Source: a virus
Reading direction: 5' to 3' (one strand)
IMG/VR virus record: IMGVR_UViG_3300027973_000043
Location: 1 to 64,000 of that record
DNA: 64,000 bases
The notes below the pieces were generated by a model. It did not search any database, was not told where the DNA came from, and saw only the letters and a list, made by a program, of their open reading frames with translations. Each line of letters opens with the position of its first letter. Within the stretch, counting starts at the first letter, position 1. Both the position numbers and the translations under genes were made by a program. Positions 1 to 64,000 of the stretch are shown here, piece by piece.

Positions 1-87
1 GTCTTTTTGATAAAATAGTCTACAAGATATTCTTCCAATTAATGTTGATCCAACTCTCATTGGAGAAGATATTAAAAATTTTTTCAT
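1..87 (-). CDS. 5' fragment of a possible sulfotransferase-like protein (runs off the window)
   Basis: Hand-translated MKKFLISSPMRVGSTLIG; resembles the sulfotransferase PAPS-binding loop xxRxGST; only 29 codons visible. Confidence 0.35.
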   Translation of the reverse strand, partial: MKKFLISSPMRVGSTLIGRISCRLFYQKD

Positions 88-155
88 AAATGTAAATACG
101 TATCTATTTAATTATAAACGATAATATATATGCAAATACTATTAATTTTATCGTA

Positions 156-928
156 TTATCTAATTAAAGATCTTTGGAAATGTATTCTAAAGATATTATC
201 CTTTTTTAAATTGTTAAATATAGTATATCCGAAAAATAATTCTGGATGAAATGCATTATTATATGTAACATATTCTTCAACATAATCATATCTTTCACAA
301 ACTATATCCATTATTTCAGAACTACCAAAATATATTATATCATCCACAATCATATTATTTTTTTTATGTGTGTATGGTTTGATATATTCTTGCATATGAG
401 CAGGTTCTAAAACAATACAAAATAGATTATTCCAATTATTAATATTCTGTGATAATGTAGTTTGGTCTAAAAAAGGTAATACTTTAAAATCATAATTTTC
501 TATAGAAGTAAGATATACAGCATCTGGACGACATCTAAAAACTAAATCGTATTTAAAATTATTTTCATGTTCATGTATCTTTTTAAGATCATTACATGCT
601 TTTAATAAAAATAATTGATTTAAAATATTTTTTTTATTTGAAAATTCTTTAACTTTGTTTATTTTTTCTATTATATAATCATAGTTTTGTGCAGGAAAAA
701 ATTTAAAGTTTACATTTTCTGAAAAATTGTATAATAATCATCAAATATATTAATTTTTAAATTATTTTTATTAGGTAAATGATAAAATATTTCTTTTGAA
801 AAAGGATTAGCATAACAAATATTAATGATTATTTTTTTATTTTTACTTTGCTCAAGTATATGTTCGTATAAAGGAAAATAGAAAAGCTGATTTATAATAT
901 CACCTAAACCACCTACTAGATTATACAT
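156..928 (-). pseudogene. Frameshifted or chimeric glycosyltransferase-like gene
   Basis: ORF 710..928 (MYNLVGGLGD) overlaps a startless open frame 156..737 containing YDLVFRCRPD. Confidence 0.4.
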
Positions 929-941
929 AAGATCATATCTT

Positions 942-1616
942 TCATGATCTTCTACATACAAAATATCCGTAATCTTTTTCAGTTCCGTTTGTAAATTCTG
1001 TGTCATAATTTAATTTTTTAAAATAATTTTCTAAATTTTCAGGAGAATTTAGAAAACCTTCACAGTAGTTTATAGGTAGAGTTCCTGGATGAAATTCTCC
1101 TATGATATAATCAATGTTATTAAAAATTTCTGGATTACTCTCAAAAATTATTGGATATTCTGAACCTTCACAATCTAATTTAAGTAGAGATATTTTTCCT
1201 CCTACTTGTTTTAAAATGTCTTCTAAAGATATTACTTCTATATTCTCGCCGTGAGATATTGATAACCCTCCCATATTCATATTATCTGAATTTAAATTAT
1301 CACCCGGACGACTACCTACTTTTATTAAATTATAATTACCTCTTACTGCTTTATTGTAAACATTTATGTTATATGAAGAACAATTATAATTACAAACTAT
1401 AAAATTTTCTGTATTAGCCTCAAAACAAAATATTTTTTTAGCTCCTAAAGAAAATGCTTTTAGCGAGAAAGATCCTATATGTGCTCCTATATCTACTATT
1501 ACAGAATCTTCAGTAAATGAACTGATATTATATTCATTTAATTCAAAAACATCTTCAAATATACTTTTATCTGTAGTTTTTTCTCTAAAAACTAATTTAT
1601 TTTTATCTATAATCAT
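942..1616 (-). CDS. FkbM-family SAM-dependent methyltransferase
   Basis: VDIGAHIG, FEAN, LKLDCEGSE and GEFH motifs. Confidence 0.9.
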   Translation of the reverse strand: MIIDKNKLVFREKTTDKSIFEDVFELNEYNISSFTEDSVIVDIGAHIGSFSLKAFSLGAKKIFCFEANTENFIVCNYNCSSYNINVYNKAVRGNYNLIKVGSRPGDNLNSDNMNMGGLSISHGENIEVISLEDILKQVGGKISLLKLDCEGSEYPIIFESNPEIFNNIDYIIGEFHPGTLPINYCEGFLNSPENLENYFKKLNYDTEFTNGTEKDYGYFVCRRS

Positions 1617-1646
1617 TTAGGTATTTAGGTTATAATTTTCTTAAAA

Positions 1647-2717
1647 TCAAACTATATTGTCTTTTATTAGCTGTGATATTACAGGATAGCATAAATTGTT
1701 TGTTATATTATCTTTTATTTCTAAAATACAATTATATTGGTCTGTACTTTGTTTTAAAAATTTTATTATTTTATCAATAGCATCATCAATATTAGCGTCT
1801 GCCCATTGACCTTTGAAATAAGGAATATCTACATCTACTAATTTATAATCTACTAAAAAGTCAACATCTTTCATAAAATCAATATTTCCTGAATATCCGG
1901 TAGCTATAGGAATGGTGCCAATAGCCATTGCTTCTGCAAGAGTTAAACCGAAACCTTCACTACGATGAAGAGATAAAATTACATGACATTTACCAATAAG
2001 GTCTTGAACTTTTTCAGAGGAATAATATTCGTCAATAACTTTTATTTTAAAATCTCCTATAATTTGTTTTAAAAGATCACGCTCCTTGTCTGAACCAGTA
2101 AAAGTTTTAAAAATTACGTTAACTTCTTTGTATTTTTGTTTTATAATTTTAGCAACTTCTAAATTACCAACAATATTTTTACGATCTACATTACTAGAAA
2201 TATTTCCCATAATTAGTATTGTAAAATTTTTGTATTTTTTAGGAAGTTTAGCTGGAATTGGAATAGGATGAGGAACTACTTTTATAAGATTTGAATCTAT
2301 ATATTGTGAAAAAATATCTTTACAATAGTTGCTTGCAGTCCATATTTCATCAAAATCTTTTAAAACTTCAGCATCCTGATTATGTAATTCGGAACTTTCC
2401 CAAACAAAATAACCAATCTTTTTAACATCTGAACTTCTTGGAAAAGGTTTGGTTTTTTCTTTTATTGCACGATAAAGATTAAAAGTAGAGTGAAAGTATT
2501 TAATATCATGATTTATTGGTCCAGTATATTGTGGAAACAAATTTAATTTAAACTCCTGGTTTTTTGTAAAAGGTTGTAAATCAAAAACATCAGGTTTGCT
2601 GAATGTTTTGAAACAATCTACATATCTACGAAAAACTTCACCTAATGAAGTTTTGTTGTTGGCAAGACCTGCCATTATAATTTTTTTATCATTCATAATT
2701 TTATGAACATGGTTCAC
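1647..2717 (-). CDS. GT-B (family 4-like) glycosyltransferase
   Basis: GYFVWE, DEIWTAS, RKN and SLHRSEGFGLTLAEAM motifs. Confidence 0.9.
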   Translation of the reverse strand: MNHVHKIMNDKKIIMAGLANNKTSLGEVFRRYVDCFKTFSKPDVFDLQPFTKNQEFKLNLFPQYTGPINHDIKYFHSTFNLYRAIKEKTKPFPRSSDVKKIGYFVWESSELHNQDAEVLKDFDEIWTASNYCKDIFSQYIDSNLIKVVPHPIPIPAKLPKKYKNFTILIMGNISSNVDRKNIVGNLEVAKIIKQKYKEVNVIFKTFTGSDKERDLLKQIIGDFKIKVIDEYYSSEKVQDLIGKCHVILSLHRSEGFGLTLAEAMAIGTIPIATGYSGNIDFMKDVDFLVDYKLVDVDIPYFKGQWADANIDDAIDKIIKFLKQSTDQYNCILEIKDNITNNLCYPVISQLIKDNIV

Positions 2718-3906
2718 TGTTAGTTACATTTCCATCAACAACAGTTATTAAGGGTCCATACGTATATGCATTAGCTACATAAAAATTACCAGTATAACCA
2801 TTTAATCCTAAATCTGAAAACCATAAATAATGCCTCGGAGCCGCATCATTCGATCCCCAATATAATTCTATTGTATCAGTAAGACTGCAATCCTTATAAA
2901 AAATATATTTTCTTAAAGCAGGCGCATAATCAGTGCCAGTTTCTATATACGCAGGTCTATAATCATAAGACGAAATGTTTGTATAATAATTATCCATATC
3001 ATACGTAAACCCCGAAGAATATTCATTTGGATTTTGACAAGGATCTAAATCAAGGAAAAATGTCGAAGCAGGTTGCATTAAAGTACCAAATTTAAGATCA
3101 GTAGAAAGATACGAACAATCTGTACCATAACACGAATTTATAAAAACTCTTCCAGCAGTTTTATTTACATCATATTGTCGCCAAGCAGCACACGAAACTG
3201 AAGAAACTCCTGTGGAGTTTAATAATATTTTATTTGTTAAAATACTACAAGTAACTCTACGAAATGCAGCAGTGAGGGTGCTGTATTCGGTCTGGTATAG
3301 ATCTTCATAAAAATATGTATAAAAAGTTTCAACAGGACGAATAGGATCTGATTCACTACTAGGATTATATGCCGATACTGGTTGTATTGTTAAAGAATTC
3401 CAATCTTTTGAATTATAAAATGAAGGATCGAAAAATACACATGATGTTTGGATACTAACAGTAGGCGTACTCTTTTGATCATCAAAGAAATTAGGTATTT
3501 GAACATTGTTAGAATAAAAAGGTATTAACCAAAGTCTATTAAACGCCGCAGAAAGAACTTTTGTATCTATTCTACAAACTTTGTGGTTATTTACAAATAC
3601 ATCGTGTGTCTCATTAATCTTATTATTTATTAAATAGTTATAGTCTGCCCAATTTCCTTTACCACGGAAATTAAGTTCTATAATCGGAACACTAAAAGCA
3701 CACGGATCTTCACATATAAGACATTCTTGTACAGGACTTTCTCTTAATATAGAGAAAGTATTTGGAAATAAAATTCCTGCGTTTGTAGTTATACTACCAG
3801 AATCTATTTTAGAAACAGAAAATTTACGTACAGTTCCTTCAATGTTTATATCTATAAACTTGTTTATATAATTATTAAAATTGTCGTCTTTTGATATTTT
3901 TTTCAT
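2701..3906 (-). CDS. Hypothetical protein, probably virion-associated
   Basis: 401-aa ORF coupled to the upstream structural-like genes; rich in Cys, Ser, Thr and Tyr. Confidence 0.5.
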   Translation of the reverse strand: MKKISKDDNFNNYINKFIDINIEGTVRKFSVSKIDSGSITTNAGILFPNTFSILRESPVQECLICEDPCAFSVPIIELNFRGKGNWADYNYLINNKINETHDVFVNNHKVCRIDTKVLSAAFNRLWLIPFYSNNVQIPNFFDDQKSTPTVSIQTSCVFFDPSFYNSKDWNSLTIQPVSAYNPSSESDPIRPVETFYTYFYEDLYQTEYSTLTAAFRRVTCSILTNKILLNSTGVSSVSCAAWRQYDVNKTAGRVFINSCYGTDCSYLSTDLKFGTLMQPASTFFLDLDPCQNPNEYSSGFTYDMDNYYTNISSYDYRPAYIETGTDYAPALRKYIFYKDCSLTDTIELYWGSNDAAPRHYLWFSDLGLNGYTGNFYVANAYTYGPLITVVDGNVTNSEPCS

Positions 3907-4997
3907 GAGAATAAATGGTCTAATATGTTATAATCTTCGTTATCAGGAACGTTTAGCATTAATGGCCCAACAGACGGAGATACATATGGTGGTTCAAATT
4001 CACATTCTGTTAAGAGATATTTAAATCTTTGTGGGCAGTCTTTTTCACCTATATAAAGCTCATTTATAGGTAATGCCTCAAAGCAATCATTGCATAAGTT
4101 TGCTGCACAAAATTCAATGTTCTTATAATCGTGATAACTCCAGCGTTTATTTCTTATTTTAAAAAAGAATCGTCCACCAGTATAGTTTGATATATTACGA
4201 GGTTCAAATTGAACAAGAACATTGTTTGGAATATTCAAAAAATTACGTTGAACAAAAAGGTTATATTTTACAATAGCTGTTTCATATTGATACACATATG
4301 AATGAAACATTTTTAAATCAGTTTGGCTTAATTTGATTAATTCAGCAGATTCAAAAGAATCTGTGTTAACATTATAATAAACATAGTTTACTATTTCTGT
4401 CATTGCATCTATACCAGAGATGTTTAAGCTTTCTTTTCCATATTTTCTAAAAAGAGAGTTGAATACAACAATAAGAGATTCTAATATATTTTTATAACTT
4501 AAGAAATCATAAATTTCACCAACAGTTACAGAATAGTTTGCTGCAAGTAATTCTTGAACTTCTGGTTTATATTCTCTAATTCGTACTCCTGCAAGACCTT
4601 CTGCACTATAATTTTTACATAAAAAGTCGCAACGCATTATTTGTGTTGGAGAAAAATTTGAAGACGGAAAATTATCATTTAACCATGTTTCAATTTCTGT
4701 CATATTTGCTACACAGTTGAATGTATTTTTGTAAACAACCATAATAGGTTCTTCCCAATATCCACGAAGGTTATAAACTAAATCGGAACTTCTTTTCCAG
4801 TTTGAGGAATTTGATGCTACTAATGTTGAAAATGAATTAAGCGAGGACAACAATGCAGATAAAGTATTGGTCATACTATTCCATTTGTTTGAATCGGAAT
4901 AAAGATGGTCTATTCGAACATTTAATTCGTTCATATTCGAATTAAATTTCTGTAAACTATTTCCTAGATATTCATATTGAGAAATTTGTTGAATCAT
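3903..4997 (-). CDS. Putative virion structural protein, paralog of 4999..5706
   Basis: Start reassigned to MIQQISQ; shares the E.(L/V)G.SL...N.N...L ... NS.NW ... PI...Y ... W.N...P pattern with its neighbour. Confidence 0.55.
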   Translation of the reverse strand: MIQQISQYEYLGNSLQKFNSNMNELNVRIDHLYSDSNKWNSMTNTLSALLSSLNSFSTLVASNSSNWKRSSDLVYNLRGYWEEPIMVVYKNTFNCVANMTEIETWLNDNFPSSNFSPTQIMRCDFLCKNYSAEGLAGVRIREYKPEVQELLAANYSVTVGEIYDFLSYKNILESLIVVFNSLFRKYGKESLNISGIDAMTEIVNYVYYNVNTDSFESAELIKLSQTDLKMFHSYVYQYETAIVKYNLFVQRNFLNIPNNVLVQFEPRNISNYTGGRFFFKIRNKRWSYHDYKNIEFCAANLCNDCFEALPINELYIGEKDCPQRFKYLLTECEFEPPYVSPSVGPLMLNVPDNEDYNILDHLFS

Positions 4998-4998
4998 T

Positions 4999-5706
4999 TT
5001 AATTATAAAGTGAAGAGGAGTAAACCCATCTTGAAACAGTGTCATCAACAATATATTTTAAACCTACAAATTCGCTTACATATCTATCAGGAAGTTGAAC
5101 GTCTAGTGTTTGTGCTCCGCAATCAACAGTGCCATTAGTAAAGCCTACTTGTGTGCCTTTACCAATACACGAACACGAATATCGAACTTTAACACTTTTT
5201 TTACCTGTTATTTTAGATTGTGAAAGAACACGATTCAATTCTGAATAAAGAGGTGTGAATATATAAAGTTCTTGACCAACAATAAAGTTAAAACATGTTC
5301 CGCTAAAAACTGGTAGTGTTTCGTTTATCCAATTTGTAACAACAGAGATAAGATCATTTGTTGCGCCATCAATATTAAATTCCGAAGCATAAGGATAAAT
5401 GAGAGAAATAGGCTTTAACCAAACAGAACTTAAAGTTCTAACACTGTTATAAGTATCTGTCCAACATCCTGAATTTGTTTTAACAAGATTCATGGTACTC
5501 ACCCAATTTGCACTGTTTTCACTAAATTGATTATAAATTGAGTTCCATAAACTTGAGGCACTATATTCAAAATTACAAGTATAAATGTCTAATGCATTGA
5601 AATTGTAGTTTATTGATGATAATGAATCGCCTACGCTCTCATAATCCTTAATAGGGAAAACTATTTGATTGTTTGTTATTTTACAAATTTGTCTTGGGTA
5701 ATCCAT
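4999..5706 (-). CDS. Putative virion structural protein
   Basis: YESVGDSLSSINYNFNAL N-terminal motif; paralog of the downstream gene. Confidence 0.55.
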   Translation of the reverse strand: MDYPRQICKITNNQIVFPIKDYESVGDSLSSINYNFNALDIYTCNFEYSASSLWNSIYNQFSENSANWVSTMNLVKTNSGCWTDTYNSVRTLSSVWLKPISLIYPYASEFNIDGATNDLISVVTNWINETLPVFSGTCFNFIVGQELYIFTPLYSELNRVLSQSKITGKKSVKVRYSCSCIGKGTQVGFTNGTVDCGAQTLDVQLPDRYVSEFVGLKYIVDDTVSRWVYSSSLYN

Positions 5707-5716
5707 TTTATATTAT

Positions 5717-8700
5717 TTAGCAAGTAGATACACAATCTGCAAAAACAAAATCAGGAAGAACACAACAATCTTTTTCAAAATCTTTCCATGTGAAAATATG
5801 TCCAGATAAGTTACCGCATTCAGTGTCATGCCAAGAAAGAGGAAACAAGCTGTTACACTGAAGTTGTTCATAATTCCAACAAATTTCAGAGTGATTACCG
5901 CCTCGACCTTCTCTAGTTGTCCACCATGCAGAGTATGCACTAAGATGATTACTTCCTATTATTTTAGAGCTTGTCATTTCTTTCCAAGAAACAGGATTTT
6001 TATCTAATGTTGGTAATTGAATACTATCAATATAGTGATAGCTCCATCTCCACTGAATATTATTATTGTTATTTGGAATCGAGAATGTTGCAGAAATATT
6101 ATCTTTTAATTCTTCTACATTAGAGTATAAGTTTTCAATTCCACGGTTTATAGTATCATAAAGAACAGGTTCATTTGTTGCAATAAAAATATCGTGATCT
6201 GTTATTGCACTCGGAGTGTATGCTGTTGTGGTCTGATTAATTACTCTGTAATATCTATCTAAGTCTACTATTAAGCGTTCTTCGATTCTACCATTTAGAA
6301 GAGAAATGTTGTCATGTATTTTCTTAAATGAATCGTTGTAAATATAATCCGTTACAAATTCATTTTCATTTATAAAAATACTATTCCAGTTAAAACCAGA
6401 AAGAGACTCGTTATTATTTATAACTTTATTAATTTCGATAAAGTCAACAAACTTAAGAATGTAATCGCTGAACACTACATAACCATGAAACTCATCAAAT
6501 ACAATATCAACTACATTATCATTAAATGTATTTTCATTGATAAATGTATTATTAATAGTATATTTGGCTATGTTTTTACCATTTACTATATAAATTATAC
6601 CTTCATGTAAAGTACTTAAAATTGATTTTGTGCTTCCAGAATGTGTTATATTTTCTAAAACATTACCAAATTCATCCATTAATATATTAATGCTGTTTTG
6701 TGTAGATACACAAAACAAACCATTTTTTTCAGAAATGCTTAATGGATTGTTATTATCAAAATTTGAAATTGATATATTTCTGATCCAATTTAAGTTTTTA
6801 TTATAAACTTTAATAATGGCCGAATCACTGTCAACTACATAAAGATTTTTCTTATTATCTAAGCAGAAATCTACTGGATTATTAAATTTGGTTCGGTCTT
6901 CTTTACTGCCAACTCCACCCCAATAATGAGTTAATTCAATATCAGAAGGATTGTTTATATCAAAGTTACAAACATATATTATTTTTTTAGTATTATCAAG
7001 AACATATAGTCTTTTCTCAACGCTTAGATAATTTAGTTTTACAGGGTTTAATAAAACTTCTGCATCACTTATTCTGTTTGTTGAGAATAATTTAGATGGA
7101 TTTTCTGAAATATCAAAAATTTCAATATTATTTCCGTTAAGAATGATTGCCTTTTCATTTACTATCTGAGCACTACGAAGACTATAAAACAAGTCATTTT
7201 GAAGGTTTTCAGCAGCATATTGTGTGTGCCACTTAAAGTTACCAAAACGTGTTCCAAGATAACCACCATATGCTTTTGGGAAGTTAATGTTATTAATTGC
7301 ACAAGATGCACTCAAGTAATATATGTTAGTCTTAAACTTATCAAAAGAACTATTAAGCGTACTTGCATATTGCCAATCATTAGGCTTTACACGAACACTA
7401 TCTAAATTATAAGGTAACTCTAACTTTTCATAAAATGCTCTTGAGATATTAGAATCGTAATTTTCAAATGAATTTTTCACAGAAATAAAATCTTTCCAAC
7501 TTGCTACAACAGTTTCACCAGTGTTCAATACTCCTGTAAGAGAAGGTGTTTTTGAGCCTTCTGTAGAGTAAGTTGTTGTAAAGTATAAACTACCAGAAAG
7601 AGGATAGCTAATTGATCCTTCACCGTTATCAAATGTGAATGACTGAAAGTTTATAAACGGAACACTTATAAAGTTCTTATTACTACCGTTATAGAATGTT
7701 ACAGTTTCACCTGCGGAAACAATGTTTTTCTCACAGTAGAGTTCTAAGTTAGGTCCATTGTAAGCCGAAAGACCTAAGATATTCGAAGACACTGGATTGC
7801 TTGTTGAACAAAAATCAAAACCGTTTATTGTTACTGATGCGTTTCCGCTAAGAAAAATTACACATTTGTTAAATGAATTTTCATTAATAATAAAATCAGA
7901 ATCTTCGATTCCAATGTTAATTAATGCATTAAATACAGAACGATTATTTTGAACAAGTTTTGTTTGAACAAAATCTGCACTACTTAACACGATATTGAAT
8001 GTATAATCGGTAATATCAAAATTACCAGAGTTTATTGTTGCGATTAATCGAGGAAGTGACGAATAAAGATTTGTATTAACAACATTATTTGTTAGCTCTA
8101 TACTTACAGAGGGGTTTGGAAAATCTAAAAATGAAATTCGTTGACGATAAACATTACTATTATTAGAAGATGCAAAATTAAAATTAGTAATAGGGTCAGT
8201 TTCTAAAAATATATCATTAAAAGCACTAACACGTATGTTGTTATTTGCAGAAACATTCTGATAAGAAACTGGAATAATTATTTTATTTGAATTTGACTCT
8301 GCTACAATATTACCTACATTCCATACATATTTGGTAAAACCTGGACTTGCAGAAAAATAAAAATTTTCAGTATGACACGGTTTATAAGATGTCATACCAT
8401 GTGAACTTGTATACATGCTGAAAACTGTATTTTCATAACCGCTACCACACTTTCCATAATCTACAACAGAATTTGCTGCTTTTCTTGTTGGATTATATTG
8501 ATTTTCAGGAAAACCTATATAGTTTAGATTTGTAAGAGAACTCAAATAATAGAAGCACACTTTGTCTTCAAAATTATATCTTTTAAAATCTCCTTGAAAA
8601 GGTTTTGCAGATAATGCAGAAACTTGAACACAAACACTACTCAGTGTTGATAATGAGAAATTAAAATTGTTTCCTGTTCCATATAAGAAAGGAACTAGGT

Positions 8701-11059
8701 TTCCGCTGACTGTTGCGCGGAATGCTTCCCAACGAATTGTACTTGTGTTAAGGTTTGGATAAATTGCACTAAGAGTTAAATTTGCACTTGTTGTAAAAAC
8801 AATATTTTGTCTATTTAAGTTACTAAACAAACTATTATTTCCACTTGTTGCACTAACTGATAATAAGTTTCCTGATGGATATTCACGATAAAGGAATAGT
8901 TTAGAAGAGTTTAATGCAAAATCTCCTCTTGATGCATTGCATGTAACGTTGAAAAGAATATATTTAGGATTTTGATCTACAGGAATACTGCTTATAGTTG
9001 TATTTATTAAAGAATAATCATTAGAAGATGAGTATATTGTTCCTTTATCAACATTTCGAGAACCGTTTCTTGTAGTGAAACTTATAGCTCCGCGAGAATC
9101 ATCTGCAACTTCGTCCCAAATAATATTTGCATCTACTGGAACACGATAGGAGCGTCCATTGCGATTACAAAATGCACTAATGGTTCCAGTTCCAGTTTTG
9201 TTATTGTCATCTATTTGTCCTTTTATTTCAAGATACATGTCGTTTACAACAGTGCTTGGAGGAAACCAAAATGTTGATGCAGAAGTTGCATACTCTTCTG
9301 AATAAACAACTATTTCTGTTTTATCAACACCAAGATACTGTACTTGAACATCTGTTATATTTGAATAAAATACATTTGCAGAAAGAGTTTCACCATCTAA
9401 ATTTTTAAACACAACGTTTTCTGGCGGAATTGCTGCCCATTTAAAACCAAAATCATCACTTTGAGATGGATAAATGATTGTTGTTATTGTTGCAGAATTT
9501 GATCCGCTTTCTGTGATTAATGGAGAAAAAATAATATCTTTTTTATTAATCAAAAATTCTATTTGTTTTTCTTCTTCGTAAATTGCTCCTGTATAAGACG
9601 ATAATTGAATTTTTACAAAGTGACGATTTCCTACATTATTGTTATAAAACTTTATAGGTCCATCAGCACGAAACCATGTATTATTTTTAATTCTTTGAGT
9701 GCTATTCATATGAACTGCACTCAAAGAATTATCATTTGTTTGTTCAACAAATCTTTTTACTAATTTAGTTTTTGTAGTGTCGGTTAGTTGGAAACTTGTT
9801 TGATAATAGTTATCAACCATAACTGTATCAACAGTTATTGCACTATAAGCAATATTTGTTACAAAAGAAGATGGTAGGAAAGAAATGGTAAATGCGTCTT
9901 CTGCATTATTATCATAATATGTTCCTCTTGCAAATTTATAGTTGTAATAGAAAACACCAGATCTAACAGGATTTACATCGTTAGCAGAAATTTCCCAGTA
10001 ATTAGCATTGCTTCCTATAGTATTATTAGTTATAGAAATATTTGGTTGAAAAGAACTTGTTTGATATGTTACTGTAATTGGAGCATTTGGTTCAATCCAA
10101 AGTGGTTCTCTGAAATATAACCATAATTGACCTGTGCTAGGGTTTAAACGACTATATGTTGGAGTATAAGGATAAGCTATATTTAATCCTGATAAATTTT
10201 CACTTGTAAGACATGAAAGATTTATTAATGATGATGATATATTTTTAGGTTGCCCCGTAACACTTCCAGTGGTAAATGTTAAATTATATCCATTTTCTCC
10301 ACTAATTTCGGGATCAACTCTTGATGTTAAAACAGGAACTTCAATTTTAAAGCTATTTGCTATAATATTTTTTCCAACAGATGCTAAATAATAATTTCTG
10401 ATAAAATTTCTGTTTGTTCCTAAAAGACTGTTGATTCTTGTTTTGCTAACATATGGAGTATGTGCTTTTGTTCCAACATTTGTGGCACTTAATAAGTTTG
10501 GTAAACCAATTAGAACAGAAGGGTTTGCTGCAACTTTTTGTTTAAAATCCGTGTATGTAACAAGACCGTCAAATCCTGTAGCAGGCATCATACAAGCAGA
10601 AACTCTTAAAGTATTATTATCTATCTTCTCTATTTTTGGATAAACATGGCTTGGATAAATACTAGCTGCACCAGTTCCAGCAATATAATTGAAATATAAA
10701 AATTCGCGATTTCCATTTACTCTCCATAATAATTTTTGAAAATCATTTGGATTTCCGAAAACTGTTGGCGATATTGCATAAGAAACATTTTCCGCTAAAA
10801 TTTCATCATCTACTTCAAAACCAGATAATACGTAATCTTTTGCGTATGCATTTGTGATTGTTCTGTTCCAGTCATTATTACCAGTTAATGTATTTACAGT
10901 GATATTACTGAAATTAATTTTTTCATTCCAAGTATCATAGTAAAAATGATAAAAACGAGTTCCTATACGTGCATTTTGGAATGGAGGATTTACCTCATTG
11001 AAATTTATTTGTATGAGTTCGTTTTCGTAACCAGATGAGCTTAAAGAATTAAAATACAT
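5717..11059 (-). CDS. Large virion-type protein with beta-sandwich/PKD-like segments and an NHL-like beta-propeller
   Basis: 1780 aa, rich in S/N/T; FNNPVDFCLDNKKNLYVVDS NHL-like repeat; TAAATA motif just upstream. Confidence 0.65.
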   Translation of the reverse strand: MYFNSLSSSGYENELIQINFNEVNPPFQNARIGTRFYHFYYDTWNEKINFSNITVNTLTGNNDWNRTITNAYAKDYVLSGFEVDDEILAENVSYAISPTVFGNPNDFQKLLWRVNGNREFLYFNYIAGTGAASIYPSHVYPKIEKIDNNTLRVSACMMPATGFDGLVTYTDFKQKVAANPSVLIGLPNLLSATNVGTKAHTPYVSKTRINSLLGTNRNFIRNYYLASVGKNIIANSFKIEVPVLTSRVDPEISGENGYNLTFTTGSVTGQPKNISSSLINLSCLTSENLSGLNIAYPYTPTYSRLNPSTGQLWLYFREPLWIEPNAPITVTYQTSSFQPNISITNNTIGSNANYWEISANDVNPVRSGVFYYNYKFARGTYYDNNAEDAFTISFLPSSFVTNIAYSAITVDTVMVDNYYQTSFQLTDTTKTKLVKRFVEQTNDNSLSAVHMNSTQRIKNNTWFRADGPIKFYNNNVGNRHFVKIQLSSYTGAIYEEEKQIEFLINKKDIIFSPLITESGSNSATITTIIYPSQSDDFGFKWAAIPPENVVFKNLDGETLSANVFYSNITDVQVQYLGVDKTEIVVYSEEYATSASTFWFPPSTVVNDMYLEIKGQIDDNNKTGTGTISAFCNRNGRSYRVPVDANIIWDEVADDSRGAISFTTRNGSRNVDKGTIYSSSNDYSLINTTISSIPVDQNPKYILFNVTCNASRGDFALNSSKLFLYREYPSGNLLSVSATSGNNSLFSNLNRQNIVFTTSANLTLSAIYPNLNTSTIRWEAFRATVSGNLVPFLYGTGNNFNFSLSTLSSVCVQVSALSAKPFQGDFKRYNFEDKVCFYYLSSLTNLNYIGFPENQYNPTRKAANSVVDYGKCGSGYENTVFSMYTSSHGMTSYKPCHTENFYFSASPGFTKYVWNVGNIVAESNSNKIIIPVSYQNVSANNNIRVSAFNDIFLETDPITNFNFASSNNSNVYRQRISFLDFPNPSVSIELTNNVVNTNLYSSLPRLIATINSGNFDITDYTFNIVLSSADFVQTKLVQNNRSVFNALINIGIEDSDFIINENSFNKCVIFLSGNASVTINGFDFCSTSNPVSSNILGLSAYNGPNLELYCEKNIVSAGETVTFYNGSNKNFISVPFINFQSFTFDNGEGSISYPLSGSLYFTTTYSTEGSKTPSLTGVLNTGETVVASWKDFISVKNSFENYDSNISRAFYEKLELPYNLDSVRVKPNDWQYASTLNSSFDKFKTNIYYLSASCAINNINFPKAYGGYLGTRFGNFKWHTQYAAENLQNDLFYSLRSAQIVNEKAIILNGNNIEIFDISENPSKLFSTNRISDAEVLLNPVKLNYLSVEKRLYVLDNTKKIIYVCNFDINNPSDIELTHYWGGVGSKEDRTKFNNPVDFCLDNKKNLYVVDSDSAIIKVYNKNLNWIRNISISNFDNNNPLSISEKNGLFCVSTQNSINILMDEFGNVLENITHSGSTKSILSTLHEGIIYIVNGKNIAKYTINNTFINENTFNDNVVDIVFDEFHGYVVFSDYILKFVDFIEINKVINNNESLSGFNWNSIFINENEFVTDYIYNDSFKKIHDNISLLNGRIEERLIVDLDRYYRVINQTTTAYTPSAITDHDIFIATNEPVLYDTINRGIENLYSNVEELKDNISATFSIPNNNNNIQWRWSYHYIDSIQLPTLDKNPVSWKEMTSSKIIGSNHLSAYSAWWTTREGRGGNHSEICWNYEQLQCNSLFPLSWHDTECGNLSGHIFTWKDFEKDCCVLPDFVFADCVSTC

Positions 11060-11071
11060 TGAAAATATTTA

Positions 11072-11100
11072 TTGACACAAACGTCTATTTGTAGTATAAT
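11072..11100 (+). promoter_or_regulatory. Sigma70-like early promoter, 7 nt before the ATG
   Basis: TTGACA(11072)-N17-TATAAT(11095-11100); ATG at 11108. Confidence 0.8.
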
Positions 11101-11107
11101 ATTAAAT

Positions 11108-11356
11108 ATGCTAGAAAATATATTTACAAGAGATTTTATTTGGTATGGTATTATTTATTACACTATTTATTCATTAGGAGGTTTATACTTTATGCAAAAT
11201 TATATTCGTTCTTGTAAAGATTGTAATGTGGTTCCATTTAACAGTTCAGTTTTACAAGCGTTTTTTACGTTAGTAGTTTGCGGAGTGTTTACACAAATTA
11301 TTATACTCTGTGGAGTAGTTGCCATAATTTTTGATTTTTTTCGTAAAAAAGATTGA
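11108..11356 (+). CDS. Small membrane protein
   Basis: Two hydrophobic segments; start reassigned to MLENIF. Confidence 0.6.
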   Translation: MLENIFTRDFIWYGIIYYTIYSLGGLYFMQNYIRSCKDCNVVPFNSSVLQAFFTLVVCGVFTQIIILCGVVAIIFDFFRKKD

Positions 11357-11563
11357 TTTCCTGATTAAATATTGTAAATTAACAAGTTTACTATGAAAGA
11401 AGATAACGAGAGTTGGACTATACGAAATCAGCGTTTACAAAACGCACACGAATCAAAAAATGACGAGAATTATGGCTACAAAAAAGGATTTATTCCAATT
11501 ATTTCATGGAGTATAATTAAAAAGATCATTTCTTGTTTTAAGAAAAACAAATAATTAATCAAT

Positions 11564-11773
11564 ATGATTTATGAACCAAGATATCCAATTCCCGTGGTAA
11601 CACCTATAGGCGACGGATTTCTCTTGTATATTAAAGAAAATGGTATGCATGAAAACGATGTTTGGACAGTTGCTTTAAAAGATGGTGGAAAAGTTATGCA
11701 TTTTTTAACAAATCAAGTTCAAGTTCATTGTAACAATACATACAGTATAGAAAAAGTTCAAGAAAATTATTGA
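11564..11773 (+). CDS. Hypothetical protein
   Basis: 69-aa ORF with phage-like composition. Confidence 0.6.
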   Translation: MIYEPRYPIPVVTPIGDGFLLYIKENGMHENDVWTVALKDGGKVMHFLTNQVQVHCNNTYSIEKVQENY

Positions 11774-11807
11774 CATAGTTACATTGTTATAGTATTATAA
11801 CAATCCT

Positions 11808-12272
11808 ATGATTACCTTAGCAAAAGCACTAAAAGTAAAAAACCGTCTTGTTGGAGAATTATCAAGCTTACAAGCTGTTGCTCGTCAACACAACTCTCTT
11901 CCAAATGAAAGTCGTGAACAAAAAAGTGTTCAACTTCCTAAAGTTTGGGAAGATATTCAAAACACTTCTAATCGTATTGTTGAGTTAAAGAGTAAAATTG
12001 CTATAGCAACATCACCGATTACTCCATATCTAGTTGATCTTGCAGAAACTAAAGGCACAATTTCTTTTCTTGAAAGCCTACCAATTAAAGAAGGTAAAGA
12101 AGATACACAAATTGGTTATGGTGTAAACTCTTCTCTTAAAACAGTTGTTTGGAACTCTTTTATTGATGAATCGTCTAAGAACAATCTCGTTAAAGAAAAC
12201 AAGAAGCGTCTTGATTTTCTTCAAGATAAAATTGACGAGTTTAATGCAATTACAAAAATAGATTTTGTATAA
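11808..12272 (+). CDS. DIP1984/septicolysin-like coiled-coil protein
   Basis: MITLAKALKVKNRL start and LQDKIDEFNA end; own TTGACA(11770)-N17-TATTAT promoter. Confidence 0.6.
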   Translation: MITLAKALKVKNRLVGELSSLQAVARQHNSLPNESREQKSVQLPKVWEDIQNTSNRIVELKSKIAIATSPITPYLVDLAETKGTISFLESLPIKEGKEDTQIGYGVNSSLKTVVWNSFIDESSKNNLVKENKKRLDFLQDKIDEFNAITKIDFV

Positions 12273-12273
12273 T

Positions 12274-12450
12274 TTTTCTCTCTTCCCTGAAACGGAAAAG
12301 CCATTATCAATACTTCAATGTATTGACCTAAATTCTCGATTCTGATTTTGAATTTTAAAGTTTAAATTTTTGACTTTTTAAATCTCAAAACGTAATCAGT
12401 AAAAATTAAAACGTGGTCGGCAGAATTACATAGTAAGGGAATTGAGAAAA
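12274..12450 (+). ncRNA. Candidate structured RNA with an internal 7-nt periodic array
   Basis: Closing stem TTTTCTC..TTCCCT / AGGGAA..GAGAAAA; hairpin TCAATAC/GTATTGA; GACC/GGTC flank about 12 heptamers. Confidence 0.5.
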
Positions 12451-12490
12451 CCAGGTTGAAAAACGTATTAGTGCCTTATTAAATACTTTT

Positions 12491-12706
12491 ATGAAAACAG
12501 AAATTATTGAAGTTAAAGGTACTATTACAAAAGTATTACCTAATGCTATGTATAGAGCAAAGTTATCAAACTTTGAAAAAGAAATACTTTGTTATCTTTG
12601 TGGTAAAATGAGTAAAAAATTTATTAAACCAGATTTAGGTGATAACGTTCTTATTGAAATGAGTGTAACAGACACAGAAAAAGGAAGAATTTCTCGAAAA
12701 TTTTAG
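12491..12706 (+). CDS. infA: Translation initiation factor IF-1
   Basis: IEVKGTITKVLPNAMYRAKL ... GKM ... GDNVLIEMS ... KGRI; 71 aa. Confidence 0.9.
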   Translation: MKTEIIEVKGTITKVLPNAMYRAKLSNFEKEILCYLCGKMSKKFIKPDLGDNVLIEMSVTDTEKGRISRKF

Positions 12707-12742
12707 TTGCAAAAGCAAAGAAAAAGTGTTATAATAAGTTCT

Positions 12743-13075
12743 ATGTTTAACGAAACAACAAACGAAAAAGTAAAACTATCCGAAGGCTTCAAACGTAAAT
12801 GGACTGAGGCACTTCGTAGTGGAAAATATAAAGAAGGTGCTGGACTAATGTATAATCCAGAAGACAAGTCTTATGATGCTGTAGGTGTAGCTTACAGAGT
12901 AGCTGGTATTGATGATAGAGACATTGCAAAGCGTGTTTTTCCAAGCGGAAAACACTATCGTTTTCTTCCTCTTCCACTATATCAGAATTATGACTTTATT
13001 GAAAAGATTTCAGATTTCTCTGATAAAGGTCTTTCCTTTAAATGGATTGCATCTTATATTGATCGAAACCTGTAA
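12743..13075 (+). CDS. Hypothetical phage protein
   Basis: KWTEALRSGKY ... GLSFKWIASYI pattern; start reassigned to MFNE. Confidence 0.6.
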   Translation: MFNETTNEKVKLSEGFKRKWTEALRSGKYKEGAGLMYNPEDKSYDAVGVAYRVAGIDDRDIAKRVFPSGKHYRFLPLPLYQNYDFIEKISDFSDKGLSFKWIASYIDRNL

Positions 13076-13092
13076 AATATAAAAACATTGTT

Positions 13093-13126
13093 AAAAAAAA
13101 CGCACTGAGAAATCAGTGCGTTTTTT
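13093..13126. terminator. Bidirectional intrinsic terminator
   Basis: A-run, CGCACTGA-GAAA-TCAGTGCG, T-run; lies between convergent genes. Confidence 0.85.
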
Positions 13127-13149
13127 CCCTTATATTATATAAGAAGTTC

Positions 13150-13803
13150 TTATACTGTTGGACATTCACCCTTCGCCGCAGCTATATTATTAGAGTATGT
13201 GTCGAATACGTTGTCTAAGTTTGCTGGAGTAGGTGCATCTTTACCAATGCCATCTGTGCTTGGACGCCAGTATTGATAGTGGAAAGACGCATTAAAAGTT
13301 GTTCCTTCTGTATTTTCTTGATTGTAACTAATTTCAGAAATATTCTGAATATATACGCCGTGAAGAACATATGCACGCATTATCGCACATTTTGAATCTA
13401 AAACACCAATTTTTATCAAAATGTCTTTACAAGGAAGGTTAGAAACACCACATCCAGTTTCATCATTTGCAGTTTGAAAAGAGAGTTGTTCGAGAGCATT
13501 TCTTACAATATAGTCTCCTGGTGTTCGAATAGCTATTTGCCATGGGTTCGGAGTATCATAAGAAACTTGACCAGGAAGTTTAAATTGAAATCCTTGATAA
13601 GGAACATCAATATTCTGAACTGTTCTACCTGGAACAACCATAGTAGTAATGTAATAACGACCATTGTTGTCTACAAGTTCCTCTTTTAATTTTTTTCCTG
13701 CGTTGCCAGGAGCATTAATATCTAAAAATCTCAACTGAAATGAGCGTGAGAAATCATGTTTCTGAAAAATATCATAAGCGTCTTTAATAGTACCGAGTGC
13801 CAT
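13150..13803 (-). CDS. T4 gp19-like tail tube or tube-initiator protein
   Basis: PGRTVQNIDVPYQG..FKLPG ... GVYIQNISEISY ... F.ASFHYQYW pattern. Confidence 0.7.
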   Translation of the reverse strand: MALGTIKDAYDIFQKHDFSRSFQLRFLDINAPGNAGKKLKEELVDNNGRYYITTMVVPGRTVQNIDVPYQGFQFKLPGQVSYDTPNPWQIAIRTPGDYIVRNALEQLSFQTANDETGCGVSNLPCKDILIKIGVLDSKCAIMRAYVLHGVYIQNISEISYNQENTEGTTFNASFHYQYWRPSTDGIGKDAPTPANLDNVFDTYSNNIAAAKGECPTV

Positions 13804-13901
13804 ATATAGTATTACTTATAGAGAAAATCAAATTTTTATTTTATATAAATGTAATTATGAATATATAAAATAAAAACTGAGATTTCTCTCAGTTTTTATT
13901 T

Positions 13902-14231
13902 TCAGTTTAAGAATTCATAAGTTAAATCTTCTATTTCTAAACTTTCTTTTAAAGTTGCATCTAAACTATATTTAAAAGGAACACCTCGCTTTTCTCGTAA
14001 GCATGTAGCAATATCTCCGCTAACAGCACTAATATAATTAATCATTTCTCTATAATTAATATCTTTTTCATCAACATGTTTTCCAGTTAATTCTGATGTA
14101 TTGTTAATAAATTTAAGAGCATTACAAAGAGCGAGCCAATTACAAAATTCTTGTTCACTCATATCATACTCAGACATTAATTCATAATTAACCGATGATA
14201 GTGATTCTTTGTTTTTTGTTTTCATAAACAT
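13902..14231 (-). CDS. Hypothetical protein
   Basis: ORF in operon; true start probably downstream of the track start. Confidence 0.55.
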   Translation of the reverse strand: MFMKTKNKESLSSVNYELMSEYDMSEQEFCNWLALCNALKFINNTSELTGKHVDEKDINYREMINYISAVSGDIATCLREKRGVPFKYSLDATLKESLEIEDLTYEFLN

Positions 14232-14733
14232 TTAAAATAACAGTTCCTACAAAAGGAAAATTCTTTATTTTCATTCCTACTGGAAGATAATCTATAATTA
14301 TAAACTCGAAATTTGGCTCAAGTATTTTAGCTTCTTTTAAGAAGGCAATGCTCATATTCTGTAATGCAACTGCATCAGCAGGACTCTTGGAAGAAGACTT
14401 ATATAAGTCAAATGCAGTTCTAAGATTCTTACTTAACACTTGTAAATGATCACCGTATATTGCCCAAAAAGAAAAAGGATTATTCTTCATGTTCATTTCA
14501 CAGGGTTTACAGCAGAATTCTTGTGAAATTTTCTCTTCACTGCCATGTAGGTCAAATAAACTCTGATATTGATCAGGATTTAAGATTCTATCTGATTCAC
14601 AGAATTTACAAACCACTGTACGGTTTGTTCGTGGTAGAGTTTCTTTCTCTACCAAAACTTTTTTAGGTTCTTTTTTAGAACGTGTTTTTTTCGCCTTAAA
14701 ATCAGGCAATATAATGTTATCTATGTTTTCCAT
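14188..14733 (-). CDS. Zn-ribbon-containing hypothetical protein
   Basis: CKFC ... CKPC. Confidence 0.6.
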   Translation of the reverse strand: MENIDNIILPDFKAKKTRSKKEPKKVLVEKETLPRTNRTVVCKFCESDRILNPDQYQSLFDLHGSEEKISQEFCCKPCEMNMKNNPFSFWAIYGDHLQVLSKNLRTAFDLYKSSSKSPADAVALQNMSIAFLKEAKILEPNFEFIIIDYLPVGMKIKNFPFVGTVILNVYENKKQRITIIG

Positions 14734-14735
14734 AA

Positions 14736-15173
14736 TTAATAATTTTCAAACGCTAACATACCTTCTGTTAAGCCTAAAGCTAAGAATAAGAGGTATTTGT
14801 TCTCTACATTACTACTTTTTAAAGATTCTGCAAGTAAACTTTGCGTTTGATTTAAAGATTCTTCTATTTCTTCTATTTTTTCAGGTGGTAATTCTTTAAA
14901 AGTTGTTTTTAATGAATGTAAAAATCCGTCAGAGAACTTTTTATAAAAAGCCACACCATCAAAAACATTTGTGCTTGTTTTCATTGATAATGCAACATTG
15001 CCAAAAAAACGATGTAAAGATACTTCTGGAACATCTTTACAAAAATCTCTTATATTTTTAGAGAGTTCTGTTTTTGATACGAATATTTTAGACGGTGCAT
15101 AGTCTTCTCCTTCTGGAGGACTGTACATTTCTTGTAATGGATCGTAATCGTAATCAGGTGTTAAAAAGCTCAT
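14736..15173 (-). CDS. Hypothetical protein
   Basis: Coupled ORF in operon. Confidence 0.6.
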   Translation of the reverse strand: MSFLTPDYDYDPLQEMYSPPEGEDYAPSKIFVSKTELSKNIRDFCKDVPEVSLHRFFGNVALSMKTSTNVFDGVAFYKKFSDGFLHSLKTTFKELPPEKIEEIEESLNQTQSLLAESLKSSNVENKYLLFLALGLTEGMLAFENY

Positions 15174-15580
15174 GATTCTACTTGAGAAACAGGTTCAGTA
15201 ATTGCAGCAGTCATGAAATTTGTATGAATACCATTATATTTTAAACAATTAGTGCAACGAAACTCAGTATCAGTTAAATCTAATTCGATTTCGTTTTTAT
15301 GACCGCAATGAGCGCAGTTTAAAGGAATAAGATATTTTCTATAAGGTTTTCTATTATATTCTTTAACTTCTTCTAATATTCTATTTGTTTCGCCAAATCT
15401 GTCCCATGCTAATGAACCCAAAATTTGTGCGCAAAAGAAAAACCAGAAACTTGCCCAATAATAAATTGAGAAAAAAGCACTAAGACCTAGTGCAAGACCA
15501 CCACTTATTAATGATGTTAACCCTAAAGAAACTGCTAATATTAATATTTTTTTACTGGTTTTCATTTTTTGCTGGTTCAA
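15170..15580 (-). CDS. Membrane protein with a C-terminal Zn ribbon
   Basis: Two hydrophobic segments; CAHC ... CTNC. Confidence 0.65.
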   Translation of the reverse strand: MNQQKMKTSKKILILAVSLGLTSLISGGLALGLSAFFSIYYWASFWFFFCAQILGSLAWDRFGETNRILEEVKEYNRKPYRKYLIPLNCAHCGHKNEIELDLTDTEFRCTNCLKYNGIHTNFMTAAITEPVSQVES

Positions 15581-15743
15581 TGATTCGTGTAATGCCTTGC
15601 TTCAAAAAGCAACCACATCTTCCACATCTCCACTGACACTCCATAACTAGAGAACCGTCCGATTTACGAGCAGGAGATTCTCTACCAGGAGTCATTTGAC
15701 CACAAGCTCTGCAAGGAATTGGTGTATTTTGTAATGTCATCAT
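15552..15743 (-). CDS. Small Zn-ribbon protein
   Basis: CRAC ... CGRC. Confidence 0.6.
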   Translation of the reverse strand: MMTLQNTPIPCRACGQMTPGRESPARKSDGSLVMECQWRCGRCGCFLKQGITRIIEPAKNENQ

Positions 15744-15754
15744 AGTTCAGATAC

Positions 15755-16675
15755 TTATAAGGAAATACATGAAAGTAAATCACAACTTAATGAATTTTTA
15801 TTAAAAAGTGTATTCCATTCGCCAAAACTAGTTAAAAAAGGCACAAATCCGTATTGTTTAAAAAGGTCTTTGAGTAAGTCAGAATCAAACTTTCCATTAT
15901 ATTCTTCTTCTTGCTTTTTATAAAAACTATACTCATCAGGATAAACTGTTTCGGTTCTTGACAAGTCGATTACAGAAAGATTTCTATTAATAACTTCGAC
16001 TTGTTCTTCAGAAAGATTTTCTGTATAAAAAGAATTGTTCTCTTCACAATAAATTTTTTCTGCAAGAGCTTTGGCACGAACAGGACCAAATTTTTCTAAT
16101 CCAATAATGTTGTCTGAAACGTCACCTAAAATGCTTTTATAAAGCACAAACAAGTCTTTTTTAACATTTGCAACTGTTTCAAAGTTATTATTATCTACAA
16201 TAATATCTTTGTTTGGTAAATAAACGGAAACATGATTATTTACAAGTTGTAATAAGTCACGATCACTAGAAATAATAAGAACAGATTCTTCATGGTTTAT
16301 ACTTAAATAACGAATAACATCATCAGCTTCCATATTAACAGGATAAATTGTTTTAATACCAAGAGCATCAATAAATTTTTGAATATAACTAATTTTACTA
16401 AACAAATCGTTTGTTTTTTCTGTTTCTACTCGTTGTTCTTTATAAGCAACAATATTCTTACGAAAATTTTTCTTTGTAGGATTAAGCTTTTTATCCCATG
16501 TTAAAATAATTTCATTTGGCTTAAACTTATTTGTTAAGGATTTAAGCATAGATAAGAATTGATGAATAGGAGTAACGTTAATTTCGTTTACAAATTTATC
16601 TGGGCGTTTTACAAAAAAAGCGCGAAATAATAAATTATTACCATCAATGATTAGTTTGTCGTAATGTTGTGACAT
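15755..16675 (-). CDS. 5'-3' exonuclease (T4 RNase H / Pol I N-terminal family)
   Basis: IIDGNNL, YKEQR, EADD, SSDRDLLQL and GDVSDNIIG motifs. Confidence 0.92.
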   Translation of the reverse strand: MSQHYDKLIIDGNNLLFRAFFVKRPDKFVNEINVTPIHQFLSMLKSLTNKFKPNEIILTWDKKLNPTKKNFRKNIVAYKEQRVETEKTNDLFSKISYIQKFIDALGIKTIYPVNMEADDVIRYLSINHEESVLIISSDRDLLQLVNNHVSVYLPNKDIIVDNNNFETVANVKKDLFVLYKSILGDVSDNIIGLEKFGPVRAKALAEKIYCEENNSFYTENLSEEQVEVINRNLSVIDLSRTETVYPDEYSFYKKQEEEYNGKFDSDLLKDLFKQYGFVPFLTSFGEWNTLFNKNSLSCDLLSCISL

Positions 16676-16711
16676 AAACTTATAATACACTTTATAAAAG
16701 TGCTTGTCAAC

Positions 16712-16984
16712 TTATTTTTTATAAATCTTATAAAAATCTTTCCACACAGTTTTAGGCAATGTCTCTACATATTCTATACTCTCATATACTAACAAATTTT
16801 CTAATAGTGTTCGATTCATTTCGAACTTTTCAGGATTTCCAATCTTTAATCTTATTCCTTTTATGTCGTTATCGTTCATTTCAAAAATGATTAAGCCCAT
16901 TCCATTTTTAGCAAAATCTTTACTAAAAGCATAAAAGCCATACTTTTTGATTTTCATTTGTAAATTTTCTCTTGACTGTTCCAT
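16712..16984 (-). CDS. Hypothetical protein
   Basis: ORF track. Confidence 0.5.
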   Translation of the reverse strand: MEQSRENLQMKIKKYGFYAFSKDFAKNGMGLIIFEMNDNDIKGIRLKIGNPEKFEMNRTLLENLLVYESIEYVETLPKTVWKDFYKIYKK

Positions 16985-17289
16985 ACATATAGTTTATGGT
17001 GTTTACCAACACTTTTCAATAAGTATCTCAAAATTTATGTTAAATACAATATCATCAAATAGAATCAATGTAACAGTAGCAGGCCAAGTTTTTAGTATTC
17101 CTGCTGATAAAGTTCATCAAGTATTGAATCTTCTTGCGTCTTTACAAAGCATTCAAGTTTCAGAAAACACTCCTTATATTCAATATCAAGGTAAATCACT
17201 TATCAACGGATGATAACAGCTATTTTAATTTTCGCAATTTCAATAACCATTTGGGGATTAGTGAATACCAAATGTGACAATTAATAATT

Positions 17290-18540
17290 ATGAACAGACG
17301 AACCATTCTTCAAGTAGGAGCCGCCGCAGGAATAAATCTTCCTTTTTGGCTCAAAGCCAACGAAACAAAAGCTACGAAAGCAACTAGTGTTATTCACATC
17401 TTTCTTCCTGGTGGAATGGCTCACCAAGATACATGGGACTATAAACCAAATGGTTCTTCTGAATATCGTGGACCTTTTAGTGGAATTAAAACCAAAATAA
17501 GTGATGTTTTCTTTGGTGAATTGTTAAAAGAAACCGCTAAAATTAGTGATAAATTAACAGTCATTAGAAGCATGACTCATGGAGAAGCTGCACATGAACG
17601 AGGAGTTCATAACATGCTCACAGGTTATCGTCCAAGTCCTGCTATTCAATATCCCTCATTTGGAAGCATTGTTTCACATGAATTAGGCGGAAGAAACAAT
17701 TTACCTCCTTATGTTCTTGTGCCAAATCAATTTGCACCAGAAAACGGAACTGGTTATCTTTCAACAAAGTATGGACCGTTTGCACTTGGCAGTAATCCAG
17801 AAAATTCTGATTTCCAAGTAAGAGATTTGAATGTTCCTTTAGGAATTAACGAAGGTCAATTACAGCGTCGTCGTCGTTTTTTAGATATAGTGGATAACCA
17901 TTTCAAGAATATTGAAAAAAGTGATTCTGTTCAAGCAATGGATTCTTTTTATCAAAATGCATTTAATTTAATTTCTTCTTCAGAAGCCAGAGATGCTTTT
18001 GATTTAAATAAAGAAACTACTAAAACAAAAGAAAACTATGGAAACAATTCTGCTGGAATGCGTTTCTTAATGGCGCGTCGTCTCGTAGAAGCAGGAGTTC
18101 GAATGGTAACAGTTAATTATGGTAGCTGGGATCATCACAGTAATTTGAATTCTGCAATGCTTAGTCAAGCACCAAACTTTGACCAAGCATTTTCTGCATT
18201 AATATCTGATTTAAGTGACCGTGGAATGCTAGACAGCACTCTTGTCTTGGTTACAAGTGAGTTTGGAAGAACAAAGATGAACTCTACTTCTGGAAGAGAT
18301 CACTGGCCAAAGGTTTTTAGTGTTGTTATGGCAGGAGGAGGGACAAAACAAGGATTTTCATATGGAAAATCAGATTCTTTGGCTATGGAACCGGACGAAA
18401 ACCCTGTATCTCCACAAGATTTGGCATATACTATGTATTCTCTTATGGGCATTGAACCTGAAAAACAACTAGTTACATCTGATCTTAGACCCATAGATAT
18501 TATTAACGGAGGAACACTATTACGCGATATTATAATCTAA
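17290..18540 (+). CDS. DUF1501-family protein with a Tat-like signal
   Basis: MNRRTILQ; GGMAHQDTWDYKP, ARRLVEAGVR, WDHH, SEFGRT and GRDHWP motifs. Confidence 0.9.
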   Translation: MNRRTILQVGAAAGINLPFWLKANETKATKATSVIHIFLPGGMAHQDTWDYKPNGSSEYRGPFSGIKTKISDVFFGELLKETAKISDKLTVIRSMTHGEAAHERGVHNMLTGYRPSPAIQYPSFGSIVSHELGGRNNLPPYVLVPNQFAPENGTGYLSTKYGPFALGSNPENSDFQVRDLNVPLGINEGQLQRRRRFLDIVDNHFKNIEKSDSVQAMDSFYQNAFNLISSSEARDAFDLNKETTKTKENYGNNSAGMRFLMARRLVEAGVRMVTVNYGSWDHHSNLNSAMLSQAPNFDQAFSALISDLSDRGMLDSTLVLVTSEFGRTKMNSTSGRDHWPKVFSVVMAGGGTKQGFSYGKSDSLAMEPDENPVSPQDLAYTMYSLMGIEPEKQLVTSDLRPIDIINGGTLLRDIII

Positions 18541-19520
18541 CGATCTTTTGTTTCATTCTTTCCAATATGACAATTAATGCATAGAAGTTGACATTTCTTA
18601 ACTTCCTCGTTTATTTCGTCTATAGTTCTATATGATAATTCTTTTATATTTAATTCAAATTTTTTATCATACAAATGGTCAAACGATAGTGTTGCGGTGT
18701 ATTTGGAATTCCAGCCACATTCAGAACAAACATTTCCTAATTGTTCTATAAGAATTTCTTTTATTTGCTGTCCTTTTCTTATTTTTCGTTTATTTTTAGC
18801 GTTTTGGTGCTCAATCACATGACAATTGTGACATAATAGCACACATTTATCTAATTCATTTAATATTTCATTCATTGAATATTTTAATAAGTTACTTTGA
18901 TCTAGAGTAAATTTTTTATCCCTGATATGATGAAAACAATATTTAGATAATTCATCAAAATACGTCTTACATATTTGACAACAACCACCTTTTAACTGTA
19001 CAAGTTCTTTTTTTATATTTATTGCGCGTTCTTTATAAACATGTTTTTTCGGTCTTTTACATTCTCGACAACAAAATATTTGTTTACAAGAACCTTTAAA
19101 ATAATTATCACAACTCTGACATTTTTTAGTGTAAATTTGGGTGTTGTTTTTAGTTCTTACTTCAGAGAGTCTATTATTTCTATGACATTGTTTAGAACAG
19201 AATTTCGATCTTATATGCGACGATACGAAATCCTTTTGACAAGAATCACATTTCTTTGTAAAATTTTTACGTGTTGTACTACATTTAGTGGAGCAAAATA
19301 ATTTACTTTCATGTGGTTTAGTAAAAAATTCGATTGAACAAGTAGGACATTTTTTTGGTATGTTTCTAATTTTATATTCTCCATTACATTTATTACTACA
19401 GAATTTGTTTACACGATCTTTTCTATAATATAATTTTCCCTTAATAGTACTCGATTGATATAAATCCATTTCTTTGTTACAATTTAGACAGTTTGTTTTA
19501 TAACTATGTAGTTCATCCAT
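18537..19520 (-). CDS. Free-standing HNH homing endonuclease (Zn-finger repeats plus two HNH-like domains)
   Basis: Repeated C..C ... FCS..C units; FHH ... LLCHNCH and FDH ... LLCINCH; start reassigned to MDELHSY after TAAGTA. Confidence 0.8.
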   Translation of the reverse strand: MDELHSYKTNCLNCNKEMDLYQSSTIKGKLYYRKDRVNKFCSNKCNGEYKIRNIPKKCPTCSIEFFTKPHESKLFCSTKCSTTRKNFTKKCDSCQKDFVSSHIRSKFCSKQCHRNNRLSEVRTKNNTQIYTKKCQSCDNYFKGSCKQIFCCRECKRPKKHVYKERAINIKKELVQLKGGCCQICKTYFDELSKYCFHHIRDKKFTLDQSNLLKYSMNEILNELDKCVLLCHNCHVIEHQNAKNKRKIRKGQQIKEILIEQLGNVCSECGWNSKYTATLSFDHLYDKKFELNIKELSYRTIDEINEEVKKCQLLCINCHIGKNETKDR

Positions 19521-19555
19521 ATAGTTACTTATTTGGAAGAACTGCAAAAGTAAAA

Positions 19556-19690
19556 ATATCTCCTGAAAATCTTGCAGCAACCATGTATTCTCTTATGGGA
19601 ATAAATTATGAGAAACGCTTAATGACAAGCGATTTACGTCCAGTTGATATTGTAAGAGATGGAAAAATTTTAACTGATATTATAGCTTAA
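19556..19690 (+). pseudogene. Displaced duplicate 3' end of the DUF1501 gene
   Basis: ISPENLAATMYSLMGINYEKRLMTSDLRPVDIVRDGKILTDIIA aligns with the C-terminus of 17290..18540. Confidence 0.85.
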
Positions 19691-19873
19691 AAAGCGATTG
19701 GATCAGTTACTACAATTTCTCCTGTTGATGGACGCATCATAAAATTACCAGAATGTAGATCATATAAATGTGTTTTGTTATTTTTTTTCTAAAAATTTTC
19801 TAAGTCTATAAAAAGTTTTAAAAATTTCAAGATCTCTGTTAACGTTTTGTTCATAAAAATATTTAAAATTCAT
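19687..19873 (-). pseudogene. Internally deleted, frameshifted paralog of the adjacent kinase
   Basis: MNFKYFYE leader joined to YDLHSGNFMMRPSTGEIVVTDPIAF; frame broken at an A8 run. Confidence 0.75.
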
Positions 19874-19904
19874 AAAGTTATTTATATTATACAATATAAT
19901 CCTG

Positions 19905-20651
19905 TTAAGCTACAGGATCAGTTATAACAATTTCTCCTGTTGATGGACGAATCATAAAATTTCCGCTGTGTAGATCAAAAGCACAGTATTTGTGGTTCAT
20001 TTCTAAATACTTAGAAAGTTCATATAGTGCTCTAGCAAGAGGTAGATTATCTTCTATGAAAAACTCTACTCTTCTTAATAAGCGATCATGATGGGATATT
20101 TTTTGTCTAAAATCTTTTTCAGGCGTATCTTGATTCTTTACAACGTAATATTGTTTCATAGAATTTTCGTCTTTTTTAACTTTGTTCATAAAACCATCAA
20201 CCACTGTTTCCAAAGAGCGATTTCCAATAGTGGTAGAAGATAGATAACCTCCGAAAGATAAAGCTAAATTATTTCTCCAATTTGAAAAATTTGCTTTCTT
20301 TAATTTTTCAATTGCTACTAAACCTACATTATCTCCCTTTGGAATAATATCTATTGATTTAACTTTAACAATGTGTGGGTTGTTTTGATGTCTTTCTAAA
20401 AAGCGAAGAAAAGCTAAATAACACTGATCAGTGAACAGTTTCATAACATAGTCTTTTTCTGGATGTTCAAAAACTTTTGCAAAACTACCTGATCCTATTT
20501 CTTTCCAACCATTTGCTTTTAATCGGTCGTAAACCATGTCAAAATCTTCATTATCGTTTATATCTTCAGATGACGAAGAACTAAAATTTGCTGTATTGTA
20601 TTCGTCACTTTCTTTTAAATATCTGTTAATATAAAAATCTTTGAATTTCAT
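19905..20651 (-). CDS. Protein-kinase-like fold protein
   Basis: IGSGSFAKVF Gly-loop, VMK, DLHSGN catalytic loop, TDP; start reassigned to MKFKDFY. Confidence 0.8.
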   Translation of the reverse strand: MKFKDFYINRYLKESDEYNTANFSSSSSEDINDNEDFDMVYDRLKANGWKEIGSGSFAKVFEHPEKDYVMKLFTDQCYLAFLRFLERHQNNPHIVKVKSIDIIPKGDNVGLVAIEKLKKANFSNWRNNLALSFGGYLSSTTIGNRSLETVVDGFMNKVKKDENSMKQYYVVKNQDTPEKDFRQKISHHDRLLRRVEFFIEDNLPLARALYELSKYLEMNHKYCAFDLHSGNFMIRPSTGEIVITDPVA

Positions 20652-20703
20652 AATTATATTTATTAGAACTTGACATAATAGCAGTATAAGAGTAAAGTCA
20701 CCC

Positions 20704-21327
20704 ATGACTATTAACCAAGTTTGGACTGAAAAGTATCGCCCACAAAACATTGAAGACGTTATTTTAAATGACAAAGAAAAAGAGTATTTCTCTTCTCTTA
20801 AAGAAGTTCCAAATAATCTTCTTCTTGTAGGAAGTCCAGGCATCGGGAAGAGTACAATTGCAAAGATTCTTGCTAAAAAGTTTTCACCAAATTCTTACAT
20901 GTATATTAATGCATCTGAACAAGGTAACATTGATACAGTAAGAAACTTGATTAGTGAATTTATATCTGTAATGAGTATTGACGGCAATCAAAAAATTGTT
21001 ATTTTAGATGAATGTTTGGAAGAAAATACTCTAGTTTCAATTCTAAAAGATGGGTCTGAACAAAAAATTCCCATTAAAGATGTTGACCCTGATAATGATT
21101 TGGTGAAGACGTATAATTTCGATTTATCTCGAATTGAATATAGACCGTTTTTTAAGATTGATAAAGGGGTTCAAGAAGTTTATGAAGTAGAATTTGAAAA
21201 CGGAGAGTTTATTGTTTGTACAGAAGATCATAAATGGTACGTAGAAGACTCTATGACAGGAGAAATCACAAGAAAAAAATTAAAAGATATTATTTCTAAT
21301 AATATTTTGGAAATTCTTACAGTTTGA
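20704..21327 (+). CDS. Clamp loader AAA+ subunit (gp44/RFC-like) N-extein fused to the N-part of a split intein
   Basis: WTEKYRP, Walker A GSPGIGKS, VILDE then CLEENTLV (intein block A) ... CTEDHKW (block B); intein part 21013..21324. Confidence 0.92.
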   Translation: MTINQVWTEKYRPQNIEDVILNDKEKEYFSSLKEVPNNLLLVGSPGIGKSTIAKILAKKFSPNSYMYINASEQGNIDTVRNLISEFISVMSIDGNQKIVILDECLEENTLVSILKDGSEQKIPIKDVDPDNDLVKTYNFDLSRIEYRPFFKIDKGVQEVYEVEFENGEFIVCTEDHKWYVEDSMTGEITRKKLKDIISNNILEILTV

Positions 21328-21362
21328 CGGAATATATATACTTGCTCATATAAATAATATAT

Positions 21363-22283
21363 ATGGGCGGAAATACATTACGAAGGCAAAATTATACTAA
21401 AGAAGAAATCGAAAATTTTTATAATTTATATAAAAACAAAAATATAGAATTTTATAACCCTATTACTGGAAAAATATTAAAAAATAAAATAGCTTGGAAA
21501 GCTAGTCTTTCTGTAAAGATGTTTCCTGATTGTCTTCGTTATTTTTTATATCTAGACCATTCACCAGCATATAGTGAATATTCGGGGGAAAGATTGACAT
21601 TTGAAGATTTTAATTTAAAGAGAGGCTTTTGTAGATTTTCTAAAGACGAGATAGATAAGAAAGTATGGACTAAAAACTATATTACTTCTGAAAAAACAAA
21701 ATCTCTTTTATCTAAAAGAATTAAAGAGATTATGGATTCTGAACAGGGTATAGAAATAAGGAAAAAAATGACTGTTTCCCATAAAAAATTCAATAATTCA
21801 GAAAGGGGAAAGCAGATACAAAAAGAAAAAGCTAAAAAACAATCAGATTATCTCAAAAAACAAATATTAGAAGGTAAATTTACACCAAACGTTACAAATA
21901 CATGGACACATTGGAATGCTCAAATTACTATAGATGATAATATTTATAAATTTAGAAGTTCATGGGAAGCGTGCTTTTGGTTCTGTAATCAGCAGTTATT
22001 ATACGAAAACATCAGAATCAGAAACGGAGACCGAGTTTATGTTAATGATTTTTATGATGAAAAAAATAGAATTTTATATGAGATAAAACCAGTATCTCAA
22101 TTTAACAAAGAGATCGAAAAAATAAACACTTTTATAAATTATTGTTTGAGTAATAATATGAAATTTATATGGATAAATGAGAATAATATACATAATTTTT
22201 TAAATATTAATTTAATAAACAATAACGAATCTGCTAAAGAACAATACAAAAAGGTACAAAAATATGCAAAAATTAAGAATTAA
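21363..22283 (+). CDS. Free-standing PD-(D/E)XK-type endonuclease between the intein halves
   Basis: FRSSWE ... YE ... NDFY ... YEIKP; basic NUMOD-like central region; TATAAATA upstream. Confidence 0.7.
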   Translation: MGGNTLRRQNYTKEEIENFYNLYKNKNIEFYNPITGKILKNKIAWKASLSVKMFPDCLRYFLYLDHSPAYSEYSGERLTFEDFNLKRGFCRFSKDEIDKKVWTKNYITSEKTKSLLSKRIKEIMDSEQGIEIRKKMTVSHKKFNNSERGKQIQKEKAKKQSDYLKKQILEGKFTPNVTNTWTHWNAQITIDDNIYKFRSSWEACFWFCNQQLLYENIRIRNGDRVYVNDFYDEKNRILYEIKPVSQFNKEIEKINTFINYCLSNNMKFIWINENNIHNFLNINLINNNESAKEQYKKVQKYAKIKN

Positions 22284-22980
22284 GAATATCAAAAAACTCG
22301 AAACACTATCACATGTATATGATTTGAGTGTAGGCGGAACCCATAATTTTTTCGTCGGACAAACAGGAATTATGACAAGTAATTGTGATGGCATGTCGAT
22401 GACGGCACAGCAAGCTCTTCGTTCAGTTATGGAAGATTATCTTGACTCTGTTAAGTTTATTCTTACAGCAAATTATCGAAACAAACTTATTGAAGCATTA
22501 CGTTCTCGTTGTCAAGAGTTTACTTTTACTTGTTCAGAAAAGCAAGTATTGCAAAGAATCGTAAATATTCTCAAATCTGAGAAAGTTTTGGTTCAAAAAG
22601 AAAATCTTGAGAACATTAGAGGTCTTGTAAAAGATCTTTTCCCTGATATTCGTAAAACAATCAACGAGTTGCAACGATGCTGCATCTCAGGAACATTCAT
22701 TTATAGCAAGCAGTTAGGAAATGATTTTGCCAGAGAGATTAAAGAAAATCTGAAAGAGGGTAAAGACGTTTTCCAGATTCGTCAAAAGATTGTAGATGAA
22801 AGTGACAAGTTCGGAAATGATTATCATAGTCTTATGAAAGACTTGTTCCACTTGTATGTAAGAGAGTGTAATAGTATTGCAAGTATTCTTATCAGCGAGT
22901 ATATGTATCGACATTCTTTTGTAATGGACCCAGAAGTTAATTTCTCTGCACTATTATTCAATTTAAAAAGTAAACTCTGA
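22264..22980 (+). CDS. C-part of the split intein (40 aa) fused to the clamp loader C-extein
   Basis: VYDLSV..THNFF ... TSN|CDG..AQQALR; FILTANY, LRSRC and PDIRKTIN motifs. Confidence 0.92.
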   Translation: MQKLRIKNIKKLETLSHVYDLSVGGTHNFFVGQTGIMTSNCDGMSMTAQQALRSVMEDYLDSVKFILTANYRNKLIEALRSRCQEFTFTCSEKQVLQRIVNILKSEKVLVQKENLENIRGLVKDLFPDIRKTINELQRCCISGTFIYSKQLGNDFAREIKENLKEGKDVFQIRQKIVDESDKFGNDYHSLMKDLFHLYVRECNSIASILISEYMYRHSFVMDPEVNFSALLFNLKSKL

Positions 22981-23024
22981 TTAAAATGAAAGAAAAGAGT
23001 TATTTGGTAAGTATGTTATCAGGT

Positions 23025-24746
23025 ATGCAAAAAATCTTAGTCATTTTAATGTTCTCTCTCTTTTCGGTATCTGCTTTTGCAACAAATGAATTAGACGGCG
23101 TTTTAAGAACTTATTACGTTAAAAATACAGTTAAAGGTAATGCAAAATTAACAGATGAATATACTTGGATTAAACGTGTTTATGTTGATCTGGCAGGAAG
23201 AATTCCTACATATAATGAAATTGATACGTTTATAAAAGATAAAGATTCTCAGAAAAAAGAAAAGACTGTTGATAAAATATTGTTGTCTGAGGATTATGTT
23301 AATAATTATTATAATTTTTGGGCTGATATTTTTCGTATCAGACCTGAAAGACTTGCTGATGATGTAGCACTCTTAAAGTCATATCCTTACATAGATTATG
23401 TAAAATCATTTGTAAGAAACGACAAATCCTACAAAGATTTTGTTTATTCTTTACTTTCTGCGGATGGTAAATTCTCTGACAATGGTGCTGCTGGATATAT
23501 GCTTCGTGACAATGGTATGCCTCTTGACAATCTTGCTACAAGTTTACAGCTTTTTATAGGCAAAGACTTAGCTTGTGCGCAGTGTCACGATGATCCATTT
23601 CAAGACTATACTCAAATGCAGTTTTATCAAATGGCATCTTTTTTTAACTCTTTAGATACAAGAGAAAGAAGAAAAGAATATAATGATATTATTAAAAAAG
23701 TAGATAACGAGATTAAAGAGATTACAAAAAAAGACCGTATAGACAATAATGTTCGTCAATTATTATCAGCAAATCTTTTTAATTTAAAAGATGATGATAA
23801 TAAAACATTAAAACTTCCTCATGATTATAGGTATAAAGATGCAAAACCTTTTGACGTTGTTGAACCAAATACACTTGACAGCAAATTTAAAAGTATAAAA
23901 GAAAATAAAAGAGATGTTGCTTCTAAATGGATTGTTGAACACGAAGACTTTACACACTCTATTTCAAATAGAGTGTGGGCGAATATTGTAGGAAAAGCAC
24001 TTATAGTTCCTGAAACAAACTTTATTTTATCAGATTATCCAGAAGGTGAAGTGTTAACTTTTCTTGGAGATTATTTCAAACAACATAACTACAGCATTAA
24101 AAGTCTTCTTCGTCTTATATCAACCAGTGACTTTTATAACAGAGAAGCATATACTGGAAAAGATGAAAGTTATGCTTATCAATCTATACTTGTAAAAAGA
24201 ATGAATGCATACCAGATTTGGGACAGCATTTTAACTCTTGTAGTTCCTGATGTAAATTATAGTCGTTTTTCTTTTTCTGAATATTCTAATCTTGTAAAAA
24301 TTGATTGGAAAGATATTAATGGAAAATATCTTCTTCAAAAAGTTGAAGACCTTCGAAACTATGATCGTCTAATTAATCAAAAATTTTTAAAATATAAAAA
24401 TATAGATTTGGTGCGTGCATCATATCTTATGAATCGTAACTCTTTTGTAGGTCAATTTTTAAAAGAATATGGCAGTAGTGATCGTGTTCTTATTGACTCA
24501 AGTAATGACAAAGGTAGTATAACACAAGTTTTAACTATTATGAATTCACCAATCGTTGAACTTTTAATAGATAAAAAAAGTCAAATTTATCAAAACTTCT
24601 CAAAAGATAAACAAAAGGACAGCTTGTTTTTAAGTATACTAAGTCGTCCTAGTAAAGTTGACGAAAGAGTAATTTTATCAAAAACTCAAACAGATGATCT
24701 TGTATGGGCTTTGATTAACTCAAGAGAATTTTTATTTAGAAAATAA
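23025..24746 (+). CDS. DUF1549/DUF1553 (PSD1-type) protein with signal peptide and CxxCH
   Basis: KRVYVDLAGRIPT, CAQCHDDPF, NRVWANIVG and DLVWALINSREF motifs; signal peptide ending AFA. Confidence 0.88.
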   Translation: MQKILVILMFSLFSVSAFATNELDGVLRTYYVKNTVKGNAKLTDEYTWIKRVYVDLAGRIPTYNEIDTFIKDKDSQKKEKTVDKILLSEDYVNNYYNFWADIFRIRPERLADDVALLKSYPYIDYVKSFVRNDKSYKDFVYSLLSADGKFSDNGAAGYMLRDNGMPLDNLATSLQLFIGKDLACAQCHDDPFQDYTQMQFYQMASFFNSLDTRERRKEYNDIIKKVDNEIKEITKKDRIDNNVRQLLSANLFNLKDDDNKTLKLPHDYRYKDAKPFDVVEPNTLDSKFKSIKENKRDVASKWIVEHEDFTHSISNRVWANIVGKALIVPETNFILSDYPEGEVLTFLGDYFKQHNYSIKSLLRLISTSDFYNREAYTGKDESYAYQSILVKRMNAYQIWDSILTLVVPDVNYSRFSFSEYSNLVKIDWKDINGKYLLQKVEDLRNYDRLINQKFLKYKNIDLVRASYLMNRNSFVGQFLKEYGSSDRVLIDSSNDKGSITQVLTIMNSPIVELLIDKKSQIYQNFSKDKQKDSLFLSILSRPSKVDERVILSKTQTDDLVWALINSREFLFRK

Positions 24747-24880
24747 TATGGAAGAAATATTAATACTTCAAGAAGAAGAAAACGCAAGAAAAGAAAAAAG
24801 ATTTTACGATTCTATTGTAGCTGCATCAAGTTACATAGAAAATAATAAATCTAAAAATATTGAAGATATAGAACAAAATT

Positions 24881-26173
24881 ATGGAAAAAAACCTCAACCT
24901 CAGTTGCTCTCTTGGTAGAAGAGATTTCATCGAAAAACTCGCATACACAACATTTGGTGTTAGTGTATTAAGTACTCCTTCTTTAGCAGAAAATGTTTCT
25001 TCTGCTTTTTTCGGCAAAGCTAAACACATTATTTACATTTATAACAATGGTGGTATGAGTCATTTAGATTCATTTGATCCTAAAGGTGAAAATGTAATGG
25101 GTGGCGTTAAAAGTGTTCAAACAAGTGGAGACTTTCAAGTTTCTGAATATTTCAAAGAATTAGCAAAGCACGGTGACAAGTTTTCTCTATTAAGAGGAAT
25201 GACATCTAAAACAGGCGCACACTCACAAGGTCAATATCTTATGAGAACTTCTTATAATAAAAACGGTTTAACAATTCACCCTGCAATGGGTGCAATAAGC
25301 TCATATCTATTAGGCAAAAGTCATGATAGCATTCCTGATAATATTCTTATCTCTGGTGATAATGATCATCCAAGAGAAGGTTATCTAGATAAAAAATTTA
25401 CTCCTCTTCCTATTATAAATCCAAACGAAGGACTTCGTTTTAGTAAATTGTCTGTTAGTGAAAGTGGTCTTAACAATAGACTCAGCGTGTTAAATGCTCT
25501 TGACAGAAATTTCCGAGAAGGCTATGGAGTAAAGGATGTTAATTCGTATAATGTTCTTTATGATGAAACTCTTAAACTTTTAAAAAGTGAAGACTTAGAC
25601 TCTTTTGATCTTACCAAAGAAACCCCTGAAAATCGTGACCGTTATGGACGTAGCAACTTTGGTCAAGGTTGCCTTCTTGCTAAACGCTTAATCTCTCGCG
25701 GAGTGCGTTACATAGAGATTGGTGACGGTGGCTGGGACATGCACAATGACATTAGCACAGCAATGACTAACAAAGCAGAATACTATGATAAAGCATTAGC
25801 TTCTCTTTTTAGTGATTTAAGTGAAAGTGGATTATTAAAAGAAACTCTTGTTGTAATTGCAACAGAGTTTGGTAGAACAATAGATTCTAAAAACGAGAAT
25901 AATTTACTTGGTTTAAATAAAAATGAAGGTCGTGACCATCATCCAAGTGCTTTTTCATGCCTAATTGGTGGATGTGGTCTTGGTGGTAAGGTTGTTGGTA
26001 AAACCGACGAGAATGGAAGTAAGGTTGTAGAACGTCCAACTGAAATTGGAGAACTTAATGCAACGATTGGGTATCTTCTTGGGATTAAACATGATCACGT
26101 ATGGATGAGTCCAAGTAACCGACCATTCACAGTTGGTAATAAATCTGAACCTATAAAAGAATTAATAGGATAA
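24881..26173 (+). CDS. Second DUF1501-family protein with a Tat-like signal
   Basis: GRRDFIEK; GGMSHLDSFDPK, GWDMH, TEFGRT and GRDHHP motifs. Confidence 0.9.
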   Translation: MEKNLNLSCSLGRRDFIEKLAYTTFGVSVLSTPSLAENVSSAFFGKAKHIIYIYNNGGMSHLDSFDPKGENVMGGVKSVQTSGDFQVSEYFKELAKHGDKFSLLRGMTSKTGAHSQGQYLMRTSYNKNGLTIHPAMGAISSYLLGKSHDSIPDNILISGDNDHPREGYLDKKFTPLPIINPNEGLRFSKLSVSESGLNNRLSVLNALDRNFREGYGVKDVNSYNVLYDETLKLLKSEDLDSFDLTKETPENRDRYGRSNFGQGCLLAKRLISRGVRYIEIGDGGWDMHNDISTAMTNKAEYYDKALASLFSDLSESGLLKETLVVIATEFGRTIDSKNENNLLGLNKNEGRDHHPSAFSCLIGGCGLGGKVVGKTDENGSKVVERPTEIGELNATIGYLLGIKHDHVWMSPSNRPFTVGNKSEPIKELIG

Positions 26174-26176
26174 AAA

Positions 26177-26206
26177 AGAAAACCCACTCAATTGAGTGGG
26201 TTTTTT
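26177..26206. terminator. Bidirectional intrinsic terminator
   Basis: AAAACCCACTC-AATT-GAGTGGGTTTTTT between convergent genes. Confidence 0.85.
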
Positions 26207-26207
26207 A

Positions 26208-26699
26208 TTAAATTAATTTTTGTACATCATCATCCCAAACATCACCTTCAACAGATTTTAAGGTTTGGTATTTAGGTGAATAAACATCTACTGATACTGT
26301 TGATATATTATAATTATCTATTATTTTTGTGATTGCTCTTTTTTGTGCATATGTAGGTTTTCTTACATATGATAATACTAAGAGATCAGTATTAATCCTA
26401 GCCCATCTTATTGCTCCAGCTTCGCTCATAAAATGAATCATATATTTACTTGAACCTAAGTTGTTTTCTTCAATTTCTATTTCTTGTAAAGATGGGTATT
26501 CGTCACTATCTGGAAAGTATGCAAAGTTTATTTCTCGATGATCTTGTCCAGAACCTAAGTTTAAAAAACTACCATCTTGGTAAATATATCCACGAATATT
26601 AGGTTCATCGTCCGAACCGAATATTTCTCTTGCATTATTTTCTGCTAGTCTTCCTTCAATACTTTCTTTTACTAAATCGTATAGTTCTTTAAAATTCAT
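26208..26699 (-). CDS. Hypothetical protein with a capsid-targeting-like leader
   Basis: Start reassigned to MNFKELYDLVKE; GYIYQDGSFL ... DHREI. Confidence 0.6.
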   Translation of the reverse strand: MNFKELYDLVKESIEGRLAENNAREIFGSDDEPNIRGYIYQDGSFLNLGSGQDHREINFAYFPDSDEYPSLQEIEIEENNLGSSKYMIHFMSEAGAIRWARINTDLLVLSYVRKPTYAQKRAITKIIDNYNISTVSVDVYSPKYQTLKSVEGDVWDDDVQKLI

Positions 26700-26703
26700 A
26701 ACT

Positions 26704-27495
26704 TTATTGTACTTGTATTTTCCGAATAATTTCAGGGGTATATTTTTTAACCCATTCAAACCATTTTTCGTCTTCTACGTTTGGATTTTGTTTTATAGCA
26801 TTTATCAATTGTTGAGCTACTTGATTTGATAATATTTGTCCAAACGAAAGCTTTTTACCACTAGCATCAGGTTTATCCACACCATGATGGTGTGTTCTAT
26901 CTCCTTGGATTATACCGTTACTATTTAACCAATCTTTAACTATACTCTCAATCTGAGGTTTTAATTGTGCATCGTAATAATAAACTTTAAGACTATCATT
27001 ATGTGCTAAAAATACATCTAAAAGTCTATGGGTTTTATAACTTATAGGAACCCCACTATCATTTGATAATTTGGATAATGCAGCATCTAGTTGTCCAAGT
27101 TTACTCCAGAATTTAAGTATATTATTTTTATCTTTTGCGATGCTTATGTAATAATTATAAGTTCTGTCTCCGCTTTTTCTTGGTAAATTTTTATTTAAAT
27201 TTCTTTGACTCCAAACACCATCTGTATCAAAAACTTTTGATGAGAAATAATTTTTCCATTGGTCACTTTGCTCTTGAGTAAAACCTGTATTTCTGTGTGC
27301 GCCAACAGAACCTCCAACATCTCCTACAATTAGTTTATAAAAAGGATTATCATATTCTGTTAATGTTTTATTGCTTTTTATTTTTTGAATAAAGCTCATA
27401 ATCATAGATTTATGTCTTTCAAAATCAAAATTTTGTGATTCTGATAATACACATAATTTATTTTCGATTATATCGTAAAACTCGTTGAACTTCAT
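26704..27495 (-). CDS. Hypothetical protein with a capsid-targeting-like leader
   Basis: Start reassigned to MKFNEFY; TAAATA upstream. Confidence 0.6.
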   Translation of the reverse strand: MKFNEFYDIIENKLCVLSESQNFDFERHKSMIMSFIQKIKSNKTLTEYDNPFYKLIVGDVGGSVGAHRNTGFTQEQSDQWKNYFSSKVFDTDGVWSQRNLNKNLPRKSGDRTYNYYISIAKDKNNILKFWSKLGQLDAALSKLSNDSGVPISYKTHRLLDVFLAHNDSLKVYYYDAQLKPQIESIVKDWLNSNGIIQGDRTHHHGVDKPDASGKKLSFGQILSNQVAQQLINAIKQNPNVEDEKWFEWVKKYTPEIIRKIQVQ

Positions 27496-27499
27496 ATAG

Positions 27500-30025
27500 T
27501 TATTTAATATAGAAAAGAACAAATTTAGATTCTCCTGTATCAATTTCTGCTAATTTTGTCAAGTTATTACCACTTAAACGACTAGCTTTTCTAGCAGAGT
27601 CAAATAAACGTATAGTATCACTTAATCCGTTGAATGTTATATATTTGTATCCTCTATTACTAATACGATTTAATAATGTGTTTAACAACGGTTTTACATG
27701 TAAACGATAAGGTTTATCAACAACAAGATTAGAAACGTAAAATGTATTTTTTGGAGTACATATATTTTCTATTCCATTATTAATAACAGATTGTTCAAAT
27801 TTATCATCGAAAAAGGTAATTTCACTAGTGTCCACGTATTCTAGCATATTATATTCACTATTCACATCCATACGATAACCATAACCATAACCTACTAATT
27901 GGTTTGAGTCATCAAATATACCTTCTCCTATAAAACCGCTCATTGTTGAATCTCTAATTACTGAACTTGCATCTGCTGCATAGTCTGATGAGAAATTTCT
28001 ATCTTCAATACTGTTTATATTTGTTGAATTAGAACGAATTACATCTGTTGAGAGAGAATTTAGTGTTGCTTCTGTTAAACTTTGTTTGGCTTCTGTAAGA
28101 CTTTTATTAGAATACTTTGGAGGTTCTGCAATACTTTGTAATATAATAGGTGGAATAACTTGACCGTTTAATGATACATATTTGGCATAATCATAAGAAT
28201 ATTCTGGATTTTCTGCAATACTTTGTAATATAATAGGTGGAACATTTTGACCTTTTAATACATCTCTGGCATAAAGATAAGAATATTCTGGACCTTTTGC
28301 AATACTTTGTAATATAATAGGCGGAACATTTTGACCTTTTAATACATCTTTAGCATAATTATAAGAATAAGATGTATTTTCTGCAATACTTTGTTCTATA
28401 ATAGGCGGAACATTTTTTCCTTTTAATACATCTTTAGCATAATTATAAGAATAATATGTATTTTCTGCAATACCCTGTTCTATAATATCTGGAACATTTT
28501 GTCCTTTTAATACATCTTTAGCATAATTATAAGAATATTCTGGACTTGTTGCAATACTTTGTAATATAATAGGCGGAACATTTTTTCCTTTTAATACATA
28601 TTTGGCATAATTATAAGAATAATATATATTTTCTGCAATACTTTGTTCTATAATATCTGGAACATTTTGACCTTTTAATACCTCTTTAGCATAATAATAA
28701 GAATACGCTGGATCTTTTGCAATACCCTGTTCTATAATATCTGGAACATTTTGTCCTTTTTCTAATACATTTACAGCATAATCATAAGAATATTCTGGAC
28801 CTTTTGCAATACTTTGTAATATAATAGGTGGAACATTTTGTCCGTTTAATACATCTCTGGCATAAAGATAAGAATACTCTGGATCTTTTGCTATATTTTC
28901 AAAATATCTTTCCTTTTGTTTTTCAGAGAAATATTTTTCAGTCAAATCATAAGGAATAATTTTTTGTAATTCAGAAGCTAATAAAAGTAATTTTTCAAAA
29001 TCTTTATCATTTACATTTTTTTCAATTATATTCCAATTATCAGAGTCAAACTGATCTGTTTGAATATACATTTCATAATCTTCATATCCTGATAATTTAA
29101 CAAAACCAATGTCACCTTCATCAATAGATTGAAATCTTTTTTCTTTTTCACCGTATGGTATAAATTGAAATACATTTTGATTAAACGGTTTTTGTAACAT
29201 AGGAAATTTATTCTCTAATTCTTTTTCAGATATATTATATAAATCTTCAATCTGTTTTCCTGAAGGTTCTACAACAGTATATCCGAATGTATTACTACTA
29301 CCTTCTTCATTTCCCATTGCATCAATAACAATTAGTTCATTTTCTTTTCTATTTTTAGGTATAATGAAATATGTAGTCATTCCTAAATTTTGCATTTTAC
29401 CCATTCTATATTTCCAGTAATAATTACCAGACTTTGTAGAAATACAAAGATTAGTATTTCTTCCATAATAAATACATTTTTGTTTAGAATCTGCTTTAAA
29501 AATAGTTATACTATTATCTTCATAAACTTTATCTTCTTCTTCGTTCATTATTTTTCCACTAAATTCTTCTTTTTTTTGATAGCGATGAATAGTTTCTATT
29601 AATTTTATTGTTTTACTTTTAATTAATTCTAACTTTTCTGCCTTTTTATCAGGTTTGAATAATCCTTTGGATTTGATTTCGTTTTGTAAATTTATTACAT
29701 AATCTGATAATAATTTTTTACCCACAGATGTTTCTGAGTTTAGATAAGCAGAATATTCTCTTTTGATGTTTTCTATAGATAAACCGATATTTTCTCCAAC
29801 CATATACACATATGTTAGTGCAACAAGATCAGAATCTTTTTTAGCTTTTTCTCTACCTTCATCAACTCTTACATTATTATAAATATCTAAAATTTTATCA
29901 ACATCCTCTGGTGGTAAACCATTGTTATTAACTATTTTTGTTATTTGATTAACTGATGATGTATAATCTTCTGCAATAATAGTTTGTGGAAGAAAAACAT
30001 TGAAATAAAATTCCTTGAAAGTCAT
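27500..30025 (-). CDS. Multidomain protein: leader, nine 28-aa repeats, C-terminal GNAT-like domain
   Basis: MTFKEFY ... IIAE; repeats IAxxPEYSYxYAKDVLKGQNVPPIILQS; FYVSNLVVDKPYR. Confidence 0.7.
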   Translation of the reverse strand: MTFKEFYFNVFLPQTIIAEDYTSSVNQITKIVNNNGLPPEDVDKILDIYNNVRVDEGREKAKKDSDLVALTYVYMVGENIGLSIENIKREYSAYLNSETSVGKKLLSDYVINLQNEIKSKGLFKPDKKAEKLELIKSKTIKLIETIHRYQKKEEFSGKIMNEEEDKVYEDNSITIFKADSKQKCIYYGRNTNLCISTKSGNYYWKYRMGKMQNLGMTTYFIIPKNRKENELIVIDAMGNEEGSSNTFGYTVVEPSGKQIEDLYNISEKELENKFPMLQKPFNQNVFQFIPYGEKEKRFQSIDEGDIGFVKLSGYEDYEMYIQTDQFDSDNWNIIEKNVNDKDFEKLLLLASELQKIIPYDLTEKYFSEKQKERYFENIAKDPEYSYLYARDVLNGQNVPPIILQSIAKGPEYSYDYAVNVLEKGQNVPDIIEQGIAKDPAYSYYYAKEVLKGQNVPDIIEQSIAENIYYSYNYAKYVLKGKNVPPIILQSIATSPEYSYNYAKDVLKGQNVPDIIEQGIAENTYYSYNYAKDVLKGKNVPPIIEQSIAENTSYSYNYAKDVLKGQNVPPIILQSIAKGPEYSYLYARDVLKGQNVPPIILQSIAENPEYSYDYAKYVSLNGQVIPPIILQSIAEPPKYSNKSLTEAKQSLTEATLNSLSTDVIRSNSTNINSIEDRNFSSDYAADASSVIRDSTMSGFIGEGIFDDSNQLVGYGYGYRMDVNSEYNMLEYVDTSEITFFDDKFEQSVINNGIENICTPKNTFYVSNLVVDKPYRLHVKPLLNTLLNRISNRGYKYITFNGLSDTIRLFDSARKASRLSGNNLTKLAEIDTGESKFVLFYIK
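28111..28894 (-). repeat. Coding tandem repeat of about 84 bp, nine full units plus a partial unit
   Basis: Visible in both DNA and protein; two units have one extra codon. Confidence 0.95.
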
Positions 30026-30041
30026 ATTTCTATTTATTATT

Positions 30042-30479
30042 TTATAGCAACTCCTCTGATCTTAGATATATATCTTTTACTTTTGGACCATTGCTATAAT
30101 GACTTATCATATCATCGTCAGGACGCATTCTTGGGTTTATTTGTCTTGCTGCTCTGGCTATTTTAAGTGCATCTTGTCTAGACAAGAATCTTCCTTTGGA
30201 AGTGGTAAAACCATCTTCGAGAATATCGTTTATTATTGTATAACCATCTTTTTCGTCTTGAAGTTCTCTTATTCCATTTAAGAATTTATCGGTTATACTT
30301 TTAGGAAACCATCCCTTTTCCCATGCAGAGGTTTGTGCATCATAGTGAAAGGCTCCCTCTATTATTTCTCCTGTTTTTTTATTTCTAATAGCAGCACTTG
30401 AGATAGATTCTTCTGGCGTTATCTTTGCTCCAGTTATAGATAAATTTTCATATAATAAGAAGAACGTTTTAAATCTCAT
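30042..30479 (-). CDS. Phage hypothetical protein with leader
   Basis: MRFKTFFLLYE; GFTTSKGRFLSRQDA ... LRSEEL. Confidence 0.6.
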   Translation of the reverse strand: MRFKTFFLLYENLSITGAKITPEESISSAAIRNKKTGEIIEGAFHYDAQTSAWEKGWFPKSITDKFLNGIRELQDEKDGYTIINDILEDGFTTSKGRFLSRQDALKIARAARQINPRMRPDDDMISHYSNGPKVKDIYLRSEELL

Positions 30480-30503
30480 AATTTTGTTTATCCTGTAAAG
30501 TCT

Positions 30504-30911
30504 TTATTCATGAGTTTGAGAAAAAATAATTAATTCTCCCAACACTTCAATCAAACCTACAATTTTTTGAAATTCTGTTTGTTGCATTTTGATAGTGCCG
30601 TCCATAGCATCATTTAATTGGTTAGTAAGTTGTTTTAATTGCTTTTTTGCTTGAGCTATATCAAATTTACCATTTGCGGCTTTTTTATAATATGGTAATT
30701 TTACTTTGAAGTGATGATATGTTAGCATAGCAGGACCACCTTTTTCATGTGCCGCATCAGCTATCTTTTCAGCACCAGAATTACGTTTTTCTGCAAATTT
30801 TTGAAATGCATCTTTTTGCGTTTCTTTTTTCTCGCTCTCAGAACATAAACTTTCGCCTAATTCTCTAGAATAGGTTTTTGAAAAATTTAAATAAAAATCA
30901 TTGAAATTCAT
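30504..30911 (-). CDS. Hypothetical protein with leader
   Basis: MNFNDFY start. Confidence 0.65.
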   Translation of the reverse strand: MNFNDFYLNFSKTYSRELGESLCSESEKKETQKDAFQKFAEKRNSGAEKIADAAHEKGGPAMLTYHHFKVKLPYYKKAANGKFDIAQAKKQLKQLTNQLNDAMDGTIKMQQTEFQKIVGLIEVLGELIIFSQTHE

Positions 30912-30942
30912 ATTTCTATTTATAAAGATAAATAGAAATATG
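30909..30942. promoter_or_regulatory. Palindromic divergent late-promoter pair
   Basis: Perfect 15-bp inverted repeat CATATTTCTATTTAT-AAAG-ATAAATAGAAATATG spanning both start codons. Confidence 0.7.
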
Positions 30943-31242
30943 GACGACCCTCTTGCAACAATCTATGAGAATAATATGCTTCGTGGTATTGGAGCAGCAC
31001 TAACGCTTGCTACCTCTCCACTTGCTGCAAAAGATTCTCCGCAAGATTATAAAACTGCTGCTTCTCAAATTGCAAATTATATTAAAACTTTTGATTCACA
31101 AATAAATTTGACAAATGATGCTAATAAAAGAAATAATTTATTAAAACAAAAAGAAAATGAAATTTCCCGTTTAAAATTTATAATTAATAAACTTCGTGAA
31201 ATGGGAGTTTCTGATGATGAAATAAGAAAATTAAATAAGTAA
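30940..31242 (+). CDS. Hypothetical protein
   Basis: Start reassigned to MDDPLATIYENN. Confidence 0.6.
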   Translation: MDDPLATIYENNMLRGIGAALTLATSPLAAKDSPQDYKTAASQIANYIKTFDSQINLTNDANKRNNLLKQKENEISRLKFIINKLREMGVSDDEIRKLNK

Positions 31243-31247
31243 AAGAT

Positions 31248-31631
31248 ATGTATCTTCAACCAAGCACAAGCATAAGTTATAATGACCGCAGAGAATTATT
31301 TGCATGGGAATTAATGACAGGCGGACACGGACAAGTTTATTTGAGTGGAGCAGGAACTTTTACTCCTAGTACATCTTCTTTTGTATTTTATAAAATAGAC
31401 TTCTTAGCAAATTCTGTTGTTTCTAGTGCAGGATTTCGTTCTATAGCAGACGATAATAAAACCTTAATCTATCAAGTAAATGGATCAAGCTTTACAAATG
31501 TTGCTTTCACTTCTAGTCAAACATGGTTTGCACCATTAACAAGCATTACTCTCGCAAGTGGTAAGGCGATTGCTTATCAATATTCTAAGTTCCCACCAGA
31601 GGACTATATTTGCTCATCTTCTTGTAGATAA
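31248..31631 (+). CDS. Hypothetical beta-rich protein
   Basis: ORF preceded by TAAGTA. Confidence 0.55.
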   Translation: MYLQPSTSISYNDRRELFAWELMTGGHGQVYLSGAGTFTPSTSSFVFYKIDFLANSVVSSAGFRSIADDNKTLIYQVNGSSFTNVAFTSSQTWFAPLTSITLASGKAIAYQYSKFPPEDYICSSSCR

Positions 31632-31633
31632 TT

Positions 31634-31771
31634 ATGGCTGGAAAAAAAGATGCATGTTATCATAAAGTAAAAGCACGTTATCGGGTATTCCCTAGTGCTT
31701 ATTCAAGCGGTGCTCTTGTGCAGTGTCGTAAGAAAGGTGCAAGCAATTGGGGAAAATCTAAAAAGAAATGA
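31634..31771 (+). CDS. Small basic Cys-containing peptide (45 aa, missing from the ORF track)
   Basis: MAGKKDACYHKVKARYRVFPSAYSSGALVQCRKKGASNWG; ATGA overlap with the next gene. Confidence 0.7.
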   Translation: MAGKKDACYHKVKARYRVFPSAYSSGALVQCRKKGASNWGKSKKK

Positions 31772-32016
31772 ATCAATTTGACAGTTTTGTAAATTCTATC
31801 TTAGGAGAAGAAAGTCTTCATGACTGGTTTTCTCATAAAAGTGGCGGAAAGCCAGGATGGGTAGACTGTAAAACTAAAAAACCTTGTGGACGACAAAAAG
31901 GCGAGAAGCGTAAAAGCTATCCCGCCTGTCGTCCTACACTTTCTCAGTGTAATTCTTCTATGAAGAAAAAGAAAAGTTCTAAAAGAATATCTTGGAAATC
32001 TAAAAAGAAGAAGTAG
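31768..32016 (+). CDS. Small basic Cys-containing protein
   Basis: EESLHDWF ... GWVDC ... PCGR ... YPACRP. Confidence 0.7.
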   Translation: MNQFDSFVNSILGEESLHDWFSHKSGGKPGWVDCKTKKPCGRQKGEKRKSYPACRPTLSQCNSSMKKKKSSKRISWKSKKKK

Positions 32017-32245
32017 TTTTCTTTCCTTCTTTTTCAATTATGTATTCGTTTTTACGAATATTAATTATAGTTTTTTCTACATAACCTTTTATAAGACTAC
32101 TCTCTAGATATATAAAAGGAAATAAAGTTTGTTCATCACGAACAACATGAAAGTAAATATTTTTGAAATTTTCTATTTCGTCAGGTTCAACCTGTGCATA
32201 TCCGTCACAGAGAGATGTTATGTTTATATGTTGTGATTCATTCAT
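32000..32245 (-). CDS. Hypothetical protein
   Basis: Likely start MNESQH. Confidence 0.45.
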   Translation of the reverse strand: MNESQHINITSLCDGYAQVEPDEIENFKNIYFHVVRDEQTLFPFIYLESSLIKGYVEKTIINIRKNEYIIEKEGKKTTSSF

Positions 32246-32540
32246 GTTTTGTAATTTGGTGAATTTTTTCGTCCAAAAAAATAGTAGTTCTTTCAAATAA
32301 AAAGGCAAATGCACTACCAGCAAATGTTAATAAGAACATTTTAGAAGGAAAAACAATAGTTGAGAAAAAAGCTGCAACCCAAAATCCTGTACAAAGAGAG
32401 CATTTAATTAAGTCTTTTAGAAAAGAATTTTTATTAAGTGTTTGGCGAATACGAAGCTTGTCCATAATTGTTGAATGAACAATTATAAATGTAAGACCTG
32501 CTGTTGCGAATAAAAAAAGAAATAAATCTGTAATAGTCAT
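32238..32540 (-). CDS. Membrane protein, DUF1360-like
   Basis: Hydrophobic helices and CSLCTGFW. Confidence 0.6.
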   Translation of the reverse strand: MTITDLFLFLFATAGLTFIIVHSTIMDKLRIRQTLNKNSFLKDLIKCSLCTGFWVAAFFSTIVFPSKMFLLTFAGSAFAFLFERTTIFLDEKIHQITKHE

Positions 32541-33532
32541 TTTAGTTTAAAAAATTTAAGAACTTTATCGAATAGTTTTTGAAGCTTTGAAAAGCTAGCA
32601 ATTGATTGAATTGTTACAACTTCCCCAAAAATACTTTCAGGATTTACAATTCCCCAACCGCTGTGATTGTCCCAGCCTTTATTCTCTACATCAATTGCAG
32701 TACTATATAACATTTTCTTAATTTCGTCAACAGTTAAATTTTTATTTTCTGCTTTATATTTTGAAATAATAAGAGCAACAACACCAGTAATAACAGGAGT
32801 TGCCATGCTTGTTCCGCTCAGAACCGCATAACCTTTGTTAAGATATGTTGAAAGAATTTTATCTCCTGGTGCCATAATATCTAATTCTTTTCCCCATGAA
32901 GAAAACTTTGAACGATCTTTTAAAATTGTATCAGAATAAGAACCAACTGTAATTACTTCTTCATATTTTGCAGGATAAAGAATGTTTTCTTCACCATTAT
33001 TACCTGCTGCACAAACTACTACAGTTCCGTTCGAAACTAGTTTTTTAATAACCTCATGAACTTCTGGCATTGGATCTGGACCGCCAAGGCTAAGATTAAT
33101 TACATCAGGACATATTTTTAAACAATACTGTAATCCTTTTAAAATGCTATCATTTTTACTACGACCATTTTTATCTAACACTTTTCCTGTAATAATTGTA
33201 ACTTCAGGCGCAATACCAACAATGCCTTCTGTGTTGTTTATTGCACCAATCGTGCCGGTGCAGTGACATCCATGGCCAATATAAGAATCAAATATATCTT
33301 CTCCGTCAATAAAAGACTGACATTTACTTAAGTCTATGTTTTTCATCAAATCAGGATGATCTATTGGACAACCAGTGTCTAGAACCATTACTTTTACTCT
33401 TTTACCTTTACTTTTACTCCAAATTTTTGGTATATTTAAATCTCTCACATTTTGAGGATAAATCTGAGATAGTACATGAGCACTACCTACATCGTGAATT
33501 TCGTATCGGGGAAGAAAACATTCGTTGGGCAT
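32537..33532 (-). CDS. Subtilisin-family (S8) serine protease
   Basis: VLDTG, GHGCHCTG, AAGN and SGTSMATP motifs. Confidence 0.95.
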   Translation of the reverse strand: MPNECFLPRYEIHDVGSAHVLSQIYPQNVRDLNIPKIWSKSKGKRVKVMVLDTGCPIDHPDLMKNIDLSKCQSFIDGEDIFDSYIGHGCHCTGTIGAINNTEGIVGIAPEVTIITGKVLDKNGRSKNDSILKGLQYCLKICPDVINLSLGGPDPMPEVHEVIKKLVSNGTVVVCAAGNNGEENILYPAKYEEVITVGSYSDTILKDRSKFSSWGKELDIMAPGDKILSTYLNKGYAVLSGTSMATPVITGVVALIISKYKAENKNLTVDEIKKMLYSTAIDVENKGWDNHSGWGIVNPESIFGEVVTIQSIASFSKLQKLFDKVLKFFKLK

Positions 33533-33557
33533 GAAAATATTTATTCATGCCCAACGA
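33522..33557 (-). promoter_or_regulatory. 14-bp hairpin covering the protease start codon, with a late-promoter motif in the loop
   Basis: TCGTTGGGCATGAA / TTCATGCCCAACGA; the minus-strand loop contains TAAATA. Confidence 0.7.
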
Positions 33558-33577
33558 TTGTATAGATTTTTTATAGA

Positions 33578-33919
33578 TTAAAACTTTTTATTTCCGTGCT
33601 TATAACTTCTAGTCTTATTCATTTCGATTTTTGCTACTAATGCTTCTGCAATACGATATTTTCTTGCTGCTGTAAAATCCATTATACGAATTATAACGTC
33701 AGCTAACTCTGCTTCTGCTCCACTAAATTCAGGAATCTTATCATCAGGAGGATTATCGTTTCGCAATGCTTCAAGAGCTTCTGAAAGCTCAGAATGAATA
33801 AGAGCTATAAGTTCTCCGTCGTTTCGGTCATTTTCCCACCAGCCTTTTTCTTTAGCCGTTTCATGAACATTTTTGGATATAATGTTAAAGGTTTCTATAA
33901 ATGTTGTATTTGTATTCAT
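33578..33919 (-). CDS. MazG-like nucleotide pyrophosphohydrolase
   Basis: LIHSELSEALEA ... ELADVIIR ... KIEMN. Confidence 0.85.
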   Translation of the reverse strand: MNTNTTFIETFNIISKNVHETAKEKGWWENDRNDGELIALIHSELSEALEALRNDNPPDDKIPEFSGAEAELADVIIRIMDFTAARKYRIAEALVAKIEMNKTRSYKHGNKKF

Positions 33920-33951
33920 AAGTTTGTTTTTTTTTGTTTTTCTCGGCAATT

Positions 33952-34635
33952 TTATTTATGGTTTAATTCTGTTTTCTTTTGATGAATCATATCAACGCAT
34001 TTAAAAAAACCAGCTCCGTCAATTAAATTATCTCTTTTTGGTTGAAACTTTTCACGGGAAAGTTTCACACCAACCATCATAAGTCCAACCGTTTCTGGTG
34101 AAATGTCTGGAAGACCAAGTTGCATTCCCCATACTCTGCCAATGTCAGTAAAATTATCATAAGGATGACCATATAATGACTGACGATCAAAGCTTACAAG
34201 ATGATCTGCAATTTCGCAAATACTTTTTTCATGTTCATCTTTTTTAAGCTCTAAAACATCAAGATTTTCGTTCCAACATTTAAGACCCATTAACTTTGCT
34301 GCATGAAACTCAAGATTAGCGCCTTTACTATTTTCCCAATCATTTAAGAAAACTACTGCATCTGCTTTTGAAATCATTTTAAGTGATTCACGAATGTAAT
34401 AACTGTAATGATGACCCGTTTCACCATTTGCAATTTCAGCAGGATTAAAAATGAAAGAATAACCAATTTCACGCAAAAGGCTTTCTATCTCATAGAACTT
34501 TGGGTAATTATACTCTGGAAGACCTGTCATAGGTCCAGCGATATAAATTTTATAATTTTGATTGCAATTTACAATATCTCTTAAATTCACTGTTTTTTCC
34601 TTTCTTATTAGTTTTTTTAATTTTTTTGATAACAA
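33952..34635 (-). CDS. DUF4406 (nucleoside deoxyribosyltransferase-like) fused to a DUF6378-like domain
   Basis: IYIAGPMTG..YN.P.F ... WENSKGANLE; RQSLYGHPYDNF ... DNLIDGAG. Confidence 0.75.
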   Translation of the reverse strand: MLSKKLKKLIRKEKTVNLRDIVNCNQNYKIYIAGPMTGLPEYNYPKFYEIESLLREIGYSFIFNPAEIANGETGHHYSYYIRESLKMISKADAVVFLNDWENSKGANLEFHAAKLMGLKCWNENLDVLELKKDEHEKSICEIADHLVSFDRQSLYGHPYDNFTDIGRVWGMQLGLPDISPETVGLMMVGVKLSREKFQPKRDNLIDGAGFFKCVDMIHQKKTELNHK

Positions 34636-34906
34636 TTTCTTCTTTTTTATTTTGCAATAAATAAGAAGAAAAATAGGTTTTTTGTAAAAAAAAGTAATAT
34701 TTAATACATAAATCTAATAAAGAAAAATTTAACGGACGATATGAATGTATAAACGAATCAGGAGAAGGATTGAGAATATCCTGGTATTCTACATTCTCTA
34801 CTTCGGAATCAGGATGTTGTTGTTGTTTAGTTTTTTTCACAGTTTTGGAGTTTTAAAGGAAATCTGAGTAATATATTTTATTATACACACACCTCAACTT
34901 ACTAGA

Positions 34907-35686
34907 TTAGAGGAAATTGTCAAGTTTATCTTTTAATTTTGTGTAACAATATAATACTGCAAAGTCCATAGGCTGTAAATCTATATAGTTTCTAATTTTT
35001 GTTGAATTGACATCTGCACCTATTTGCTTTTCTGATACATCACCGTCATTATCTATACTTAAACTTGCAAATTTATCAATTTTAAGAATTTGTAAATAAT
35101 ATAAATCTGAACCTGTTTCTGTCTGAACAACATTATAAATTCCATTGTTCTTGTTTTCTAACAAAGTTAGTAAAGCTTTTTCTAAGTCTGGAAGATAAGT
35201 GTGACAATCCATCCAGTTTTTAGGAACATCACTATGTGTTATTTTTACAAGCCAGTTATCAGAATGATAATATTCGCTAAAAGGATTTTTTATTCGAAGT
35301 ATAAGTCCGTTACTTTTTTCAATAAGAACTTCGGCTAATCGCTTAGTTAATAAATAAGTGCTTGAAGTATTTAATTCGGTTAAATCTTCTTTTGTATTGT
35401 TCCACTCGTAGTTACCTTTGTATAGTTCAGCAGTGGAAATATAAACAAATGGAATTTTCTTTTGTTTTGTATAATCTAAAATATGCGAAGGAATAGAGTA
35501 ATTAACTGTTAGTAACTCAGCAAAATTTCCTTCTCTCATTTCTTCACAATAAATTACCGCAGAGTATTGATCTAAACGGTCAATTGAATCATAAACCCAT
35601 TGCCAAGATACAACTTCAAAGTCTGGATTATTTTTAAAGTATTCTGAAACTATATTGTTTCCTATTAAAAGATATTTTTTTTTCAT
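34907..35686 (-). CDS. Degenerate NAD-dependent epimerase / RmlD-like protein
   Basis: YISTAELY, YLLTKRLAE (YxxxK), GIYNV; Gly-rich loop eroded. Confidence 0.6.
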   Translation of the reverse strand: MKKKYLLIGNNIVSEYFKNNPDFEVVSWQWVYDSIDRLDQYSAVIYCEEMREGNFAELLTVNYSIPSHILDYTKQKKIPFVYISTAELYKGNYEWNNTKEDLTELNTSSTYLLTKRLAEVLIEKSNGLILRIKNPFSEYYHSDNWLVKITHSDVPKNWMDCHTYLPDLEKALLTLLENKNNGIYNVVQTETGSDLYYLQILKIDKFASLSIDNDGDVSEKQIGADVNSTKIRNYIDLQPMDFAVLYCYTKLKDKLDNFL

Positions 35687-35689
35687 ATG

Positions 35690-36277
35690 TTAATCTTCAC
35701 AAGTTGCACACCCAAACATAGTATTTACTGGATAGATGGTATCGTTGTAATAGTCGTCCAGCCAAACTAAGGATTTTCTCTCAAATTCAGAATTTTTATT
35801 ATTTTCTGCAACTAATTTACATAAATAAATATAATATTCGTCTGAATATATTCTTTTAGATAAATTTATATCTTTATGTAGAAGTTGCACGTTATCAATA
35901 GTATAACCTTTTTTAGAATCTATTCTATCAACAGAAGCCGTTGATAATTTAAATACGTTATGGAATTGGATATATGTACCTGTTAAAGCGCATTTTTTAT
36001 TCTGTTTAATCCATAAGTCTAAAATATCTTCTTCGGTTATATCACATATCCTGTTTTTAGATTTCGCGTGAACTTTTATCTGATTAATAATTCTCTTAGG
36101 AATAACTCCTGTTTTTGATAGCTCTATTTTTTTCTGAATATTTAAAGTAGTAGCTCTAGAATATATCGAAGATAGCGTTTTTTGTAATTTTGTTGCACAA
36201 GCCTTAGCTCCTATTCTTTCATAATTTTCAATTATAAAAGAATCTTCTTCATTATTCCATCTTTGTTTAGATTTCAT
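35690..36277 (-). CDS. Putative HNH-like homing endonuclease downstream of nrdB
   Basis: CALTG ... SVDRIDSKKGYTIDNVQ ... INLSK. Confidence 0.75.
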   Translation of the reverse strand: MKSKQRWNNEEDSFIIENYERIGAKACATKLQKTLSSIYSRATTLNIQKKIELSKTGVIPKRIINQIKVHAKSKNRICDITEEDILDLWIKQNKKCALTGTYIQFHNVFKLSTASVDRIDSKKGYTIDNVQLLHKDINLSKRIYSDEYYIYLCKLVAENNKNSEFERKSLVWLDDYYNDTIYPVNTMFGCATCED

Positions 36278-36279
36278 TT

Positions 36280-37338
36280 TTAAAATTCGAAATTTAAATC
36301 CATTGAATCAAGATCGTTACTAATCTTTCCCTTTTCGTAGTCTAATATAGGTTTTTCTTGAGGAGCCACATCAATTTCATCCGAATTTATATATTCCTTG
36401 ATCCAACTTCCCATTGGGTTTTTCTTTGTTTCGAAAATTTGGTCGTACCCCATTGAACGAAGACGAATATTGGCCAACCATTCAGGATAACTTTGAAGTT
36501 GCTGAAGAGAAAGACCTAATAACGGACCCCGACTACATAAATATGTAGCCCAATCCTTTTCATGCTGAACAGCCATTTTATAAAATTCATAAATTAAATT
36601 TTCGTTTTGATTAATTATATCAGAAAAACCTTCAGATGGATCAGTTTTCCATCTACGAATGATATTTTGTGTAATGGCTACATGTAAATCTTCATCTCTA
36701 TTAATAAGCTTGATAATATCTGCATTTCCCTTCATAAGACCACGACTACCAAACCAGTAAGTACATGCAAAACTTACATAAAATAATATACCCTCTGCTA
36801 TTTGTAGTGAGAGAACCGTTTTAAATATCTCTTCTTTCGGAGAATTACCCACGGACGACAGTAATTTATCAAATTGCTCAGTGAGTTGAGAAGCACGTTT
36901 CATTACTTCTTCATTTTCATAAATGCTATCAAAAAATTCACTTGGTTTTTTTACAATGTTTCTAAGAATATGCGTATAGCTCTCGGAATGCGTATTTTCC
37001 ATAAGCGTCCACCAATTCATAGCAAACTCTAATTCAGAATTTGAAACATATTTTTTAAGACTTTCAATAGTTCTCGAAAGACAAGAATCGCCTACTGTCT
37101 GAAAGGATAGATTATTTACAAAAACAAATCTTTCTGTTTCTGTTAAATTTTCAAACTGCGCTCGGTCGTTAGAAATAGGAATTTCATTAGGTTGCCAGTA
37201 ATTTTTTCGTTGATTCTCGTAAGATTTTTGAAATTCTGGATATTTTACAATATCGTATCTCTGCAATCCTAAGTCTTCGCCAAAAAACATTGGCTGTTGT
37301 AAAATATCTACTGGTTTTTTATTTAGTACTGTGTTCAT
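36280..37338 (-). CDS. nrdB: Ribonucleotide reductase class Ia beta subunit
   Basis: GDS, ENTHSESY, EGILFYVSFA, RDEDLH and VAPQE motifs; start reassigned to MNTVLN. Confidence 0.95.
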   Translation of the reverse strand: MNTVLNKKPVDILQQPMFFGEDLGLQRYDIVKYPEFQKSYENQRKNYWQPNEIPISNDRAQFENLTETERFVFVNNLSFQTVGDSCLSRTIESLKKYVSNSELEFAMNWWTLMENTHSESYTHILRNIVKKPSEFFDSIYENEEVMKRASQLTEQFDKLLSSVGNSPKEEIFKTVLSLQIAEGILFYVSFACTYWFGSRGLMKGNADIIKLINRDEDLHVAITQNIIRRWKTDPSEGFSDIINQNENLIYEFYKMAVQHEKDWATYLCSRGPLLGLSLQQLQSYPEWLANIRLRSMGYDQIFETKKNPMGSWIKEYINSDEIDVAPQEKPILDYEKGKISNDLDSMDLNFEF

Positions 37339-37349
37339 ATAGTTTGATT

Positions 37350-39617
37350 TTAAAGCGTACAGGCTCCACCTGCACATTCGGATTGATTATCTTCAAGTTC
37401 AGCATTTGCTAAACTATCTTTTTTCTTTTTGGTGTTGCAATAATAAAAAGTTTTTATCCCATAGTGTGTTGCCATCATATGTTCTTTTAATAAAACACTT
37501 AAAGGAATATTGCTATCTGGATAAACTTCGCTATCAAAATACATATTGAAACTACTAGACATATCTAACCATTTAGAAATAACCGCATTAAGTTTTATTA
37601 ATTTTTCGTTATTTTTAATGTCAGATTTTTTAGTATAAACATGTTTATATTTTAAATTTGGAACAATTTGAATTGCGGTCTTTTCTAAAGAACTCTTTTT
37701 TATAATGTACGATGTTATGGGTTCAACTCCGTTTGTAGAACCTTGAACTACACTGCTGCTTTCTACAGGCATTTGCGCAGTTAATGTCATATTTCTCATA
37801 CCATATTCTGATATGTCTTTCATCAATCCAGTCCAATCTAAATTGTTACTTTTAACTAATTTATCAACGTTCTTACAATACAAATCTAGAGGACTATATT
37901 CTCCTTTATGATATTTCGAACGATGAAAATGAGGAGCAGGTCCATCAATTTTAGCTAATTGTGTACTAGCATCCATCAAATAATATTGTTGCTTCTCAAA
38001 AAATTCATTTGTCAATTCGAGTGATTCTTGACTCTCATGATTAAAACCTTTAGATGCTAACCACCCAGCAAAATTAGTAACTCCTATTCCTAATGATCTT
38101 TTATTTTTTGCAAAATTTTCACATCCCTTTACTGTATATTCTTGAATGTCAATAAGATTATTTAAAGTTTTTACGATTAACTGACACACTCTACGGTGAT
38201 GTTCGTCATTTTTAATTTTTAGCATATTAACACACGCTAAAACACAAACCCCAATTTCTGCTTCTGGATCATTTGTAAATCTCTCTGCTTTTAGCGGTTG
38301 TAGTATTTCCTGACATAGGTTACTCATCTGAATAGTGTCTTTCCATGGAGAATACTCGTTGGAATGATCAACATTGAGTATGTAATATCTAGCAGTTTCT
38401 AATCTTTCTGTCATTAGCATTGTAGCCAATCCATCAGATCCTATAGACTGAACTTCTATACGTGGTATTGTTTTATCGTTTTCGTACTTGATATACAAAT
38501 TATCAAAATCTGGTGTTCCAAAAACCTCGTATAAATCAGGAACATCTTTACTAGAAAATAGTGATATTTTTTGTTTATTTTTAATGCGGTTCCAGAAAAT
38601 ATTAGATATTCCTATAGAATAATCTAAGTGATGAACTCTGTTTTCATGCGTTCCTTGGTTATTCTTCAATTGCAGAATAGTCATTATCTCTGGATGAAAT
38701 ATAGGAAATGTTACTGTTGCTGCTCCTCGTCTTGCACCACCTTGCTGACATGCCTTGATAGTTTCTTGATACATTTTTAGCCATGCTACAACACCACTGT
38801 GTAGCGTCTCTCCGTTTTTAATGGTGGAGTTGATTGGACGAAGACGGGATAGGTTAAAACCTACACCAAATTTATCACATGTCACCATTCCCATAGTAGT
38901 ATTAGCGGCAAACAGGCTATGTTTTGTGTCCAAAATATCTATGAGACAGCAACTACTATAAGATTTTACTGGAGTTCTTGCACCAGCCAAAACAGGAGTT
39001 GGCCAATTAACTGAAAAATTCTTACTTGTTTCTATATAAAAATTCTTAATCCAATTTATTCTATCTTCCTTTTCATTGGCAAAAAGAGACATAGCCATTC
39101 CTATAATCTGAAATTGCGGAGTTTCCAGAATTTGTTTAGTTTTTCTATTTTGAATAAGATATTTACTCATTAATTGAGTTAATCCGCCATAAGGAAATAA
39201 GAAATCTCTGTCATGGTCAATCATCTCGTTTATTTTGTTGATTTCTTTTTCCGAATATTTCTCTAAGAGAGAAGAGTCATAATACTTCTGACTTATTAAG
39301 TTTTTTAAAAAATCTAATAATTTTGGAGGATTTTTACCACCCCATACAATTTTTCTTAGTTTATAATTTAAGAGATTAGCTGCAACTTTTTCATAATTTG
39401 GAGAATCAATAGTTATAAGGTCTTCTGCCGAAGCAATAAGCGCATCATGTATAGATTCTGATGTTATAGAATCTATAATTGAAAGTTTAGCTTTAACAAT
39501 AATATCTGTTACATTAACATCTTTTATATTTTCGGTTGCCCATTCTAAGACTTTATTGATCTTGTTTGCGTCAAATGTCTCTCTTTTTCCATCTCGTTTT
39601 ATAATTGTTATATCCAT
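37350..39617 (-). CDS. nrdA: Ribonucleotide reductase class Ia alpha subunit with ATP cone
   Basis: IIKRDG, SSCCL, SNLCQEI, KTFYY and C-terminal CAGGACTL. Confidence 0.96.
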   Translation of the reverse strand: MDITIIKRDGKRETFDANKINKVLEWATENIKDVNVTDIIVKAKLSIIDSITSESIHDALIASAEDLITIDSPNYEKVAANLLNYKLRKIVWGGKNPPKLLDFLKNLISQKYYDSSLLEKYSEKEINKINEMIDHDRDFLFPYGGLTQLMSKYLIQNRKTKQILETPQFQIIGMAMSLFANEKEDRINWIKNFYIETSKNFSVNWPTPVLAGARTPVKSYSSCCLIDILDTKHSLFAANTTMGMVTCDKFGVGFNLSRLRPINSTIKNGETLHSGVVAWLKMYQETIKACQQGGARRGAATVTFPIFHPEIMTILQLKNNQGTHENRVHHLDYSIGISNIFWNRIKNKQKISLFSSKDVPDLYEVFGTPDFDNLYIKYENDKTIPRIEVQSIGSDGLATMLMTERLETARYYILNVDHSNEYSPWKDTIQMSNLCQEILQPLKAERFTNDPEAEIGVCVLACVNMLKIKNDEHHRRVCQLIVKTLNNLIDIQEYTVKGCENFAKNKRSLGIGVTNFAGWLASKGFNHESQESLELTNEFFEKQQYYLMDASTQLAKIDGPAPHFHRSKYHKGEYSPLDLYCKNVDKLVKSNNLDWTGLMKDISEYGMRNMTLTAQMPVESSSVVQGSTNGVEPITSYIIKKSSLEKTAIQIVPNLKYKHVYTKKSDIKNNEKLIKLNAVISKWLDMSSSFNMYFDSEVYPDSNIPLSVLLKEHMMATHYGIKTFYYCNTKKKKDSLANAELEDNQSECAGGACTL

Positions 39618-39764
39618 GATTAATTTATTAGTACTCGTAAATAAGTATAAGCTACTTACTTTCTATAATGTCTTTTACATTACCATAAAAATGAAAAAAA
39701 ATACACTATTAAATAAGGTTTTTTTCTCATTTTTTATCCAAAAAAAGCTAAAAAAGTTAAAAAA

Positions 39765-39800
39765 AGAGGAGTCTTAGATATTTATCTAAGACTCCTCCTT
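39765..39800 (-). terminator. Intrinsic terminator
   Basis: GAGGAGTCTTAGATA-TT-TATCTAAGACTCCTC stem with adjacent A-run. Confidence 0.75.
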
Positions 39801-39813
39801 AAACTTTTTCTTT

Positions 39814-40809
39814 TTAATCGGTCAGGTATACATAATAACCATCTTCAAATTCTTGCCAATAATAACCAAGAACATCAAGAGCATCAAGCACTCGTTGACG
39901 AGAAGGATATTCAGGAGAGAAAGAATTTTGAATCTTACGAATAGAAACACTTTCCTCACCTTTTTCAAGCTGACGAGTCAAATATGCATAAATACGATCA
40001 ACAAATTCGTCACGATTTTCATCAGAAACACTTTTCATAGGAGTATTGTCTTCGGAAACTGCAAGTGCAGTAATTTCAGAAATATATTCACTTACAACAG
40101 TGTATGCACTTACACGACACTTCTGACAATTATAATCACTTGGAACGCTTACAACGTCTTTTGGATTTACTTTTACTACAACTATTTTACCTTGGGAGAA
40201 ACTAGAAGCATAATCATGGCTACCAACATGTAAACCGTTTGAACAGTGATTTGCACGATTATCATCAACATCACGACGAAGAACTTCAATTTCTTCGCCA
40301 ATTCCGTTAAAGATGTGTCCTTGTTCATCAACTTCACCTTTAAGAACTTTTGTATCTTTGTTGCCATTAATACTCCAGAAGTTATTTAAAAGACCTTTAT
40401 AAGCAAGAAAACAACCATCTTCTGTAAGAGGAAGTTCCTTATATGCAAGGAAATCATACAATTCGTTTACGCTAGTTTGCGATGGATTGTCACGAAGATT
40501 TTTCCAAAACTTTTTAAACAAATTTATAGGAAGATCTTGAGCTACAAGATCTAAAACCTTTTTGGCAAGAATAGGTGGAAGCTTTTCACCTTCAAGGTAA
40601 ACATCTTGATCTTTAACTTCAAAGTCTTTTTCTGTTTGAAGACTATTATTGCTAGAAGAAATAATATCTTTTACAGCAGACTCTTGCTCATCTTCTGGAA
40701 GATCAAAACACTTAATGATCTTTGAGAAGCGAAAGTCTGTTTTTCCAACTTTTGTTGGTTTGTTGTCAAAGAATAATACGATGCTTTTGCTGTTGATGAT
40801 GTATTGCAT
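39814..40809 (-). CDS. rIIB: rIIB-like protein
   Basis: ELYDFL ... LTEDGCFLAYK ... CSNGLHVG ... KVNPKDVVSVP.DY ... KCRV; downstream of rIIA. Confidence 0.85.
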   Translation of the reverse strand: MQYIINSKSIVLFFDNKPTKVGKTDFRFSKIIKCFDLPEDEQESAVKDIISSSNNSLQTEKDFEVKDQDVYLEGEKLPPILAKKVLDLVAQDLPINLFKKFWKNLRDNPSQTSVNELYDFLAYKELPLTEDGCFLAYKGLLNNFWSINGNKDTKVLKGEVDEQGHIFNGIGEEIEVLRRDVDDNRANHCSNGLHVGSHDYASSFSQGKIVVVKVNPKDVVSVPSDYNCQKCRVSAYTVVSEYISEITALAVSEDNTPMKSVSDENRDEFVDRIYAYLTRQLEKGEESVSIRKIQNSFSPEYPSRQRVLDALDVLGYYWQEFEDGYYVYLTD

Positions 40810-40845
40810 GGGATTTAATATACTATAGGTTTATGTGTCTGTCAA

Positions 40846-42762
40846 TTATTTTAGTGTGAGAATTTTACGAAGGTCTTTTCGAGAAATATATTTGTTGAAC
40901 CAATGACTTTTACTTTCACGTTGCATAGTTTCAAAAATAATTCCACGCAAACTCTTTTCATCAATAAGTTTTTTACAAATATTACTAGCTTTGATTAGAA
41001 ACTTTTTATTCTTTAAAAATTTCTTTTTGAACTTATCCTGTTCACTAAAAGAAAAGAAATTAAAAGTAACTAATTCTGTCATTTTATTAAATTCTTTTTC
41101 TTGATTTGTCTTTTCTTCAATCTTTTTAATTACTGCTAAATATTCTGGTGAATGTGCTTTAAACCAACCAAGCTCAATTAAAAAATTAAACATGTTTCCA
41201 CTTAATGTTTTTACTTTATTAGTAGTTGTAGAAGTATTTTCAATTGTAAAACGATTTAAATTATTAAAATTTACCCAATCAGTATTTTTTAATTGTTCTT
41301 TAGCTTCATTAATATCTTTTGCTTCTGAAAGATTCAGATCTTTTCTTACGTAGTTATGAATCTCAAGAGCAGTACCTATAAAATCTCTAGAACGCCAATC
41401 AGAACTAAAAACGACTTTTGCTTTAAAAGTGTTAATAGATATTTGATTTTTATTAGTTTTAGGCCAATTAAAAAATGAGCTTTTTACCTTTTTGAAAAGA
41501 AAAAGTTCTTCTAATTTTTTCTTATCGTCTTCACTGCATCGCTCATAATATGCATCAGTAACATACATATAACACTTACTCTTAGAAATTACATGATTGC
41601 AAAACTTTTTAATCCAATAATCTTTACTGTCTTTATTTGGAATAAGAGCAACAATTTTCTTGTTATCTTTTTCTTCAATTTTAAGACTTACGGTAACTTG
41701 CTTTAAATCACGAAGAAGATGATAAAGGTTTGGATAGAGGTCTGCTTTTTTAAAATCAAAAAACTTACCGTAAAGATACATTTCGTTAACGTTAGCTAAC
41801 AGTTCTTCAACAGAAAGAAGAGATTGTTTTTTTGCATCCTCATTGTAGATATGGTTAATGTGATTTTTAATAGATTCGAGGTTTCTCTTGTTAGAAACAG
41901 TATCTTCAAAACTTTCACGGGAAATTGGAAGACTCATTTTTCCAATAGGAATTTCTACCACAAGAAAATGATTTTGTTTCATCAAAACATTTAGAGTAAT
42001 TTGAACAATACTATCAGTTTTATAAATGACTTCTCCCATTTTATAATAAACATCAGCACAATAGGTAGATTTTGGATTTTTTTTATAAAGTTTAAACAAA
42101 AATCCATTATTTTCAACTGTTTCAACAGGAGAAAAAGGAACATTAAGTTCATCATTATAATAAAACTCAATATTTTTGCTGCAAGTATCTACTACAGAAA
42201 GTGTACATTTGTAAAAATTACTAATACTAGAAGGTTCAACTTCTACAGAAATTTCAAGACCAGTTTCATTCGTTGGTTCTTCACTAATCTTCATAATCTG
42301 ACCAACAGGAACACCGTTTTTGCCTCCACCAAGAACACAAGTGTAAAGAGTGCAAACACCGTTGTGAAAGCTTTTAACATAAAAAGAATCAGTGTAGCAG
42401 TGTGCTGCTTTAGAACCTAATCCAAAGCAACCTGATTGTTTATTATCTTCTCTTTTAGAACTCTTGAAATACATTCCAAACACATTACGAACATCATTTT
42501 CGTTCAATCCCATAGCATAATCACGAACAGAAAATACATTGTTTACTAAACGAACTGTAACAGGTTTTTCGATATTGTATTTAACGTGCTCATCAAGAGC
42601 ATTTGTAATATATTCACGAACAACAGCAAGTACTTTGTCGCTATAAATCTTGTCACGAAGAAAGTAACAAGCTTGGTCCATTCCAGAAGAATCCATTCCC
42701 ATTACAGAACTTGGCATTTCTTCGGAGACGATAAGAGGATTTGTAGTTAGCTGCATTTTCAT
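40846..42762 (-). CDS. rIIA: rIIA-like protein with an N-terminal GHKL ATPase
   Basis: IYSDKVLAVVREYITNALD, VRDYAMGL, YFKSSK and GCFGLGSK motifs. Confidence 0.85.
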   Translation of the reverse strand: MKMQLTTNPLIVSEEMPSSVMGMDSSGMDQACYFLRDKIYSDKVLAVVREYITNALDEHVKYNIEKPVTVRLVNNVFSVRDYAMGLNENDVRNVFGMYFKSSKREDNKQSGCFGLGSKAAHCYTDSFYVKSFHNGVCTLYTCVLGGGKNGVPVGQIMKISEEPTNETGLEISVEVEPSSISNFYKCTLSVVDTCSKNIEFYYNDELNVPFSPVETVENNGFLFKLYKKNPKSTYCADVYYKMGEVIYKTDSIVQITLNVLMKQNHFLVVEIPIGKMSLPISRESFEDTVSNKRNLESIKNHINHIYNEDAKKQSLLSVEELLANVNEMYLYGKFFDFKKADLYPNLYHLLRDLKQVTVSLKIEEKDNKKIVALIPNKDSKDYWIKKFCNHVISKSKCYMYVTDAYYERCSEDDKKKLEELFLFKKVKSSFFNWPKTNKNQISINTFKAKVVFSSDWRSRDFIGTALEIHNYVRKDLNLSEAKDINEAKEQLKNTDWVNFNNLNRFTIENTSTTTNKVKTLSGNMFNFLIELGWFKAHSPEYLAVIKKIEEKTNQEKEFNKMTELVTFNFFSFSEQDKFKKKFLKNKKFLIKASNICKKLIDEKSLRGIIFETMQRESKSHWFNKYISRKDLRKILTLK

Positions 42763-42840
42763 AGGCGCGAATAATATAAAGAGGAAAGAAAGGTTGTCAA
42801 ATAAATAAAATCATGAACTTTAAAACATCAAAAAAAAAAT

Positions 42841-42902
42841 AAATACTATAAATACATATATCATATGGATAATTTATCTCTAATATACGAAAATAGTTTA
42901 CA
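42841..42902 (+). repeat. 62-bp direct repeat, copy 1 (late promoter plus MDNLSLIYENSL leader)
   Basis: One mismatch to 43658..43719. Confidence 0.95.
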
Positions 42903-43625
42903 TAATAGAATTCGTCGCGATGTCGTTCAAGAATTTATATATCAAAAAACTAATAACAAACATCAAAAAGCAGAATATATGATTGAACATGTATTAAATG
43001 TTTCAGAGTTAGAATATTAACAGAACAAGGATTTTTAAAGAAAATAGGTCAAGGTGTTAAAAATATTGCTAAAAAAGCTGCACCTTATGCAGCAGCAGGA
43101 TTAATGGCAGCAGGTGCAGCAAGAGGTGAAACTCATATGGAAAATCCGCAGGCAATGAGAACTAATCAATATCAAGAACAAGATTTTAGGGTTAAATCTT
43201 TTGAATCCCAGGTGGAATCTTTAAGAGAAGTGGAGCAGAAATGGTCCGGGGTTTTAAACGAAATACAAAGAATAAATCGAAACCTGACATTGTCCAAGAG
43301 AAATAATCCTGAACTCGAACTTCGTCAAAGAGAAAATATTTTAAAATTACAAGACGTACGCAATAACATAATTATTGGATTTACTGACGATATTGAACAG
43401 GAAAATGAAATTCGTCGCGAGTACAATGAATTGCGTCCCGAGGACAGAAAACCAGAGTTAACCGTGTCTGTAAAAAGATTAAATCAAATTATAGAAGGTA
43501 TGAAGTTAAATACTTCTAATTTTGATAATTTGGGAGATTATGTTGATAAAATGTCTAAAGCAGTTAGTGCATTAGAACAAGAAGCGATGAACATCCAAAA
43601 AATAATAGGTGGGAATGGATACTGA
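42865..43625 (+). pseudogene. Coiled-coil protein gene with a one-base frameshift near 43013
   Basis: MDNLSL ... SELEY* continues in the -1 frame as ILTEQGFLKKIG ... into ORF 43104..43625. Confidence 0.6.
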
Positions 43626-43657
43626 AAGTAGCGCGTTGAACTGAGAAAGATAGTAGA

Positions 43658-43719
43658 AAATACTATAAGTACATATATCATATGGATAATTTATCTCTAA
43701 TATACGAAAATAGTTTACA
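43658..43719 (+). repeat. 62-bp direct repeat, copy 2 (leader with no gene body)
   Basis: Encodes MDNLSLIYENSLQITAIVI*. Confidence 0.95.
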
Positions 43720-43755
43720 AATCACCGCAATTGTAATATAAATATAAATATCATA

Positions 43756-43910
43756 CCGTTCTTTTAAACTTACAAAAATCTAAAGTCATATTTTTAAGAT
43801 ATACACTCTCGATTTTTTGTTAAATTCTTCGTTCAACGACGGGCTAACCAAACTTGCGTTTGATGAACTCCCATCTCCAGAAGCGTCAATTCGGGAAGAA
43901 CTTTCCCTAT
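43756..43910 (-). ncRNA. Probable TnpB omega-RNA scaffold overlapping the tnpB 3' end
   Basis: Position at the right end; GACGCTTCTGGAG ... CCCGTCGTTGAACGAAGAA resembles IS607 TnpB 3' regions; limits approximate. Confidence 0.55.
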
Positions 43911-45006
43911 AAATTTGTTTTAGATTCAAACTCGCATTTAAATCTCTGTCTATTTTCATATCGCATACCTTACATTCAAATATTCTGTCTGTCAACTTCA
44001 AATCTGAATTTTTCCATCCACAACATGAACATAGTTTAGAACTAGGATAAAAAGTATCTGCAAAGATAACTTTTCTATTATTCCATTCTGCTTTGTAAAT
44101 GATTTGACGGCGAAATTCGTGAAGTCCAACATCACTAATAGCTTGCGCCAAACAATGATTTTTCATCATATTGCTCACTTTCAAATCTTCCAAAACTATA
44201 ACTTGGTTTTCGTCTATAATTTTAGAAGTGATTTTATGCAAGCAATCTTTACGAATGTTTGATATGTGAAAATGTAATTTCGCTAATTTTTGTTTTGCTT
44301 TTCCATAATTTTTACTTCCTTTTTTCTTTCTGCTTAATTGTCTTTGTTTTCTTTTAAGTTTCTTTAAATTATTTTTAAGTGCTTTGGGATTTTCATAAGC
44401 TGTCCCGTCTGAGCAAGTAGCCAGAGTTTTAATCCCTAAATCTATCCCTATTACCTCGTTCTTAGCGTCAGAATGCTCTCTGTCGGGCGTTTCTACTTGA
44501 ACTGATACAAACCACTTACCCGCTCGTTTGGAGACTGTAGCAGACAATATTTTACAATCAGTAGGAATATAATCTTTCTCCGCTAATTTAAGTTTTCCAA
44601 TTCTAGGTAATTTAATACAACCAGATTCAACCGAAATTACTCCATCCAATCTAAATGATTGCTTTTCGTTCTTTTTGGATTTGAATTTGGGGAATCCTTT
44701 CTTACCTTTGACCTTTTTCTTGCAACGGATGAAGAAATTTTGAAATGCTTTGTCGCAATCTCTTAGTGCATTTTGCGGCGAAGTCTTGCTTGAATTATAC
44801 ATCCAAGGAACATCTGATTGTTTTAGCTTGTTTAACTCTCTATGTAATTCAATAGCATTAGGAATCTTTTCTTTTTTATCAAACGATTCTTTCTTATTAG
44901 ATAATGCCCAATTATATGCCCATCTAGCACAACCAATATGCTGCAATAACAAGTTTTGTTGCTTGTTATTGACATCTAGTTGAACTTTATAGGCGCGTAA
45001 AATCAT
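43786..45006 (-). CDS. tnpB: RNA-guided endonuclease TnpB
   Basis: RAYK ... RWAYN, GIDLG, VLEDL, CSCC..CKVC, DRDLNA; RuvC D-E-D intact. Confidence 0.95.
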   Translation of the reverse strand: MILRAYKVQLDVNNKQQNLLLQHIGCARWAYNWALSNKKESFDKKEKIPNAIELHRELNKLKQSDVPWMYNSSKTSPQNALRDCDKAFQNFFIRCKKKVKGKKGFPKFKSKKNEKQSFRLDGVISVESGCIKLPRIGKLKLAEKDYIPTDCKILSATVSKRAGKWFVSVQVETPDREHSDAKNEVIGIDLGIKTLATCSDGTAYENPKALKNNLKKLKRKQRQLSRKKKGSKNYGKAKQKLAKLHFHISNIRKDCLHKITSKIIDENQVIVLEDLKVSNMMKNHCLAQAISDVGLHEFRRQIIYKAEWNNRKVIFADTFYPSSKLCSCCGWKNSDLKLTDRIFECKVCDMKIDRDLNASLNLKQIYRESSSRIDASGDGSSSNASLVSPSLNEEFNKKSRVYILKI

Positions 45007-45728
45007 TTTAATCTTTCTAAACAAATATCGTAATACTCTTGTTCCTTTTCAATCCCAATGAATTGACGATTGAGATTTTTAGCGGCAAGTAAGGTTGAGC
45101 CTGAACCAGCACAATTATCAAGAATTAATTCCCCCTCATTACTATATGTTTTAATCAGATACTCTAAAAGTTCTACGGGTTTTTGAGTTGGGTGCAACTT
45201 TCCGTTACGATTTGGGACAACTTTAAAATCTAAAACAGAACTAGGTTGAACAAAATTTGGGTCATATTTCTTTTTGATTTTATCTAGTTTTACATGATTA
45301 GAATCGCCACAATAATGGTCATAATTATAACAAGCCTTGCCAACACCAACTCGCTCTTTCATAATAGGGTTATATGTAGGTTGTTCGCGATGGAAAACAA
45401 GAATGTCTTCGTGATATTTCATTGGTCTATACTTTGCCGCCGACATTCCAGTTGGAACGTTCTTATTCCAAACTAAAGGATACTTAAAATTTTTTCTGTT
45501 GGATAGTATCAAATCCGTGGTAAATGGTTGACTGGCAAATAATACAACTGCCGCATTAGACTTGCATATTCTGTTGTATTGTTCCCACAATTCATCAAAC
45601 GGAATAATTACATCCCATGCACAAGAAATAGTGCCATATGGTAAATCACATAAAATCATATCTATGCTCCCGTCTGGAATATTTTTCATCAACTCTAAAC
45701 AATCTCCATACCAAATTTGTTGTTTCAT
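45003..45728 (-). CDS. Beta-class N6-adenine/N4-cytosine DNA methyltransferase
   Basis: GDCLE, CDLPYG, HPTQKPV and LDNCAGSGST motifs. Confidence 0.93.
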   Translation of the reverse strand: MKQQIWYGDCLELMKNIPDGSIDMILCDLPYGTISCAWDVIIPFDELWEQYNRICKSNAAVVLFASQPFTTDLILSNRKNFKYPLVWNKNVPTGMSAAKYRPMKYHEDILVFHREQPTYNPIMKERVGVGKACYNYDHYCGDSNHVKLDKIKKKYDPNFVQPSSVLDFKVVPNRNGKLHPTQKPVELLEYLIKTYSNEGELILDNCAGSGSTLLAAKNLNRQFIGIEKEQEYYDICLERLK

Positions 45729-46357
45729 TCTGCCTCCTCCTTTTCTTTCTTTTTACGGTTCTGACTTGAACGCCTTCCGTAAATTTTCGCCGAAAATGAT
45801 GCCATCAAAGATAGAATATCTTCCACCAGTTCGTTTTCAAAACTCTTACTCATTACCTCTTCAACCTTCTCAATCCTAACTCCATAAGAATTAAAATAAG
45901 ACAAAAGATAATTAAAACAAAATCTCGACAATCTATCTTTATGTTCAATTAAAACCACATCAATTTCTTTCTGCTCAACCAATTCAAAGAGTTTCTGCAA
46001 TTTCTTACGATTATCATTCATTCCCGAACCAACTTCGTCAAAAACAGCAATGATAGAATAACCGCGCTTTAATGCTTCCGTAGTCATTCTGCCAACTTGT
46101 CTTTCTAAATCACCTTTGGTCTTCTGCTCATGCGAGCTAACGCGACAATAAATGCCCACACGCTTACCATCTGACACTTTAACGGGTTCTACATAGATTC
46201 CTGCCAACTTCTCAATATCGGCTCTATAATAACGTCTATGACCACCTTCTGTATGAAATGGTGTTAATTTGCCTTCACGCTCCCAATTTCTAAGGGTTTC
46301 GTCAGAAACGCCCAAAATAGATGCAGCATCGCTGATTGATAGAATCTTTTTATCCAT
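45725..46357 (-). CDS. tnpA: IS607 transposase (MerR-type HTH plus serine recombinase)
   Basis: LGVSDETLRNWE ... GGHRRY; YCRVSS ... DLERQ; EHKDRLSRF; ELVEDI ... FSAKIYG. Confidence 0.95.
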   Translation of the reverse strand: MDKKILSISDAASILGVSDETLRNWEREGKLTPFHTEGGHRRYYRADIEKLAGIYVEPVKVSDGKRVGIYCRVSSHEQKTKGDLERQVGRMTTEALKRGYSIIAVFDEVGSGMNDNRKKLQKLFELVEQKEIDVVLIEHKDRLSRFCFNYLLSYFNSYGVRIEKVEEVMSKSFENELVEDILSLMASFSAKIYGRRSSQNRKKKEKEEAE

Positions 46358-46526
46358 TTTTGTCTATCAATCCTTTCTGTTGAAATATTCTAAACCATTC
46401 GTCATAGATTCGTTGAAATTCCTCTATTGTTGGGACTTCATCTAATTCAAACGGAATATCATGGATAACTCCATCATCTGTTTCAAATTCTGTTGTTGTA
46501 ACTCTTGTAATCATTTTTGGCTTCAT
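46350..46526 (-). CDS. Small acidic ORF (58 aa) upstream of tnpA, missing from the ORF track
   Basis: MKPKMITRVTTTEFETDDG ...; stop overlaps the tnpA start. Confidence 0.6.
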   Translation of the reverse strand: MKPKMITRVTTTEFETDDGVIHDIPFELDEVPTIEEFQRIYDEWFRIFQQKGLIDKNG

Positions 46527-46746
46527 ATATATTTACACTAAAAGTTTAGATTTTGGAAGAAAAAAGTGAAAATATTTTAACTTTCTTTAGATATTTTAGA
46601 TTATCGGGTAACTGTTGTCAACCCGCCACGCCTCTCCACGATGCGAAATTTGGCGGGTTTTTTATATCAAAAACATTAAGCAATAAAAAATCCTTTTACA
46701 GAAAACATTTAAATTATGAGTGATATATATTGGCTAAACAAGGACT

Positions 46747-47004
46747 CTAAAGCTTTTTTACTTTTTTCTTTCTGCTTTTTTTCATAACTTCCTGATTGAG
46801 GCGAATTTGAATATTTTTAACTTTTGAATTTAAAATGTTGCATTGTGTAGAATATCCCGGTGCATAGTGTGGACGACCTCCGCTCACTGAAACATATTTC
46901 TTTCGGCATTCATTTAATTCGTCTTGAATTTCTTTGTATTGAACTAATAATTCTTTAATAGCAGGAGAAGAATTAAAATGAATAATGTTCAAAAGATTTT
47001 TCAT
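46747..47004 (-). CDS. Hypothetical protein
   Basis: Coupled ORF. Confidence 0.5.
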   Translation of the reverse strand: MKNLLNIIHFNSSPAIKELLVQYKEIQDELNECRKKYVSVSGGRPHYAPGYSTQCNILNSKVKNIQIRLNQEVMKKSRKKKVKKL

Positions 47005-47510
47005 TAAATTTTACAGATAAAAACATTTTTGTGAGAGTTCAGAAAAATCTTCTCGATAATTTCTTCTACAAGATTCCAATCAGCACCACCAAGACCACAT
47101 CCAATTTTATATGGAATATAAATGTCTGTTAATGTATTGGCTACATCTTCTAAACCAATACCACTAAAATAAATAGTTTCTTTATCATCACCATAGAAAT
47201 TTGTACTTGCGATTCTTTTGAAACCTGTAATGAGTGCAGAGTATTCTGTTTGTTGTTCTTTTGTTCCAATATTGTCTTGTCCAAACAAATTAGCAACAAT
47301 AACATTATGAGCTACATTCACTTGAAACACGCTTCCTAATAGCATAATTGGTAGTTTTTGACGTTTGATATGAGCACGATATTCATCAGCGTTTTTGGGC
47401 CATTTGTGTGCAATTGCACCTGCAAGTCCACCAACTGCTCCAATGCAATTAACAGAATGAACGATTACTCCTTTATCTACTGTAAGAATGTCTTTATTGA
47501 TTATATTCAT
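47004..47510 (-). CDS. Macro-domain (ADP-ribose processing) protein
   Basis: DIL ... HSVNCIGAVGGLA ... ANLFGQ ... PYKIGCGLGGADW. Confidence 0.88.
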   Translation of the reverse strand: MNIINKDILTVDKGVIVHSVNCIGAVGGLAGAIAHKWPKNADEYRAHIKRQKLPIMLLGSVFQVNVAHNVIVANLFGQDNIGTKEQQTEYSALITGFKRIASTNFYGDDKETIYFSGIGLEDVANTLTDIYIPYKIGCGLGGADWNLVEEIIEKIFLNSHKNVFICKI

Positions 47511-47971
47511 AAATTTAAAAGTTTTTTATTTTCCATAATATTTCCAACCACTTCCATAGTTGGCAGCGGAGTAAATGGCCATGAACTACTTTCCGTTCCA
47601 TCAAAATGAAGAAGCACCCAACCATAATGCTCCCATGCTACTAAGTCAACAAAATCTGCTTTTGGATCATCAAAATAGTATTTAACAATGTCACCTTCAT
47701 AAATTTCAACTCCTTTGGGGTCTTTTAATCCAGTGTATTGCTGGATAACATATCTTGGTTCTTTGATTAGTTTTCCATCTTCCCAATAATAATCATTAGC
47801 AGGTGAAGCAGAAAAATTCTCACCATTCTCGTCGCAAGTTTCAACATAATCAACAACATTACCTGTGAATGGGCAAATTGTCCAATTGCTGTTGCAATGA
47901 AAACTGCTGCTGTTTTCTAGCCACTTTTTATTCTGTTTATCCCAAATGCGGAACTTTATTTGTCTATTCAT
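47507..47971 (-). CDS. YopX-family protein (copy 3)
   Basis: IKFRIWDK, QYTGLKD..G.EIYEGDI, EVVGNI.EN. Confidence 0.88.
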   Translation of the reverse strand: MNRQIKFRIWDKQNKKWLENSSSFHCNSNWTICPFTGNVVDYVETCDENGENFSASPANDYYWEDGKLIKEPRYVIQQYTGLKDPKGVEIYEGDIVKYYFDDPKADFVDLVAWEHYGWVLLHFDGTESSSWPFTPLPTMEVVGNIMENKKLLNL

Positions 47972-48401
47972 TGTTTTTAAAATAGTCAGGATTTTCACAA
48001 ACATTACCAACGACTTCTACATCAATCCATGATGGATCATAATCAGGTGAAAATATACAAGCGTCTTTAGGTAGAAACTCTATAAGAGGATTTGATGCTA
48101 AAGAAAACCCCCCAATAATAAAGTCAATAGGTCCAGTCACCATTCCAGCGTTACAAATATCACCTTCGTAGATTTCTTTTCCATTTTTATCTTTTAATCC
48201 AGTGTATTGCTGTAGAATGAAACGATCACCATAATCTTGCAGAATAATATCTCCATCATAAGAGCCATCTTCTCTTTGAACTCTTTCCCAAAAGAAAATT
48301 TGACCATGCGAGGTATCAAAAAATGGATCACGGTTTGTCCATTCGGCAAATTGTTTTAATTGTTTATCCCAAGTGCGGAATTTTAGTTGTTTATTATTCA
48401 T
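47964..48401 (-). CDS. YopX-family protein (copy 2)
   Basis: LKFRTWDK, QYTGLKDKNGKEIYEGDI. Confidence 0.88.
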   Translation of the reverse strand: MNNKQLKFRTWDKQLKQFAEWTNRDPFFDTSHGQIFFWERVQREDGSYDGDIILQDYGDRFILQQYTGLKDKNGKEIYEGDICNAGMVTGPIDFIIGGFSLASNPLIEFLPKDACIFSPDYDPSWIDVEVVGNVCENPDYFKNNE

Positions 48402-48774
48402 TGTTTTTAAAATAGTCAGGATTTTCAAAAATGTTGCCAATAATTTCTGCTTCTCCAATCCAGCCTCGCCACAATGCATGTTCTCCATGTGTAAATGACG
48501 CATAATCTTCTGAGTACGAGATTGCTTCAGTGACTTCTTGATCAGCATATTTGCAGGTAAGAATATCACCTTCGTAAATGTCATTACCTTTGGAATCTTT
48601 TAATCCTGTGTATTGCTGGATAACATAATCATTTTCTAGCAAAACATCATCATAACCGCCATGATAAACTAGACCCACCAAAGAGATTGCTAAGCGTTTA
48701 TGTGAAGCATCCCATTCATAAATCCACTCTTTATTCTGTTTATCCCAGATGCGGAATTTTAGTTGTCTATTCAT
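48394..48774 (-). CDS. YopX-family protein (copy 1)
   Basis: LKFRIWDK, QYTGLKD, EIIGNIFENP. Confidence 0.88.
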   Translation of the reverse strand: MNRQLKFRIWDKQNKEWIYEWDASHKRLAISLVGLVYHGGYDDVLLENDYVIQQYTGLKDSKGNDIYEGDILTCKYADQEVTEAISYSEDYASFTHGEHALWRGWIGEAEIIGNIFENPDYFKNNE

Positions 48775-49060
48775 TTGTTTCCTCCTTTATTGGCCATTCA
48801 AACATAGAGCGGTGAAAGAAATGGTCACCTTCAATTTCATCCAACCAAACAGCGCACCAGCTAGAGTAAACTTTACATTTACGAACTGTATAAATTTCTC
48901 CAGCCTTTAAGTTGTCTTTAGCAAATTGAATAACATTGGTGAAGTGTGGATAGAACATTCCTTCAGCATTTTTGAATTTTACTTTATCACCAACGTTGGG
49001 CCATTTGCTTTCTTGCAAATGCTTAAACATTTCTAGGTTGTTATTCATTTGTTCAGTCAT
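48767..49060 (-). CDS. Hypothetical protein
   Basis: Coupled ORF. Confidence 0.55.
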   Translation of the reverse strand: MTEQMNNNLEMFKHLQESKWPNVGDKVKFKNAEGMFYPHFTNVIQFAKDNLKAGEIYTVRKCKVYSSWCAVWLDEIEGDHFFHRSMFEWPIKEETNE

Positions 49061-49072
49061 CGGTCAAAAGGA

Positions 49073-49510
49073 TTAAAGTTTCTTCAGCTTTTCATAATAT
49101 TCTGCCATCATATTATACAGCAAATGATTTGGAACCGCTCGTTTATAACCATCAGCGTGCCATTCATATCCCAAATAATATACACAAAATTGGGAAACTG
49201 CGGAACTGCGCGAGACGCCCGCCTTACAGTTGACCACCACATTTTTACCCTGGTGTGCCAATAAAAAATCCACAATTTCTTTCGCATCATATTCAGTAGG
49301 AGGATAAAAATACTCACTTAATTCAATTCTTTGAACTGGTGCAGTTAGATCCCAGAATCGTATTTTTAAATTGGGTATTTGATCAAGAATCGAATTTTGA
49401 ATATGTGGTTTTTCCGGTTCTTGAATACTAATCCAAATATTTTTATCTGGATCAACCGGGGGTTTCCAATTGACAGCTTCTATTCTAGATATGTTATTAA
49501 TAATAGGCAT
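49073..49510 (-). CDS. Cys-based protein tyrosine/dual-specificity phosphatase-like protein
   Basis: ISI ... FWD ... VNCKAGVSRS (CX5R) ... PN. Confidence 0.85.
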   Translation of the reverse strand: MPIINNISRIEAVNWKPPVDPDKNIWISIQEPEKPHIQNSILDQIPNLKIRFWDLTAPVQRIELSEYFYPPTEYDAKEIVDFLLAHQGKNVVVNCKAGVSRSSAVSQFCVYYLGYEWHADGYKRAVPNHLLYNMMAEYYEKLKKL

Positions 49511-49511
49511 A

Positions 49512-49877
49512 TTATTTTACATAATTTTCGTTCATCATCAACCATTCTAGAATTAACCAACAGCTAATATTCTGACTGACTGATAAAAATATTGCGTCCC
49601 TAGTATCTGAATATTTCTTATTCAACCAAAATGTCTGCATCGGATTGATACAAATATCACAATATTTATAAAGATCTTGACAAATGATTTTACAATCATC
49701 AAAATAATCATCTAATGTTATTTCATTTTCTTTATATTCATCCAAGGTTATATTGTCTATAAAATTATCAATTAGAGGTCCGATAACCTCAAATTTAAAA
49801 TCTTCGTCTACTAATGTTCTATCTCTTATTTCTTTCCAGTTCATGTTCTCAGTTCTATTTGTTGTGTCAATTTCCAT
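49512..49877 (-). CDS. Hypothetical protein
   Basis: ORF with TTGACA-N17-TAAAAT upstream. Confidence 0.55.
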   Translation of the reverse strand: MEIDTTNRTENMNWKEIRDRTLVDEDFKFEVIGPLIDNFIDNITLDEYKENEITLDDYFDDCKIICQDLYKYCDICINPMQTFWLNKKYSDTRDAIFLSVSQNISCWLILEWLMMNENYVK

Positions 49878-49916
49878 TAAAGGATTTTAACACAGTTAGA
49901 ACTGTTTGTCAACAAG

Positions 49917-49972
49917 AATCTCCGTGACCTTTTGTATGATTAAACATGTATTCATTGCGGATATAACATGTT
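49917..49972. repeat. Exact 56-bp copy of 55510..55565
   Basis: AATCTCCGTGACC ... GATATAACATGTT identical at both loci. Confidence 0.95.
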
Positions 49973-50191
49973 CGCCTCAGAATGACACTCTCCCAAGAAA
50001 GCATCGAGCGTTGGCTGATTGTCTTCCGTGAACTCAAATTCCGCCGCTTCCCGCATGATGCGATAGTAGGCGATAATTCGGGGTCTGTGGAGCGATCCCT
50101 GCTTGACCAGATTTCGGCATATCCACCTCAAAAGAAGGCGAACAAGTCGGTCGAGGACAAAGGGCGGGGCGGGGCGTGTTGGAGTTTCCAT
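49952..50191 (-). CDS. GC-rich, foreign-looking small ORF
   Basis: Abrupt GC rise; stop codon lies inside the duplicated 56 bp. Confidence 0.55.
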   Translation of the reverse strand: METPTRPAPPFVLDRLVRLLLRWICRNLVKQGSLHRPRIIAYYRIMREAAEFEFTEDNQPTLDAFLGECHSEANMLYPQ

Positions 50192-50208
50192 GTGGTTATA
50201 GAAAAGTT

Positions 50209-50643
50209 TTAAATTAAATTCGTTGTATATTTTTCTAAGATACCGGATAAACCTTCTACGTCAGTCCTATAGTCAATAAGCAACTGACTACCCTTTTTAA
50301 TATCTTTTGACGTTTGAAACCTCATTATTTTTCTATTATTCCATTCAATCAAATTATAGAGTACATTTGCATCATCACTGTGATTAAATATCTCACCATC
50401 ACCCAAGACTAAGCAGTCTTGTTTTGTATTTTTGTCAAAAACAAAGGTATAACACTTTAAATCTGTTTCATTAACTCTTGCGGTATCACTTGGAGACAAG
50501 ACTAAAATTTCACAATCTGATACAATCTCGCCTTGCTTGATGTCTCTCTCGGCAATAATGCCTCGTTCCATGCCTTCAATTATTTGAATAGAGTAAATAT
50601 GCTGCATAATCTTTTTATGTATAATATTTGAAAATCTACTCAA
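50209..50643 (-). CDS. SET-domain protein-lysine methyltransferase
   Basis: RGIIAERDIKQGE ... FNHSDDAN ... DIKKGSQLLIDY. Confidence 0.88.
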   Translation of the reverse strand: MSRFSNIIHKKIMQHIYSIQIIEGMERGIIAERDIKQGEIVSDCEILVLSPSDTARVNETDLKCYTFVFDKNTKQDCLVLGDGEIFNHSDDANVLYNLIEWNNRKIMRFQTSKDIKKGSQLLIDYRTDVEGLSGILEKYTTNLI

Positions 50644-51223
50644 TAGTAGAGTATCTTAATCTTTCTACTTCTTTTGGAGAAAGAGTTGCATACCAACCAC
50701 CATTAATACATTTAATTCCTGGCTCTCCTGTGTTTTCACAAGTTTTACTACATAGATATTCTGCAAAACTGACCATGCCAGCAACTTCTTTGTTGCCACC
50801 AGAGTAATAGAATCTTAAATCAGATAGTTTTGATTTAATCTGATTAATTTTTACTTCTGGTGGGTAAACTTTGTTGTATTTGACACATTTGTAATATTGT
50901 TGACGAAACTTCTCGACAAATGCAAAAAATGATTTGTTATACTCCCATTTATTATATTTTGGAAAGAATTTAATGAAATATTTATAACCCCAATTAAGAA
51001 AATCTGAACAACCTTTCCAAAAGTAATATTTGTTATTGATTACTACTCTTTTTGTATGAAAAGAATTTTTTGTATATGATGTGATAGCACCACATAAATT
51101 GTCAATAATAGTATGCCAGCCGTTAGGCGCAGATACACCACAAGGACAATCCAAACTTCCATCCTCTTTTTTATAAAAGAGGTCTGGATATTTTTCCATT
51201 AAATATTCTTCAAAGTTTTCCAT
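50636..51223 (-). CDS. Phage hypothetical protein
   Basis: GW..II ... QIKSKLSDLRFY ... CENTGEPG ... GGWY pattern. Confidence 0.6.
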   Translation of the reverse strand: MENFEEYLMEKYPDLFYKKEDGSLDCPCGVSAPNGWHTIIDNLCGAITSYTKNSFHTKRVVINNKYYFWKGCSDFLNWGYKYFIKFFPKYNKWEYNKSFFAFVEKFRQQYYKCVKYNKVYPPEVKINQIKSKLSDLRFYYSGGNKEVAGMVSFAEYLCSKTCENTGEPGIKCINGGWYATLSPKEVERLRYSTIE

Positions 51224-51285
51224 ATTTTATATTACTCCAAAAAAAGGCTTTTGTCAAAAGAAAAAAGGGGATTTCCCCCCTTTTT

Positions 51286-51552
51286 TTACTTTGTTGATAC
51301 AGTTGATGATTGTGTTTGAACTGTTCGACGGGGTGTGTATCGAACACCAGTAGAAAAAGAACCGTATGGTTCTATACCAAACACGTTTGTAGATGCACGA
51401 CCAGAAACTTGGTAGCCATTTTCAACACGCTCAGTGTTGAAGCCTACAGAAGCACTAGAACGTGCTTTCTCAAGCACTGCATTTGCAGTATCTTTTACTG
51501 ATGAGCAAGATACAAACATTAGGGTTGTTACGAATAATAGTAATTTTTTCAT
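51286..51552 (-). CDS. Small lipoprotein
   Basis: MKKLLLFVTTLMFVS|C lipobox-like signal; followed by a GGGG/CCCC terminator. Confidence 0.7.
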   Translation of the reverse strand: MKKLLLFVTTLMFVSCSSVKDTANAVLEKARSSASVGFNTERVENGYQVSGRASTNVFGIEPYGSFSTGVRYTPRRTVQTQSSTVSTK

Positions 51553-51635
51553 AGACTTTAACTTATCACTTTTTGAGTTATTTTCAAGTTATTTTTTTAT
51601 AATTTTTATACAAAGAAACAGATGTTGTATTATCA

Positions 51636-51911
51636 TTACACATCTTCTAGAATTTCTTCATCATTTTTTAATAAATTTTGCTTAAACATTGGTTCAAGTT
51701 CATTATTAGAATCACGAACTCCTACTACATTAACCATTTTTGATCGCATTAAAGAAAGAAGCGATTCTTTCACTATTGCTTTACCAAACCAATCTTTTAA
51801 AAAGATTTCTTCACTTCCTCTAATCTCAAATTTATGAACACATTCCATAAGGTGTTCATATAGTTCTGGGTCTGCTTGTTTTAGTCCGTTATCAATGTCG
51901 ATGTCTTTCAT
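51636..51911 (-). CDS. Hypothetical protein
   Basis: ORF track. Confidence 0.55.
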   Translation of the reverse strand: MKDIDIDNGLKQADPELYEHLMECVHKFEIRGSEEIFLKDWFGKAIVKESLLSLMRSKMVNVVGVRDSNNELEPMFKQNLLKNDEEILEDV

Positions 51912-51920
51912 AGAGTTGTA

Positions 51921-52655
51921 TTATATAGAGGAATCAGGGCTTGTCAACACAAAATATTGATAATGTTCATGAATACCTAAGCATTTGAAAGTCGTATTTT
52001 CGTACTGAGTGGTTAAAGATTTGTGAAAATGTCCATAACAAAACCACTTAGGTTTAGTCCATTCCCAAAGTTTATCCATAGATTGACTTTCAATAATCAA
52101 ATCATTGATTAAATCAGGGTCTTGATCGCACCAATACTTAATATTATCAAATCCCTTGAATGCACCACAAACGGATGGGCGTGTATGTGTAACAACCAAG
52201 TCATACTCTCGATCTTTGTAAGGAAATTGATCTTCTAGCTTGAGGTTGAAGTTTTCGTCACTCCACCATGTTTTACCTTCTATTCGAAAGCGACGATCAA
52301 TGCTCACTGCACCACCAACAAGCAGAATACTTTTATCAAGTAGATCAAGTTCTGAATAGTCTTCTAATAATGTAATATTACTAAAATCAAATGGATTATT
52401 TGTTTGGTTGAAATAAGATGGATTACAATGATTACCTCTAATCATATATAAATGAAGATTATTTTTAAATAAAGTTTCTTGTAAAGGTTTTATTAATCTT
52501 TTTTCTTCATTTGGATGATGAAATCCAAATCCGGTATCACCACATTGAATTATATATGCGTCAGTATAACCGTATCTTTTAATATCGTAGTTCAAACGTG
52601 GGAATTCCCCGTGTATGTCTCCGACAAGAATAATTTGATCTTTAGTGTCTTTCAT
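51921..52655 (-). CDS. Calcineurin-like metallophosphoesterase
   Basis: GDIHG, CGD, RGNH, VTH and GHFH motifs. Confidence 0.92.
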   Translation of the reverse strand: MKDTKDQIILVGDIHGEFPRLNYDIKRYGYTDAYIIQCGDTGFGFHHPNEEKRLIKPLQETLFKNNLHLYMIRGNHCNPSYFNQTNNPFDFSNITLLEDYSELDLLDKSILLVGGAVSIDRRFRIEGKTWWSDENFNLKLEDQFPYKDREYDLVVTHTRPSVCGAFKGFDNIKYWCDQDPDLINDLIIESQSMDKLWEWTKPKWFCYGHFHKSLTTQYENTTFKCLGIHEHYQYFVLTSPDSSI

Positions 52656-52711
52656 GACAAATATTTAAATGAGATATTATAATAGAGCAAGAGATATTAT
52701 CAAAGCTCATA

Positions 52712-53221
52712 TTATTTGATCATTAAGTAGTTATGCAGCATAATATCATTAGGCTTTGGAACTAATTTATCTGGAATTCTCGCATCATAGATTTCTTTTT
52801 TTGCTCCGTGCATAGTTTTTCCGTCACGTTCACATTTTGCAATGATAACTCCCGCAGGACTTCTACTGTATCCAGCAAAGCAATGAACCAACAAGTGTTC
52901 ATCAGGAGACAAACTACGAATAAACTCAAGCAATTTTTGTATATATGTTTCGTTCGGTGCATTTTTTGTACCATTTGGGTTGAATTTAATTGAATCAAAA
53001 GTTTCATCATCAAAGTCTAACATTAAGTATTTCTTACCTTCACGAAACTTTTGAGACAAGTAATGACCAAGAGAAATGATTACATCATAATCTTTTGCAT
53101 ATTTCTCTGCATTAGCAAAGTCTGTGTAGTGGTTAATTGTGTTTATGTTATTTAATTCTAATTTACTCTTTAGTTCCACTAAGTTTTGTAAAAATGTCAA
53201 GGACTTTCTTTTGAATTTCAT
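52712..53221 (-). CDS. Second Cys-based phosphatase
   Basis: FDD ... VHCFAGYSRS ... PN; true start uncertain. Confidence 0.85.
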   Translation of the reverse strand: MKFKRKSLTFLQNLVELKSKLELNNINTINHYTDFANAEKYAKDYDVIISLGHYLSQKFREGKKYLMLDFDDETFDSIKFNPNGTKNAPNETYIQKLLEFIRSLSPDEHLLVHCFAGYSRSPAGVIIAKCERDGKTMHGAKKEIYDARIPDKLVPKPNDIMLHNYLMIK

Positions 53222-54230
53222 TCTGACTCAGTTCAAGAAGATTATACTTAGGAATATTTTTAATTTCCTTCATAATATTACCAACTAGCTTACCATCTTT
53301 TTCAGTTAAATTAAACCACTCCATTACAAGCTTGCCATTAACTTTTTCTTTAATTACTTTACTAACTTCATAAAGCAATCGAAAACCGTCAACGGTACGT
53401 TGTAGTTGTGGATACTTGCACTGCATAATCAAACTATATTCATGTTTGCTGCGGAATGGTTCACCAACTTTGTTAGAGTCTGATACATATTCAACGAAGC
53501 GCATATACATGCCCCTCTTTCTATTCCTCGTTCTATTTATATGATTTAAATTTTCTAATAAAAATAACTCTTTGTTGAAATATTTTGAATCAATTACAAA
53601 ATCAAAAGCATCTTCTTCTGTATCAAAGCCTCTCTTCCAAACATCATAATCAAAACCTCCAATTTTACAAATCTCTTTCATATCTCTTGTTAATACAACT
53701 TTCTCGTAGATATGATCACTGTCACTCCATTGAAGATTGTTATCAACCAAGCCTTGACGAATCCAGAATGAAAGACCAGAGTGACCAAAATGTAATCCCA
53801 TTTTGTGAAAGACTCTGCCCATTAAATTAGATGTGTCGCCCCAAGAACAATAGTTATAAGAAGATTCAAATTCATCTTCGGGATAAAACGTGACATCTAC
53901 CTGAAAACTTTGGTATGGAAAAGAATAGACGTTACTATTCTTATAAGGCTTATATCCAAATTCTTTTTCTAAATATTCTGAAAAGTCTTTGTAATCTTTC
54001 CAAGAAATCAAAATTGACGGATCAGAATAACATTGAACCAGTATATCTAAATCACCATGAGTATCTTTATTTCTGAGAGATGGAGCAACTGCTACACGAT
54101 TAAAACATGGTCTGTTAACTTTCATATCTGAATGAAACTTGTTAATAAGTTTATGTTTCATTATTTCATATTCATCAGTAGGAATACGTTTTTCTGGAAG
54201 ATTCCAAGTTTTAAGTAAATTGCCTCCCAT
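53163..54230 (-). CDS. Nucleotidyltransferase-fold (Pol-beta-like) protein
   Basis: MGGN start, HGDLDIL, FQVD. Confidence 0.65.
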   Translation of the reverse strand: MGGNLLKTWNLPEKRIPTDEYEIMKHKLINKFHSDMKVNRPCFNRVAVAPSLRNKDTHGDLDILVQCYSDPSILISWKDYKDFSEYLEKEFGYKPYKNSNVYSFPYQSFQVDVTFYPEDEFESSYNYCSWGDTSNLMGRVFHKMGLHFGHSGLSFWIRQGLVDNNLQWSDSDHIYEKVVLTRDMKEICKIGGFDYDVWKRGFDTEEDAFDFVIDSKYFNKELFLLENLNHINRTRNRKRGMYMRFVEYVSDSNKVGEPFRSKHEYSLIMQCKYPQLQRTVDGFRLLYEVSKVIKEKVNGKLVMEWFNLTEKDGKLVGNIMKEIKNIPKYNLLELSQNEIQKKVLDIFTKLSGTKE

Positions 54231-54282
54231 AATATTTAATTTGTTCTCTTAAACTTAAAGAGTTTTCGCTTCTTGTCAACAG

Positions 54283-54975
54283 TTAATATCCAAAAGCTTC
54301 AATAGTGTATTTGAAAGGATTACCCTCAATGTTTTTAACAAGATCAAGCATTGTAGCTGCAATGTCACGAATTTCTTTTTGAGCATCTGGCTTGTTGCGA
54401 AGCTCCAAGAAGTGATAAAAACTTCTCCAATTGAACATTACATCAGCTTGAATCTGAGAATTGTATGTTTTGAAGAATCGAGCACTTTCTTTTGAGCGTT
54501 TGCGACCAAGAACAGGTTCAAGGTCTTTGAGACATTGGTGATATAGTTTGTTACCTAATTCAGTATAATCCGCAAGAATTTTACACCAAAGTTCTTTTTC
54601 TGGTAGTGGTTCAGCACACCATCCAATCATATCAATATTGTGAGCTTCACTAGAAATGATGTCTTTCCAATCTTCAGGAATGTAATACTTATCTTCCTTC
54701 AACTCTTTATACCTAGCACTCTCACCATTGATTGAAACGCCAACTCGGTGCTTGAGTAAATGAATATGACTTGCAATGTCACAATCCACAAGAAAATGAA
54801 GAGAAGATTTTTCAAAAGGTGTATGATGTCCATGATCTGCAAGCATTTTTAGTACGTTAGGAATGCGCCCACGTTTGTCATCTGTAAGGTCACGACTTGT
54901 AGAGGTCCAGGCAGAACATGCGTGAATTTCGTCGCTGCCATAATGTCCTAAAAGGATAATGTTATTGTTTGTCAT
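54283..54975 (-). CDS. thyX: FAD-dependent thymidylate synthase
   Basis: HHTPFE, KHR..SINGESARY, ESAR, FLELR ... AQKEIR; start reassigned to MTNNN. Confidence 0.92.
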   Translation of the reverse strand: MTNNNIILLGHYGSDEIHACSAWTSTSRDLTDDKRGRIPNVLKMLADHGHHTPFEKSSLHFLVDCDIASHIHLLKHRVGVSINGESARYKELKEDKYYIPEDWKDIISSEAHNIDMIGWCAEPLPEKELWCKILADYTELGNKLYHQCLKDLEPVLGRKRSKESARFFKTYNSQIQADVMFNWRSFYHFLELRNKPDAQKEIRDIAATMLDLVKNIEGNPFKYTIEAFGY

Positions 54976-55594
54976 ATTTTGTTTCATAAATGTAATGATC
55001 TGAAGTTTCAATCTTACGACTGTTTTCAACTGTATAAGTATTTGTATCAATTAGATACCCAGGATTTTTTTCAATTCTATTTTTTATCCATGCATCATCA
55101 TACCAGAGCACTCTGTTGTTAGGATAAGCAAAATAATTACCTTCATCCATTTTAAATACATGAGCACATTTATGTTCTGCTGTTTCAGAAAAATTTACAT
55201 CTGTAGCACCAGATTTATTTTCCCAAGACCAATCAAGAGTAAACATATAAACGCCTTGTAATTTATCATGTTTGTATGTTATCAATTCTGCACGAAGACC
55301 TGATAACCGTTGTCTCACTTGAACATCAATATATGGAGAAAAACAATCCCAATGCATATGCTCATTTAAAGGTCTTACTGGAGCATCTGTTTTCCAACAA
55401 AATGCATTAATAGGTCTGCGTGTCCAGTTGACTCCATTTTCAAGAAAAGCTTCAAATAGTGGTGTTCGTTTTTCAATAGATGCCACGCTATGTATATCAC
55501 ATAACGTGAAATCTCCGTGACCTTTTGTATGATTAAACATGTATTCATTGCGGATATAACATGTTATGACAGGAATATTATGATTAAGATACAT
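54962..55594 (-). CDS. Phage hypothetical protein
   Basis: YLNHNIP ... WDCFS ... YMFTLDW ... EHKC.H ... PNNR. Confidence 0.7.
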   Translation of the reverse strand: MYLNHNIPVITCYIRNEYMFNHTKGHGDFTLCDIHSVASIEKRTPLFEAFLENGVNWTRRPINAFCWKTDAPVRPLNEHMHWDCFSPYIDVQVRQRLSGLRAELITYKHDKLQGVYMFTLDWSWENKSGATDVNFSETAEHKCAHVFKMDEGNYFAYPNNRVLWYDDAWIKNRIEKNPGYLIDTNTYTVENSRKIETSDHYIYETKYDKQ

Positions 55595-55769
55595 AAATAT
55601 AATTCATTTCTATTAAACTAATATACTCTATTCGTTGCTAATAGCATTTTCACTTTTATTTAAAAGTGTTTTAATTTTTAAAATTAAAGGTGTAATTTTT
55701 TTACACCAATTACAAGAGCAATTTTTATTATTCATAGTATATTATATACTATGAATAATGTCTGTCAAC

Positions 55770-56129
55770 TTAATTTAAGGAAAGAAGATATAATAATCGG
55801 TTAAATTCACCTTCAATTTCATCTTTAATATTTAATAAATCTTTATCTTCTTCTTTTAATACAGTTGTCAACTCTTTCATGAGTTGATCACGAAAACCTT
55901 TAACTGTTTCTTTAATATCTCCAGCATATGTTTCTGCTTTAATAATATATTCAGGAGCATTTGTTGGACGACCGTATTTTCCGTAATAAACTTCTACAAA
56001 AGAATCAAACAATTCATCAAGATTTTCATATGCTTTTTGTAATGCTTTATGTTCAGCATAACTTGTAGTTTGCCAATGAAATATTTTTAATTGAGAAATT
56101 GTTGTAAGAAAAGGAGTAAGACGAACCAT
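55770..56129 (-). CDS. Ferritin/Dps-like four-helix protein (DUF5856-like)
   Basis: HWQT.SYAEHKAL..Y ... D.FVE.Y.GKYG ... LLNIKDE ... YLL. Confidence 0.8.
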   Translation of the reverse strand: MVRLTPFLTTISQLKIFHWQTTSYAEHKALQKAYENLDELFDSFVEVYYGKYGRPTNAPEYIIKAETYAGDIKETVKGFRDQLMKELTTVLKEEDKDLLNIKDEIEGEFNRLLYLLSLN

Positions 56130-56144
56130 ACTTTTATTTACTAA

Positions 56145-56426
56145 TTATTCTTCTTGTTTCTCTTCTTCATCTTCTTCTTCTGAACTTTCATCAGAAATCA
56201 AATCATAAACAAAGTCAGATACTTCTTCAATAAATTCCTTCCATTCATCTTCATCTGATGGCGAAATACTTTGAAATTCTTCTAAAATTTCATCATAGAA
56301 AACAACAGATTCATCTTTTAATTCAATTGCCAAATTGACAAATTTATTAATTTGACGATTAGTGATTTCTATTCCTGAATCATCTGCAAGATTTTCTAAA
56401 TGGGATTTTAATTCATCTTTATTCAT
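56145..56426 (-). CDS. Small, very acidic protein
   Basis: 93-aa D/E-rich ORF. Confidence 0.6.
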   Translation of the reverse strand: MNKDELKSHLENLADDSGIEITNRQINKFVNLAIELKDESVVFYDEILEEFQSISPSDEDEWKEFIEEVSDFVYDLISDESSEEEDEEEKQEE

Positions 56427-56456
56427 ACTGTTTGATTTTATTTACCTTTTAAATAC

Positions 56457-56496
56457 AAAAAAGCGTCTCTAGATTTTAGTCAAGAGACGCTTTTTT
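56457..56496. terminator. Intrinsic terminator
   Basis: AAAAAAGCGTCTCT ... AGAGACGCTTTTTT. Confidence 0.8.
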
Positions 56497-56503
56497 TATT
56501 TTT

Positions 56504-56947
56504 TTAAGCAGAAAGTTCTGCTGATGTATAAACTAAAACAGAATTAGAATCTTCAAAAGGATCATCACTCTGATTTGATTGTTCATTTGAACTTGAAACT
56601 TCAATAGAAGTATTAGAAAGTGCTTCAATTAGCACTTCATCTTCTTGAACAGAAGTTTCAGCTTTAACTGTTTCACTATGATTCTTTTTCGCCTTTACAG
56701 TGCATTTGAGAGCCTTGGCAACATTAAGATGAATGCCATACTTCATAACAGCTTGTTCAGGAGATAGTTCTTCATCAGTAATAAGACGACGACCTGCACG
56801 ACTTACATAAGAAGAATCAAGTTCCTCATTTGTAATACCGTAGCGGGTTGCCAACACGGCGAACTGCTTAGGGTTTGTCTTGACGATTTCTCCTGTCACC
56901 TTGCAAGTGAAGGAATAGCGGTTTTCGGGGTTTGATGGTTTAGCCAT
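56504..56947 (-). CDS. Hypothetical protein with an acidic tail
   Basis: Monocistronic, with its own promoter and terminator. Confidence 0.65.
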   Translation of the reverse strand: MAKPSNPENRYSFTCKVTGEIVKTNPKQFAVLATRYGITNEELDSSYVSRAGRRLITDEELSPEQAVMKYGIHLNVAKALKCTVKAKKNHSETVKAETSVQEDEVLIEALSNTSIEVSSSNEQSNQSDDPFEDSNSVLVYTSAELSA

Positions 56948-57070
56948 ATGTTTGTTTTGTTTATTTGTTATAGTCTTCCGTAATGGAATTAATATATTAT
57001 AACATATAAAAAGGGGTTGTCAAAAGCTTTTTAATACTAAAATCAACATTTTATTGTTAAAACTTTAAAA

Positions 57071-57105
57071 AATAAAAAGACGAGTATTTCTACTCGTCTT
57101 TTTAT
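57071..57105. terminator. Intrinsic terminator
   Basis: AATAAAAAGACGAGTA-TTTC-TACTCGTCTTTTTATT. Confidence 0.8.
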
Positions 57106-57158
57106 TAATTTAATATTTTATTACAAATACTTGTTAAGATTATTTCGAACCAGTTATT

Positions 57159-57539
57159 TTATTTGTCTGCTGTATCAAAAATTTTAACCAACTCAAAATC
57201 TTTGATAAGATTCTCTGCTGGTTCTATATCAACATTGATCCATAAAAAGTAATCAGTATCTTGAGTATTCATTGTAGATGCTCCAATGTCATAATACATC
57301 TTGCCTGTAGCATAATCTCGCTCATCTCTCAAGATGCAGACATAATGAGAATTTTTTGCAGCTAGACATAATTGTAAAATTTCTTCAACAGTTTTGTTGG
57401 TGGGTCGTCTGCACGAAGATTCACAACAATTCAATTCATCAACTCTAACATCAAAAGCAACACTCATAGCTTTGCGTAAGAAATCTTCTTTTGCATCAAT
57501 GGCGTATAGTTTATAAGCTGCTTGTCTAATTTGATTCAT
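57159..57539 (-). CDS. Hypothetical protein
   Basis: ORF track. Confidence 0.6.
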   Translation of the reverse strand: MNQIRQAAYKLYAIDAKEDFLRKAMSVAFDVRVDELNCCESSCRRPTNKTVEEILQLCLAAKNSHYVCILRDERDYATGKMYYDIGASTMNTQDTDYFLWINVDIEPAENLIKDFELVKIFDTADK

Positions 57540-57549
57540 AGTTTAACGG

Positions 57550-57771
57550 TTAAAAAGAGATTTTAGCTTTGCTTCCAAGAATAACTCCAGATACACTGTT
57601 AGGAGCATTTAGCTTTACAGTGATTGTGTTATCATTCATATCAGCACCATCAATAGTGCAATCTCGAAGATTAGTTTCTGAACTTTCGTTATTATCTATA
57701 CTTTCCCATTTAATATTGTGCAATACTTTACGCAGTTTTTCTTTAAACCAATCAAGTTCTTCTTTTGTCAT
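57550..57771 (-). CDS. Hypothetical protein
   Basis: ORF track. Confidence 0.55.
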   Translation of the reverse strand: MTKEELDWFKEKLRKVLHNIKWESIDNNESSETNLRDCTIDGADMNDNTITVKLNAPNSVSGVILGSKAKISF

Positions 57772-57775
57772 ATGT

Positions 57776-58027
57776 TTATAAATTTAATAATTTGTTTTTT
57801 AATTCTTCTTCAAAAGTCATTTCAAGCCACTGAAAAGGACGTTCAGGATCAAATAAATGACTCATATAATGTTTGTTGTTTTTAAAAATACTACATGTAT
57901 CAATTAATACATCTTCAAAAATATCCCTATAACAATAAATGGAACATTGTTTTTTCTCGAAAACTACTTCATAACCATTTTTACGAAGAAATTCTGCCAT
58001 TTCTTCTCTTGTAAAATTTATATTCAT
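57776..58027 (-). CDS. Hypothetical protein
   Basis: ORF track. Confidence 0.55.
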   Translation of the reverse strand: MNINFTREEMAEFLRKNGYEVVFEKKQCSIYCYRDIFEDVLIDTCSIFKNNKHYMSHLFDPERPFQWLEMTFEEELKNKLLNL

Positions 58028-58028
58028 A

Positions 58029-59195
58029 TTAGAATCCTCGATTTTGACGAATAGGAGTGCCTGTTAAAACTGAACCGTTACGATGTTTAATTGTAAATCC
58101 TTTTCGATTTTGTTCAAAAAATACAATATCGTTACCATTCCACTGAAAAAATTTACCTTTTTCAGCACTTTTATCTTTTGAGTAAAGAAAGCAGTGTACA
58201 CTTGGATATTGTGAAGTGTCTTTACAGTAATCATCAAATGGTTTACAATATAATGATATATAAACACTGTCAGTAAAAATACAAAGATTATCAAATTCTT
58301 GTTTGTTTTCTAAAGACAACTCTTCATCATTCATTAAAGAATAACACAAGTCATTTGCACGTTCAATTTCATTTTTGTCTTTAAGACTTTTCTTTGGAAT
58401 TGCTATTTTAGTAGTTAATTGAACAGTATATGTATCAGGGCGTTCTACACAAACATTAAAGAACTCTGAAAAGTCTTTTGGTAGTTCGTTGTAAAGATTA
58501 CATTCATCAATTATACAAACAAGAGAATCAACAGATAATTGTGGTAAAATAGATAATTGGTTTTTAACAATTTCAGCATTGTTTTTAAGTTTTAATCGGT
58601 CATCAATAATCTCACAAATAAGTTCTTCTGAAAGAAAATCATAGTGTTTATGATAACGCACACGGCTAGGACGAGAATTAAAAAACTCTCCAATATCAGA
58701 TGAATTAGATGTTAGTAAAAATAAATGTCTAGATTTTGCAACACCATCTAATACACTCAAGAAAAAGTTTCGAGACTCCTCACTGTCATAAATCTTTTCA
58801 AACTCATCAATAAAAATAATTGACGGGGTTTTAATACTTTCAAAAAATTCCAAAAAATTACAATCGTTAAAAGCTTCTGTTAAAAGAATAATAGGCATAT
58901 TACTTTTAACACAAATAGATTTCGCTTCTACAGTTTTACCAGTGCCTTTTGGGCCAGAAAGTAAAACTCCCATACCTTTTTTAAAAGACTGATATGTATT
59001 TAATACTCGATCTGGAAAATTAGAATTGCCGTAAATTTTCTTTGGTAAATCCATTTTTTCACGTTCAATCAAATGAAATCCTTTTAATTGAGAGTAGGAA
59101 ATTGCATAATTTCCAACTTCTAAAGAACCTTTAATACTTTCTGCATCAAGAATAGATGTTATTTTACCGTTTTTAATATAGTGAGTTTCAGACAT
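58029..59195 (-). CDS. AAA+ ATPase
   Basis: GPKGTGKT, IFIDEFEK, LDG and RPSR motifs. Confidence 0.9.
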   Translation of the reverse strand: MSETHYIKNGKITSILDAESIKGSLEVGNYAISYSQLKGFHLIEREKMDLPKKIYGNSNFPDRVLNTYQSFKKGMGVLLSGPKGTGKTVEAKSICVKSNMPIILLTEAFNDCNFLEFFESIKTPSIIFIDEFEKIYDSEESRNFFLSVLDGVAKSRHLFLLTSNSSDIGEFFNSRPSRVRYHKHYDFLSEELICEIIDDRLKLKNNAEIVKNQLSILPQLSVDSLVCIIDECNLYNELPKDFSEFFNVCVERPDTYTVQLTTKIAIPKKSLKDKNEIERANDLCYSLMNDEELSLENKQEFDNLCIFTDSVYISLYCKPFDDYCKDTSQYPSVHCFLYSKDKSAEKGKFFQWNGNDIVFFEQNRKGFTIKHRNGSVLTGTPIRQNRGF

Positions 59196-59277
59196 ATTTT
59201 ATAGTATCATATTTTATCATGTTTGCAAGAGAAAAAAACGTCTTTAAAATTTTAAAGACGTTTTAACATTTAATACT

Positions 59278-60621
59278 TTATTCGGTTTGTGAACTTTCAA
59301 CAGTTTCAATATCAACTTCACCAGAGTCAAGTTGCTTGCTTTCATTTTCTAAAAAGTTAAAGCTCTTTAATTTGTAAACTTCCCAGCTATTAGGAATGTC
59401 TTTTCTTAACACAATACCTTCCGCCCATACGTCCTTCTGACAAAGTTTACACTTCTTTTCAAGATAATCTCGAATGAGGTTATTTAAGAAGTTTTCGTGC
59501 CAATGTTTTTCTGTAGAAAGTTCAGGATATAAATCCTTAGCTTTACCACTATAATGAAGAAGAGGAGTCTTTAAACCATAACGAGTACAATATTCCGTCA
59601 TTTGAGATGGTGAAAGCTCAAAAACATCACCATCGGTATTTGTATAAGTCATTCGATAAACAAAATAATCAAGAGAGCCTTGTGGACAAGAATAATCGTA
59701 ATCGCGCTGAATCATACTTCCAGTTGGAGTATAACCAACAATTTCGCCGTAAGCTGAATAACCCTTTTTTAAATGTGGATAAAGCTTGTCTGCAACAATC
59801 TTCCAAACATCAGTATCATAAAAATTGTTATTTTCTTTACCATTATCCATGATTTTATTTTTGATAACGCTACGAGAACTATAGATTAATCCGTATTCGG
59901 TTTCAACTACATTCAATCTAAGAAATTTACCAATTTTATCAAGAAGTGAAAGCTTCTTTTTAACAATAACATTAGAAACTACAAAAGAAGTACCATGATA
60001 CTTTTCGGTAATATTGATAAAATCATCTGGATTAATTTTATCAATATTACGCTTCAACTGTTCAGTAGAAGGATGGAAATGGAATTGATTTTCAACAAGA
60101 CGAGAAATGTATTTCTTAACATTACCTCTTGTCTTTTTCTTACCAGCTTCACCAAAGTTTCGCATTCCTTTTGGAATGTATTTCTTGCAAAAATAGTGTT
60201 CAAAGAAAAGGTCAAAATCACTTCCGACATATTTTTCAGTGATTTCAATCTTTTGATTCAAAATATCTTTAGCAAAAGATTCAAGCAGAGAAACAGGAAC
60301 TATATATCCTTCAGATTTTTCACCACGTAATTTTACTGCTTTTACTCTAGAATTTTCTTCAAACAGACCTTTTTGTTCTTTAATACGATTAAGTTCTTTA
60401 TCACGAAAAGAGTTTGTGTAAGAAAGAAACTCTTTTGAGATTGCACACTCAAGAGGAAAATAACAATAAATTCCATTTTCAGCATTAATACCAGTAATAA
60501 CATTATTACCGAAAAGAGATGTTACTTTGAGCTTATCAGCATTAGAATGCTGACGAAAATTTTCGATTTTAACAATAGATGCTAAATAATTAGGACTGTG
60601 ATTTTGTGATTTATTGAACAT
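59278..60621 (-). CDS. RNA ligase (DRB0094/Rnl2-like) with an N-terminal OB domain
   Basis: HSNADKL, KLRGEKSEG, TEKYHGTS (motif I), YGEIVG, EGIVLR, KLKS. Confidence 0.85.
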   Translation of the reverse strand: MFNKSQNHSPNYLASIVKIENFRQHSNADKLKVTSLFGNNVITGINAENGIYCYFPLECAISKEFLSYTNSFRDKELNRIKEQKGLFEENSRVKAVKLRGEKSEGYIVPVSLLESFAKDILNQKIEITEKYVGSDFDLFFEHYFCKKYIPKGMRNFGEAGKKKTRGNVKKYISRLVENQFHFHPSTEQLKRNIDKINPDDFINITEKYHGTSFVVSNVIVKKKLSLLDKIGKFLRLNVVETEYGLIYSSRSVIKNKIMDNGKENNNFYDTDVWKIVADKLYPHLKKGYSAYGEIVGYTPTGSMIQRDYDYSCPQGSLDYFVYRMTYTNTDGDVFELSPSQMTEYCTRYGLKTPLLHYSGKAKDLYPELSTEKHWHENFLNNLIRDYLEKKCKLCQKDVWAEGIVLRKDIPNSWEVYKLKSFNFLENESKQLDSGEVDIETVESSQTE

Positions 60622-60662
60622 ACTACACTATAATAAAGGTTAAATTTTTGTCAATGTTTATT

Positions 60663-61172
60663 CTATAATTTATGAGAAACTTCTTCTAAAAGCATTTCTT
60701 TAGACTCAATTTTTATGTTTTTTGATAATTTGGTAAAAGGTGCATAAAAAGAATCAGTTGCAAATTTTTCTGAAACTTCGAGAATTTCTCTTTCATATTC
60801 TACAGTTGCATTTATTTTGTAGTATTTATAAAATACAATTTCTCTTGGATCAGAGATTTTTACACATTCATAATTCTCAAAAACGTAGCAACATGATTCA
60901 TCACTAATAATGTTGATAATATCAATTACACGAACAAGACTATTTTTCTTTTTAGCAGCTTTGCCAAGCCGAATTAAAAGTTTTTTAAAACGACGTGAAT
61001 CATTATTTTCAAATTTTAAAATACGTTCTAAATTATTTTCATTAGCACAATAAGCACCATATTGAAAAAAGAATTTTTTAATTTCATTTATTCTATCTAA
61101 AAATAGAATGTTTCTTCTCTGAAGATCTTTTTTTAGGTGTTTTAGTTTACGTTTAAATGGAATATCTTTCAT
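60663..61172 (-). CDS. Hypothetical protein
   Basis: ORF track. Confidence 0.5.
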   Translation of the reverse strand: MKDIPFKRKLKHLKKDLQRRNILFLDRINEIKKFFFQYGAYCANENNLERILKFENNDSRRFKKLLIRLGKAAKKKNSLVRVIDIINIISDESCCYVFENYECVKISDPREIVFYKYYKINATVEYEREILEVSEKFATDSFYAPFTKLSKNIKIESKEMLLEEVSHKL

Positions 61173-61322
61173 TAGTTTAAAGTTCTATTGTTCCAGACAT
61201 TAATTGCTTCTGAGTGCCATTCTTTTGGTATAAGCATTGTTTCATTTTCTTTTGAAACAGCATAAATTTCTTCTCCAACAAAAAGCAAAACTATTTTCTT
61301 GGAGAAGAAATTAAAAATGAAA

Positions 61323-61535
61323 TTACCTTTTTCCATTTTTGGATTTATCAATCTGACTTGGATGCCTTTTGGTAATTTTCCAAGTTCGCACATTGTTTCG
61401 CTTTTTACGATCAATTGCTACTGCTGGTTCTTGAAAAGCATAAGCACCATGGTTAATTTTAGTAACGGTTGTGCCTGCTCCACCATTACAGGAAGCTAGA
61501 CCAAGTTTCTTTAGTTGTTTTTGTTGTTTATTCAT
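61323..61535 (-). CDS. Small basic hypothetical protein
   Basis: ORF track. Confidence 0.45.
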   Translation of the reverse strand: MNKQQKQLKKLGLASCNGGAGTTVTKINHGAYAFQEPAVAIDRKKRNNVRTWKITKRHPSQIDKSKNGKR

Positions 61536-61553
61536 TTTATTAAAAATTAAAAT

Positions 61554-61946
61554 TTATTCTGTCCACAGTATACTCTTAAAATTAAGACTGTCAAGAATCT
61601 TTTGACAATTACCACAAGGTTTCGCCATCATTGGTTCTCCACTTTTTGAAAGACGAACATTAAAAAGTACCAATCCTGAAAAATCACTGTTTCCGAAGCG
61701 ATTAATATACTCACGAATTGCTACAATTTCAGAATGAAATCCAGCTACATATTTTTTAGAATTTTCTTTTAATGCGGTATAATGTCCAAACTTATGATAA
61801 GGATGTAATTTATCATAAGAATTAACACCTGTAATAAAAAGTTGATTTTTATTCAAAATGTAAGAGAAATGTAAGTTTCTACCAGTTCTCAAATTTTGAA
61901 GACTTTTAGAAATTTCAATTAACCTTTGACGGCGATAAGAATTCAT
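61554..61946 (-). CDS. Zn-dependent deaminase-fold protein
   Basis: HSE ... AKPCGNC. Confidence 0.8.
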   Translation of the reverse strand: MNSYRRQRLIEISKSLQNLRTGRNLHFSYILNKNQLFITGVNSYDKLHPYHKFGHYTALKENSKKYVAGFHSEIVAIREYINRFGNSDFSGLVLFNVRLSKSGEPMMAKPCGNCQKILDSLNFKSILWTE

Positions 61947-62118
61947 TATTTTACACTTTTATAAGCTTGCATATAGTAAATACAATCAGGAAACTCAGGT
62001 TCTTCTGAGTTTATTGCAGCATACATACCTTCTGTTTGCATTTTCTTAATGTATTCAGGGGATACTTCGATTTCGATTAATGTTTCGTTCATATATTTTG
62101 TTTAAATGAGAAGTGAGG

Positions 62119-62496
62119 TTATTGCAAATTTTTAATGTTGTCAAGATTTTTCTTTGCTTTTTCGAAAAATGTTAAACTGCCTTTAATGCCAGAGCTATAT
62201 CGAAAATAAAAATTTTTGTTATTTCTAATAACAAATCGAAGTAATCTTTTACCATATCCTTTTTTTCGGTAATTAGGTTTGATAAAAATTCCAACATTTA
62301 CATCAAAAAAATTATTTAATACTAAACAAGAACCAATTGGTTTTTCGTTTTCATATAAAATATAAATTGATTTTACTTCATAAAAATTTTCTTTCAACCA
62401 TGTTGAAAAACTCCATGTTGGAACATATAGATAATTTTTATGAATTATTTTTTTAGCTTCATTTAATTTTTCATTAGAGTATTTTTTAATTTTCAC
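62119..62496 (-). CDS. GNAT acetyltransferase
   Basis: IFIKPNYRKKGYGKRLL motif A. Confidence 0.8.
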   Translation of the reverse strand: MKIKKYSNEKLNEAKKIIHKNYLYVPTWSFSTWLKENFYEVKSIYILYENEKPIGSCLVLNNFFDVNVGIFIKPNYRKKGYGKRLLRFVIRNNKNFYFRYSSGIKGSLTFFEKAKKNLDNIKNLQ

Positions 62497-62642
62497 TATA
62501 GAATTTGTTTTTGTTTTTGTTTTTGTTTTCGGAAGACACCGAAGGATAAGCTTTTTAAGCGTCTGTGCAAGTTATTTTTTTTAGTTTTTAGTTTTTGGTC
62601 AAAAACTGTTGACAAGTAAAGAAAATATTATATTATAGAAAT

Positions 62643-62864
62643 ATGAAAATTTGCACTTTTTCTGAAACAAATGCTTCATTTTTTGAAGCAGAATATTCAA
62701 ATGGTATCAATGCTAGTAAAGAAGTATCTGTTCATGGTGTAGAAATAACCAATAATCAATTATTTTTTAGAGGATATGATGACAACGGCATTCTTCATAA
62801 AATGAATCCACTGCATTTATTTTCAAAGGAAACAGGTAAGCAAATGATTAACACATTCGTATAA
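62643..62864 (+). CDS. Hypothetical protein, early promoter
   Basis: TTGACA(62609)-N16-TATTAT-N6-ATG. Confidence 0.6.
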   Translation: MKICTFSETNASFFEAEYSNGINASKEVSVHGVEITNNQLFFRGYDDNGILHKMNPLHLFSKETGKQMINTFV

Positions 62865-63145
62865 ATTTATGTCAACCACATTACAATTAAAAGAACAGTT
62901 CCGTTACTCAATTTTTGATTGCCAATCAAAAAAAGAGTGGTATCAAGTATCCAAGCCCCGCAAGACTTCCAAATTTTGGAAAGATAGTTATGTTGTGTGG
63001 GATAATTTAAACAACAAGAAAGTAAACTAATGAAAAAGAATTCTAGTGGTTTTATTCATTCTTTGGAAACCAATGAAGTCTAAATGGTATTCAAAAATTT
63101 GGTAAACTGGTTAACATTCCCTATAATTTACGGTATAATTTGAAT

Positions 63146-64000
63146 ATGAAAATCGAAACAAAAATAAATGATTTGAAGAACTTCCTTATCTTGAAAGAAA
63201 CAAAGATTAAGTTGGAACGCCATACTAACAAAGCCAAAGATCAATTTGAATTCGCTCTTTCCCAAGATAAGAAAGACGATAAGCTTGTTGAGACTATTAA
63301 TCTAGTCAGGTCTTTCAAATCAGACTTTTATAAACAAGAGACTGCATTTAAGAAAATTCCTAAAGAACGTCGTGATTTAGTCTACCTAACTCATAAATGG
63401 GCACTTGATGTTGCTAAACAGGTGTGTTATATGGGAAGATGTTATTCGGGTGATACGTCTTTTTATTACTCTATTATTGATGGTCCTTCTGATGCACATA
63501 CAACGACTGATAGTGGAGATCAATATTCCCGTAAATGCACGTTTCGTAAAACTGATGCATCACATAATGTAAAAATTGATGCGAATGATATTCCTTTTAT
63601 GTGGGAAAATCAAAATGTGATGAAACTTTCGGATAGTGATGGATTACCGTTGATTTCTTTTAAACCTAATGGACAAGCTGTTTGGGTGCAAACAAAGGTT
63701 AAGTCTATCGTGGCAGTAAATGGTTGGATTTGTTGGAATGAGACAATGTGTTATCATTCTACTAAATCCTATGCTGATGCAGAAAAAGGATTATCTAAGA
63801 AGATCAAACTTGCACAGGAAGAACGTAAACGCCAGATCAATGCTAAGAAAGAAGATCGTAGAGCAAGGCTTATTGCACGTCTATGTAAGAATGTTAATGC
63901 GACGTTTGAAGATGCTCGTTCTTTGGGATATTGTGAACCAGGAATCCGTAGTTTTCAACAAACATATAATATCAGTAATCAAGCAACATTGCAAGAATTG
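63146..64000 (+). CDS. Hypothetical protein, truncated by the window end
   Basis: Hand-translated open frame MKIETKIND ... DARSLGYCEPGIRSF. Confidence 0.7.
   Translation, partial: MKIETKINDLKNFLILKETKIKLERHTNKAKDQFEFALSQDKKDDKLVETINLVRSFKSDFYKQETAFKKIPKERRDLVYLTHKWALDVAKQVCYMGRCYSGDTSFYYSIIDGPSDAHTTTDSGDQYSRKCTFRKTDASHNVKIDANDIPFMWENQNVMKLSDSDGLPLISFKPNGQAVWVQTKVKSIVAVNGWICWNETMCYHSTKSYADAEKGLSKKIKLAQEERKRQINAKKEDRRARLIARLCKNVNATFEDARSLGYCEPGIRSFQQTYNISNQATLQEL

What the first reader, a model, noticed from the sequence alone, without database searches (positions are those of the whole stretch)
11770..12450. DIP1984-like protein followed by a structured RNA that loops out about 12 heptamer units
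Seen: straight after the stop codon, 12274-12288 pairs with 12436-12450. Inside are a hairpin (TCAATAC 12307 / GTATTGA 12320) and short GCC/GGC and GACC/GGTC pairings. These enclose a periodic tract: ATTCTCG ATTCTG ATTTTGA ATTTTAA AGTTTAA ATTTTTG ACTTTTT AAATCTC AAAACGT AATCAGT AAAAATT AAAACGT. About 220 nt of non-coding DNA is unusual in this compact genome, and the gene has its own sigma70-like promoter. Inference: a protein-ncRNA pair in which an oligomeric coiled-coil protein binds one heptamer per subunit (TRAP-like logic or an RNA ruler), or a type III toxin-antitoxin-like or anti-defence unit. I know of no named system for it.
Basis: partly seen in the sequence, partly recalled or inferred. 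Interest (0 to 1): 0.8.

Follow-up and report, generated by a model that had tools for sequence, protein, structure and literature searches.

The report
Heptad-repeat RNA partnered with DIP1984-like gene
Right behind a small helical-protein gene this freshwater jumbo phage encodes a conserved, stem-closed RNA of about 177 bases carrying twelve evenly spaced 7-base units, and because gene and RNA travel together in phages and bacteria they are probably two halves of an undescribed protein-RNA particle.

Summary
Window 12274-12450 (+) is a conserved, stem-closed RNA that starts one base after the stop codon of a 154-aa DUF6847/DIP1984-like gene.

- **Structure:** closing stem P1, a GCC/GGC helix and a hairpin all covary (89.8% of cells paired against 51.5% in shuffles).
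- **Heptads:** the loop carries 12 Y-R-A triplets spaced 6-8 nt apart. Lag-7 autocorrelation has z = 4.8, reached by 0 of 500 shuffles.
- **Family-wide:** 103 of 128 non-identical homolog loci have an equivalent closing helix right after the stop codon. It is more stable on the gene's strand in 80 loci against 22, so it is RNA, not DNA.
- **Catalogues:** no Rfam family matches.
- **Context:** close relatives sit inside phage tRNA arrays, with tRNA-Ser starting 0-2 nt after P1. In bacteria an RtcB ligase gene follows in 15 of 41 loci.

Best reading: a dedicated protein-RNA particle linked to tRNA or RNA repair. Binding, stoichiometry and function are untested. The type III toxin-antitoxin reading is not supported. 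Notes of this scan report the same module on other DNA many times. My literature searches found no description of it.

The parts
11770..11798 (+). sigma-70-like promoter consensus (TTGACA-17-TATTAT), ending 9 nt before the ATG
   Evidence: Consensus scan, 11 of 12 matches. Not shown to be active.
11808..12272 (+). 154-aa helical protein gene, a divergent member of the DUF6847 / DIP1984 superfamily
   Evidence: ORF. NF038048 E=0.036, collinear. 17 of 74 relatives hit PF20935. A profile finds 2221 representative proteins at E<=1e-3.
12274..12450 (+). the whole stem-closed RNA (about 177 nt)
   Evidence: Model R1 scores 176.6 bits here and finds relatives' RNAs behind their genes. Covariation. 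No Rfam match.
12274..12288 (+). P1, 5' arm (pyrimidine-rich), starting 1 nt after the stop codon
   Evidence: Pairs with 12436-12450. All 13 modelled P1 pairs show changes on both sides in relatives.
12289..12299 (+). conserved 5' junction GAAACGGAAAA
   Evidence: Nearly invariant in alignments A3 and A5 of the AT-rich phage clade.
12300..12302 (+). P2, 5' side (GCC), pairs with 12419-12421
   Evidence: 97.6% of cells paired; 2-4 sequences changed on both sides at each pair.
12307..12326 (+). P3 hairpin (UCAAUAC / GUAUUGA)
   Evidence: Helix 4: 90% paired with changes on both sides. It is absent in some relatives such as L044.
12329..12416 (+). heptad tract: Y-R-A triplets at 12329, 12337, 12343, 12349, 12356, 12363, 12371, 12379, 12386, 12393, 12400 and 12407, plus UGG at 12414
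   Evidence: Lag-7 z=4.8. Chain of 12 reached by 0 of 200 shuffles. The helices that folding predicts inside the tract show no covariation.
12419..12421 (+). P2, 3' side (GGC)
12422..12435 (+). conserved 3' junction AGAAUUACAUAGUA
   Evidence: AATTAC..AGTA is invariant in A3 and largely kept in A5.
12436..12450 (+). P1, 3' arm (purine-rich)
   Evidence: In relatives L010, L041, L042 and L046 a tRNA-Ser gene starts 0-2 nt after this arm.

Best explanation
The gene at 11808-12272 and the RNA at 12274-12450 form one two-part module. Both are transcribed together from the promoter-like site at 11770. The RNA folds so that its two ends pair (P1), followed by two conserved junction strands, a short helix P2 and a hairpin P3. 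Together these hold out a loop of about 90 nt that is not kept as helices and carries 12 Y-R-A triplets at 7-nt spacing. I infer that the small helical DUF6847-like protein binds this RNA, most simply several copies along the repeated units, to give a stable protein-RNA particle. I further infer that the particle works on tRNA or broken RNA (repair, protection or sensing).

Shown here: the RNA is real, conserved, on the gene's strand, and tied to the gene. Inferred: physical binding, one unit per protein copy, and the tie to RNA repair or tRNA as the function.
For: - Covariation on 14 RNAs: 89.8% of cells paired against 51.5% in shuffles and 45-50% with partners slid. All 20 pairs show changes on both sides, and 0 of 500 shuffles reach any measure.
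- Of 128 non-identical homolog loci with at least 250 nt downstream, 103 have a long-range helix starting in the first 45 nt after the stop codon that beats 95% of 60 dinucleotide shuffles. The median 3' end lies 214 nt after the stop.
- That helix is more stable on the gene's strand in 80 loci, on the other strand in 22, with 1 tie; Wilcoxon p=1.5e-11.
- Model R1 gives 24 hits at E<0.01 in 98 sources and 1 in 17 further sources, all on the + strand. By the hit and stop coordinates they lie behind the homolog gene (L059 about 300 nt behind it).
- Lag 7 is the best lag among 3-15 in 42 of 97 loci, where chance expects about 7. Phase-specific composition carries 0.32 bits against 0.10 +/- 0.007 in shuffles.
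- Helices predicted inside the tract are not conserved: 64.6% paired against 62.7% in shuffles.
- In 98 viral and metagenome loci no neighbouring gene recurs in more than 7 loci, apart from antisense ORFs over the gene itself. The RNA is the only constant partner.
- Context: RtcB lies downstream on the same strand in 15 of 41 bacterial loci, and in 20 loci by tblastn. An ATP-type RNA ligase lies nearby in 4 viral loci. The module sits inside tRNA arrays in L041, L010, L042, L046 and L005.
- A contig 12168-12439 from a lake RNA library bridges the stop codon into the RNA.
Against:
- The window's fragment (82 kb, 31% complete) holds no RtcB, and the 64-kb window holds no tRNA. Here the module lies between structural genes, so the functional context is borrowed from relatives.
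- The RtcB link comes mostly from one phylum (Verrucomicrobiota) and may reflect few evolutionary events.
- Periodicity is clear in only part of the family: lag-7 z>=2 in 32 of 97 loci. The Y-R-A unit is not general: the chain is significant in 30 of 97 loci.
- The RNA-library contig may be DNA carry-over, and it shows no discrete ends.
- 25 of 128 loci lack a significant closing helix by my test.
- The alignment behind one search was fitted to the model, which favours pairing.
Confidence: 0.6

Rival explanations
1. The element is only a cis-acting 3' untranslated structure of the gene's own mRNA. It would protect the mRNA from 3' exonucleases or allow feedback control of the gene's translation, with no separate particle and no action in trans.
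For: It starts 1-10 nt after the stop codon in 99 of 103 loci, although my search window was limited to the first 45 nt. No terminator-like site separates gene and RNA, and none follows before 12933. The RNA-library contig runs from the gene into the RNA.
Against: A structure of about 170-280 nt with conserved junction sequences, a maintained unpaired repeat array and, in 13 of 103 relatives, a tRNA T-loop-like motif is far more than mRNA end protection needs. In close relatives a tRNA gene abuts its 3' end. By recalled knowledge of RNase P, that cleavage would release it as a separate RNA.
Confidence: 0.2
2. It is a toxin-antitoxin-like or counter-defence unit. The repeat RNA would neutralise the protein, as in type III systems, or act as a decoy for a host RNA-cutting defence enzyme.
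For: A repeat-bearing RNA lies next to a small protein gene in phages. The single-stranded U-A-A / U-G-A units resemble cutting sites of some endoribonuclease toxins (recalled, not tested). RNA ligase genes lie nearby in relatives.
Against: The units are 7 nt and degenerate, not tandem 34-36-nt repeats, and they lie behind the gene. The protein and four relatives match no defence or toxin model; one relative gave only a weak coiled-coil match to LmuB, and Pfam shows no nuclease family. The module is chromosomal in many bacteria next to rtcB.
Confidence: 0.12
3. It is a DNA-level element, such as a replication origin, a packaging or recombination site with short iterons, flanked by an inverted repeat.
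For: It is AT-rich with short direct repeats flanked by an inverted repeat. The point just after 12450 is an insertion hot spot: about 840 nt are inserted there in the relative of run X3, and tRNA genes lie there in L041.
Against: The closing helix is more stable on the gene's strand in 80 of 103 loci against 22, with 419 G-U pairs on the + strand against 298 on the - strand. DNA pairing would not give this asymmetry. Compensatory changes keep the pairing while the sequence changes completely.
Confidence: 0.03

Closest known systems
Ro60 (Rsr) with bacterial Y RNAs (YrlA/YrlB), encoded next to each other and, in Salmonella, in the rsr-yrlBA-rtcBA operon (PMC4201824, passages read; PMC7790460, abstract start in the search listing only)
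   Same: A small non-coding RNA whose 5' and 3' ends pair, encoded beside its presumed partner protein. It occurs in both bacteria and phages and lies next to RtcB in some bacteria. A subset of relatives carries a T-loop-like motif (13 of 103), as Y RNAs of the YrlA type do (PMC4201824).
   Different: The record holds no TROVE/Ro60 gene and there is no Rfam Y RNA match. The partner is a 150-aa helical DUF6847-like protein, not a ring-shaped Ro60. The RNA carries a 7-nt repeat array. This window's copy has no T-arm.
TRAP with the trp leader of Bacillus (recalled: an 11-subunit ring that binds 11 G/UAG triplets spaced 2-3 nt apart)
   Same: A row of about a dozen short triplet units at regular spacing in an unpaired stretch of RNA. 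This suggests one unit per protein subunit.
   Different: The period is 7, not 5-6. The units are Y-R-A. The array is closed by a long helix. The protein matches no TRAP family in Pfam. Binding and oligomer state are untested.
DIP1984 family / Pfam DUF6847 (NF038048, PF20935; PDB 3KDQ, 'uncharacterized conserved protein'; often annotated 'septicolysin')
   Same: The same length (about 150 aa) and a collinear full-length alignment. 17 of 74 relatives pass E<=0.01 to PF20935. Feature look-alikes in the ESM Atlas carry DUF6847.
   Different: The window protein itself stays far below both curated cut-offs. No function is known for the family. My searches found no paper that links it to an RNA.
Type III toxin-antitoxin systems such as ToxIN (recalled)
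   Same: A protein gene adjacent to a repeat-bearing non-coding RNA, in a phage setting.
   Different: Repeat length, order of gene and RNA, lack of a terminator between them, and no match to a toxin family.

Membership tests
DIP1984 family / DUF6847 (protein) | Score above the curated cut-off of NF038048 (70 bits) or PF20935 (27 bits) | tested here: not met
   NF038048 gives 14.2 bits, E=0.036. The window protein has no PF20935 hit.
DIP1984 family / DUF6847 (protein) | Homology through intermediate sequences, with the same length and a collinear alignment | tested here: met
   17 of 74 aligned relatives hit PF20935, best E=5.9e-8. The alignment to NF038048 covers 2-144 of 149 positions. 3kdq_A aligns over 4-152 of 154 residues, but at E=2.2.
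Bacterial Y RNA (YrlA type) with Ro60 | Encoded next to a Ro60/TROVE gene | tested here: not met
   PF05731 finds nothing in the 82-kb record, while the control genomes ring. The record is only 31% complete.
Bacterial Y RNA (YrlA type) with Ro60 | Match to an Rfam Y RNA model, or a tRNA-like T-arm domain | tested here: not met
   No Rfam hit at gathering score or at E<=10. This RNA has no T-loop motif, though 13 of 103 relatives have one.
Type III toxin-antitoxin | Tandem RNA repeats of about 34-36 nt upstream of an endoribonuclease toxin gene | tested here: not met
   The period is 7, behind the gene. No toxin or defence family matches. The defining repeat length is recalled.
TRAP-like triplet-array binding | A regular array of triplets in unpaired RNA | tested here: met
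   12 Y-R-A triplets at 6-8 nt spacing, reached by 0 of 200 shuffles. The interior helices are not conserved.
TRAP-like triplet-array binding | An oligomeric protein that binds one unit per subunit | not testable with these tools
No binding data exist.
Any Rfam 15 family (including ROOL, GOLLD, OLE, tmRNA, 6S) | Covariance-model match | tested here: not met
   The only gathering-level hit in the window is abiF at 46622-46658. Nothing better than E=3.8 lies in 12230-12520. ARAGORN finds no tRNA or tmRNA.

The most novel reading that the evidence does not exclude
The module is a new class of protein-RNA particle shared by jumbo phages and bacteria. A stem-closed (possibly end-joined) RNA presents a row of 7-nt units that are coated by copies of a DUF6847-like protein. 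The particle would act in RNA damage control: as a sensor, decoy or scaffold for cut tRNA or RNA that works with RNA ligases (RtcB in bacteria, ATP-type ligases in phages). In phages it would help keep translation running against host RNA-cutting defences.
Probability: 0.25. Interest if true: 0.9.

Novelty: categorically new. Interest (0 to 1): 0.8.

Why it matters
If the pair is a particle, it adds a widespread and unstudied RNA class with a dedicated protein to the short list of bacterial and phage protein-RNA machines (tmRNA-SmpB, Ro-Y RNA, 6S, SRP). The protein family has 2221 representative clusters at E<=1e-3. It would give a function to DUF6847 ('septicolysin'), a name that appears to rest on annotation alone. 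It would also tie phage tRNA arrays and bacterial RtcB operons to a common RNA component. The regular heptad array makes it directly testable by comparing unit count with protein stoichiometry.

Tried and rejected
- **Thermodynamic folding of the gap.** z=-1.0 on + and -0.8 on -. Not informative for an AU-rich loop, so not used.
- **Rfam.** Searched at gathering score and at E<=10; nothing.
- **Ro60/TROVE and RtcB in the record.** None found. The record is 31% complete, so absence is not shown.
- **PF20935 six-frame search of the record.** Nothing.
- **PDB by sequence.** Only coiled-coil noise. 3KDQ appears at E=2.2, collinear.
- **PADLOC.** No defence family.
- **GenBank phages.** blastn found no match. 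tblastn found two uncultured huge phages only.
- **Looking for the RNA without the gene.** A pattern scan of IMG/VR for the two junction motifs gave 46 stretches. Only 3 were real (contigs already known), and all 3 have the gene upstream. The other 43 look like chance matches inside other sequence. The pattern was too narrow to answer whether the RNA occurs without the gene.
- **GACC/GGTC pairing.** Not conserved.
- **Helices predicted inside the heptad tract.** No covariation.
- **Y-R-A as a family-wide unit.** Rejected: the chain is significant in only 30 of 97 loci.
- **RNA evidence.** One lake RNA library (X15, contigs only) covers 12168-12439 with no head-to-tail joint. Contigs cannot show ends, strand or level, so neither a discrete transcript nor a circle is shown or excluded here. 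The parts of the stretch without cover in X15 are not evidence.
- **A promoter for the RNA alone.** TATAAT at 12268-12273 overlaps the stop codon, but it has no -35 element and is not conserved in relatives. Not claimed.
- **Supplementary tables of PMC10690425.** This catalogue of 10,006 candidate viral structured RNAs from IMG/VR may list this RNA.

Full report
**What the window is.** The window is the first 64 kb of an 82,488-base IMG/VR virus record that CheckV rates 31% complete, so it is a fragment of a jumbo phage. Public runs that hold this stretch are labelled freshwater or lake metagenomes.

The finding lies in a short block of + strand genes, running from 11072 to a terminator-like site at 13095-13126. 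This block sits between minus-strand structural genes: a 1780-aa protein, and a tail tube protein that matches phrog_45.

**The observation.**
- The ORF 11808-12272 encodes 154 aa.
- Straight after its TAA stop codon, 12274-12288 pairs with 12436-12450 at 13 of 15 positions.
- Inside lie GCC/GGC (12300-02 / 12419-21) and the hairpin 12307-13 / 12320-26.
- The remaining interior carries Y-R-A triplets at 12329, 12337, 12343, 12349, 12356, 12363, 12371, 12379, 12386, 12393, 12400 and 12407.
- Lag-7 autocorrelation of the interior is 0.59, z=4.8 against dinucleotide shuffles, reached by 0 of 500.
- TRF reports a period-7 array at 12345-12370.
- A chain of 12 triplets at 6-8 nt spacing is reached by 0 of 200 shuffles.
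- The gap holds no ORF of 30 aa or more.
- The promoter-like site TTGACA-17-TATTAT at 11770-11798 is there.
- The free energy of the whole gap is ordinary, as expected for an AU-rich loop.

**Is it conserved?** The protein has 29 close relatives among 63 candidates in the word-indexed search. I fetched loci that encode relatives:
- 33 from IMG/VR;
- 80 from metagenomes, the best of 171;
- 41 from bacterial genomes.

By eye and by MAFFT, the stretch behind the stop codon is alike in loci whose proteins are 87, 54, 43, 41 and 41% identical to the window's. The junction strands GAAA(C/A)GGAAAAGCC and GAAUUAC..AGUA are kept. The two arms of the closing stem differ completely in sequence yet still pair.

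A covariance model built from six sequences then found the RNA on the + strand. It gave 24 hits at E<0.01 in 98 sources and 1 in 17 further sources. By comparison of hit and stop coordinates these lie behind the homolog gene, L059's about 300 nt behind it.

On the 14 distinct full-length matches:
- 89.8% of cells pair, against 51.5% in shuffles and 45-50% when the partners are slid;
- all 20 pairs show changes on both sides;
- no shuffle of 500 reaches any measure.

That alignment was fitted to the model, which favours pairing, so I added a test that uses no model. For each of 128 non-identical homolog loci with at least 250 nt downstream, I took the best duplex between the first 45 nt after the stop and the stretch 110-360 nt downstream. 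In 103 loci it beats 95% of 60 dinucleotide shuffles. The 3' arm ends at a median of 214 nt after the stop.

**RNA or DNA?** The same helices are more stable on the gene's strand in 80 loci and on the other strand in 22 (Wilcoxon p=1.5e-11). There are 419 G-U pairs on the + strand against 298 on the - strand. This asymmetry is expected for RNA made in the sense of the gene. It is not expected for a DNA element.

**The loop.**
- Across 97 loci with a supported closing helix, lag 7 is the best lag among 3-15 in 42, lag 14 in 11 and lag 6 in 12.
- A phase profile shows U at one position followed by A-rich positions. It carries 0.32 bits against 0.10 +/- 0.007 in shuffles.
- The helices that energy minimisation draws inside the window's tract have no comparative support: 64.6% paired against 62.7% in shuffles.
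- The Y-R-A core is a feature of the window's near relatives, not of the whole family.

So the tract is best read as an unpaired, periodic array.

**The protein.**
- It matches no Pfam, PHROG or PADLOC family on its own.
- NF038048 (DIP1984) gives E=0.036, far below its cut-off, though the alignment is collinear.
- 17 of 74 aligned relatives hit PF20935 (DUF6847), best E=5.9e-8.
- ESM Atlas look-alikes carry the same family.
- PDB entry 3KDQ aligns end to end, but only at E=2.2.
- A profile finds 2221 representative proteins at E<=1e-3, nearly all 140-170 aa long.

The protein is therefore a divergent branch of a large family of unknown function.

**Context.**
- In 98 viral and metagenome loci, no neighbouring gene recurs in more than 7 loci, apart from antisense ORFs over the gene itself. 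The RNA is the only constant partner.
- In the closest relatives the module lies inside the phage's tRNA array, and a tRNA-Ser gene starts 0-2 nt after the 3' arm of P1 in L010, L041, L042 and L046.
- Overall, a + strand tRNA starts within 450 nt of the stop in 6 of 80 viral and metagenome loci and in 0 of 34 bacterial loci.
- The window itself has no tRNA. The rest of the record has two.
- A relative in run X3 carries about 840 extra bases right after 12451.
- In 15 of 41 bacterial loci, mostly Verrucomicrobiota, a gene for an RtcB-family ligase follows on the same strand. tblastn finds RtcB in 20 loci in all.
- By eye, the gap between the gene and rtcB there holds the same kind of stem-closed, heptad-bearing RNA. 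Model R1, tuned to AT-rich phages, barely detects it.
- An ATP-type RNA ligase lies beside the module in 4 viral loci.
- The window's own phage encodes an RNA_ligase-family protein 47 kb away.
- Thirteen of 103 family RNAs carry a tRNA T-loop-like motif, against 0.56 expected.

**Expression.** One lake RNA library holds near-identical contigs. One of them, 12168-12439, runs from the gene into the RNA, and no head-to-tail joint appears. Contigs cannot show ends or levels, and DNA carry-over is possible. This is at most a hint of co-transcription.

**How it most likely works.** Gene and RNA are made as one transcript. The ribosome terminating at 12270-12272 must open P1, which starts one base later. 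This would favour loading of newly made protein onto its own RNA (inference).

The closed RNA presents about 12 units, which several protein copies could bind (inference). The tie to tRNA arrays, RtcB and RNA ligases points to work on tRNA or broken RNA (inference from context in relatives).

My confidences:
- that this is a real, conserved RNA bound genetically to this gene: about 0.9;
- that the two form a particle: about 0.6;
- that one protein copy binds per heptad: about 0.3.

**Comparison with what is known.** The logic is closest to Ro60 with Y RNAs (PMC4201824, passages read) and, for the array, to TRAP with the trp leader (recalled). Membership in both fails:
- the record has no TROVE gene;
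- there is no Rfam match;
- there is no TRAP-family match.

Type III toxin-antitoxin membership fails on repeat length, gene order and protein family.

Literature searches gave the following:
- DIP1984: one unrelated paper;
- DUF6847: none;
- septicolysin: the ten listed of 34 papers are genome or plasmid surveys and unrelated studies by their titles and abstract starts;
- RtcB with structured or circular RNA in phages: nothing that describes this pair in the listings.

A 2023 catalogue of candidate viral structured RNAs (PMC10690425, passages read) may contain this RNA without a name. Its supplements were not open to me.

**Earlier notes of this scan.** These report the same gene-plus-RNA module on many other genomes, including links to rtc operons and claims of circular forms. 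I tested the RtcB link, the heptad periodicity, the tRNA-array context and the 3KDQ/DUF6847 lead myself. I could not test the circular form here.

**Verdict.** The module is real, widespread and uncatalogued, and its function is open.

Noticed in passing
window 12491-12706 (+): A phage-encoded homolog of translation initiation factor IF-1 follows the RNA (Pfam eIF-1a E=2.6e-15; TIGR00008 60.5 bits against a cut-off of 61.15). TAAATA lies at 12480-12485, 5 nt before its ATG. A relative (L004) has the same gene 1.3 kb behind its module.
   Followed up: partly
window 46622-46658 (+): The only Rfam match at gathering level in the window is the abiF RNA motif (RF03085, 44.1 bits against 37). A first-reader note on this genome places the end of an IS607-like tnpA-tnpB element at 46623.
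   Followed up: no
window 59278-60621 (-): A 447-aa protein with an RNA_ligase domain (PF09414, 37.8 bits against a cut-off of 27). Its N-terminal part is weakly similar (E=1e-4) to the ligase that sits beside the module in L027.
   Followed up: partly
L004 719-871: After the RNA of this relative lies a short ORF that begins MILAKALKV, a diverged copy of the first codons of the partner gene. L007 holds another 21-residue start at a contig end. This looks like a recombination scar.
   Followed up: no
window 12451 and 11620-11723: Strain differences in public runs. A relative in X3 has about 840 extra bases right after the RNA's 3' end. Relatives in X6 and X10 lack 104 bases inside the small ORF 11564-11773.
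   Followed up: no
L038, L046, L053, L057, L088 and eight further loci, inside the RNA: A tRNA T-loop-like motif (GGTTCRANYC, often in a short hairpin) occurs in 13 of 103 family RNAs against 0.56 expected from shuffles. The window's copy has none.
   Followed up: partly
L128 and L129; L143 and L153: Two bacteria carry the gene-RNA-rtcB module twice: one Nibricoccus assembly with two copies 38 kb apart on one contig, and Geminisphaera colitermitum TAV2 with copies on two contigs.
   Followed up: no
L150 3839-4567 and L119 19-669: A sigma-70-family factor gene lies upstream of the module in 9 of 41 bacterial loci, and in some metagenome loci. It may be the module's regulator there.
   Followed up: no

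What the first reader, a model, noticed from the sequence alone, without database searches (positions are those of the whole stretch)
17290..26173. Phage-encoded PVC-type envelope module: two Tat-exported DUF1501 proteins plus a DUF1549/DUF1553 CxxCH protein
Seen: two intact, divergent DUF1501 genes with twin-arginine leaders (MNRRTILQ, GRRDFIEK). A signal-peptide DUF1549/1553 gene with CAQCH lies just upstream of the second one. All three are as AT-rich as the flanking phage genes and are interleaved with the clamp loader. Established: DUF1549/1553-DUF1501 pairs are hallmark, expanded, functionally unknown modules of Planctomycetes and Verrucomicrobia. Inference: this is a long-resident phage-borne periplasmic system that may remodel the host envelope, scavenge nutrients or exclude superinfection. 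A homing endonuclease targets the first copy, which implies the gene is conserved among related phages.
Basis: partly seen in the sequence, partly recalled or inferred. Interest (0 to 1): 0.85.

Follow-up and report, generated by a model that had tools for sequence, protein, structure and literature searches.

The report
Phage-borne DUF1501 and PSCyt2/PSD1 exported genes
An uncultured freshwater T4-like phage carries three intact exported genes of a large, functionally unknown bacterial family (two phosphatase/sulfatase-fold enzymes and a haem-motif partner), copied long ago from Verrucomicrobia-type bacteria and shared by many aquatic phages, which gives a small handle on that orphan family.

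Summary
Pfam finds DUF1501 at 17290-18540 and 24881-26173, and PSCyt2+PSD1 (DUF1549/DUF1553) at 22986-24746. The twin-arginine leaders, the signal peptide and CAQCH are all present. The record is a fragment of a T4-like jumbo phage from lakes.

The genes are truly phage-borne. Independent lake assemblies bridge them to phage genes, and 86 other IMG/VR records hold relatives, among them complete genomes. dN/dS is 0.04-0.21. The first copy falls in a viral clade (100/99) beside Verrucomicrobiaceae genes.

New here:
- DUF1501b folds as an alkaline-phosphatase-superfamily enzyme without the sulfatase formylglycine motif.
- The conserved C-terminus of PSD1 is predicted to dock on the enzyme's helical cap (ipSAE 0.80, best control 0.04).
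- The HNH gene is part of a 1152-bp cassette inserted inside the first copy. It supplies a replacement 44-codon tail and leaves the old tail as a remnant. Sister strains lack the cassette.

The function stays inferred. The most likely one is periplasmic ester hydrolysis as an auxiliary metabolic module; envelope remodelling is not excluded.

This scan has noted the phage-borne pair many times on other DNA. My literature searches found no paper describing it.

The parts
17290..18540 (+). DUF1501a: an orphan Tat-leader DUF1501 gene of 416 aa. Its last 44 codons (18409-18540) come from the HNH cassette.
   Evidence: Pfam PF07394 E 5.7e-108. Translation. 58-65% identical to Verrucomicrobiaceae genes. 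Member of a viral clade with support 100/99. dN/dS 0.14-0.21.
18409..19560 (.). Mobile cassette of 1152 bp: a replacement 3' tail for DUF1501a plus an HNH endonuclease gene on the opposite strand.
   Evidence: Contigs of lake runs X5 and X8 join 18408 to 19561 with 2 letters between. Run X3 and the window hold the cassette.
18537..19580 (-). HNH homing-endonuclease ORF, listed as 347 aa from a TTG. The real start is probably further in, because the cassette ends at 19560.
   Evidence: PHROG 2255 E 1.2e-25 and PHROG 3106 E 5.6e-21, both HNH endonuclease. Absent from L005 and L014. A 43% homologue lies right after DUF1501b in L101.
19562..19690 (+). Remnant of the ancestral 3' tail of DUF1501a: 42 codons plus the stop, no longer attached to the gene.
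   Evidence: Translation. It is identical to the C-terminus of the cassette-free alleles P0005 and P0006. It shares 84 of 134 aligned nucleotides with the cassette tail.
20704..22980 (+). Context: a gp44-type clamp-loader gene broken by intein halves, with a free-standing endonuclease ORF (21363-22283) between them. PSCyt2/PSD1 starts 5 nt after it ends.
   Evidence: PHROG 168 on both halves and Pfam Intein_splicing at both junctions. Uninterrupted in L005 and L014. Run X8 skips 21013-22404.
22986..24746 (+). PSCyt2/PSD1 (DUF1549/DUF1553) protein with a Sec-type leader and an invariant CxxCH. The likely start is 23025.
   Evidence: Pfam PF07583 E 3.8e-35 and PF07587 E 5.9e-20. C197, C200, H201 and D202 are invariant in 48 sequences. 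Model pLDDT 86.5 with no clear solved fold. dN/dS 0.13.
24881..26173 (+). DUF1501b: a Tat-leader DUF1501 gene of 430 aa, the predicted partner of the PSCyt2/PSD1 protein.
   Evidence: Pfam PF07394 E 4.7e-91. Model pLDDT 86.6. Alkaline-phosphatase-superfamily fold, Z 19.7. Complex score 0.80 against 0.04 for the best control. dN/dS 0.04-0.14.
26179..26204 (.). Palindromic GC-rich hairpin with T runs, directly after DUF1501b. It looks like a terminator for both convergent units.
   Evidence: Terminator scan, 11-pair stem. This is a consensus match only.

Best explanation
This is a host-derived accessory module of an uncultured freshwater T4-like jumbo phage. Shown: the phage encodes three intact genes of the 'DUF1501 + PSCyt2/PSD1' system known from Planctomycetes and Verrucomicrobia. 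The genes are linked to phage genes in independent assemblies, are conserved under purifying selection, and are shared with many other aquatic phages. Predicted: both DUF1501 proteins leave the cytoplasm folded through Tat, and the CxxCH protein leaves through Sec. DUF1501 is a metal-dependent enzyme of the alkaline-phosphatase superfamily. It lacks the formylglycine motif of classical sulfatases. The conserved C-terminal helix of PSD1 clamps onto the enzyme's helical cap, so the adjacent genes make a two-protein complex. Inferred: during infection the phage supplies its own copy of this periplasmic enzyme-helper pair, plus a second orphan enzyme. These keep up or raise hydrolysis of an organic phospho- or sulfo-ester, which feeds phage replication. 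That would make it an auxiliary metabolic module, comparable in logic to the phosphate-acquisition genes of cyanophages (recalled, not searched for or read here). PSCyt2/PSD1 starts 5 nt after the clamp-loader gene, so it is probably transcribed with the replication genes. Separately, an HNH homing endonuclease has invaded the 3' end of the first DUF1501 gene. Its cassette carries a recoded replacement tail, so the gene stays whole.
For: Family and signals. Phage context: RIIA, ribonucleotide reductase, clamp loader, exonuclease and RNA ligase. The record is an IMG/VR virus of 82,488 b, estimated 31% complete.

Linkage: contigs of three other lake studies bridge phage genes to the module. These are X3 5474 nt, X5 8151 and 47,198 nt, X8 4875 and 16,345 nt.

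Spread: the scan with P0001 gave 12 viral loci. The scan with a DUF1501b alignment matched 131 stretches, of which 89 were relatives and 80 were kept. In 60 of 83 distinct viral records with a full DUF1501 ORF, a PSCyt2/PSD1 ORF lies directly upstream. The module sits in complete genomes with terminal repeats, G002 at 224.7 kb and G024 at 184.5 kb. A T4 portal was found in 13 of 46 records searched. In L007 the module lies next to gp15, the gp20 portal and the prohead protease.

Origin: the best 80 of 595 cellular relatives of DUF1501a are 58-65% identical, and 77 of the 80 titles name Verrucomicrobiota. In the careful tree, 13 viral representatives form one clade (100/99) that is sister to 13 Verrucomicrobiaceae representatives (join 96/91).

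Selection: dN/dS is 0.04-0.21 for the three genes, against 0.14-0.26 for the phage exonuclease.

Fold: VIA Z 19.7 to ENPP6, 19.5 to the phosphatase PafA and 18.5 to choline sulfatase. Foldseek gave 141 matches at E<=0.001, led by LtaS-type enzymes and sulfatases. Fifteen residues, among them D66, K68, H114, D286, H288, R332, D352 and H353, are invariant in 62 of 62 sequences that include both phage copies. No [CS]xPxR motif lies at the active site.

Complex: ipSAE 0.80, 0.80 and 0.77, best of 3 controls 0.04. In the tool's calibration this mark was reached by 58 of 80 solved complexes and 2 of 110 mismatched pairs; those counts hold only roughly, because my own alignments were used. The runs agree in at least 91% of contacts and the partner's pLDDT is at least 88. 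The interface uses the invariant PSD1 residues W574, N578 and E581. No relative of either family has a solved structure by sequence search, so the pass is not a recalled complex.
Against: No substrate is known, and nothing in the window points to phosphorus or sulfur. The fold matches tie between phosphoesterases, sulfatases and lipid-directed enzymes (LtaS, YejM), so the chemistry is open.

A plain hydrolase model does not explain why the partner keeps an invariant CxxCH.

The pair can be lost. L004 (203.8 kb, 96% complete) is 98.5% identical to L003 but has a 2607-bp deletion that fuses the start of PSCyt2 to the end of DUF1501b. Seven of 10 records of the window's own lineage lack DUF1501a.

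The window's DUF1501a lacks a proline codon in the EFGRTPK motif that is otherwise nearly invariant, so its activity may be altered.

The host is unknown. The nearest cellular genes come from genomes of about 60% GC, while the phage has 30%.

The RNA evidence is weak. Contigs of one lake metatranscriptome lie on all three genes, but DNA can be present in such libraries.

Cellular sampling for the trees was limited to the best 80 hits and to 301 Verrucomicrobiota genomes, so the donor is not settled.
Confidence: 0.5

Rival explanations
1. Envelope remodelling or superinfection exclusion. The exported enzymes modify a lipid-linked or cell-wall phosphodiester of the host envelope, as LtaS, EptA-type and YejM-type members of the same superfamily act on or bind envelope lipids. 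That would change receptors or envelope stability during infection.
For: The top Foldseek matches of DUF1501b are the lipoteichoic-acid synthases LtaS and LtaP (E 1.8e-07 to 5e-06) and YejM. The profile's only PDB sequence match below E 0.01 is LtaS-type. Weak NCBIfam hits to YejM and LtaS point the same way. In 15 of 44 long cellular loci the DUF1501a orthologue follows a PPIC rotamase, a D-Ala-D-Ala carboxypeptidase (Peptidase_S11) and a membrane protein. In 4 of 44 it lies beside ftsQ, ftsA and ftsZ.
Against: The phage proteins have cleavable-looking leaders and no membrane anchor, unlike LtaS, EptA and YejM. On the second look NPP-, PafA- and sulfatase-type soluble hydrolases score as high or higher. 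Cellular genomes hold 35 to 75 or more paralogues each, which fits substrate diversity better than one envelope target. The neighbourhood holds in a minority of loci of one family.
Confidence: 0.2
2. Redox module. The CxxCH protein is a true c-type cytochrome that passes electrons to or from the DUF1501 partner, and the phage uses the pair to sustain host periplasmic electron transfer. This is the hypothesis of Kamneva et al. 2012 for the bacterial module.
For: CxxCH followed by D is invariant in 48 of 48 aligned PSCyt2/PSD1 proteins. The Sec-type leader fits periplasmic haem attachment. The passages read of PMC3542564 propose electron transport, and PMC2754498 suggests a role in redox reactions for a PSD1/PSC2 protein.
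Against: DUF1501 has a hydrolase or transferase fold with no redox cofactor site that I could recognise. The predicted interface uses the PSD1 C-terminus, far in the sequence from the CxxCH. Haem binding was not tested here and has not been shown in any paper I found.
Confidence: 0.12
3. Artefact or fresh passenger. The genes are host DNA joined to phage DNA by misassembly, or a very recent uptake with no function in the phage.
For: The nearest named relatives are cellular. DUF1501a and DUF1501b have 5-7 points more GC than the window.
Against: The same gene order occurs in separate assemblies from other studies and in other IMG/VR records. The module sits in complete terminally redundant genomes. 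Identity to any cellular gene is at most 65% for DUF1501a and, among the 301 Verrucomicrobiota genomes searched, at most 45% for DUF1501b. GC is 29-37% against about 60% in the cellular loci. dN/dS is well below 1.
Confidence: 0.02

Closest known systems
The 'DUF1501 + PSCyt1/PSCyt2/PSD1' conserved genetic module of Planctomycetes, Verrucomicrobia and Lentisphaerae (Kamneva et al. 2012, PMC3542564; He et al. 2017, PMC5615132; passages read)
   Same: The Pfam families are the same. The gene order is the same: a PSCyt2/PSD1 gene directly upstream of a DUF1501 gene. DUF1501 has a twin-arginine leader and the partner has a signal peptide and CxxCH. Orphan DUF1501 genes without a PSCyt partner also occur in the bacterial genomes.
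   Different: The module is carried by phages, not cells. It is single-copy and minimal: no PSCyt1, carbohydrate-binding, Big_2 or WD40 domains were found by Pfam. GC has drifted to about 30-37%. One copy has been invaded by a homing-endonuclease cassette. The function is unknown in both settings.
Alkaline-phosphatase superfamily hydrolases: NPP/ENPP phosphodiesterases, PafA-type phosphatases, type I sulfatases and LtaS
   Same: The core fold is shared (VIA Z 17-20 over about 245-290 aligned residues). There is an acidic residue at the end of the first strand and paired Asp/His motifs. The helix-strand segment before the sulfatase 'DHG' motif aligns to the DUF1501 segment before 'EFGRT'.
   Different: Sequence identity is only 10-14%. 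There is no [CS]xPxR formylglycine motif. E-F stands where sulfatases have D-H. The nucleophile could not be assigned: position 108 is Thr or Ser in 54 of 62 sequences.
Phage auxiliary metabolic genes for nutrient acquisition, such as pstS and phoA of marine cyanophages (recalled, not searched for or read here)
   Same: These are host-derived, periplasm-directed genes kept by aquatic T4-like phages under purifying selection. They are dispensable in some strains.
   Different: The families differ and the substrate is unknown. Here there is a two-protein complex plus an orphan paralogue, and no link to a phosphate regulon was seen.
Free-standing homing endonucleases of T4-like phages, such as the Seg and Mob families (recalled, not searched for or read here)
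   Same: An HNH-family gene sits beside or within a conserved phage gene. It is present in some near-identical strains and absent from others, with a precise joint.
   Different: The cassette lies inside the coding sequence and supplies a diverged substitute for the last 44 codons, leaving the old tail downstream. Cleavage and the target site were not tested.

Membership tests
DUF1501 (Pfam PF07394) | Full-length match to the family model above the gathering score | tested here: met
   362 bits and 306 bits against a cut-off of 27, covering model positions 1-390 of 390 in both proteins. The own-record search gave the same two places.
DUF1501 (Pfam PF07394) | N-terminal twin-arginine (Tat) leader | tested here: inconclusive
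   An RR motif followed by a hydrophobic stretch is present in both proteins, and R13/R14 are invariant in 62 of 62 sequences. This was read by eye. No Tat predictor was available and NCBIfam gave no signal model hit.
PSCyt2 (PF07583) + PSD1 (PF07587) | Both domain models above the gathering score, in the order PSCyt2 then PSD1 | tested here: met
   122.2 bits (cut-off 29.8) at residues 43-224 and 72.1 bits (cut-off 28.5) at residues 314-565.
PSCyt2 (PF07583) + PSD1 (PF07587) | Conserved CxxCH motif, and covalent haem if it is a cytochrome | tested here: inconclusive
   The motif is invariant in 48 of 48 sequences. Haem attachment cannot be tested with these tools.
PVC DUF1501 + PSCyt/PSD1 module (Kamneva 2012) | A PSCyt/PSD1 gene adjacent to a DUF1501 gene on the same strand | tested here: met
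   A gap of 134 nt in the window. The same order holds in 60 of 83 viral records and in the cellular loci L053, L061 and L066.
PVC DUF1501 + PSCyt/PSD1 module (Kamneva 2012) | PSCyt1 domain in the partner (present in the larger architectures) | tested here: not met
   No PSCyt1 (PF07635) hit at E<=0.01. The phage protein has the minimal PSCyt2/PSD1 architecture.
PVC DUF1501 + PSCyt/PSD1 module (Kamneva 2012) | The two proteins act together physically | tested here: inconclusive
   The prediction supports binding but does not show it: ipSAE 0.80 against 0.04 for the best control. The tool's calibration counts for that mark are 58 of 80 solved complexes and 2 of 110 mismatched pairs.
Type I (formylglycine) sulfatase | [CS]xPxR motif after the first strand | tested here: not met
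   Absent from P0001 and P0003. It is found in only 6 of 62 aligned sequences, and there only near the C-terminus.
NPP/alkaline-phosphatase-type bimetallo phosphoesterase | Thr/Ser nucleophile plus Asp/His ligands for two metals | tested here: inconclusive
   The fold match is Z 19.7-18.8. D66, D286, H288, D352 and H353 are invariant. Position 108 is Thr or Ser in 54 of 62 sequences. No residue-level superposition was available.
Free-standing HNH homing endonuclease | HNH nuclease family, and a gene that is present or absent between otherwise near-identical genomes at a precise joint | tested here: met
   PHROG HNH families at E 1.2e-25. Runs X5 and X8 join 18408 to 19561, while X3 and the window hold the insert.
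Free-standing HNH homing endonuclease | Cleaves the insert-free allele near the insertion site | not testable with these tools
   This needs an in vitro cleavage assay.
T4-like phage | T4-type replication and structural genes | tested here: inconclusive
   RIIA, gp44-type clamp loader, exonuclease, ribonucleotide reductase and RNA ligase are present. The T4 portal was not found in the 82-kb fragment. It is present in 13 of 46 related records.

The most novel reading that the evidence does not exclude
The phage pair is a working minimal form of the PVC system. In this reading the conserved PSD1 C-terminal motif is the universal docking handle for DUF1501 enzymes. The enzymes are Tat-exported metal-dependent phosphoesterases that free phosphate from dissolved organic esters, and the CxxCH domain tunes or senses that activity. 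If so, dozens of aquatic phage lineages boost their hosts' nutrient scavenging with it. A dedicated HNH lineage would also home into DUF1501 genes by swapping their 3' tails, seen in DUF1501a here and in DUF1501b in L101.
Probability: 0.2. Interest if true: 0.75.

Novelty: new variant of a known kind. Interest (0 to 1): 0.55.

Why it matters
DUF1501 and PSCyt/PSD1 proteins are among the largest orphan families of Planctomycetes and Verrucomicrobia. Five Verrucomicrobiota genomes searched here each hold 35 to 75 or more DUF1501 copies, and no function or structure is known. A phage that keeps one pair and one orphan copy offers a single-copy, compact, selected version to express and assay. The predicted docking of the PSD1 tail on the enzyme cap gives a concrete, testable model for the whole family. 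The module is on at least 86 other viral records from lakes and oceans, so it may be a common but overlooked auxiliary function of phages of PVC-type bacteria. The tail-replacing HNH cassette is a tidy natural example of how a homing element can enter a coding sequence without killing the gene.

Tried and rejected
Searches that gave nothing.
- GenBank phage genomes (INPHARED, 50,697 records), by tblastn with P0001, P0002 and P0003: no match.
- PDB by sequence: no relative of either family. The DUF1501 profile gave only marginal superfamily matches.
- Foldseek of the PSCyt2/PSD1 model against PDB: nothing at E<=0.001.
- The wide VIA search gave a best Z of 5.2-4.8 to phycobilisome linker domains, about 120 residues aligned. 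A Pfam PBS_linker hit at E 0.0099 points the same way. That Z is below the level the tool calls meaningful for helical proteins, so I make no claim of kinship.
- Promoter scan: 63 sites against 53.6 +/- 8.6 expected, so not informative.
- NCBIfam: no useful names.

Ideas dropped.
- I proposed that the missing proline codon in EFGRTPK marks immunity to the HNH enzyme. Alleles P0005-P0007 have the deletion together with the ancestral tail, so the two features are not linked.
- I tested whether the 482-aa ORF upstream of the cellular DUF1501a orthologue is a hidden PSD1-type partner. It has no Pfam hit and its sequence shows no PSD1-like C-terminus.
- PhoH is present in 4 of 4 near-complete relatives but not in the window's own fragment. 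It is common in aquatic phages (recalled), so it says nothing about phosphorus here.

Limits on the read-laying result.
- Parts of the stretch without RNA contigs in run X14 prove nothing.
- Depth from contigs was not used to rank genes.

Things I could not do or see.
Figures S13/S14 of PMC3542564 and Text S1 / Fig. S7 of PMC5615132 may bear on architectures and on any viral members.

Literature. Three full-text searches found 12, 6 and 10 papers. None describes these families in a phage. The one phage paper, PMC5418858, lists a weak CDD hit for a 61-aa protein. BFVD does hold one UniProt entry auto-named 'DUF1501 domain-containing protein [uncultured Caudovirales phage]', so the presence is in databases even if it is not discussed.

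Not used: the search of protein representatives and the protein-atlas search.

Full report
**What is there.**
The window is the first 64 kb of an IMG/VR virus record of 82,488 b, linear and estimated 31% complete. It has about 30% GC throughout.

Its genes include RIIA, class I ribonucleotide reductase, a gp44-type clamp loader, an exonuclease and an RNA ligase. It is therefore a fragment of a T4-like phage of roughly 250 kb. The runs that hold it are lake and freshwater metagenomes from 12 studies.

- 17290-18540 is DUF1501 (E 5.7e-108).
- 22986-24746 is PSCyt2/DUF1549 (E 3.8e-35) plus PSD1/DUF1553 (E 5.9e-20).
- 24881-26173 is DUF1501 (E 4.7e-91).

The leaders MNRRTILQ and GRRDFIEK and the motif CAQCH are present. 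The PSCyt2/PSD1 gene probably starts at M14 (23025). That gives a short, typical Sec-type leader. I call the two enzymes DUF1501a and DUF1501b; they are 31% identical.

**Is it really part of the phage?**
Yes, on four grounds.
- Contigs from three other lake studies bridge upstream phage genes to DUF1501a. They also bridge the clamp loader through PSCyt2/PSD1 into DUF1501b.
- The same order (exonuclease, small ORFs, DUF1501a, clamp loader, PSCyt2/PSD1, DUF1501b) recurs in L005 and L014 at 69-94% protein identity.
- A second lineage at about 41% GC has DUF1501a, a flavodoxin-like ORF, PSCyt2/PSD1 and DUF1501b directly upstream of gp15, the gp20 portal and the prohead protease. That lineage includes a complete 224.7-kb genome with terminal repeats.
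- The three genes have 29-37% GC, against about 60% in the cellular loci.

**How widespread?**
A scan of IMG/VR with P0001 gave 12 loci. A scan with an alignment of DUF1501b relatives matched 131 stretches, of which 89 were relatives and 80 were kept. After removing loci from the same contig there are 86 other viral records.
- 83 of the 87 records, counting the window, have a full DUF1501 ORF.
- In 60 of those 83 a PSCyt2/PSD1 ORF lies directly upstream. Three more (L006, L115, L116) fail only because my ORF caller chose an early start.
- 16 of the 83 have two DUF1501 genes within the flanks.
- A T4-type portal was found in 13 of 46 records searched, and in 4 of the 11 that are at least 90% complete. 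Several phage types therefore carry the module.

GenBank phage genomes gave no match.

**Origin and residence.**
For DUF1501a, the best 80 of 595 confirmed cellular relatives are 58-65% identical. Of those 80 titles, 77 name Verrucomicrobiota, mostly Prosthecobacter, Brevifollis and other Verrucomicrobiaceae.

A careful tree was built from 36 rows: 16 viral and 16 cellular DUF1501a-type representatives and 4 outgroups. These were chosen from 99 representatives clustered at 92% (viral) or 85% (cellular) identity.
- 13 viral representatives from three gene contexts form one clade (100/99).
- That clade is sister to 13 Verrucomicrobiaceae representatives (100/99), and the two join at 96/91.
- Three other viral DUF1501a-type genes (L012, L138, L169) lie outside. 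L138 groups with two cellular genes (99/96).

For DUF1501b, the window's group is a clade of 8 viral representatives (support 100 in FastTree). Two other viral clades have 21 and 17 representatives. Cellular clades lie between them on an unresolved backbone. The best identity to any of 301 Verrucomicrobiota genomes is 45%.

dN/dS is 0.14-0.21 for DUF1501a, 0.13-0.16 for PSCyt2/PSD1 and 0.04-0.14 for DUF1501b, against 0.14-0.26 for the exonuclease. These results support long residence and several transfers, including phage-to-phage transfer. They do not identify the donor.

**What the proteins look like.**
DUF1501b was modelled at mean pLDDT 86.6. Foldseek found 141 solved chains at E<=0.001, led by LtaS/LtaP, sulfatases and YejM. 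A second look by VIA-align gave these scores:

| Match | Z | Aligned residues | rmsd |
|---|---|---|---|
| ENPP6 | 19.7 | 248 | 4.0 Å |
| phosphatase PafA | 19.5 | 283 | 4.4 Å |
| choline sulfatase | 18.5 | 243 | 3.1 Å |

These values are effectively tied. The fold is the alkaline-phosphatase superfamily, and the subclass is open.

Fifteen residues are invariant in 62 of 62 aligned DUF1501a- and DUF1501b-type sequences. They include D66, K68, H114, D286, H288, R332, N346, D352 and H353. The formylglycine motif of sulfatases is absent. In profile alignments, E-F-G of the EFGRT motif stands where sulfatases have D-H-G.

PSCyt2/PSD1 was modelled at pLDDT 86.5. It is almost all helical and has no convincing solved relative.

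**Do they bind?**
The one complex job paired residues 33-586 of PSCyt2/PSD1 with residues 37-430 of DUF1501b, each with its own alignment.
- ipSAE was 0.80, 0.80 and 0.77, and the best of 3 controls was 0.04.
- In the tool's calibration this mark was reached by 58 of 80 solved complexes and 2 of 110 mismatched pairs. Those counts hold only roughly, because my own alignments were used.
- The runs agree in at least 91% of contacts, and the partner's pLDDT is at least 88.

The model supports binding; it does not show it. The interface joins the last helices of PSD1 to two long helices (about 185-233) that cap the enzyme. The PSD1 residues are 560-586, with the invariant W574, N578 and E581, plus 484-524 and 388-405.

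No related complex or structure exists by sequence search. DUF1501a keeps the equivalent cap residues, an Arg and a Phe that are conserved in 57 and 59 of 62 sequences. It could use the same or a host partner, but that was not tested.

**Cellular context.**
Five Verrucomicrobiota genomes hold 35 to 75 or more DUF1501 matches each. The DUF1501a orthologue there is a conserved orphan.
- In 15 of 44 long loci it follows a rotamase, a Peptidase_S11 carboxypeptidase and a 482-aa membrane protein with no PSD1 features.
- In 3 of 54 loci a PSCyt2/PSD1-DUF1501b-type pair (33% and 44% identical to the phage's) lies 4 kb upstream.
- In 4 of 44 loci ftsQ, ftsA and ftsZ are next to it.

This is the only hint of an envelope role, and it is weak.

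**The homing endonuclease.**
Runs X5 and X8 hold strains about 98-99% identical to the window in which position 18408 is joined to 19561 with 2 letters between. Run X3 and the window hold the 1152 bp in between. The insert begins inside DUF1501a, after codon 373.

It carries a substitute for the last 44 codons (18409-18540) and the HNH gene on the other strand. The original tail survives as an unattached remnant at 19562-19690. That remnant is identical to the C-terminus of the cassette-free alleles P0005 and P0006. The two tails share 28 of 43 residues by my count, and 84 of 134 aligned nucleotides.

In L101 a 43% identical HNH gene follows DUF1501b directly. Its ORF ends in a short stretch that resembles the DUF1501b C-terminus. 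This suggests the same trick at the other paralogue, but the match is only about eight residues long.

A proline codon that is missing from the window's EFGRTPK motif also occurs in cassette-free alleles, so it is not tied to the cassette.

**Dispensability.**
L004 comes from a record of 203.8 kb that is 96% complete. It is 98.5% identical to L003 across the flanks. It has lost 2607 bp, which fuses the first 50 or so codons of PSCyt2/PSD1 to the last 85 or so of DUF1501b.

In the window's own lineage (window, L005, L014, L096, L098, L101-L104 and L158), only the window, L005 and L014 carry DUF1501a. The module is therefore accessory.

**Expression.**
Contigs of 279-674 nt at 99% identity or more, from one lake metatranscriptome, lie on DUF1501a, on PSCyt2/PSD1 (three contigs) and on DUF1501b (two contigs). 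DNA can be present in such libraries, so this is only a hint. PSCyt2/PSD1 starts 5 nt after the clamp-loader gene. A strong hairpin follows DUF1501b.

**Comparison with what is known.**
The bacterial module and its unknown function are described in PMC3542564 and PMC5615132 (passages read). PMC2754498 mentions a PSD1/PSC2 gene beside a stress-induced ECF sigma factor (passage read).

Three full-text searches found no paper that describes these families in phages. One UniProt viral entry is auto-named DUF1501.

Earlier agents of this scan have reported the phage-borne pair many times: 152 notes in at least 107 genomes. One of these concerns a freshwater T4-like phage with three genes (e1-6111114). 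My independent checks agree with their general reading.

For this window I add four things:
- the tail-replacing HNH cassette with strain-level proof of its mobility;
- the careful tree for the orphan copy;
- the natural deletion in L004;
- the predicted PSD1-tail to enzyme-cap interface.

**Verdict.**
It is unproven on function.

My best reading is an exported enzyme-helper pair plus an orphan enzyme, used as an auxiliary metabolic module (confidence about 0.5). Envelope remodelling (0.2) and a redox role (0.12) are the live rivals.

Noticed in passing
window 20704-22980: The clamp-loader gene is broken by intein halves, with a free-standing endonuclease ORF (21363-22283) between them. Lake run X8 holds a strain that joins 21012 to 22405 with 21 other letters between, which is an uninterrupted clamp loader. 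X3 and X5 hold the interrupted form. L101 has the same interrupted layout (clampN, endonuclease at 51% identity, clampC).
   Followed up: partly
window 19692-19762 and 19907-19977: A 71-nt direct repeat at 85% identity duplicates the 3' end of the kinase-like gene (19905-20843, minus strand). It sits right next to the DUF1501a tail remnant. Runs X3, X5 and X8 all have 525 other letters between 19830 and 19846. A second tail-replacing insertion therefore seems to have hit the convergent neighbour, and its cargo is missing from the window.
   Followed up: partly
L004 12372-12800 (IMGVR_UViG_3300023174_000047): A natural 2607-bp deletion relative to the 98.5% identical L003 makes an in-frame fusion of the PSCyt2/PSD1 signal peptide and N-terminus to the last 85 or so residues of DUF1501b. 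DUF1501a stays intact.
   Followed up: yes
L007 11558-12376 and its relatives L003, L004, L006: In the 41%-GC lineage a 272-aa ORF with a weak flavodoxin-like match lies between DUF1501a and PSCyt2/PSD1 and is conserved with them. The match is FMN_red at E 6.5e-05 and 23 bits, below the cut-off of 24. It might be a redox partner or an unrelated phage gene.
   Followed up: no
window 18262-18282 (DUF1501a residues 324-331): The window's allele and its closest relatives (P0004-P0008) lack the proline of the EFGRTPK motif, which every other aligned viral and cellular sequence has. Strains in runs X5 and X8 have the codon.
   Followed up: partly
L053 6370-7818 and 18 other cellular loci: The cellular DUF1501a orthologue is usually preceded by a poorly conserved ORF of about 480 aa. 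That ORF has a zinc-ribbon-like N-terminus, a long low-complexity linker, one membrane helix and a C-terminal domain with no Pfam match. In 15 of 44 loci a D-Ala-D-Ala carboxypeptidase and a PPIC rotamase lie before it.
   Followed up: partly
L170, L172 (viral contigs): Two viral records have the reverse order: a distant DUF1501 (33-35% identical) followed by a much larger PSCyt-type ORF of about 900-1100 aa. One of them (G039) is classed as a provirus by IMG/VR, so these may be cellular or prophage regions.
   Followed up: no

Follow-up and report, generated by a model that had tools for sequence, protein, structure and literature searches.

IS607/TnpB elements, of a family that includes IS607 of Helicobacter pylori, IS1535 and ISC1904, are usually seen as minimal selfish units; in the IS200/IS605 family, the TAM of ISDra2 is TTGAT. 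The rules described for IS607 elements comprise a core dinucleotide GG, TGGG as the TAM, a scaffold ending in UCGG, and TnpB-driven retention (bioRxiv 10.1101/2023.11.20.567912). Rare cargo is noted briefly in the “Ser-3” branch of serine-recombinase TnpB transposons (Altae-Tran et al., PNAS 2023, PMC10691335), where the main text mentions no methyltransferases (“methyl” occurs 0 times) and the supplements may list such cargo. Giant-virus Mariner elements encode a methyltransferase and an endonuclease (Bao and Jurka 2013, PMC3627910). A literature search of main texts found no paper on phage IS607 elements with methyltransferase cargo.

Here, we studied a 64,000-nt stretch of viral DNA (the window; positions 1 to 64,000 of IMG/VR record IMGVR_UViG_3300027973_000043), in which a sequence-only reading had placed an IS607 element with a DNA methyltransferase between tnpA and tnpB. 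We consider it highly probable that this is a real cargo-bearing mobile unit, made up as follows.

43756 to 46624, minus strand: whole IS607-family element, 2869 bp including the shared G's, delimited by homology breaks and by the empty site in contig L150
46350 to 46526, minus strand: 58-aa acidic ORF, a constant companion of tnpA in the lineage
45725 to 46357, minus strand: tnpA, 210 aa, serine transposase of the IS607 family, combining a resolvase catalytic domain with a MerR-type HTH
45003 to 45728, minus strand: methyltransferase, 241 aa, beta-class amino-methyltransferase (PF01555 N6_N4_Mtase, 106.6 bits)
43786 to 45006, minus strand: tnpB, 406 aa counted from ATG, with RuvC residues and a CxxC...CxxC zinc finger

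The four genes lie on the minus strand in the order 58-aa ORF, tnpA, methyltransferase, tnpB, with the ATGA overlaps that the sequence-only reading had reported at 45725-45728 (tnpA/methyltransferase) and 45003-45006 (methyltransferase/tnpB). The end of the 58-aa ORF shares 8 nt with the start of tnpA (ATGGATAA), and because the genes overlap they are probably translationally coupled. All four are under purifying selection, with dN/dS values of 0.04-0.22 (58-aa ORF, 0.22; tnpA, 0.046; tnpB, 0.109, each against the relative L083; methyltransferase, ~0.04 against L003). An IS607 element in the strict sense holds tnpA with or without tnpB only; the ends of this one also enclose the 58-aa ORF and the PF01555 gene, and it is therefore classed as a cargo-bearing variant of the family. 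The premise that canonical IS607 elements are just tnpA-tnpB needs amending for this lineage, in which the 58-aa ORF too is a constant part.

The element, which begins GGGTTGACAACAG... and finishes ...GTAAGTTTAAAAGAACGG, has ends fixed by 10 left-end and 13 right-end copies with differing flanks, and copies of these ends occupy at least 10 different contexts. Homology to independent copies in unrelated flanks runs from 46624 to 43755/43756, so that the boundaries first given, 43756-46623, were correct apart from the shared G's. All 10 aligned left-end copies open with GGGT, and all 13 right-end copies close with GAACGG; among the 9 left and 11 right flanks compared, GGG alone is in common. Comparison of the two ends revealed no terminal inverted repeats, neither end being an inverted copy of the other. 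Three features mark the left end.

46527 to 46624, minus strand: left end, with invariant GGG, promoter, and three ATCTAAA repeats; conserved in 10/10 aligned copies
46621 to 46593, minus strand: sigma-70-type promoter TTGACA-17-TAAAAT, 11/12 matches in a promoter scan, best of the region and conserved across copies
46601-46595, 46592-46586, and 46551-46545, minus strand: ATCTAAA repeats, candidate TnpA binding sites

ATCTAAA is not enriched over the whole window (42 occurrences seen vs. 34.7 expected), and its clustering is local to the left end.

Evidence for mobility comes from the metagenome contig L150, with flanks 95-97% identical to those in the window, from which the whole element is absent. 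Window position 43757 is there joined directly to 46621, and the small ORF, tnpA, methyltransferase, and tnpB are all missing together at a clean GGG junction where ...GGCGTGGCGGG meets TATGATAT..., matching the empty site ...GGCGGG/TATGATA... (slash at the junction) that had been predicted. A near-identical phage thus lacks the entire element at the predicted spot, which indicates that the methyltransferase travels as a passenger; the ends and the empty site both enclose the gene, and the reading of the locus as a cargo-bearing RNA-guided element is supported. No target-site duplication beyond GG is seen: the empty allele reads GGG/T, and the occupied one GGG/TTGACA... on the left and ...AACGG/T on the right. 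GGG, invariant at the left junction in the 10 copies, is also present in the empty site. Within the 82.5-kb record (~31% complete), which holds one copy of the element, the methyltransferase is the only PF01555 match, and PF00145, PF02086, and PF05869 have no match; between this phage and its empty-site relative the difference is therefore a single methyltransferase, the sole one found in the record.

L150 was reached with a right-flank 25-mer that had no match among viral contigs, the same pattern being then found in metagenome contigs. The related phage contig L082, 76% identical on the rIIA-like neighbor, was rejected as a clean empty site: window 46667-42763 is missing from it altogether. 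In an independent sample (run X3), a contig spans the occupied left junction, 46292-46670. None of the contigs of runs X1, X3, X4, and X5 joins 43757 to 46621 or contains a circle junction, but contigs drop rare variants and are hence uninformative on excision; two low-depth joints in X1 (43784 to 44902 and 44373 to 46820) were disregarded, with sides of <30 letters. Support for expression is weak: contigs of the metatranscriptome run X4 cover 43690-44118 and 45737-45888, but contigs reveal no strand or abundance, and libraries of this type may contain DNA. Megablast of 42800-47600 against deposited phages returned just one match, of 35 nt and chance size.

The site occupied by the element lies at the edge of a structured RNA that belongs to the phage.

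46622 to 46658, plus strand: abiF-type RNA hairpin, phage sequence outside the element (Rfam RF03085, 44.1 bits; gathering score 37)

The first CCC of this hairpin is the complement of the GGG where the element sits. The empty site retains the complete motif (L150, 1355-1391), and RF03085 scores 40-50.6 bits in 6/6 other loci searched. No abiF gene adjoins the hairpin; PF07751 reaches only 15.7 bits (cut-off 25.6), 35 kb off at 81598-81837 of the record. Hairpins of abiF type occur in 19 viral contigs.

The transposase is recognizable as an IS607-family protein, a serine recombinase with an N-terminal MerR-like HTH (NF033518, 194.9 bits with a cut-off of 110; PF00376 MerR HTH and PF00239 Resolvase also match) and an RVSS motif at residue 72. 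Its best match among 50,697 deposited phage records has 41% identity, and a TnpA search of genome contigs returned at least five loci. The 58-aa ORF has no family match in Pfam, NCBIfam, or PHROGs, and its Atlas clusters are without names and mostly viral; in relatives down to 41% TnpA identity it adjoins tnpA upstream, or adjoins the cargo gene that precedes tnpA.

The methyltransferase has motif IV (DLPY, residue 28) N-terminal to motif I (AGSGST, residue 207) with a central variable region between them, the beta-class arrangement, and its alleles differ in the center while their ends are conserved. The best solved relatives are the adenine enzymes CcrM, DpnA, RsrI, and MboIIA, and DLPY is a motif IV that we take to be of adenine type; judged by these resemblances, the enzyme is probably an N6-adenine methyltransferase. 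Free-standing phage methyltransferases share 80-88% identity with it, that of the closest sister element only ~50%.

TnpB has a complete RuvC D-E-D triad and a zinc finger. The motifs GIDLG, VLEDL, and IDRDLNA are retained, giving D189, E273, and D355, as had been claimed from the letters alone, and the triad aligns with the motifs of ISDra2 TnpB. The alignment to the ISDra2 structures 8bf8/8exa covers residues 4-364 (E 9e-66), and NF040570 (334.8 bits, cut-off 100), PF01385, and PF07282 all match. A TTG at 45024, upstream of the ATG, is a further possible start of tnpB. At its 3′ end the gene overlaps a conserved RNA structure that finishes at the right end of the element.

43756 to 43941, minus strand: omega-RNA scaffold, which takes in the closing ~155 nt of tnpB and ends ...GAACGG at the right end
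43736 to 43755, minus strand: predicted guide/target flank TATGATATTTATATTTATAT, which by comparison with the IS607 TnpB of CboIStron directly follows the scaffold on its 3′ side

In an RNAalifold alignment of 13 copies, the structure has 33 pairs, 17 of them with compensatory changes; 95.5% of cells are paired vs. 81.2% in shuffles and 29-55% when slid, and 0/500 shuffles reach the observed values. No Rfam family matches at gathering score. The guide predicted in the sequence-only reading, beyond ...AGAACGG, fits the published IS607 rules and the covarying scaffold ending at 43756.

Methyltransferase cargo is a trait of this lineage. Among 13 interpretable close relatives (TnpA identity of at least 74%), a methyltransferase lies within the frame in eight and is absent from five; the closest relatives L083, L090, L086, L113, and L091 have one in the same position, and the L083-type tnpA-methyltransferase-tnpB arrangement is found in two distinct phage contigs, L083 and the remnant L113. 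Two slots receive cargo, one between the small ORF and tnpA and the other between tnpA and tnpB, and the methyltransferases in them span four Pfam families: PF01555 (three central-region types), PF02086, PF05869, and PF00145, including C5-cytosine enzymes. More distant relatives have other contents in the same cargo position: peptidase, helicase, or YopX genes, or unknown ORFs. Five of the eight methyltransferase-bearing relatives are decayed, in that a LAGLIDADG gene interrupts tnpA, a frameshift or truncation affects it, or tnpB has been lost, and much of the lineage may therefore have ceased transposing; L086 has turned into an island of five methyltransferases on an IS607 skeleton that lacks tnpB. 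A TnpB tree of 16 rows, from which L121 and L122 (partial) and L113 and L086 (tnpB remnants) were excluded, does not separate the relation between the two methyltransferase-bearing groups and leaves deeper forks open. Exchange of cargo could also be the work of ordinary phage recombination rather than a property of the element.

On balance, we read the locus as an intact, mobile transposon of the IS607 family, resident in uncultured T4-like phages of fresh water and carrying the methyltransferase as a passenger with benefit to the phage, a reading that we hold to be likely. A single operon, comprising the 58-aa ORF, TnpA, methyltransferase, TnpB, and omega-RNA, would be transcribed from the sigma-70-type promoter, which lies at the outer edge of the left end, and the omega-RNA would be processed out of the transcript at its 3′ end. 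Judging from published IS607 work, TnpA would excise and insert the element at the GG inside the GGG motif, whereas TnpB with its omega-RNA would recognize GGG followed by the right-flank sequence, which is the empty site; element-free alleles would therefore be cut, either after excision or in a co-infecting sibling phage, and recombinational repair would then copy in the entire element with its passenger. The methyltransferase would most likely modify phage DNA and shield it from host restriction, repaying the phage for carrying the element; we lean slightly toward anti-restriction as the benefit.

The enzyme might instead serve the element, by methylating its ends, TAM, or target and so timing transposition or keeping TnpB from cutting the phage genome or the occupied site. 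Dam methylation times transposition of IS10/IS50 in this manner; here ATGA overlaps link the methyltransferase to tnpA on one side and to tnpB on the other, so that it would be co-expressed with them, and methyltransferases predominate in the cargo of the close clade (8/13). However, the ends are constant (left GGG, right CGG) against cargo of four families and three PF01555 central-region types, the presumed adenine type of the DLPY motif is at odds with a GGG/CCC that has no adenine on either strand, and both the five close relatives without a methyltransferase and the distant ones with other genes in its place are hard to accommodate. Variable cargo between constant ends and a constant GGG favors a benefit to the phage and disfavors control of TnpB targeting, so the earlier suggestion that the methyltransferase affects TnpB target recognition loses ground, and we regard service to the element as quite improbable.

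Passenger status also has to be weighed against a fixed relic, inserted once and now immobile, in which the methyltransferase has become an ordinary gene of the phage, with tnpA, tnpB, and the omega-RNA decaying or repurposed. The single copy in the record is compatible with this, as are the broken tnpA or tnpB of five of the eight methyltransferase carriers, the conversion of L086 into an island of methyltransferases, and the lack of any contig in the four runs that joins the flanks across the element. A relic is nevertheless unlikely given four intact ORFs with catalytic motifs retained, the low dN/dS of tnpA and tnpB, the conserved omega-RNA structure, and presence or absence of the element between phages with 97%-identical flanks. 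Scarcely credible is a chance juxtaposition, with a resident phage methyltransferase flanked by separate tnpA and tnpB insertions and no passenger at all. The nearest methyltransferase relatives are indeed free-standing phage genes, and of 80 methyltransferase loci examined none has tnpA or the small ORF, one (L012) having a tnpB fragment 3.5 kb away; but the clean empty site lacks all four genes, both ends match those of canonical two-gene relatives, and the same position is filled in sister elements elsewhere.

A bolder extension of the mobile-passenger reading, which we put forward only tentatively and think rather doubtful, is that the lineage works as a naturally occurring gene drive, guided by RNA, that spreads DNA-modification genes between freshwater phages infecting the same cell: TnpB and omega-RNA would cut element-free siblings at GGG plus flank and repair would insert the element with a methyltransferase in either slot. 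If so, phage populations would trade anti-restriction alleles on a fixed transposon frame, in an integron-like manner. In L150, which supplied the sole empty allele found, 2 nt are inserted at positions 9-10 of the target, so that the present guide would pair with the first 8 bases only and homing there is doubtful; under a drive, this insertion would represent a drive-resistant target. Against the usual picture of IS607/TnpB elements, the locus offers an intact example with a gene likely useful to the phage. It has defined ends, a natural empty site, a predicted guide, and sister elements with other methyltransferases in the same two positions, and with it one can test whether RNA-guided homing spreads beneficial cargo among phages, how phages gain and swap anti-restriction methyltransferases, and what role the conserved 58-aa TnpA partner plays. 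The compact natural transposase-cargo-TnpB layout is of possible engineering interest.

Among known systems, ISDra2 TnpB (IS200/IS605; PDB 8bf8, 8exa, 8h1j) belongs to the same fold family, with RuvC D-E-D and zinc finger aligned, but its partner is a Y1 transposase, whereas this element pairs its TnpB with a serine recombinase and has a G-rich target motif. The orphan beta-class adenine methyltransferases CcrM, DpnA, M.RsrI, and M.MboIIA share PF01555, motif IV before motif I, and a variable center; unlike theirs, the gene described here lies within a transposon and is probably translationally coupled to tnpA and tnpB. IS607-family insertion sequences and the Clostridium botulinum IS607-family IStron (10.1101/2023.11.20.567912) resemble this element in having a serine transposase with N-terminal MerR-type HTH followed by TnpB. 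Their right end likewise encodes an omega-RNA whose scaffold ends in CGG, both junctions share a GG core, and inverted repeats are absent; the TAM is G-rich in both, TGGG in the IStron and xGGG here. This element differs from them in the conserved 58-aa ORF before tnpA and the methyltransferase between tnpA and tnpB, in having no group I intron, and in being carried by large uncultured freshwater phages. Helicase and LAGLIDADG genes, as noted in the main text on “Ser-3” cargo transposons (PMC10691335), occur in relatives here too. The giant-virus Mariner elements (PMC3627910) are likewise virus-borne transposons with a DNA methyltransferase, but they use a DDE transposase, reside in viruses of eukaryotic hosts, and encode a protein endonuclease of restriction type where this element has an RNA-guided one.

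The element occupies 43756–46624 on the minus strand, where four tightly packed ORFs and an RNA scaffold are arranged as follows.

46526..46350, minus strand: small ORF of 58 aa
46357..45725, minus strand: tnpA, an IS607 transposase (NF033518, 194.9 bits; cut-off 110)
45728..45003, minus strand: DNA methyltransferase (MTase), PF01555
45006..43786, minus strand: tnpB (NF040570, 334.8 bits; PF01385; PF07282)
about 43941..43756, minus strand: scaffold overlapping the tnpB 3' end and ending exactly at the right end

The small ORF and tnpA overlap by 8 nt, and the ATGA overlaps described in the sequence-only reading are indeed found in the sequence. TnpB aligns with ISDra2 TnpB (E 9e-66) and, as that reading had also claimed, keeps the RuvC D-E-D residues, in three motifs, as D189, E273, and D355. 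Purifying selection acts on each of the four genes (dN/dS 0.04–0.22). The full virus record (82.5 kb, estimated 31% complete) holds one copy of the element, and the 638-aa gene adjoining it is rIIA-like (phrog_612), which identifies the carrier as a large T4-like phage. This phage occurs in metagenome runs from freshwater and lakes.

The ends were defined by comparison with relatives retrieved through MTase, TnpA, and TnpB searches, and by an empty site. Nucleotide homology to independent copies begins at 46624 and ends at 43755/43756, and the flanks past these points are unrelated. The left end starts GGGTTGACAACAG in all 10 aligned copies, and the right end terminates GTAAGTTT..GAACGG in 13 of 13. 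The left tip contains a near-consensus sigma-70 promoter (TTGACA-17-TAAAAT, 11/12 matches) followed by three ATCTAAA repeats, and one inverted copy of this repeat lies close to the right end. A search with 25 nt of the right flank matched a single metagenome contig, L150, which is 95–97% identical to the window on both sides and joins window position 43757 directly to 46621. In the orientation of the element, this empty site reads ...CATCGTGGAGAGGCGTGGCGGG|TATGATATATTTATATT..., the junction that had been predicted before any search. The occupied junctions, GGG|TTGACA... on the left and ...AACGG|TATGAT on the right, have only GG in common. This agrees with the GG dinucleotide at which IS607 transposases cross over and with the TGGG TAM (the TnpB target motif) and UCGG scaffold end described for a Clostridium botulinum IS607-family element (10.1101/2023.11.20.567912). 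In L150, two inserted nucleotides (AT) occupy positions 9–10 of the predicted target, which would leave the predicted guide of this element only the first eight bases to pair with. The occupied left junction is bridged by a contig of run X3, an independent sample; no contig bridging the empty form occurs in the four runs compared with the window.

An alignment of 13 copies over their final 250 nt shows many paired substitutions. The RNAalifold structure has 33 pairs, 17 of them with compensatory changes, and 95.5% of cells are paired, compared to 81.2% in shuffles (0/500 shuffles reach the observed values); the proportion falls to 29–55% when the partners are slid. The scaffold is placed like an omega-RNA, over the tnpB 3' end and up to the exact right end of the transposon, and it matches no Rfam family at gathering score.

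Two features of the surrounding sequence are recorded separately. The element sits at the exact 5' edge of a hairpin matching the Rfam abiF RNA motif (window 46622–46658, plus strand), which scores 44.1 bits in the window and 40–50.6 bits in 6/6 other loci searched, and which is also present at L150 1355–1391. A 22-nt core of the hairpin recurs unchanged in another 19 viral contigs, in 14 distinct contexts, and several copies, judged by eye only, lie just upstream of ORFs resembling terminase genes. The window's record contains no abiF (Abi_2) gene near the hairpin. In Clostridioides difficile, abiF motifs are described as the RNA antitoxin of the AbiF abortive-infection system (bioRxiv 10.1101/2025.04.15.648962), so the copies that stand alone in lytic phages may serve as antitoxin decoys, or may just be terminators. 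Adjoining the right flank of the element is a second presence/absence polymorphism: the segment 42903–43657 is missing from the 97%-identical contig L150, and part of it (about 42977–43571) is also left out, at a repeat of ~50 nt, in contigs of runs X3 and X5. The segment includes a 173-aa ORF (43104–43625, plus strand) with no PHROG match.

Because the MTase lies within the ends set by the empty site, it moves with the element. We defined close relatives as loci whose TnpA or TnpA remnant is at least 74% identical, which gave 14 including the window (L083–L091, L111, L112, L113, and L126); L111, an uninformative fragment, was left out. MTase genes occur inside the frame in eight of the remaining 13, and the other five (L084, L085, L087, L088, and L089) have the plain small ORF-tnpA-tnpB layout.

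Cargo of close relatives: gap between small ORF and tnpA; gap between tnpA and tnpB; condition
Window: none; PF01555; every gene intact
L083: none; PF01555; every gene intact
L113: not retained; PF01555 of L083 type; remnant with only the tnpA tail (aa 161–210) and the first 47 aa of tnpB
L090: none; PF01555, frameshifted; tnpA split by LAGLIDADG gene
L086: PF00145; PF01555; LAGLIDADG-split tnpA, with PF05869, PF02086, and PF00145 in place of tnpB
L091: none; PF05869; broken tnpA
L112: PF01555; none; truncated tnpA, LAGLIDADG gene
L126: PF01555; PF02086; tnpA (198 aa) and TnpB (410 aa) both open

Distant relatives (19 loci, TnpA 41–49%) mostly keep the small ORF and tnpA, and a TnpB-like ORF follows in 14 (Pfam-confirmed in one). 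Between tnpA and this ORF they carry an M24 peptidase, YopX, or unnamed ORFs, and in four of the five loci without it (L095, L099, L107, and L109) a helicase-like ORF follows tnpA, Pfam-confirmed in L095 and truncated in L099. The gap between tnpA and tnpB is thus a general cargo position, and in the clade to which the window belongs it is filled chiefly by MTases. The TnpB tree clusters the four elements with an MTase in this gap (support 90/94) and places the two with an MTase ahead of tnpA in a clade of their own (100/100); deeper forks are open. L126 shares 97% identity with the window in TnpA and only 68% in TnpB, which argues that modules are shuffled between elements.

Several of these loci merit description in their own right. 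L086 3757–10141 is a five-MTase island on an IS607 skeleton, in the order left end, small ORF, C5 MTase, split tnpA, PF01555, PF05869, PF02086, and second C5 MTase; tnpB is reduced to short remnants and the last three MTases occupy its place. Three relatives have a tnpA interrupted by a LAGLIDADG-type endonuclease gene (L086 5580–6635, L090 5566–6597, and L112 5295–6470). L086 and L090 share the position of the break, after ...RIEKVEE, and in both the LAGLIDADG ORF ends in frame with the displaced tnpA tail (SSQNRKKKEKE), a pattern that suggests a single site invaded more than once, by a homing endonuclease or by an intron or intein-like insert. L126, a complete two-cargo copy, is on a 4.8-kb contig labelled as a Patescibacteria MAG (JAXDCF010000002.1), which could mean that a phage fragment was mis-binned, or could hint at the host. 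The distant relative L104 (4787–7409) has two different tnpA genes in tandem upstream of its tnpB, with 48% and 34% identity to that of the window.

Genes close to the window MTase are also found in other settings. Those of L002 (88% identity), L003 (88%), L004 (80%), and L012 (88%) are free-standing, in unrelated phage contexts, and among 80 loci kept of 143 found, none has a tnpA or small ORF near the MTase. The sole case with a tnpB fragment is L012, at 3.5 kb; the fragment is part of a deletion derivative of the element on the same contig (L121 4937–5818), in which 63 bp of left end are fused to the tnpB 3' half, the omega-RNA region, and the right end. Compared with the sister element L083, the window is 96% identical in tnpA and 90% in tnpB, and the MTases are only about 50–53% identical; nucleotide identity is 75% over the first 19 codons, 81% over the last 61, and 46–58% in the centre. 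Conserved MTase termini around a divergent centre, together with ATGA overlaps kept at all cargo-bearing junctions, indicate that whole cargo ORFs have been exchanged for one another, with recombination inside those termini as the probable route.

The MTase is a beta-class amino-methyltransferase (DLPY at residue 28, AGSGST at residue 207) whose closest solved relatives are CcrM, DpnA, M.RsrI, and M.MboIIA. The D in motif IV presumably marks adenine as the predicted target base. A contribution to the element's own targeting seems unlikely, because the cargo varies across four MTase families against invariant ends and GGG/CGG junction bases. The simplest reading is that the phage would benefit through protection of its DNA from restriction. 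The window MTase is the only match to PF01555, PF00145, PF02086, and PF05869 in the available 82.5 kb, so the empty-site relative differs from the window phage by one MTase.

Both the transposase type and the junctions are those of IS607, and the TnpB/omega-RNA features that can be checked in silico are present; to the usual IS607 content this element adds the 58-aa ORF and a passenger MTase. A PNAS 2023 survey describes rare cargo in some serine-recombinase TnpB transposons, comprising a helicase, a WhiA/meganuclease-like protein, and unknowns, and its main text does not mention MTase cargo (PMC10691335). Our literature search found no description of MTase-carrying IS607 elements in phages, and the top TnpA match among 50,697 deposited phage records has 41% identity. 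The cargo-bearing IS607 element proposed in the sequence-only reading is real and well delimited, and the interpretation offered there stands. What gives it value is that an intact copy comes with a natural empty site, a predicted guide, and sister elements in which cargo exchange can be seen.
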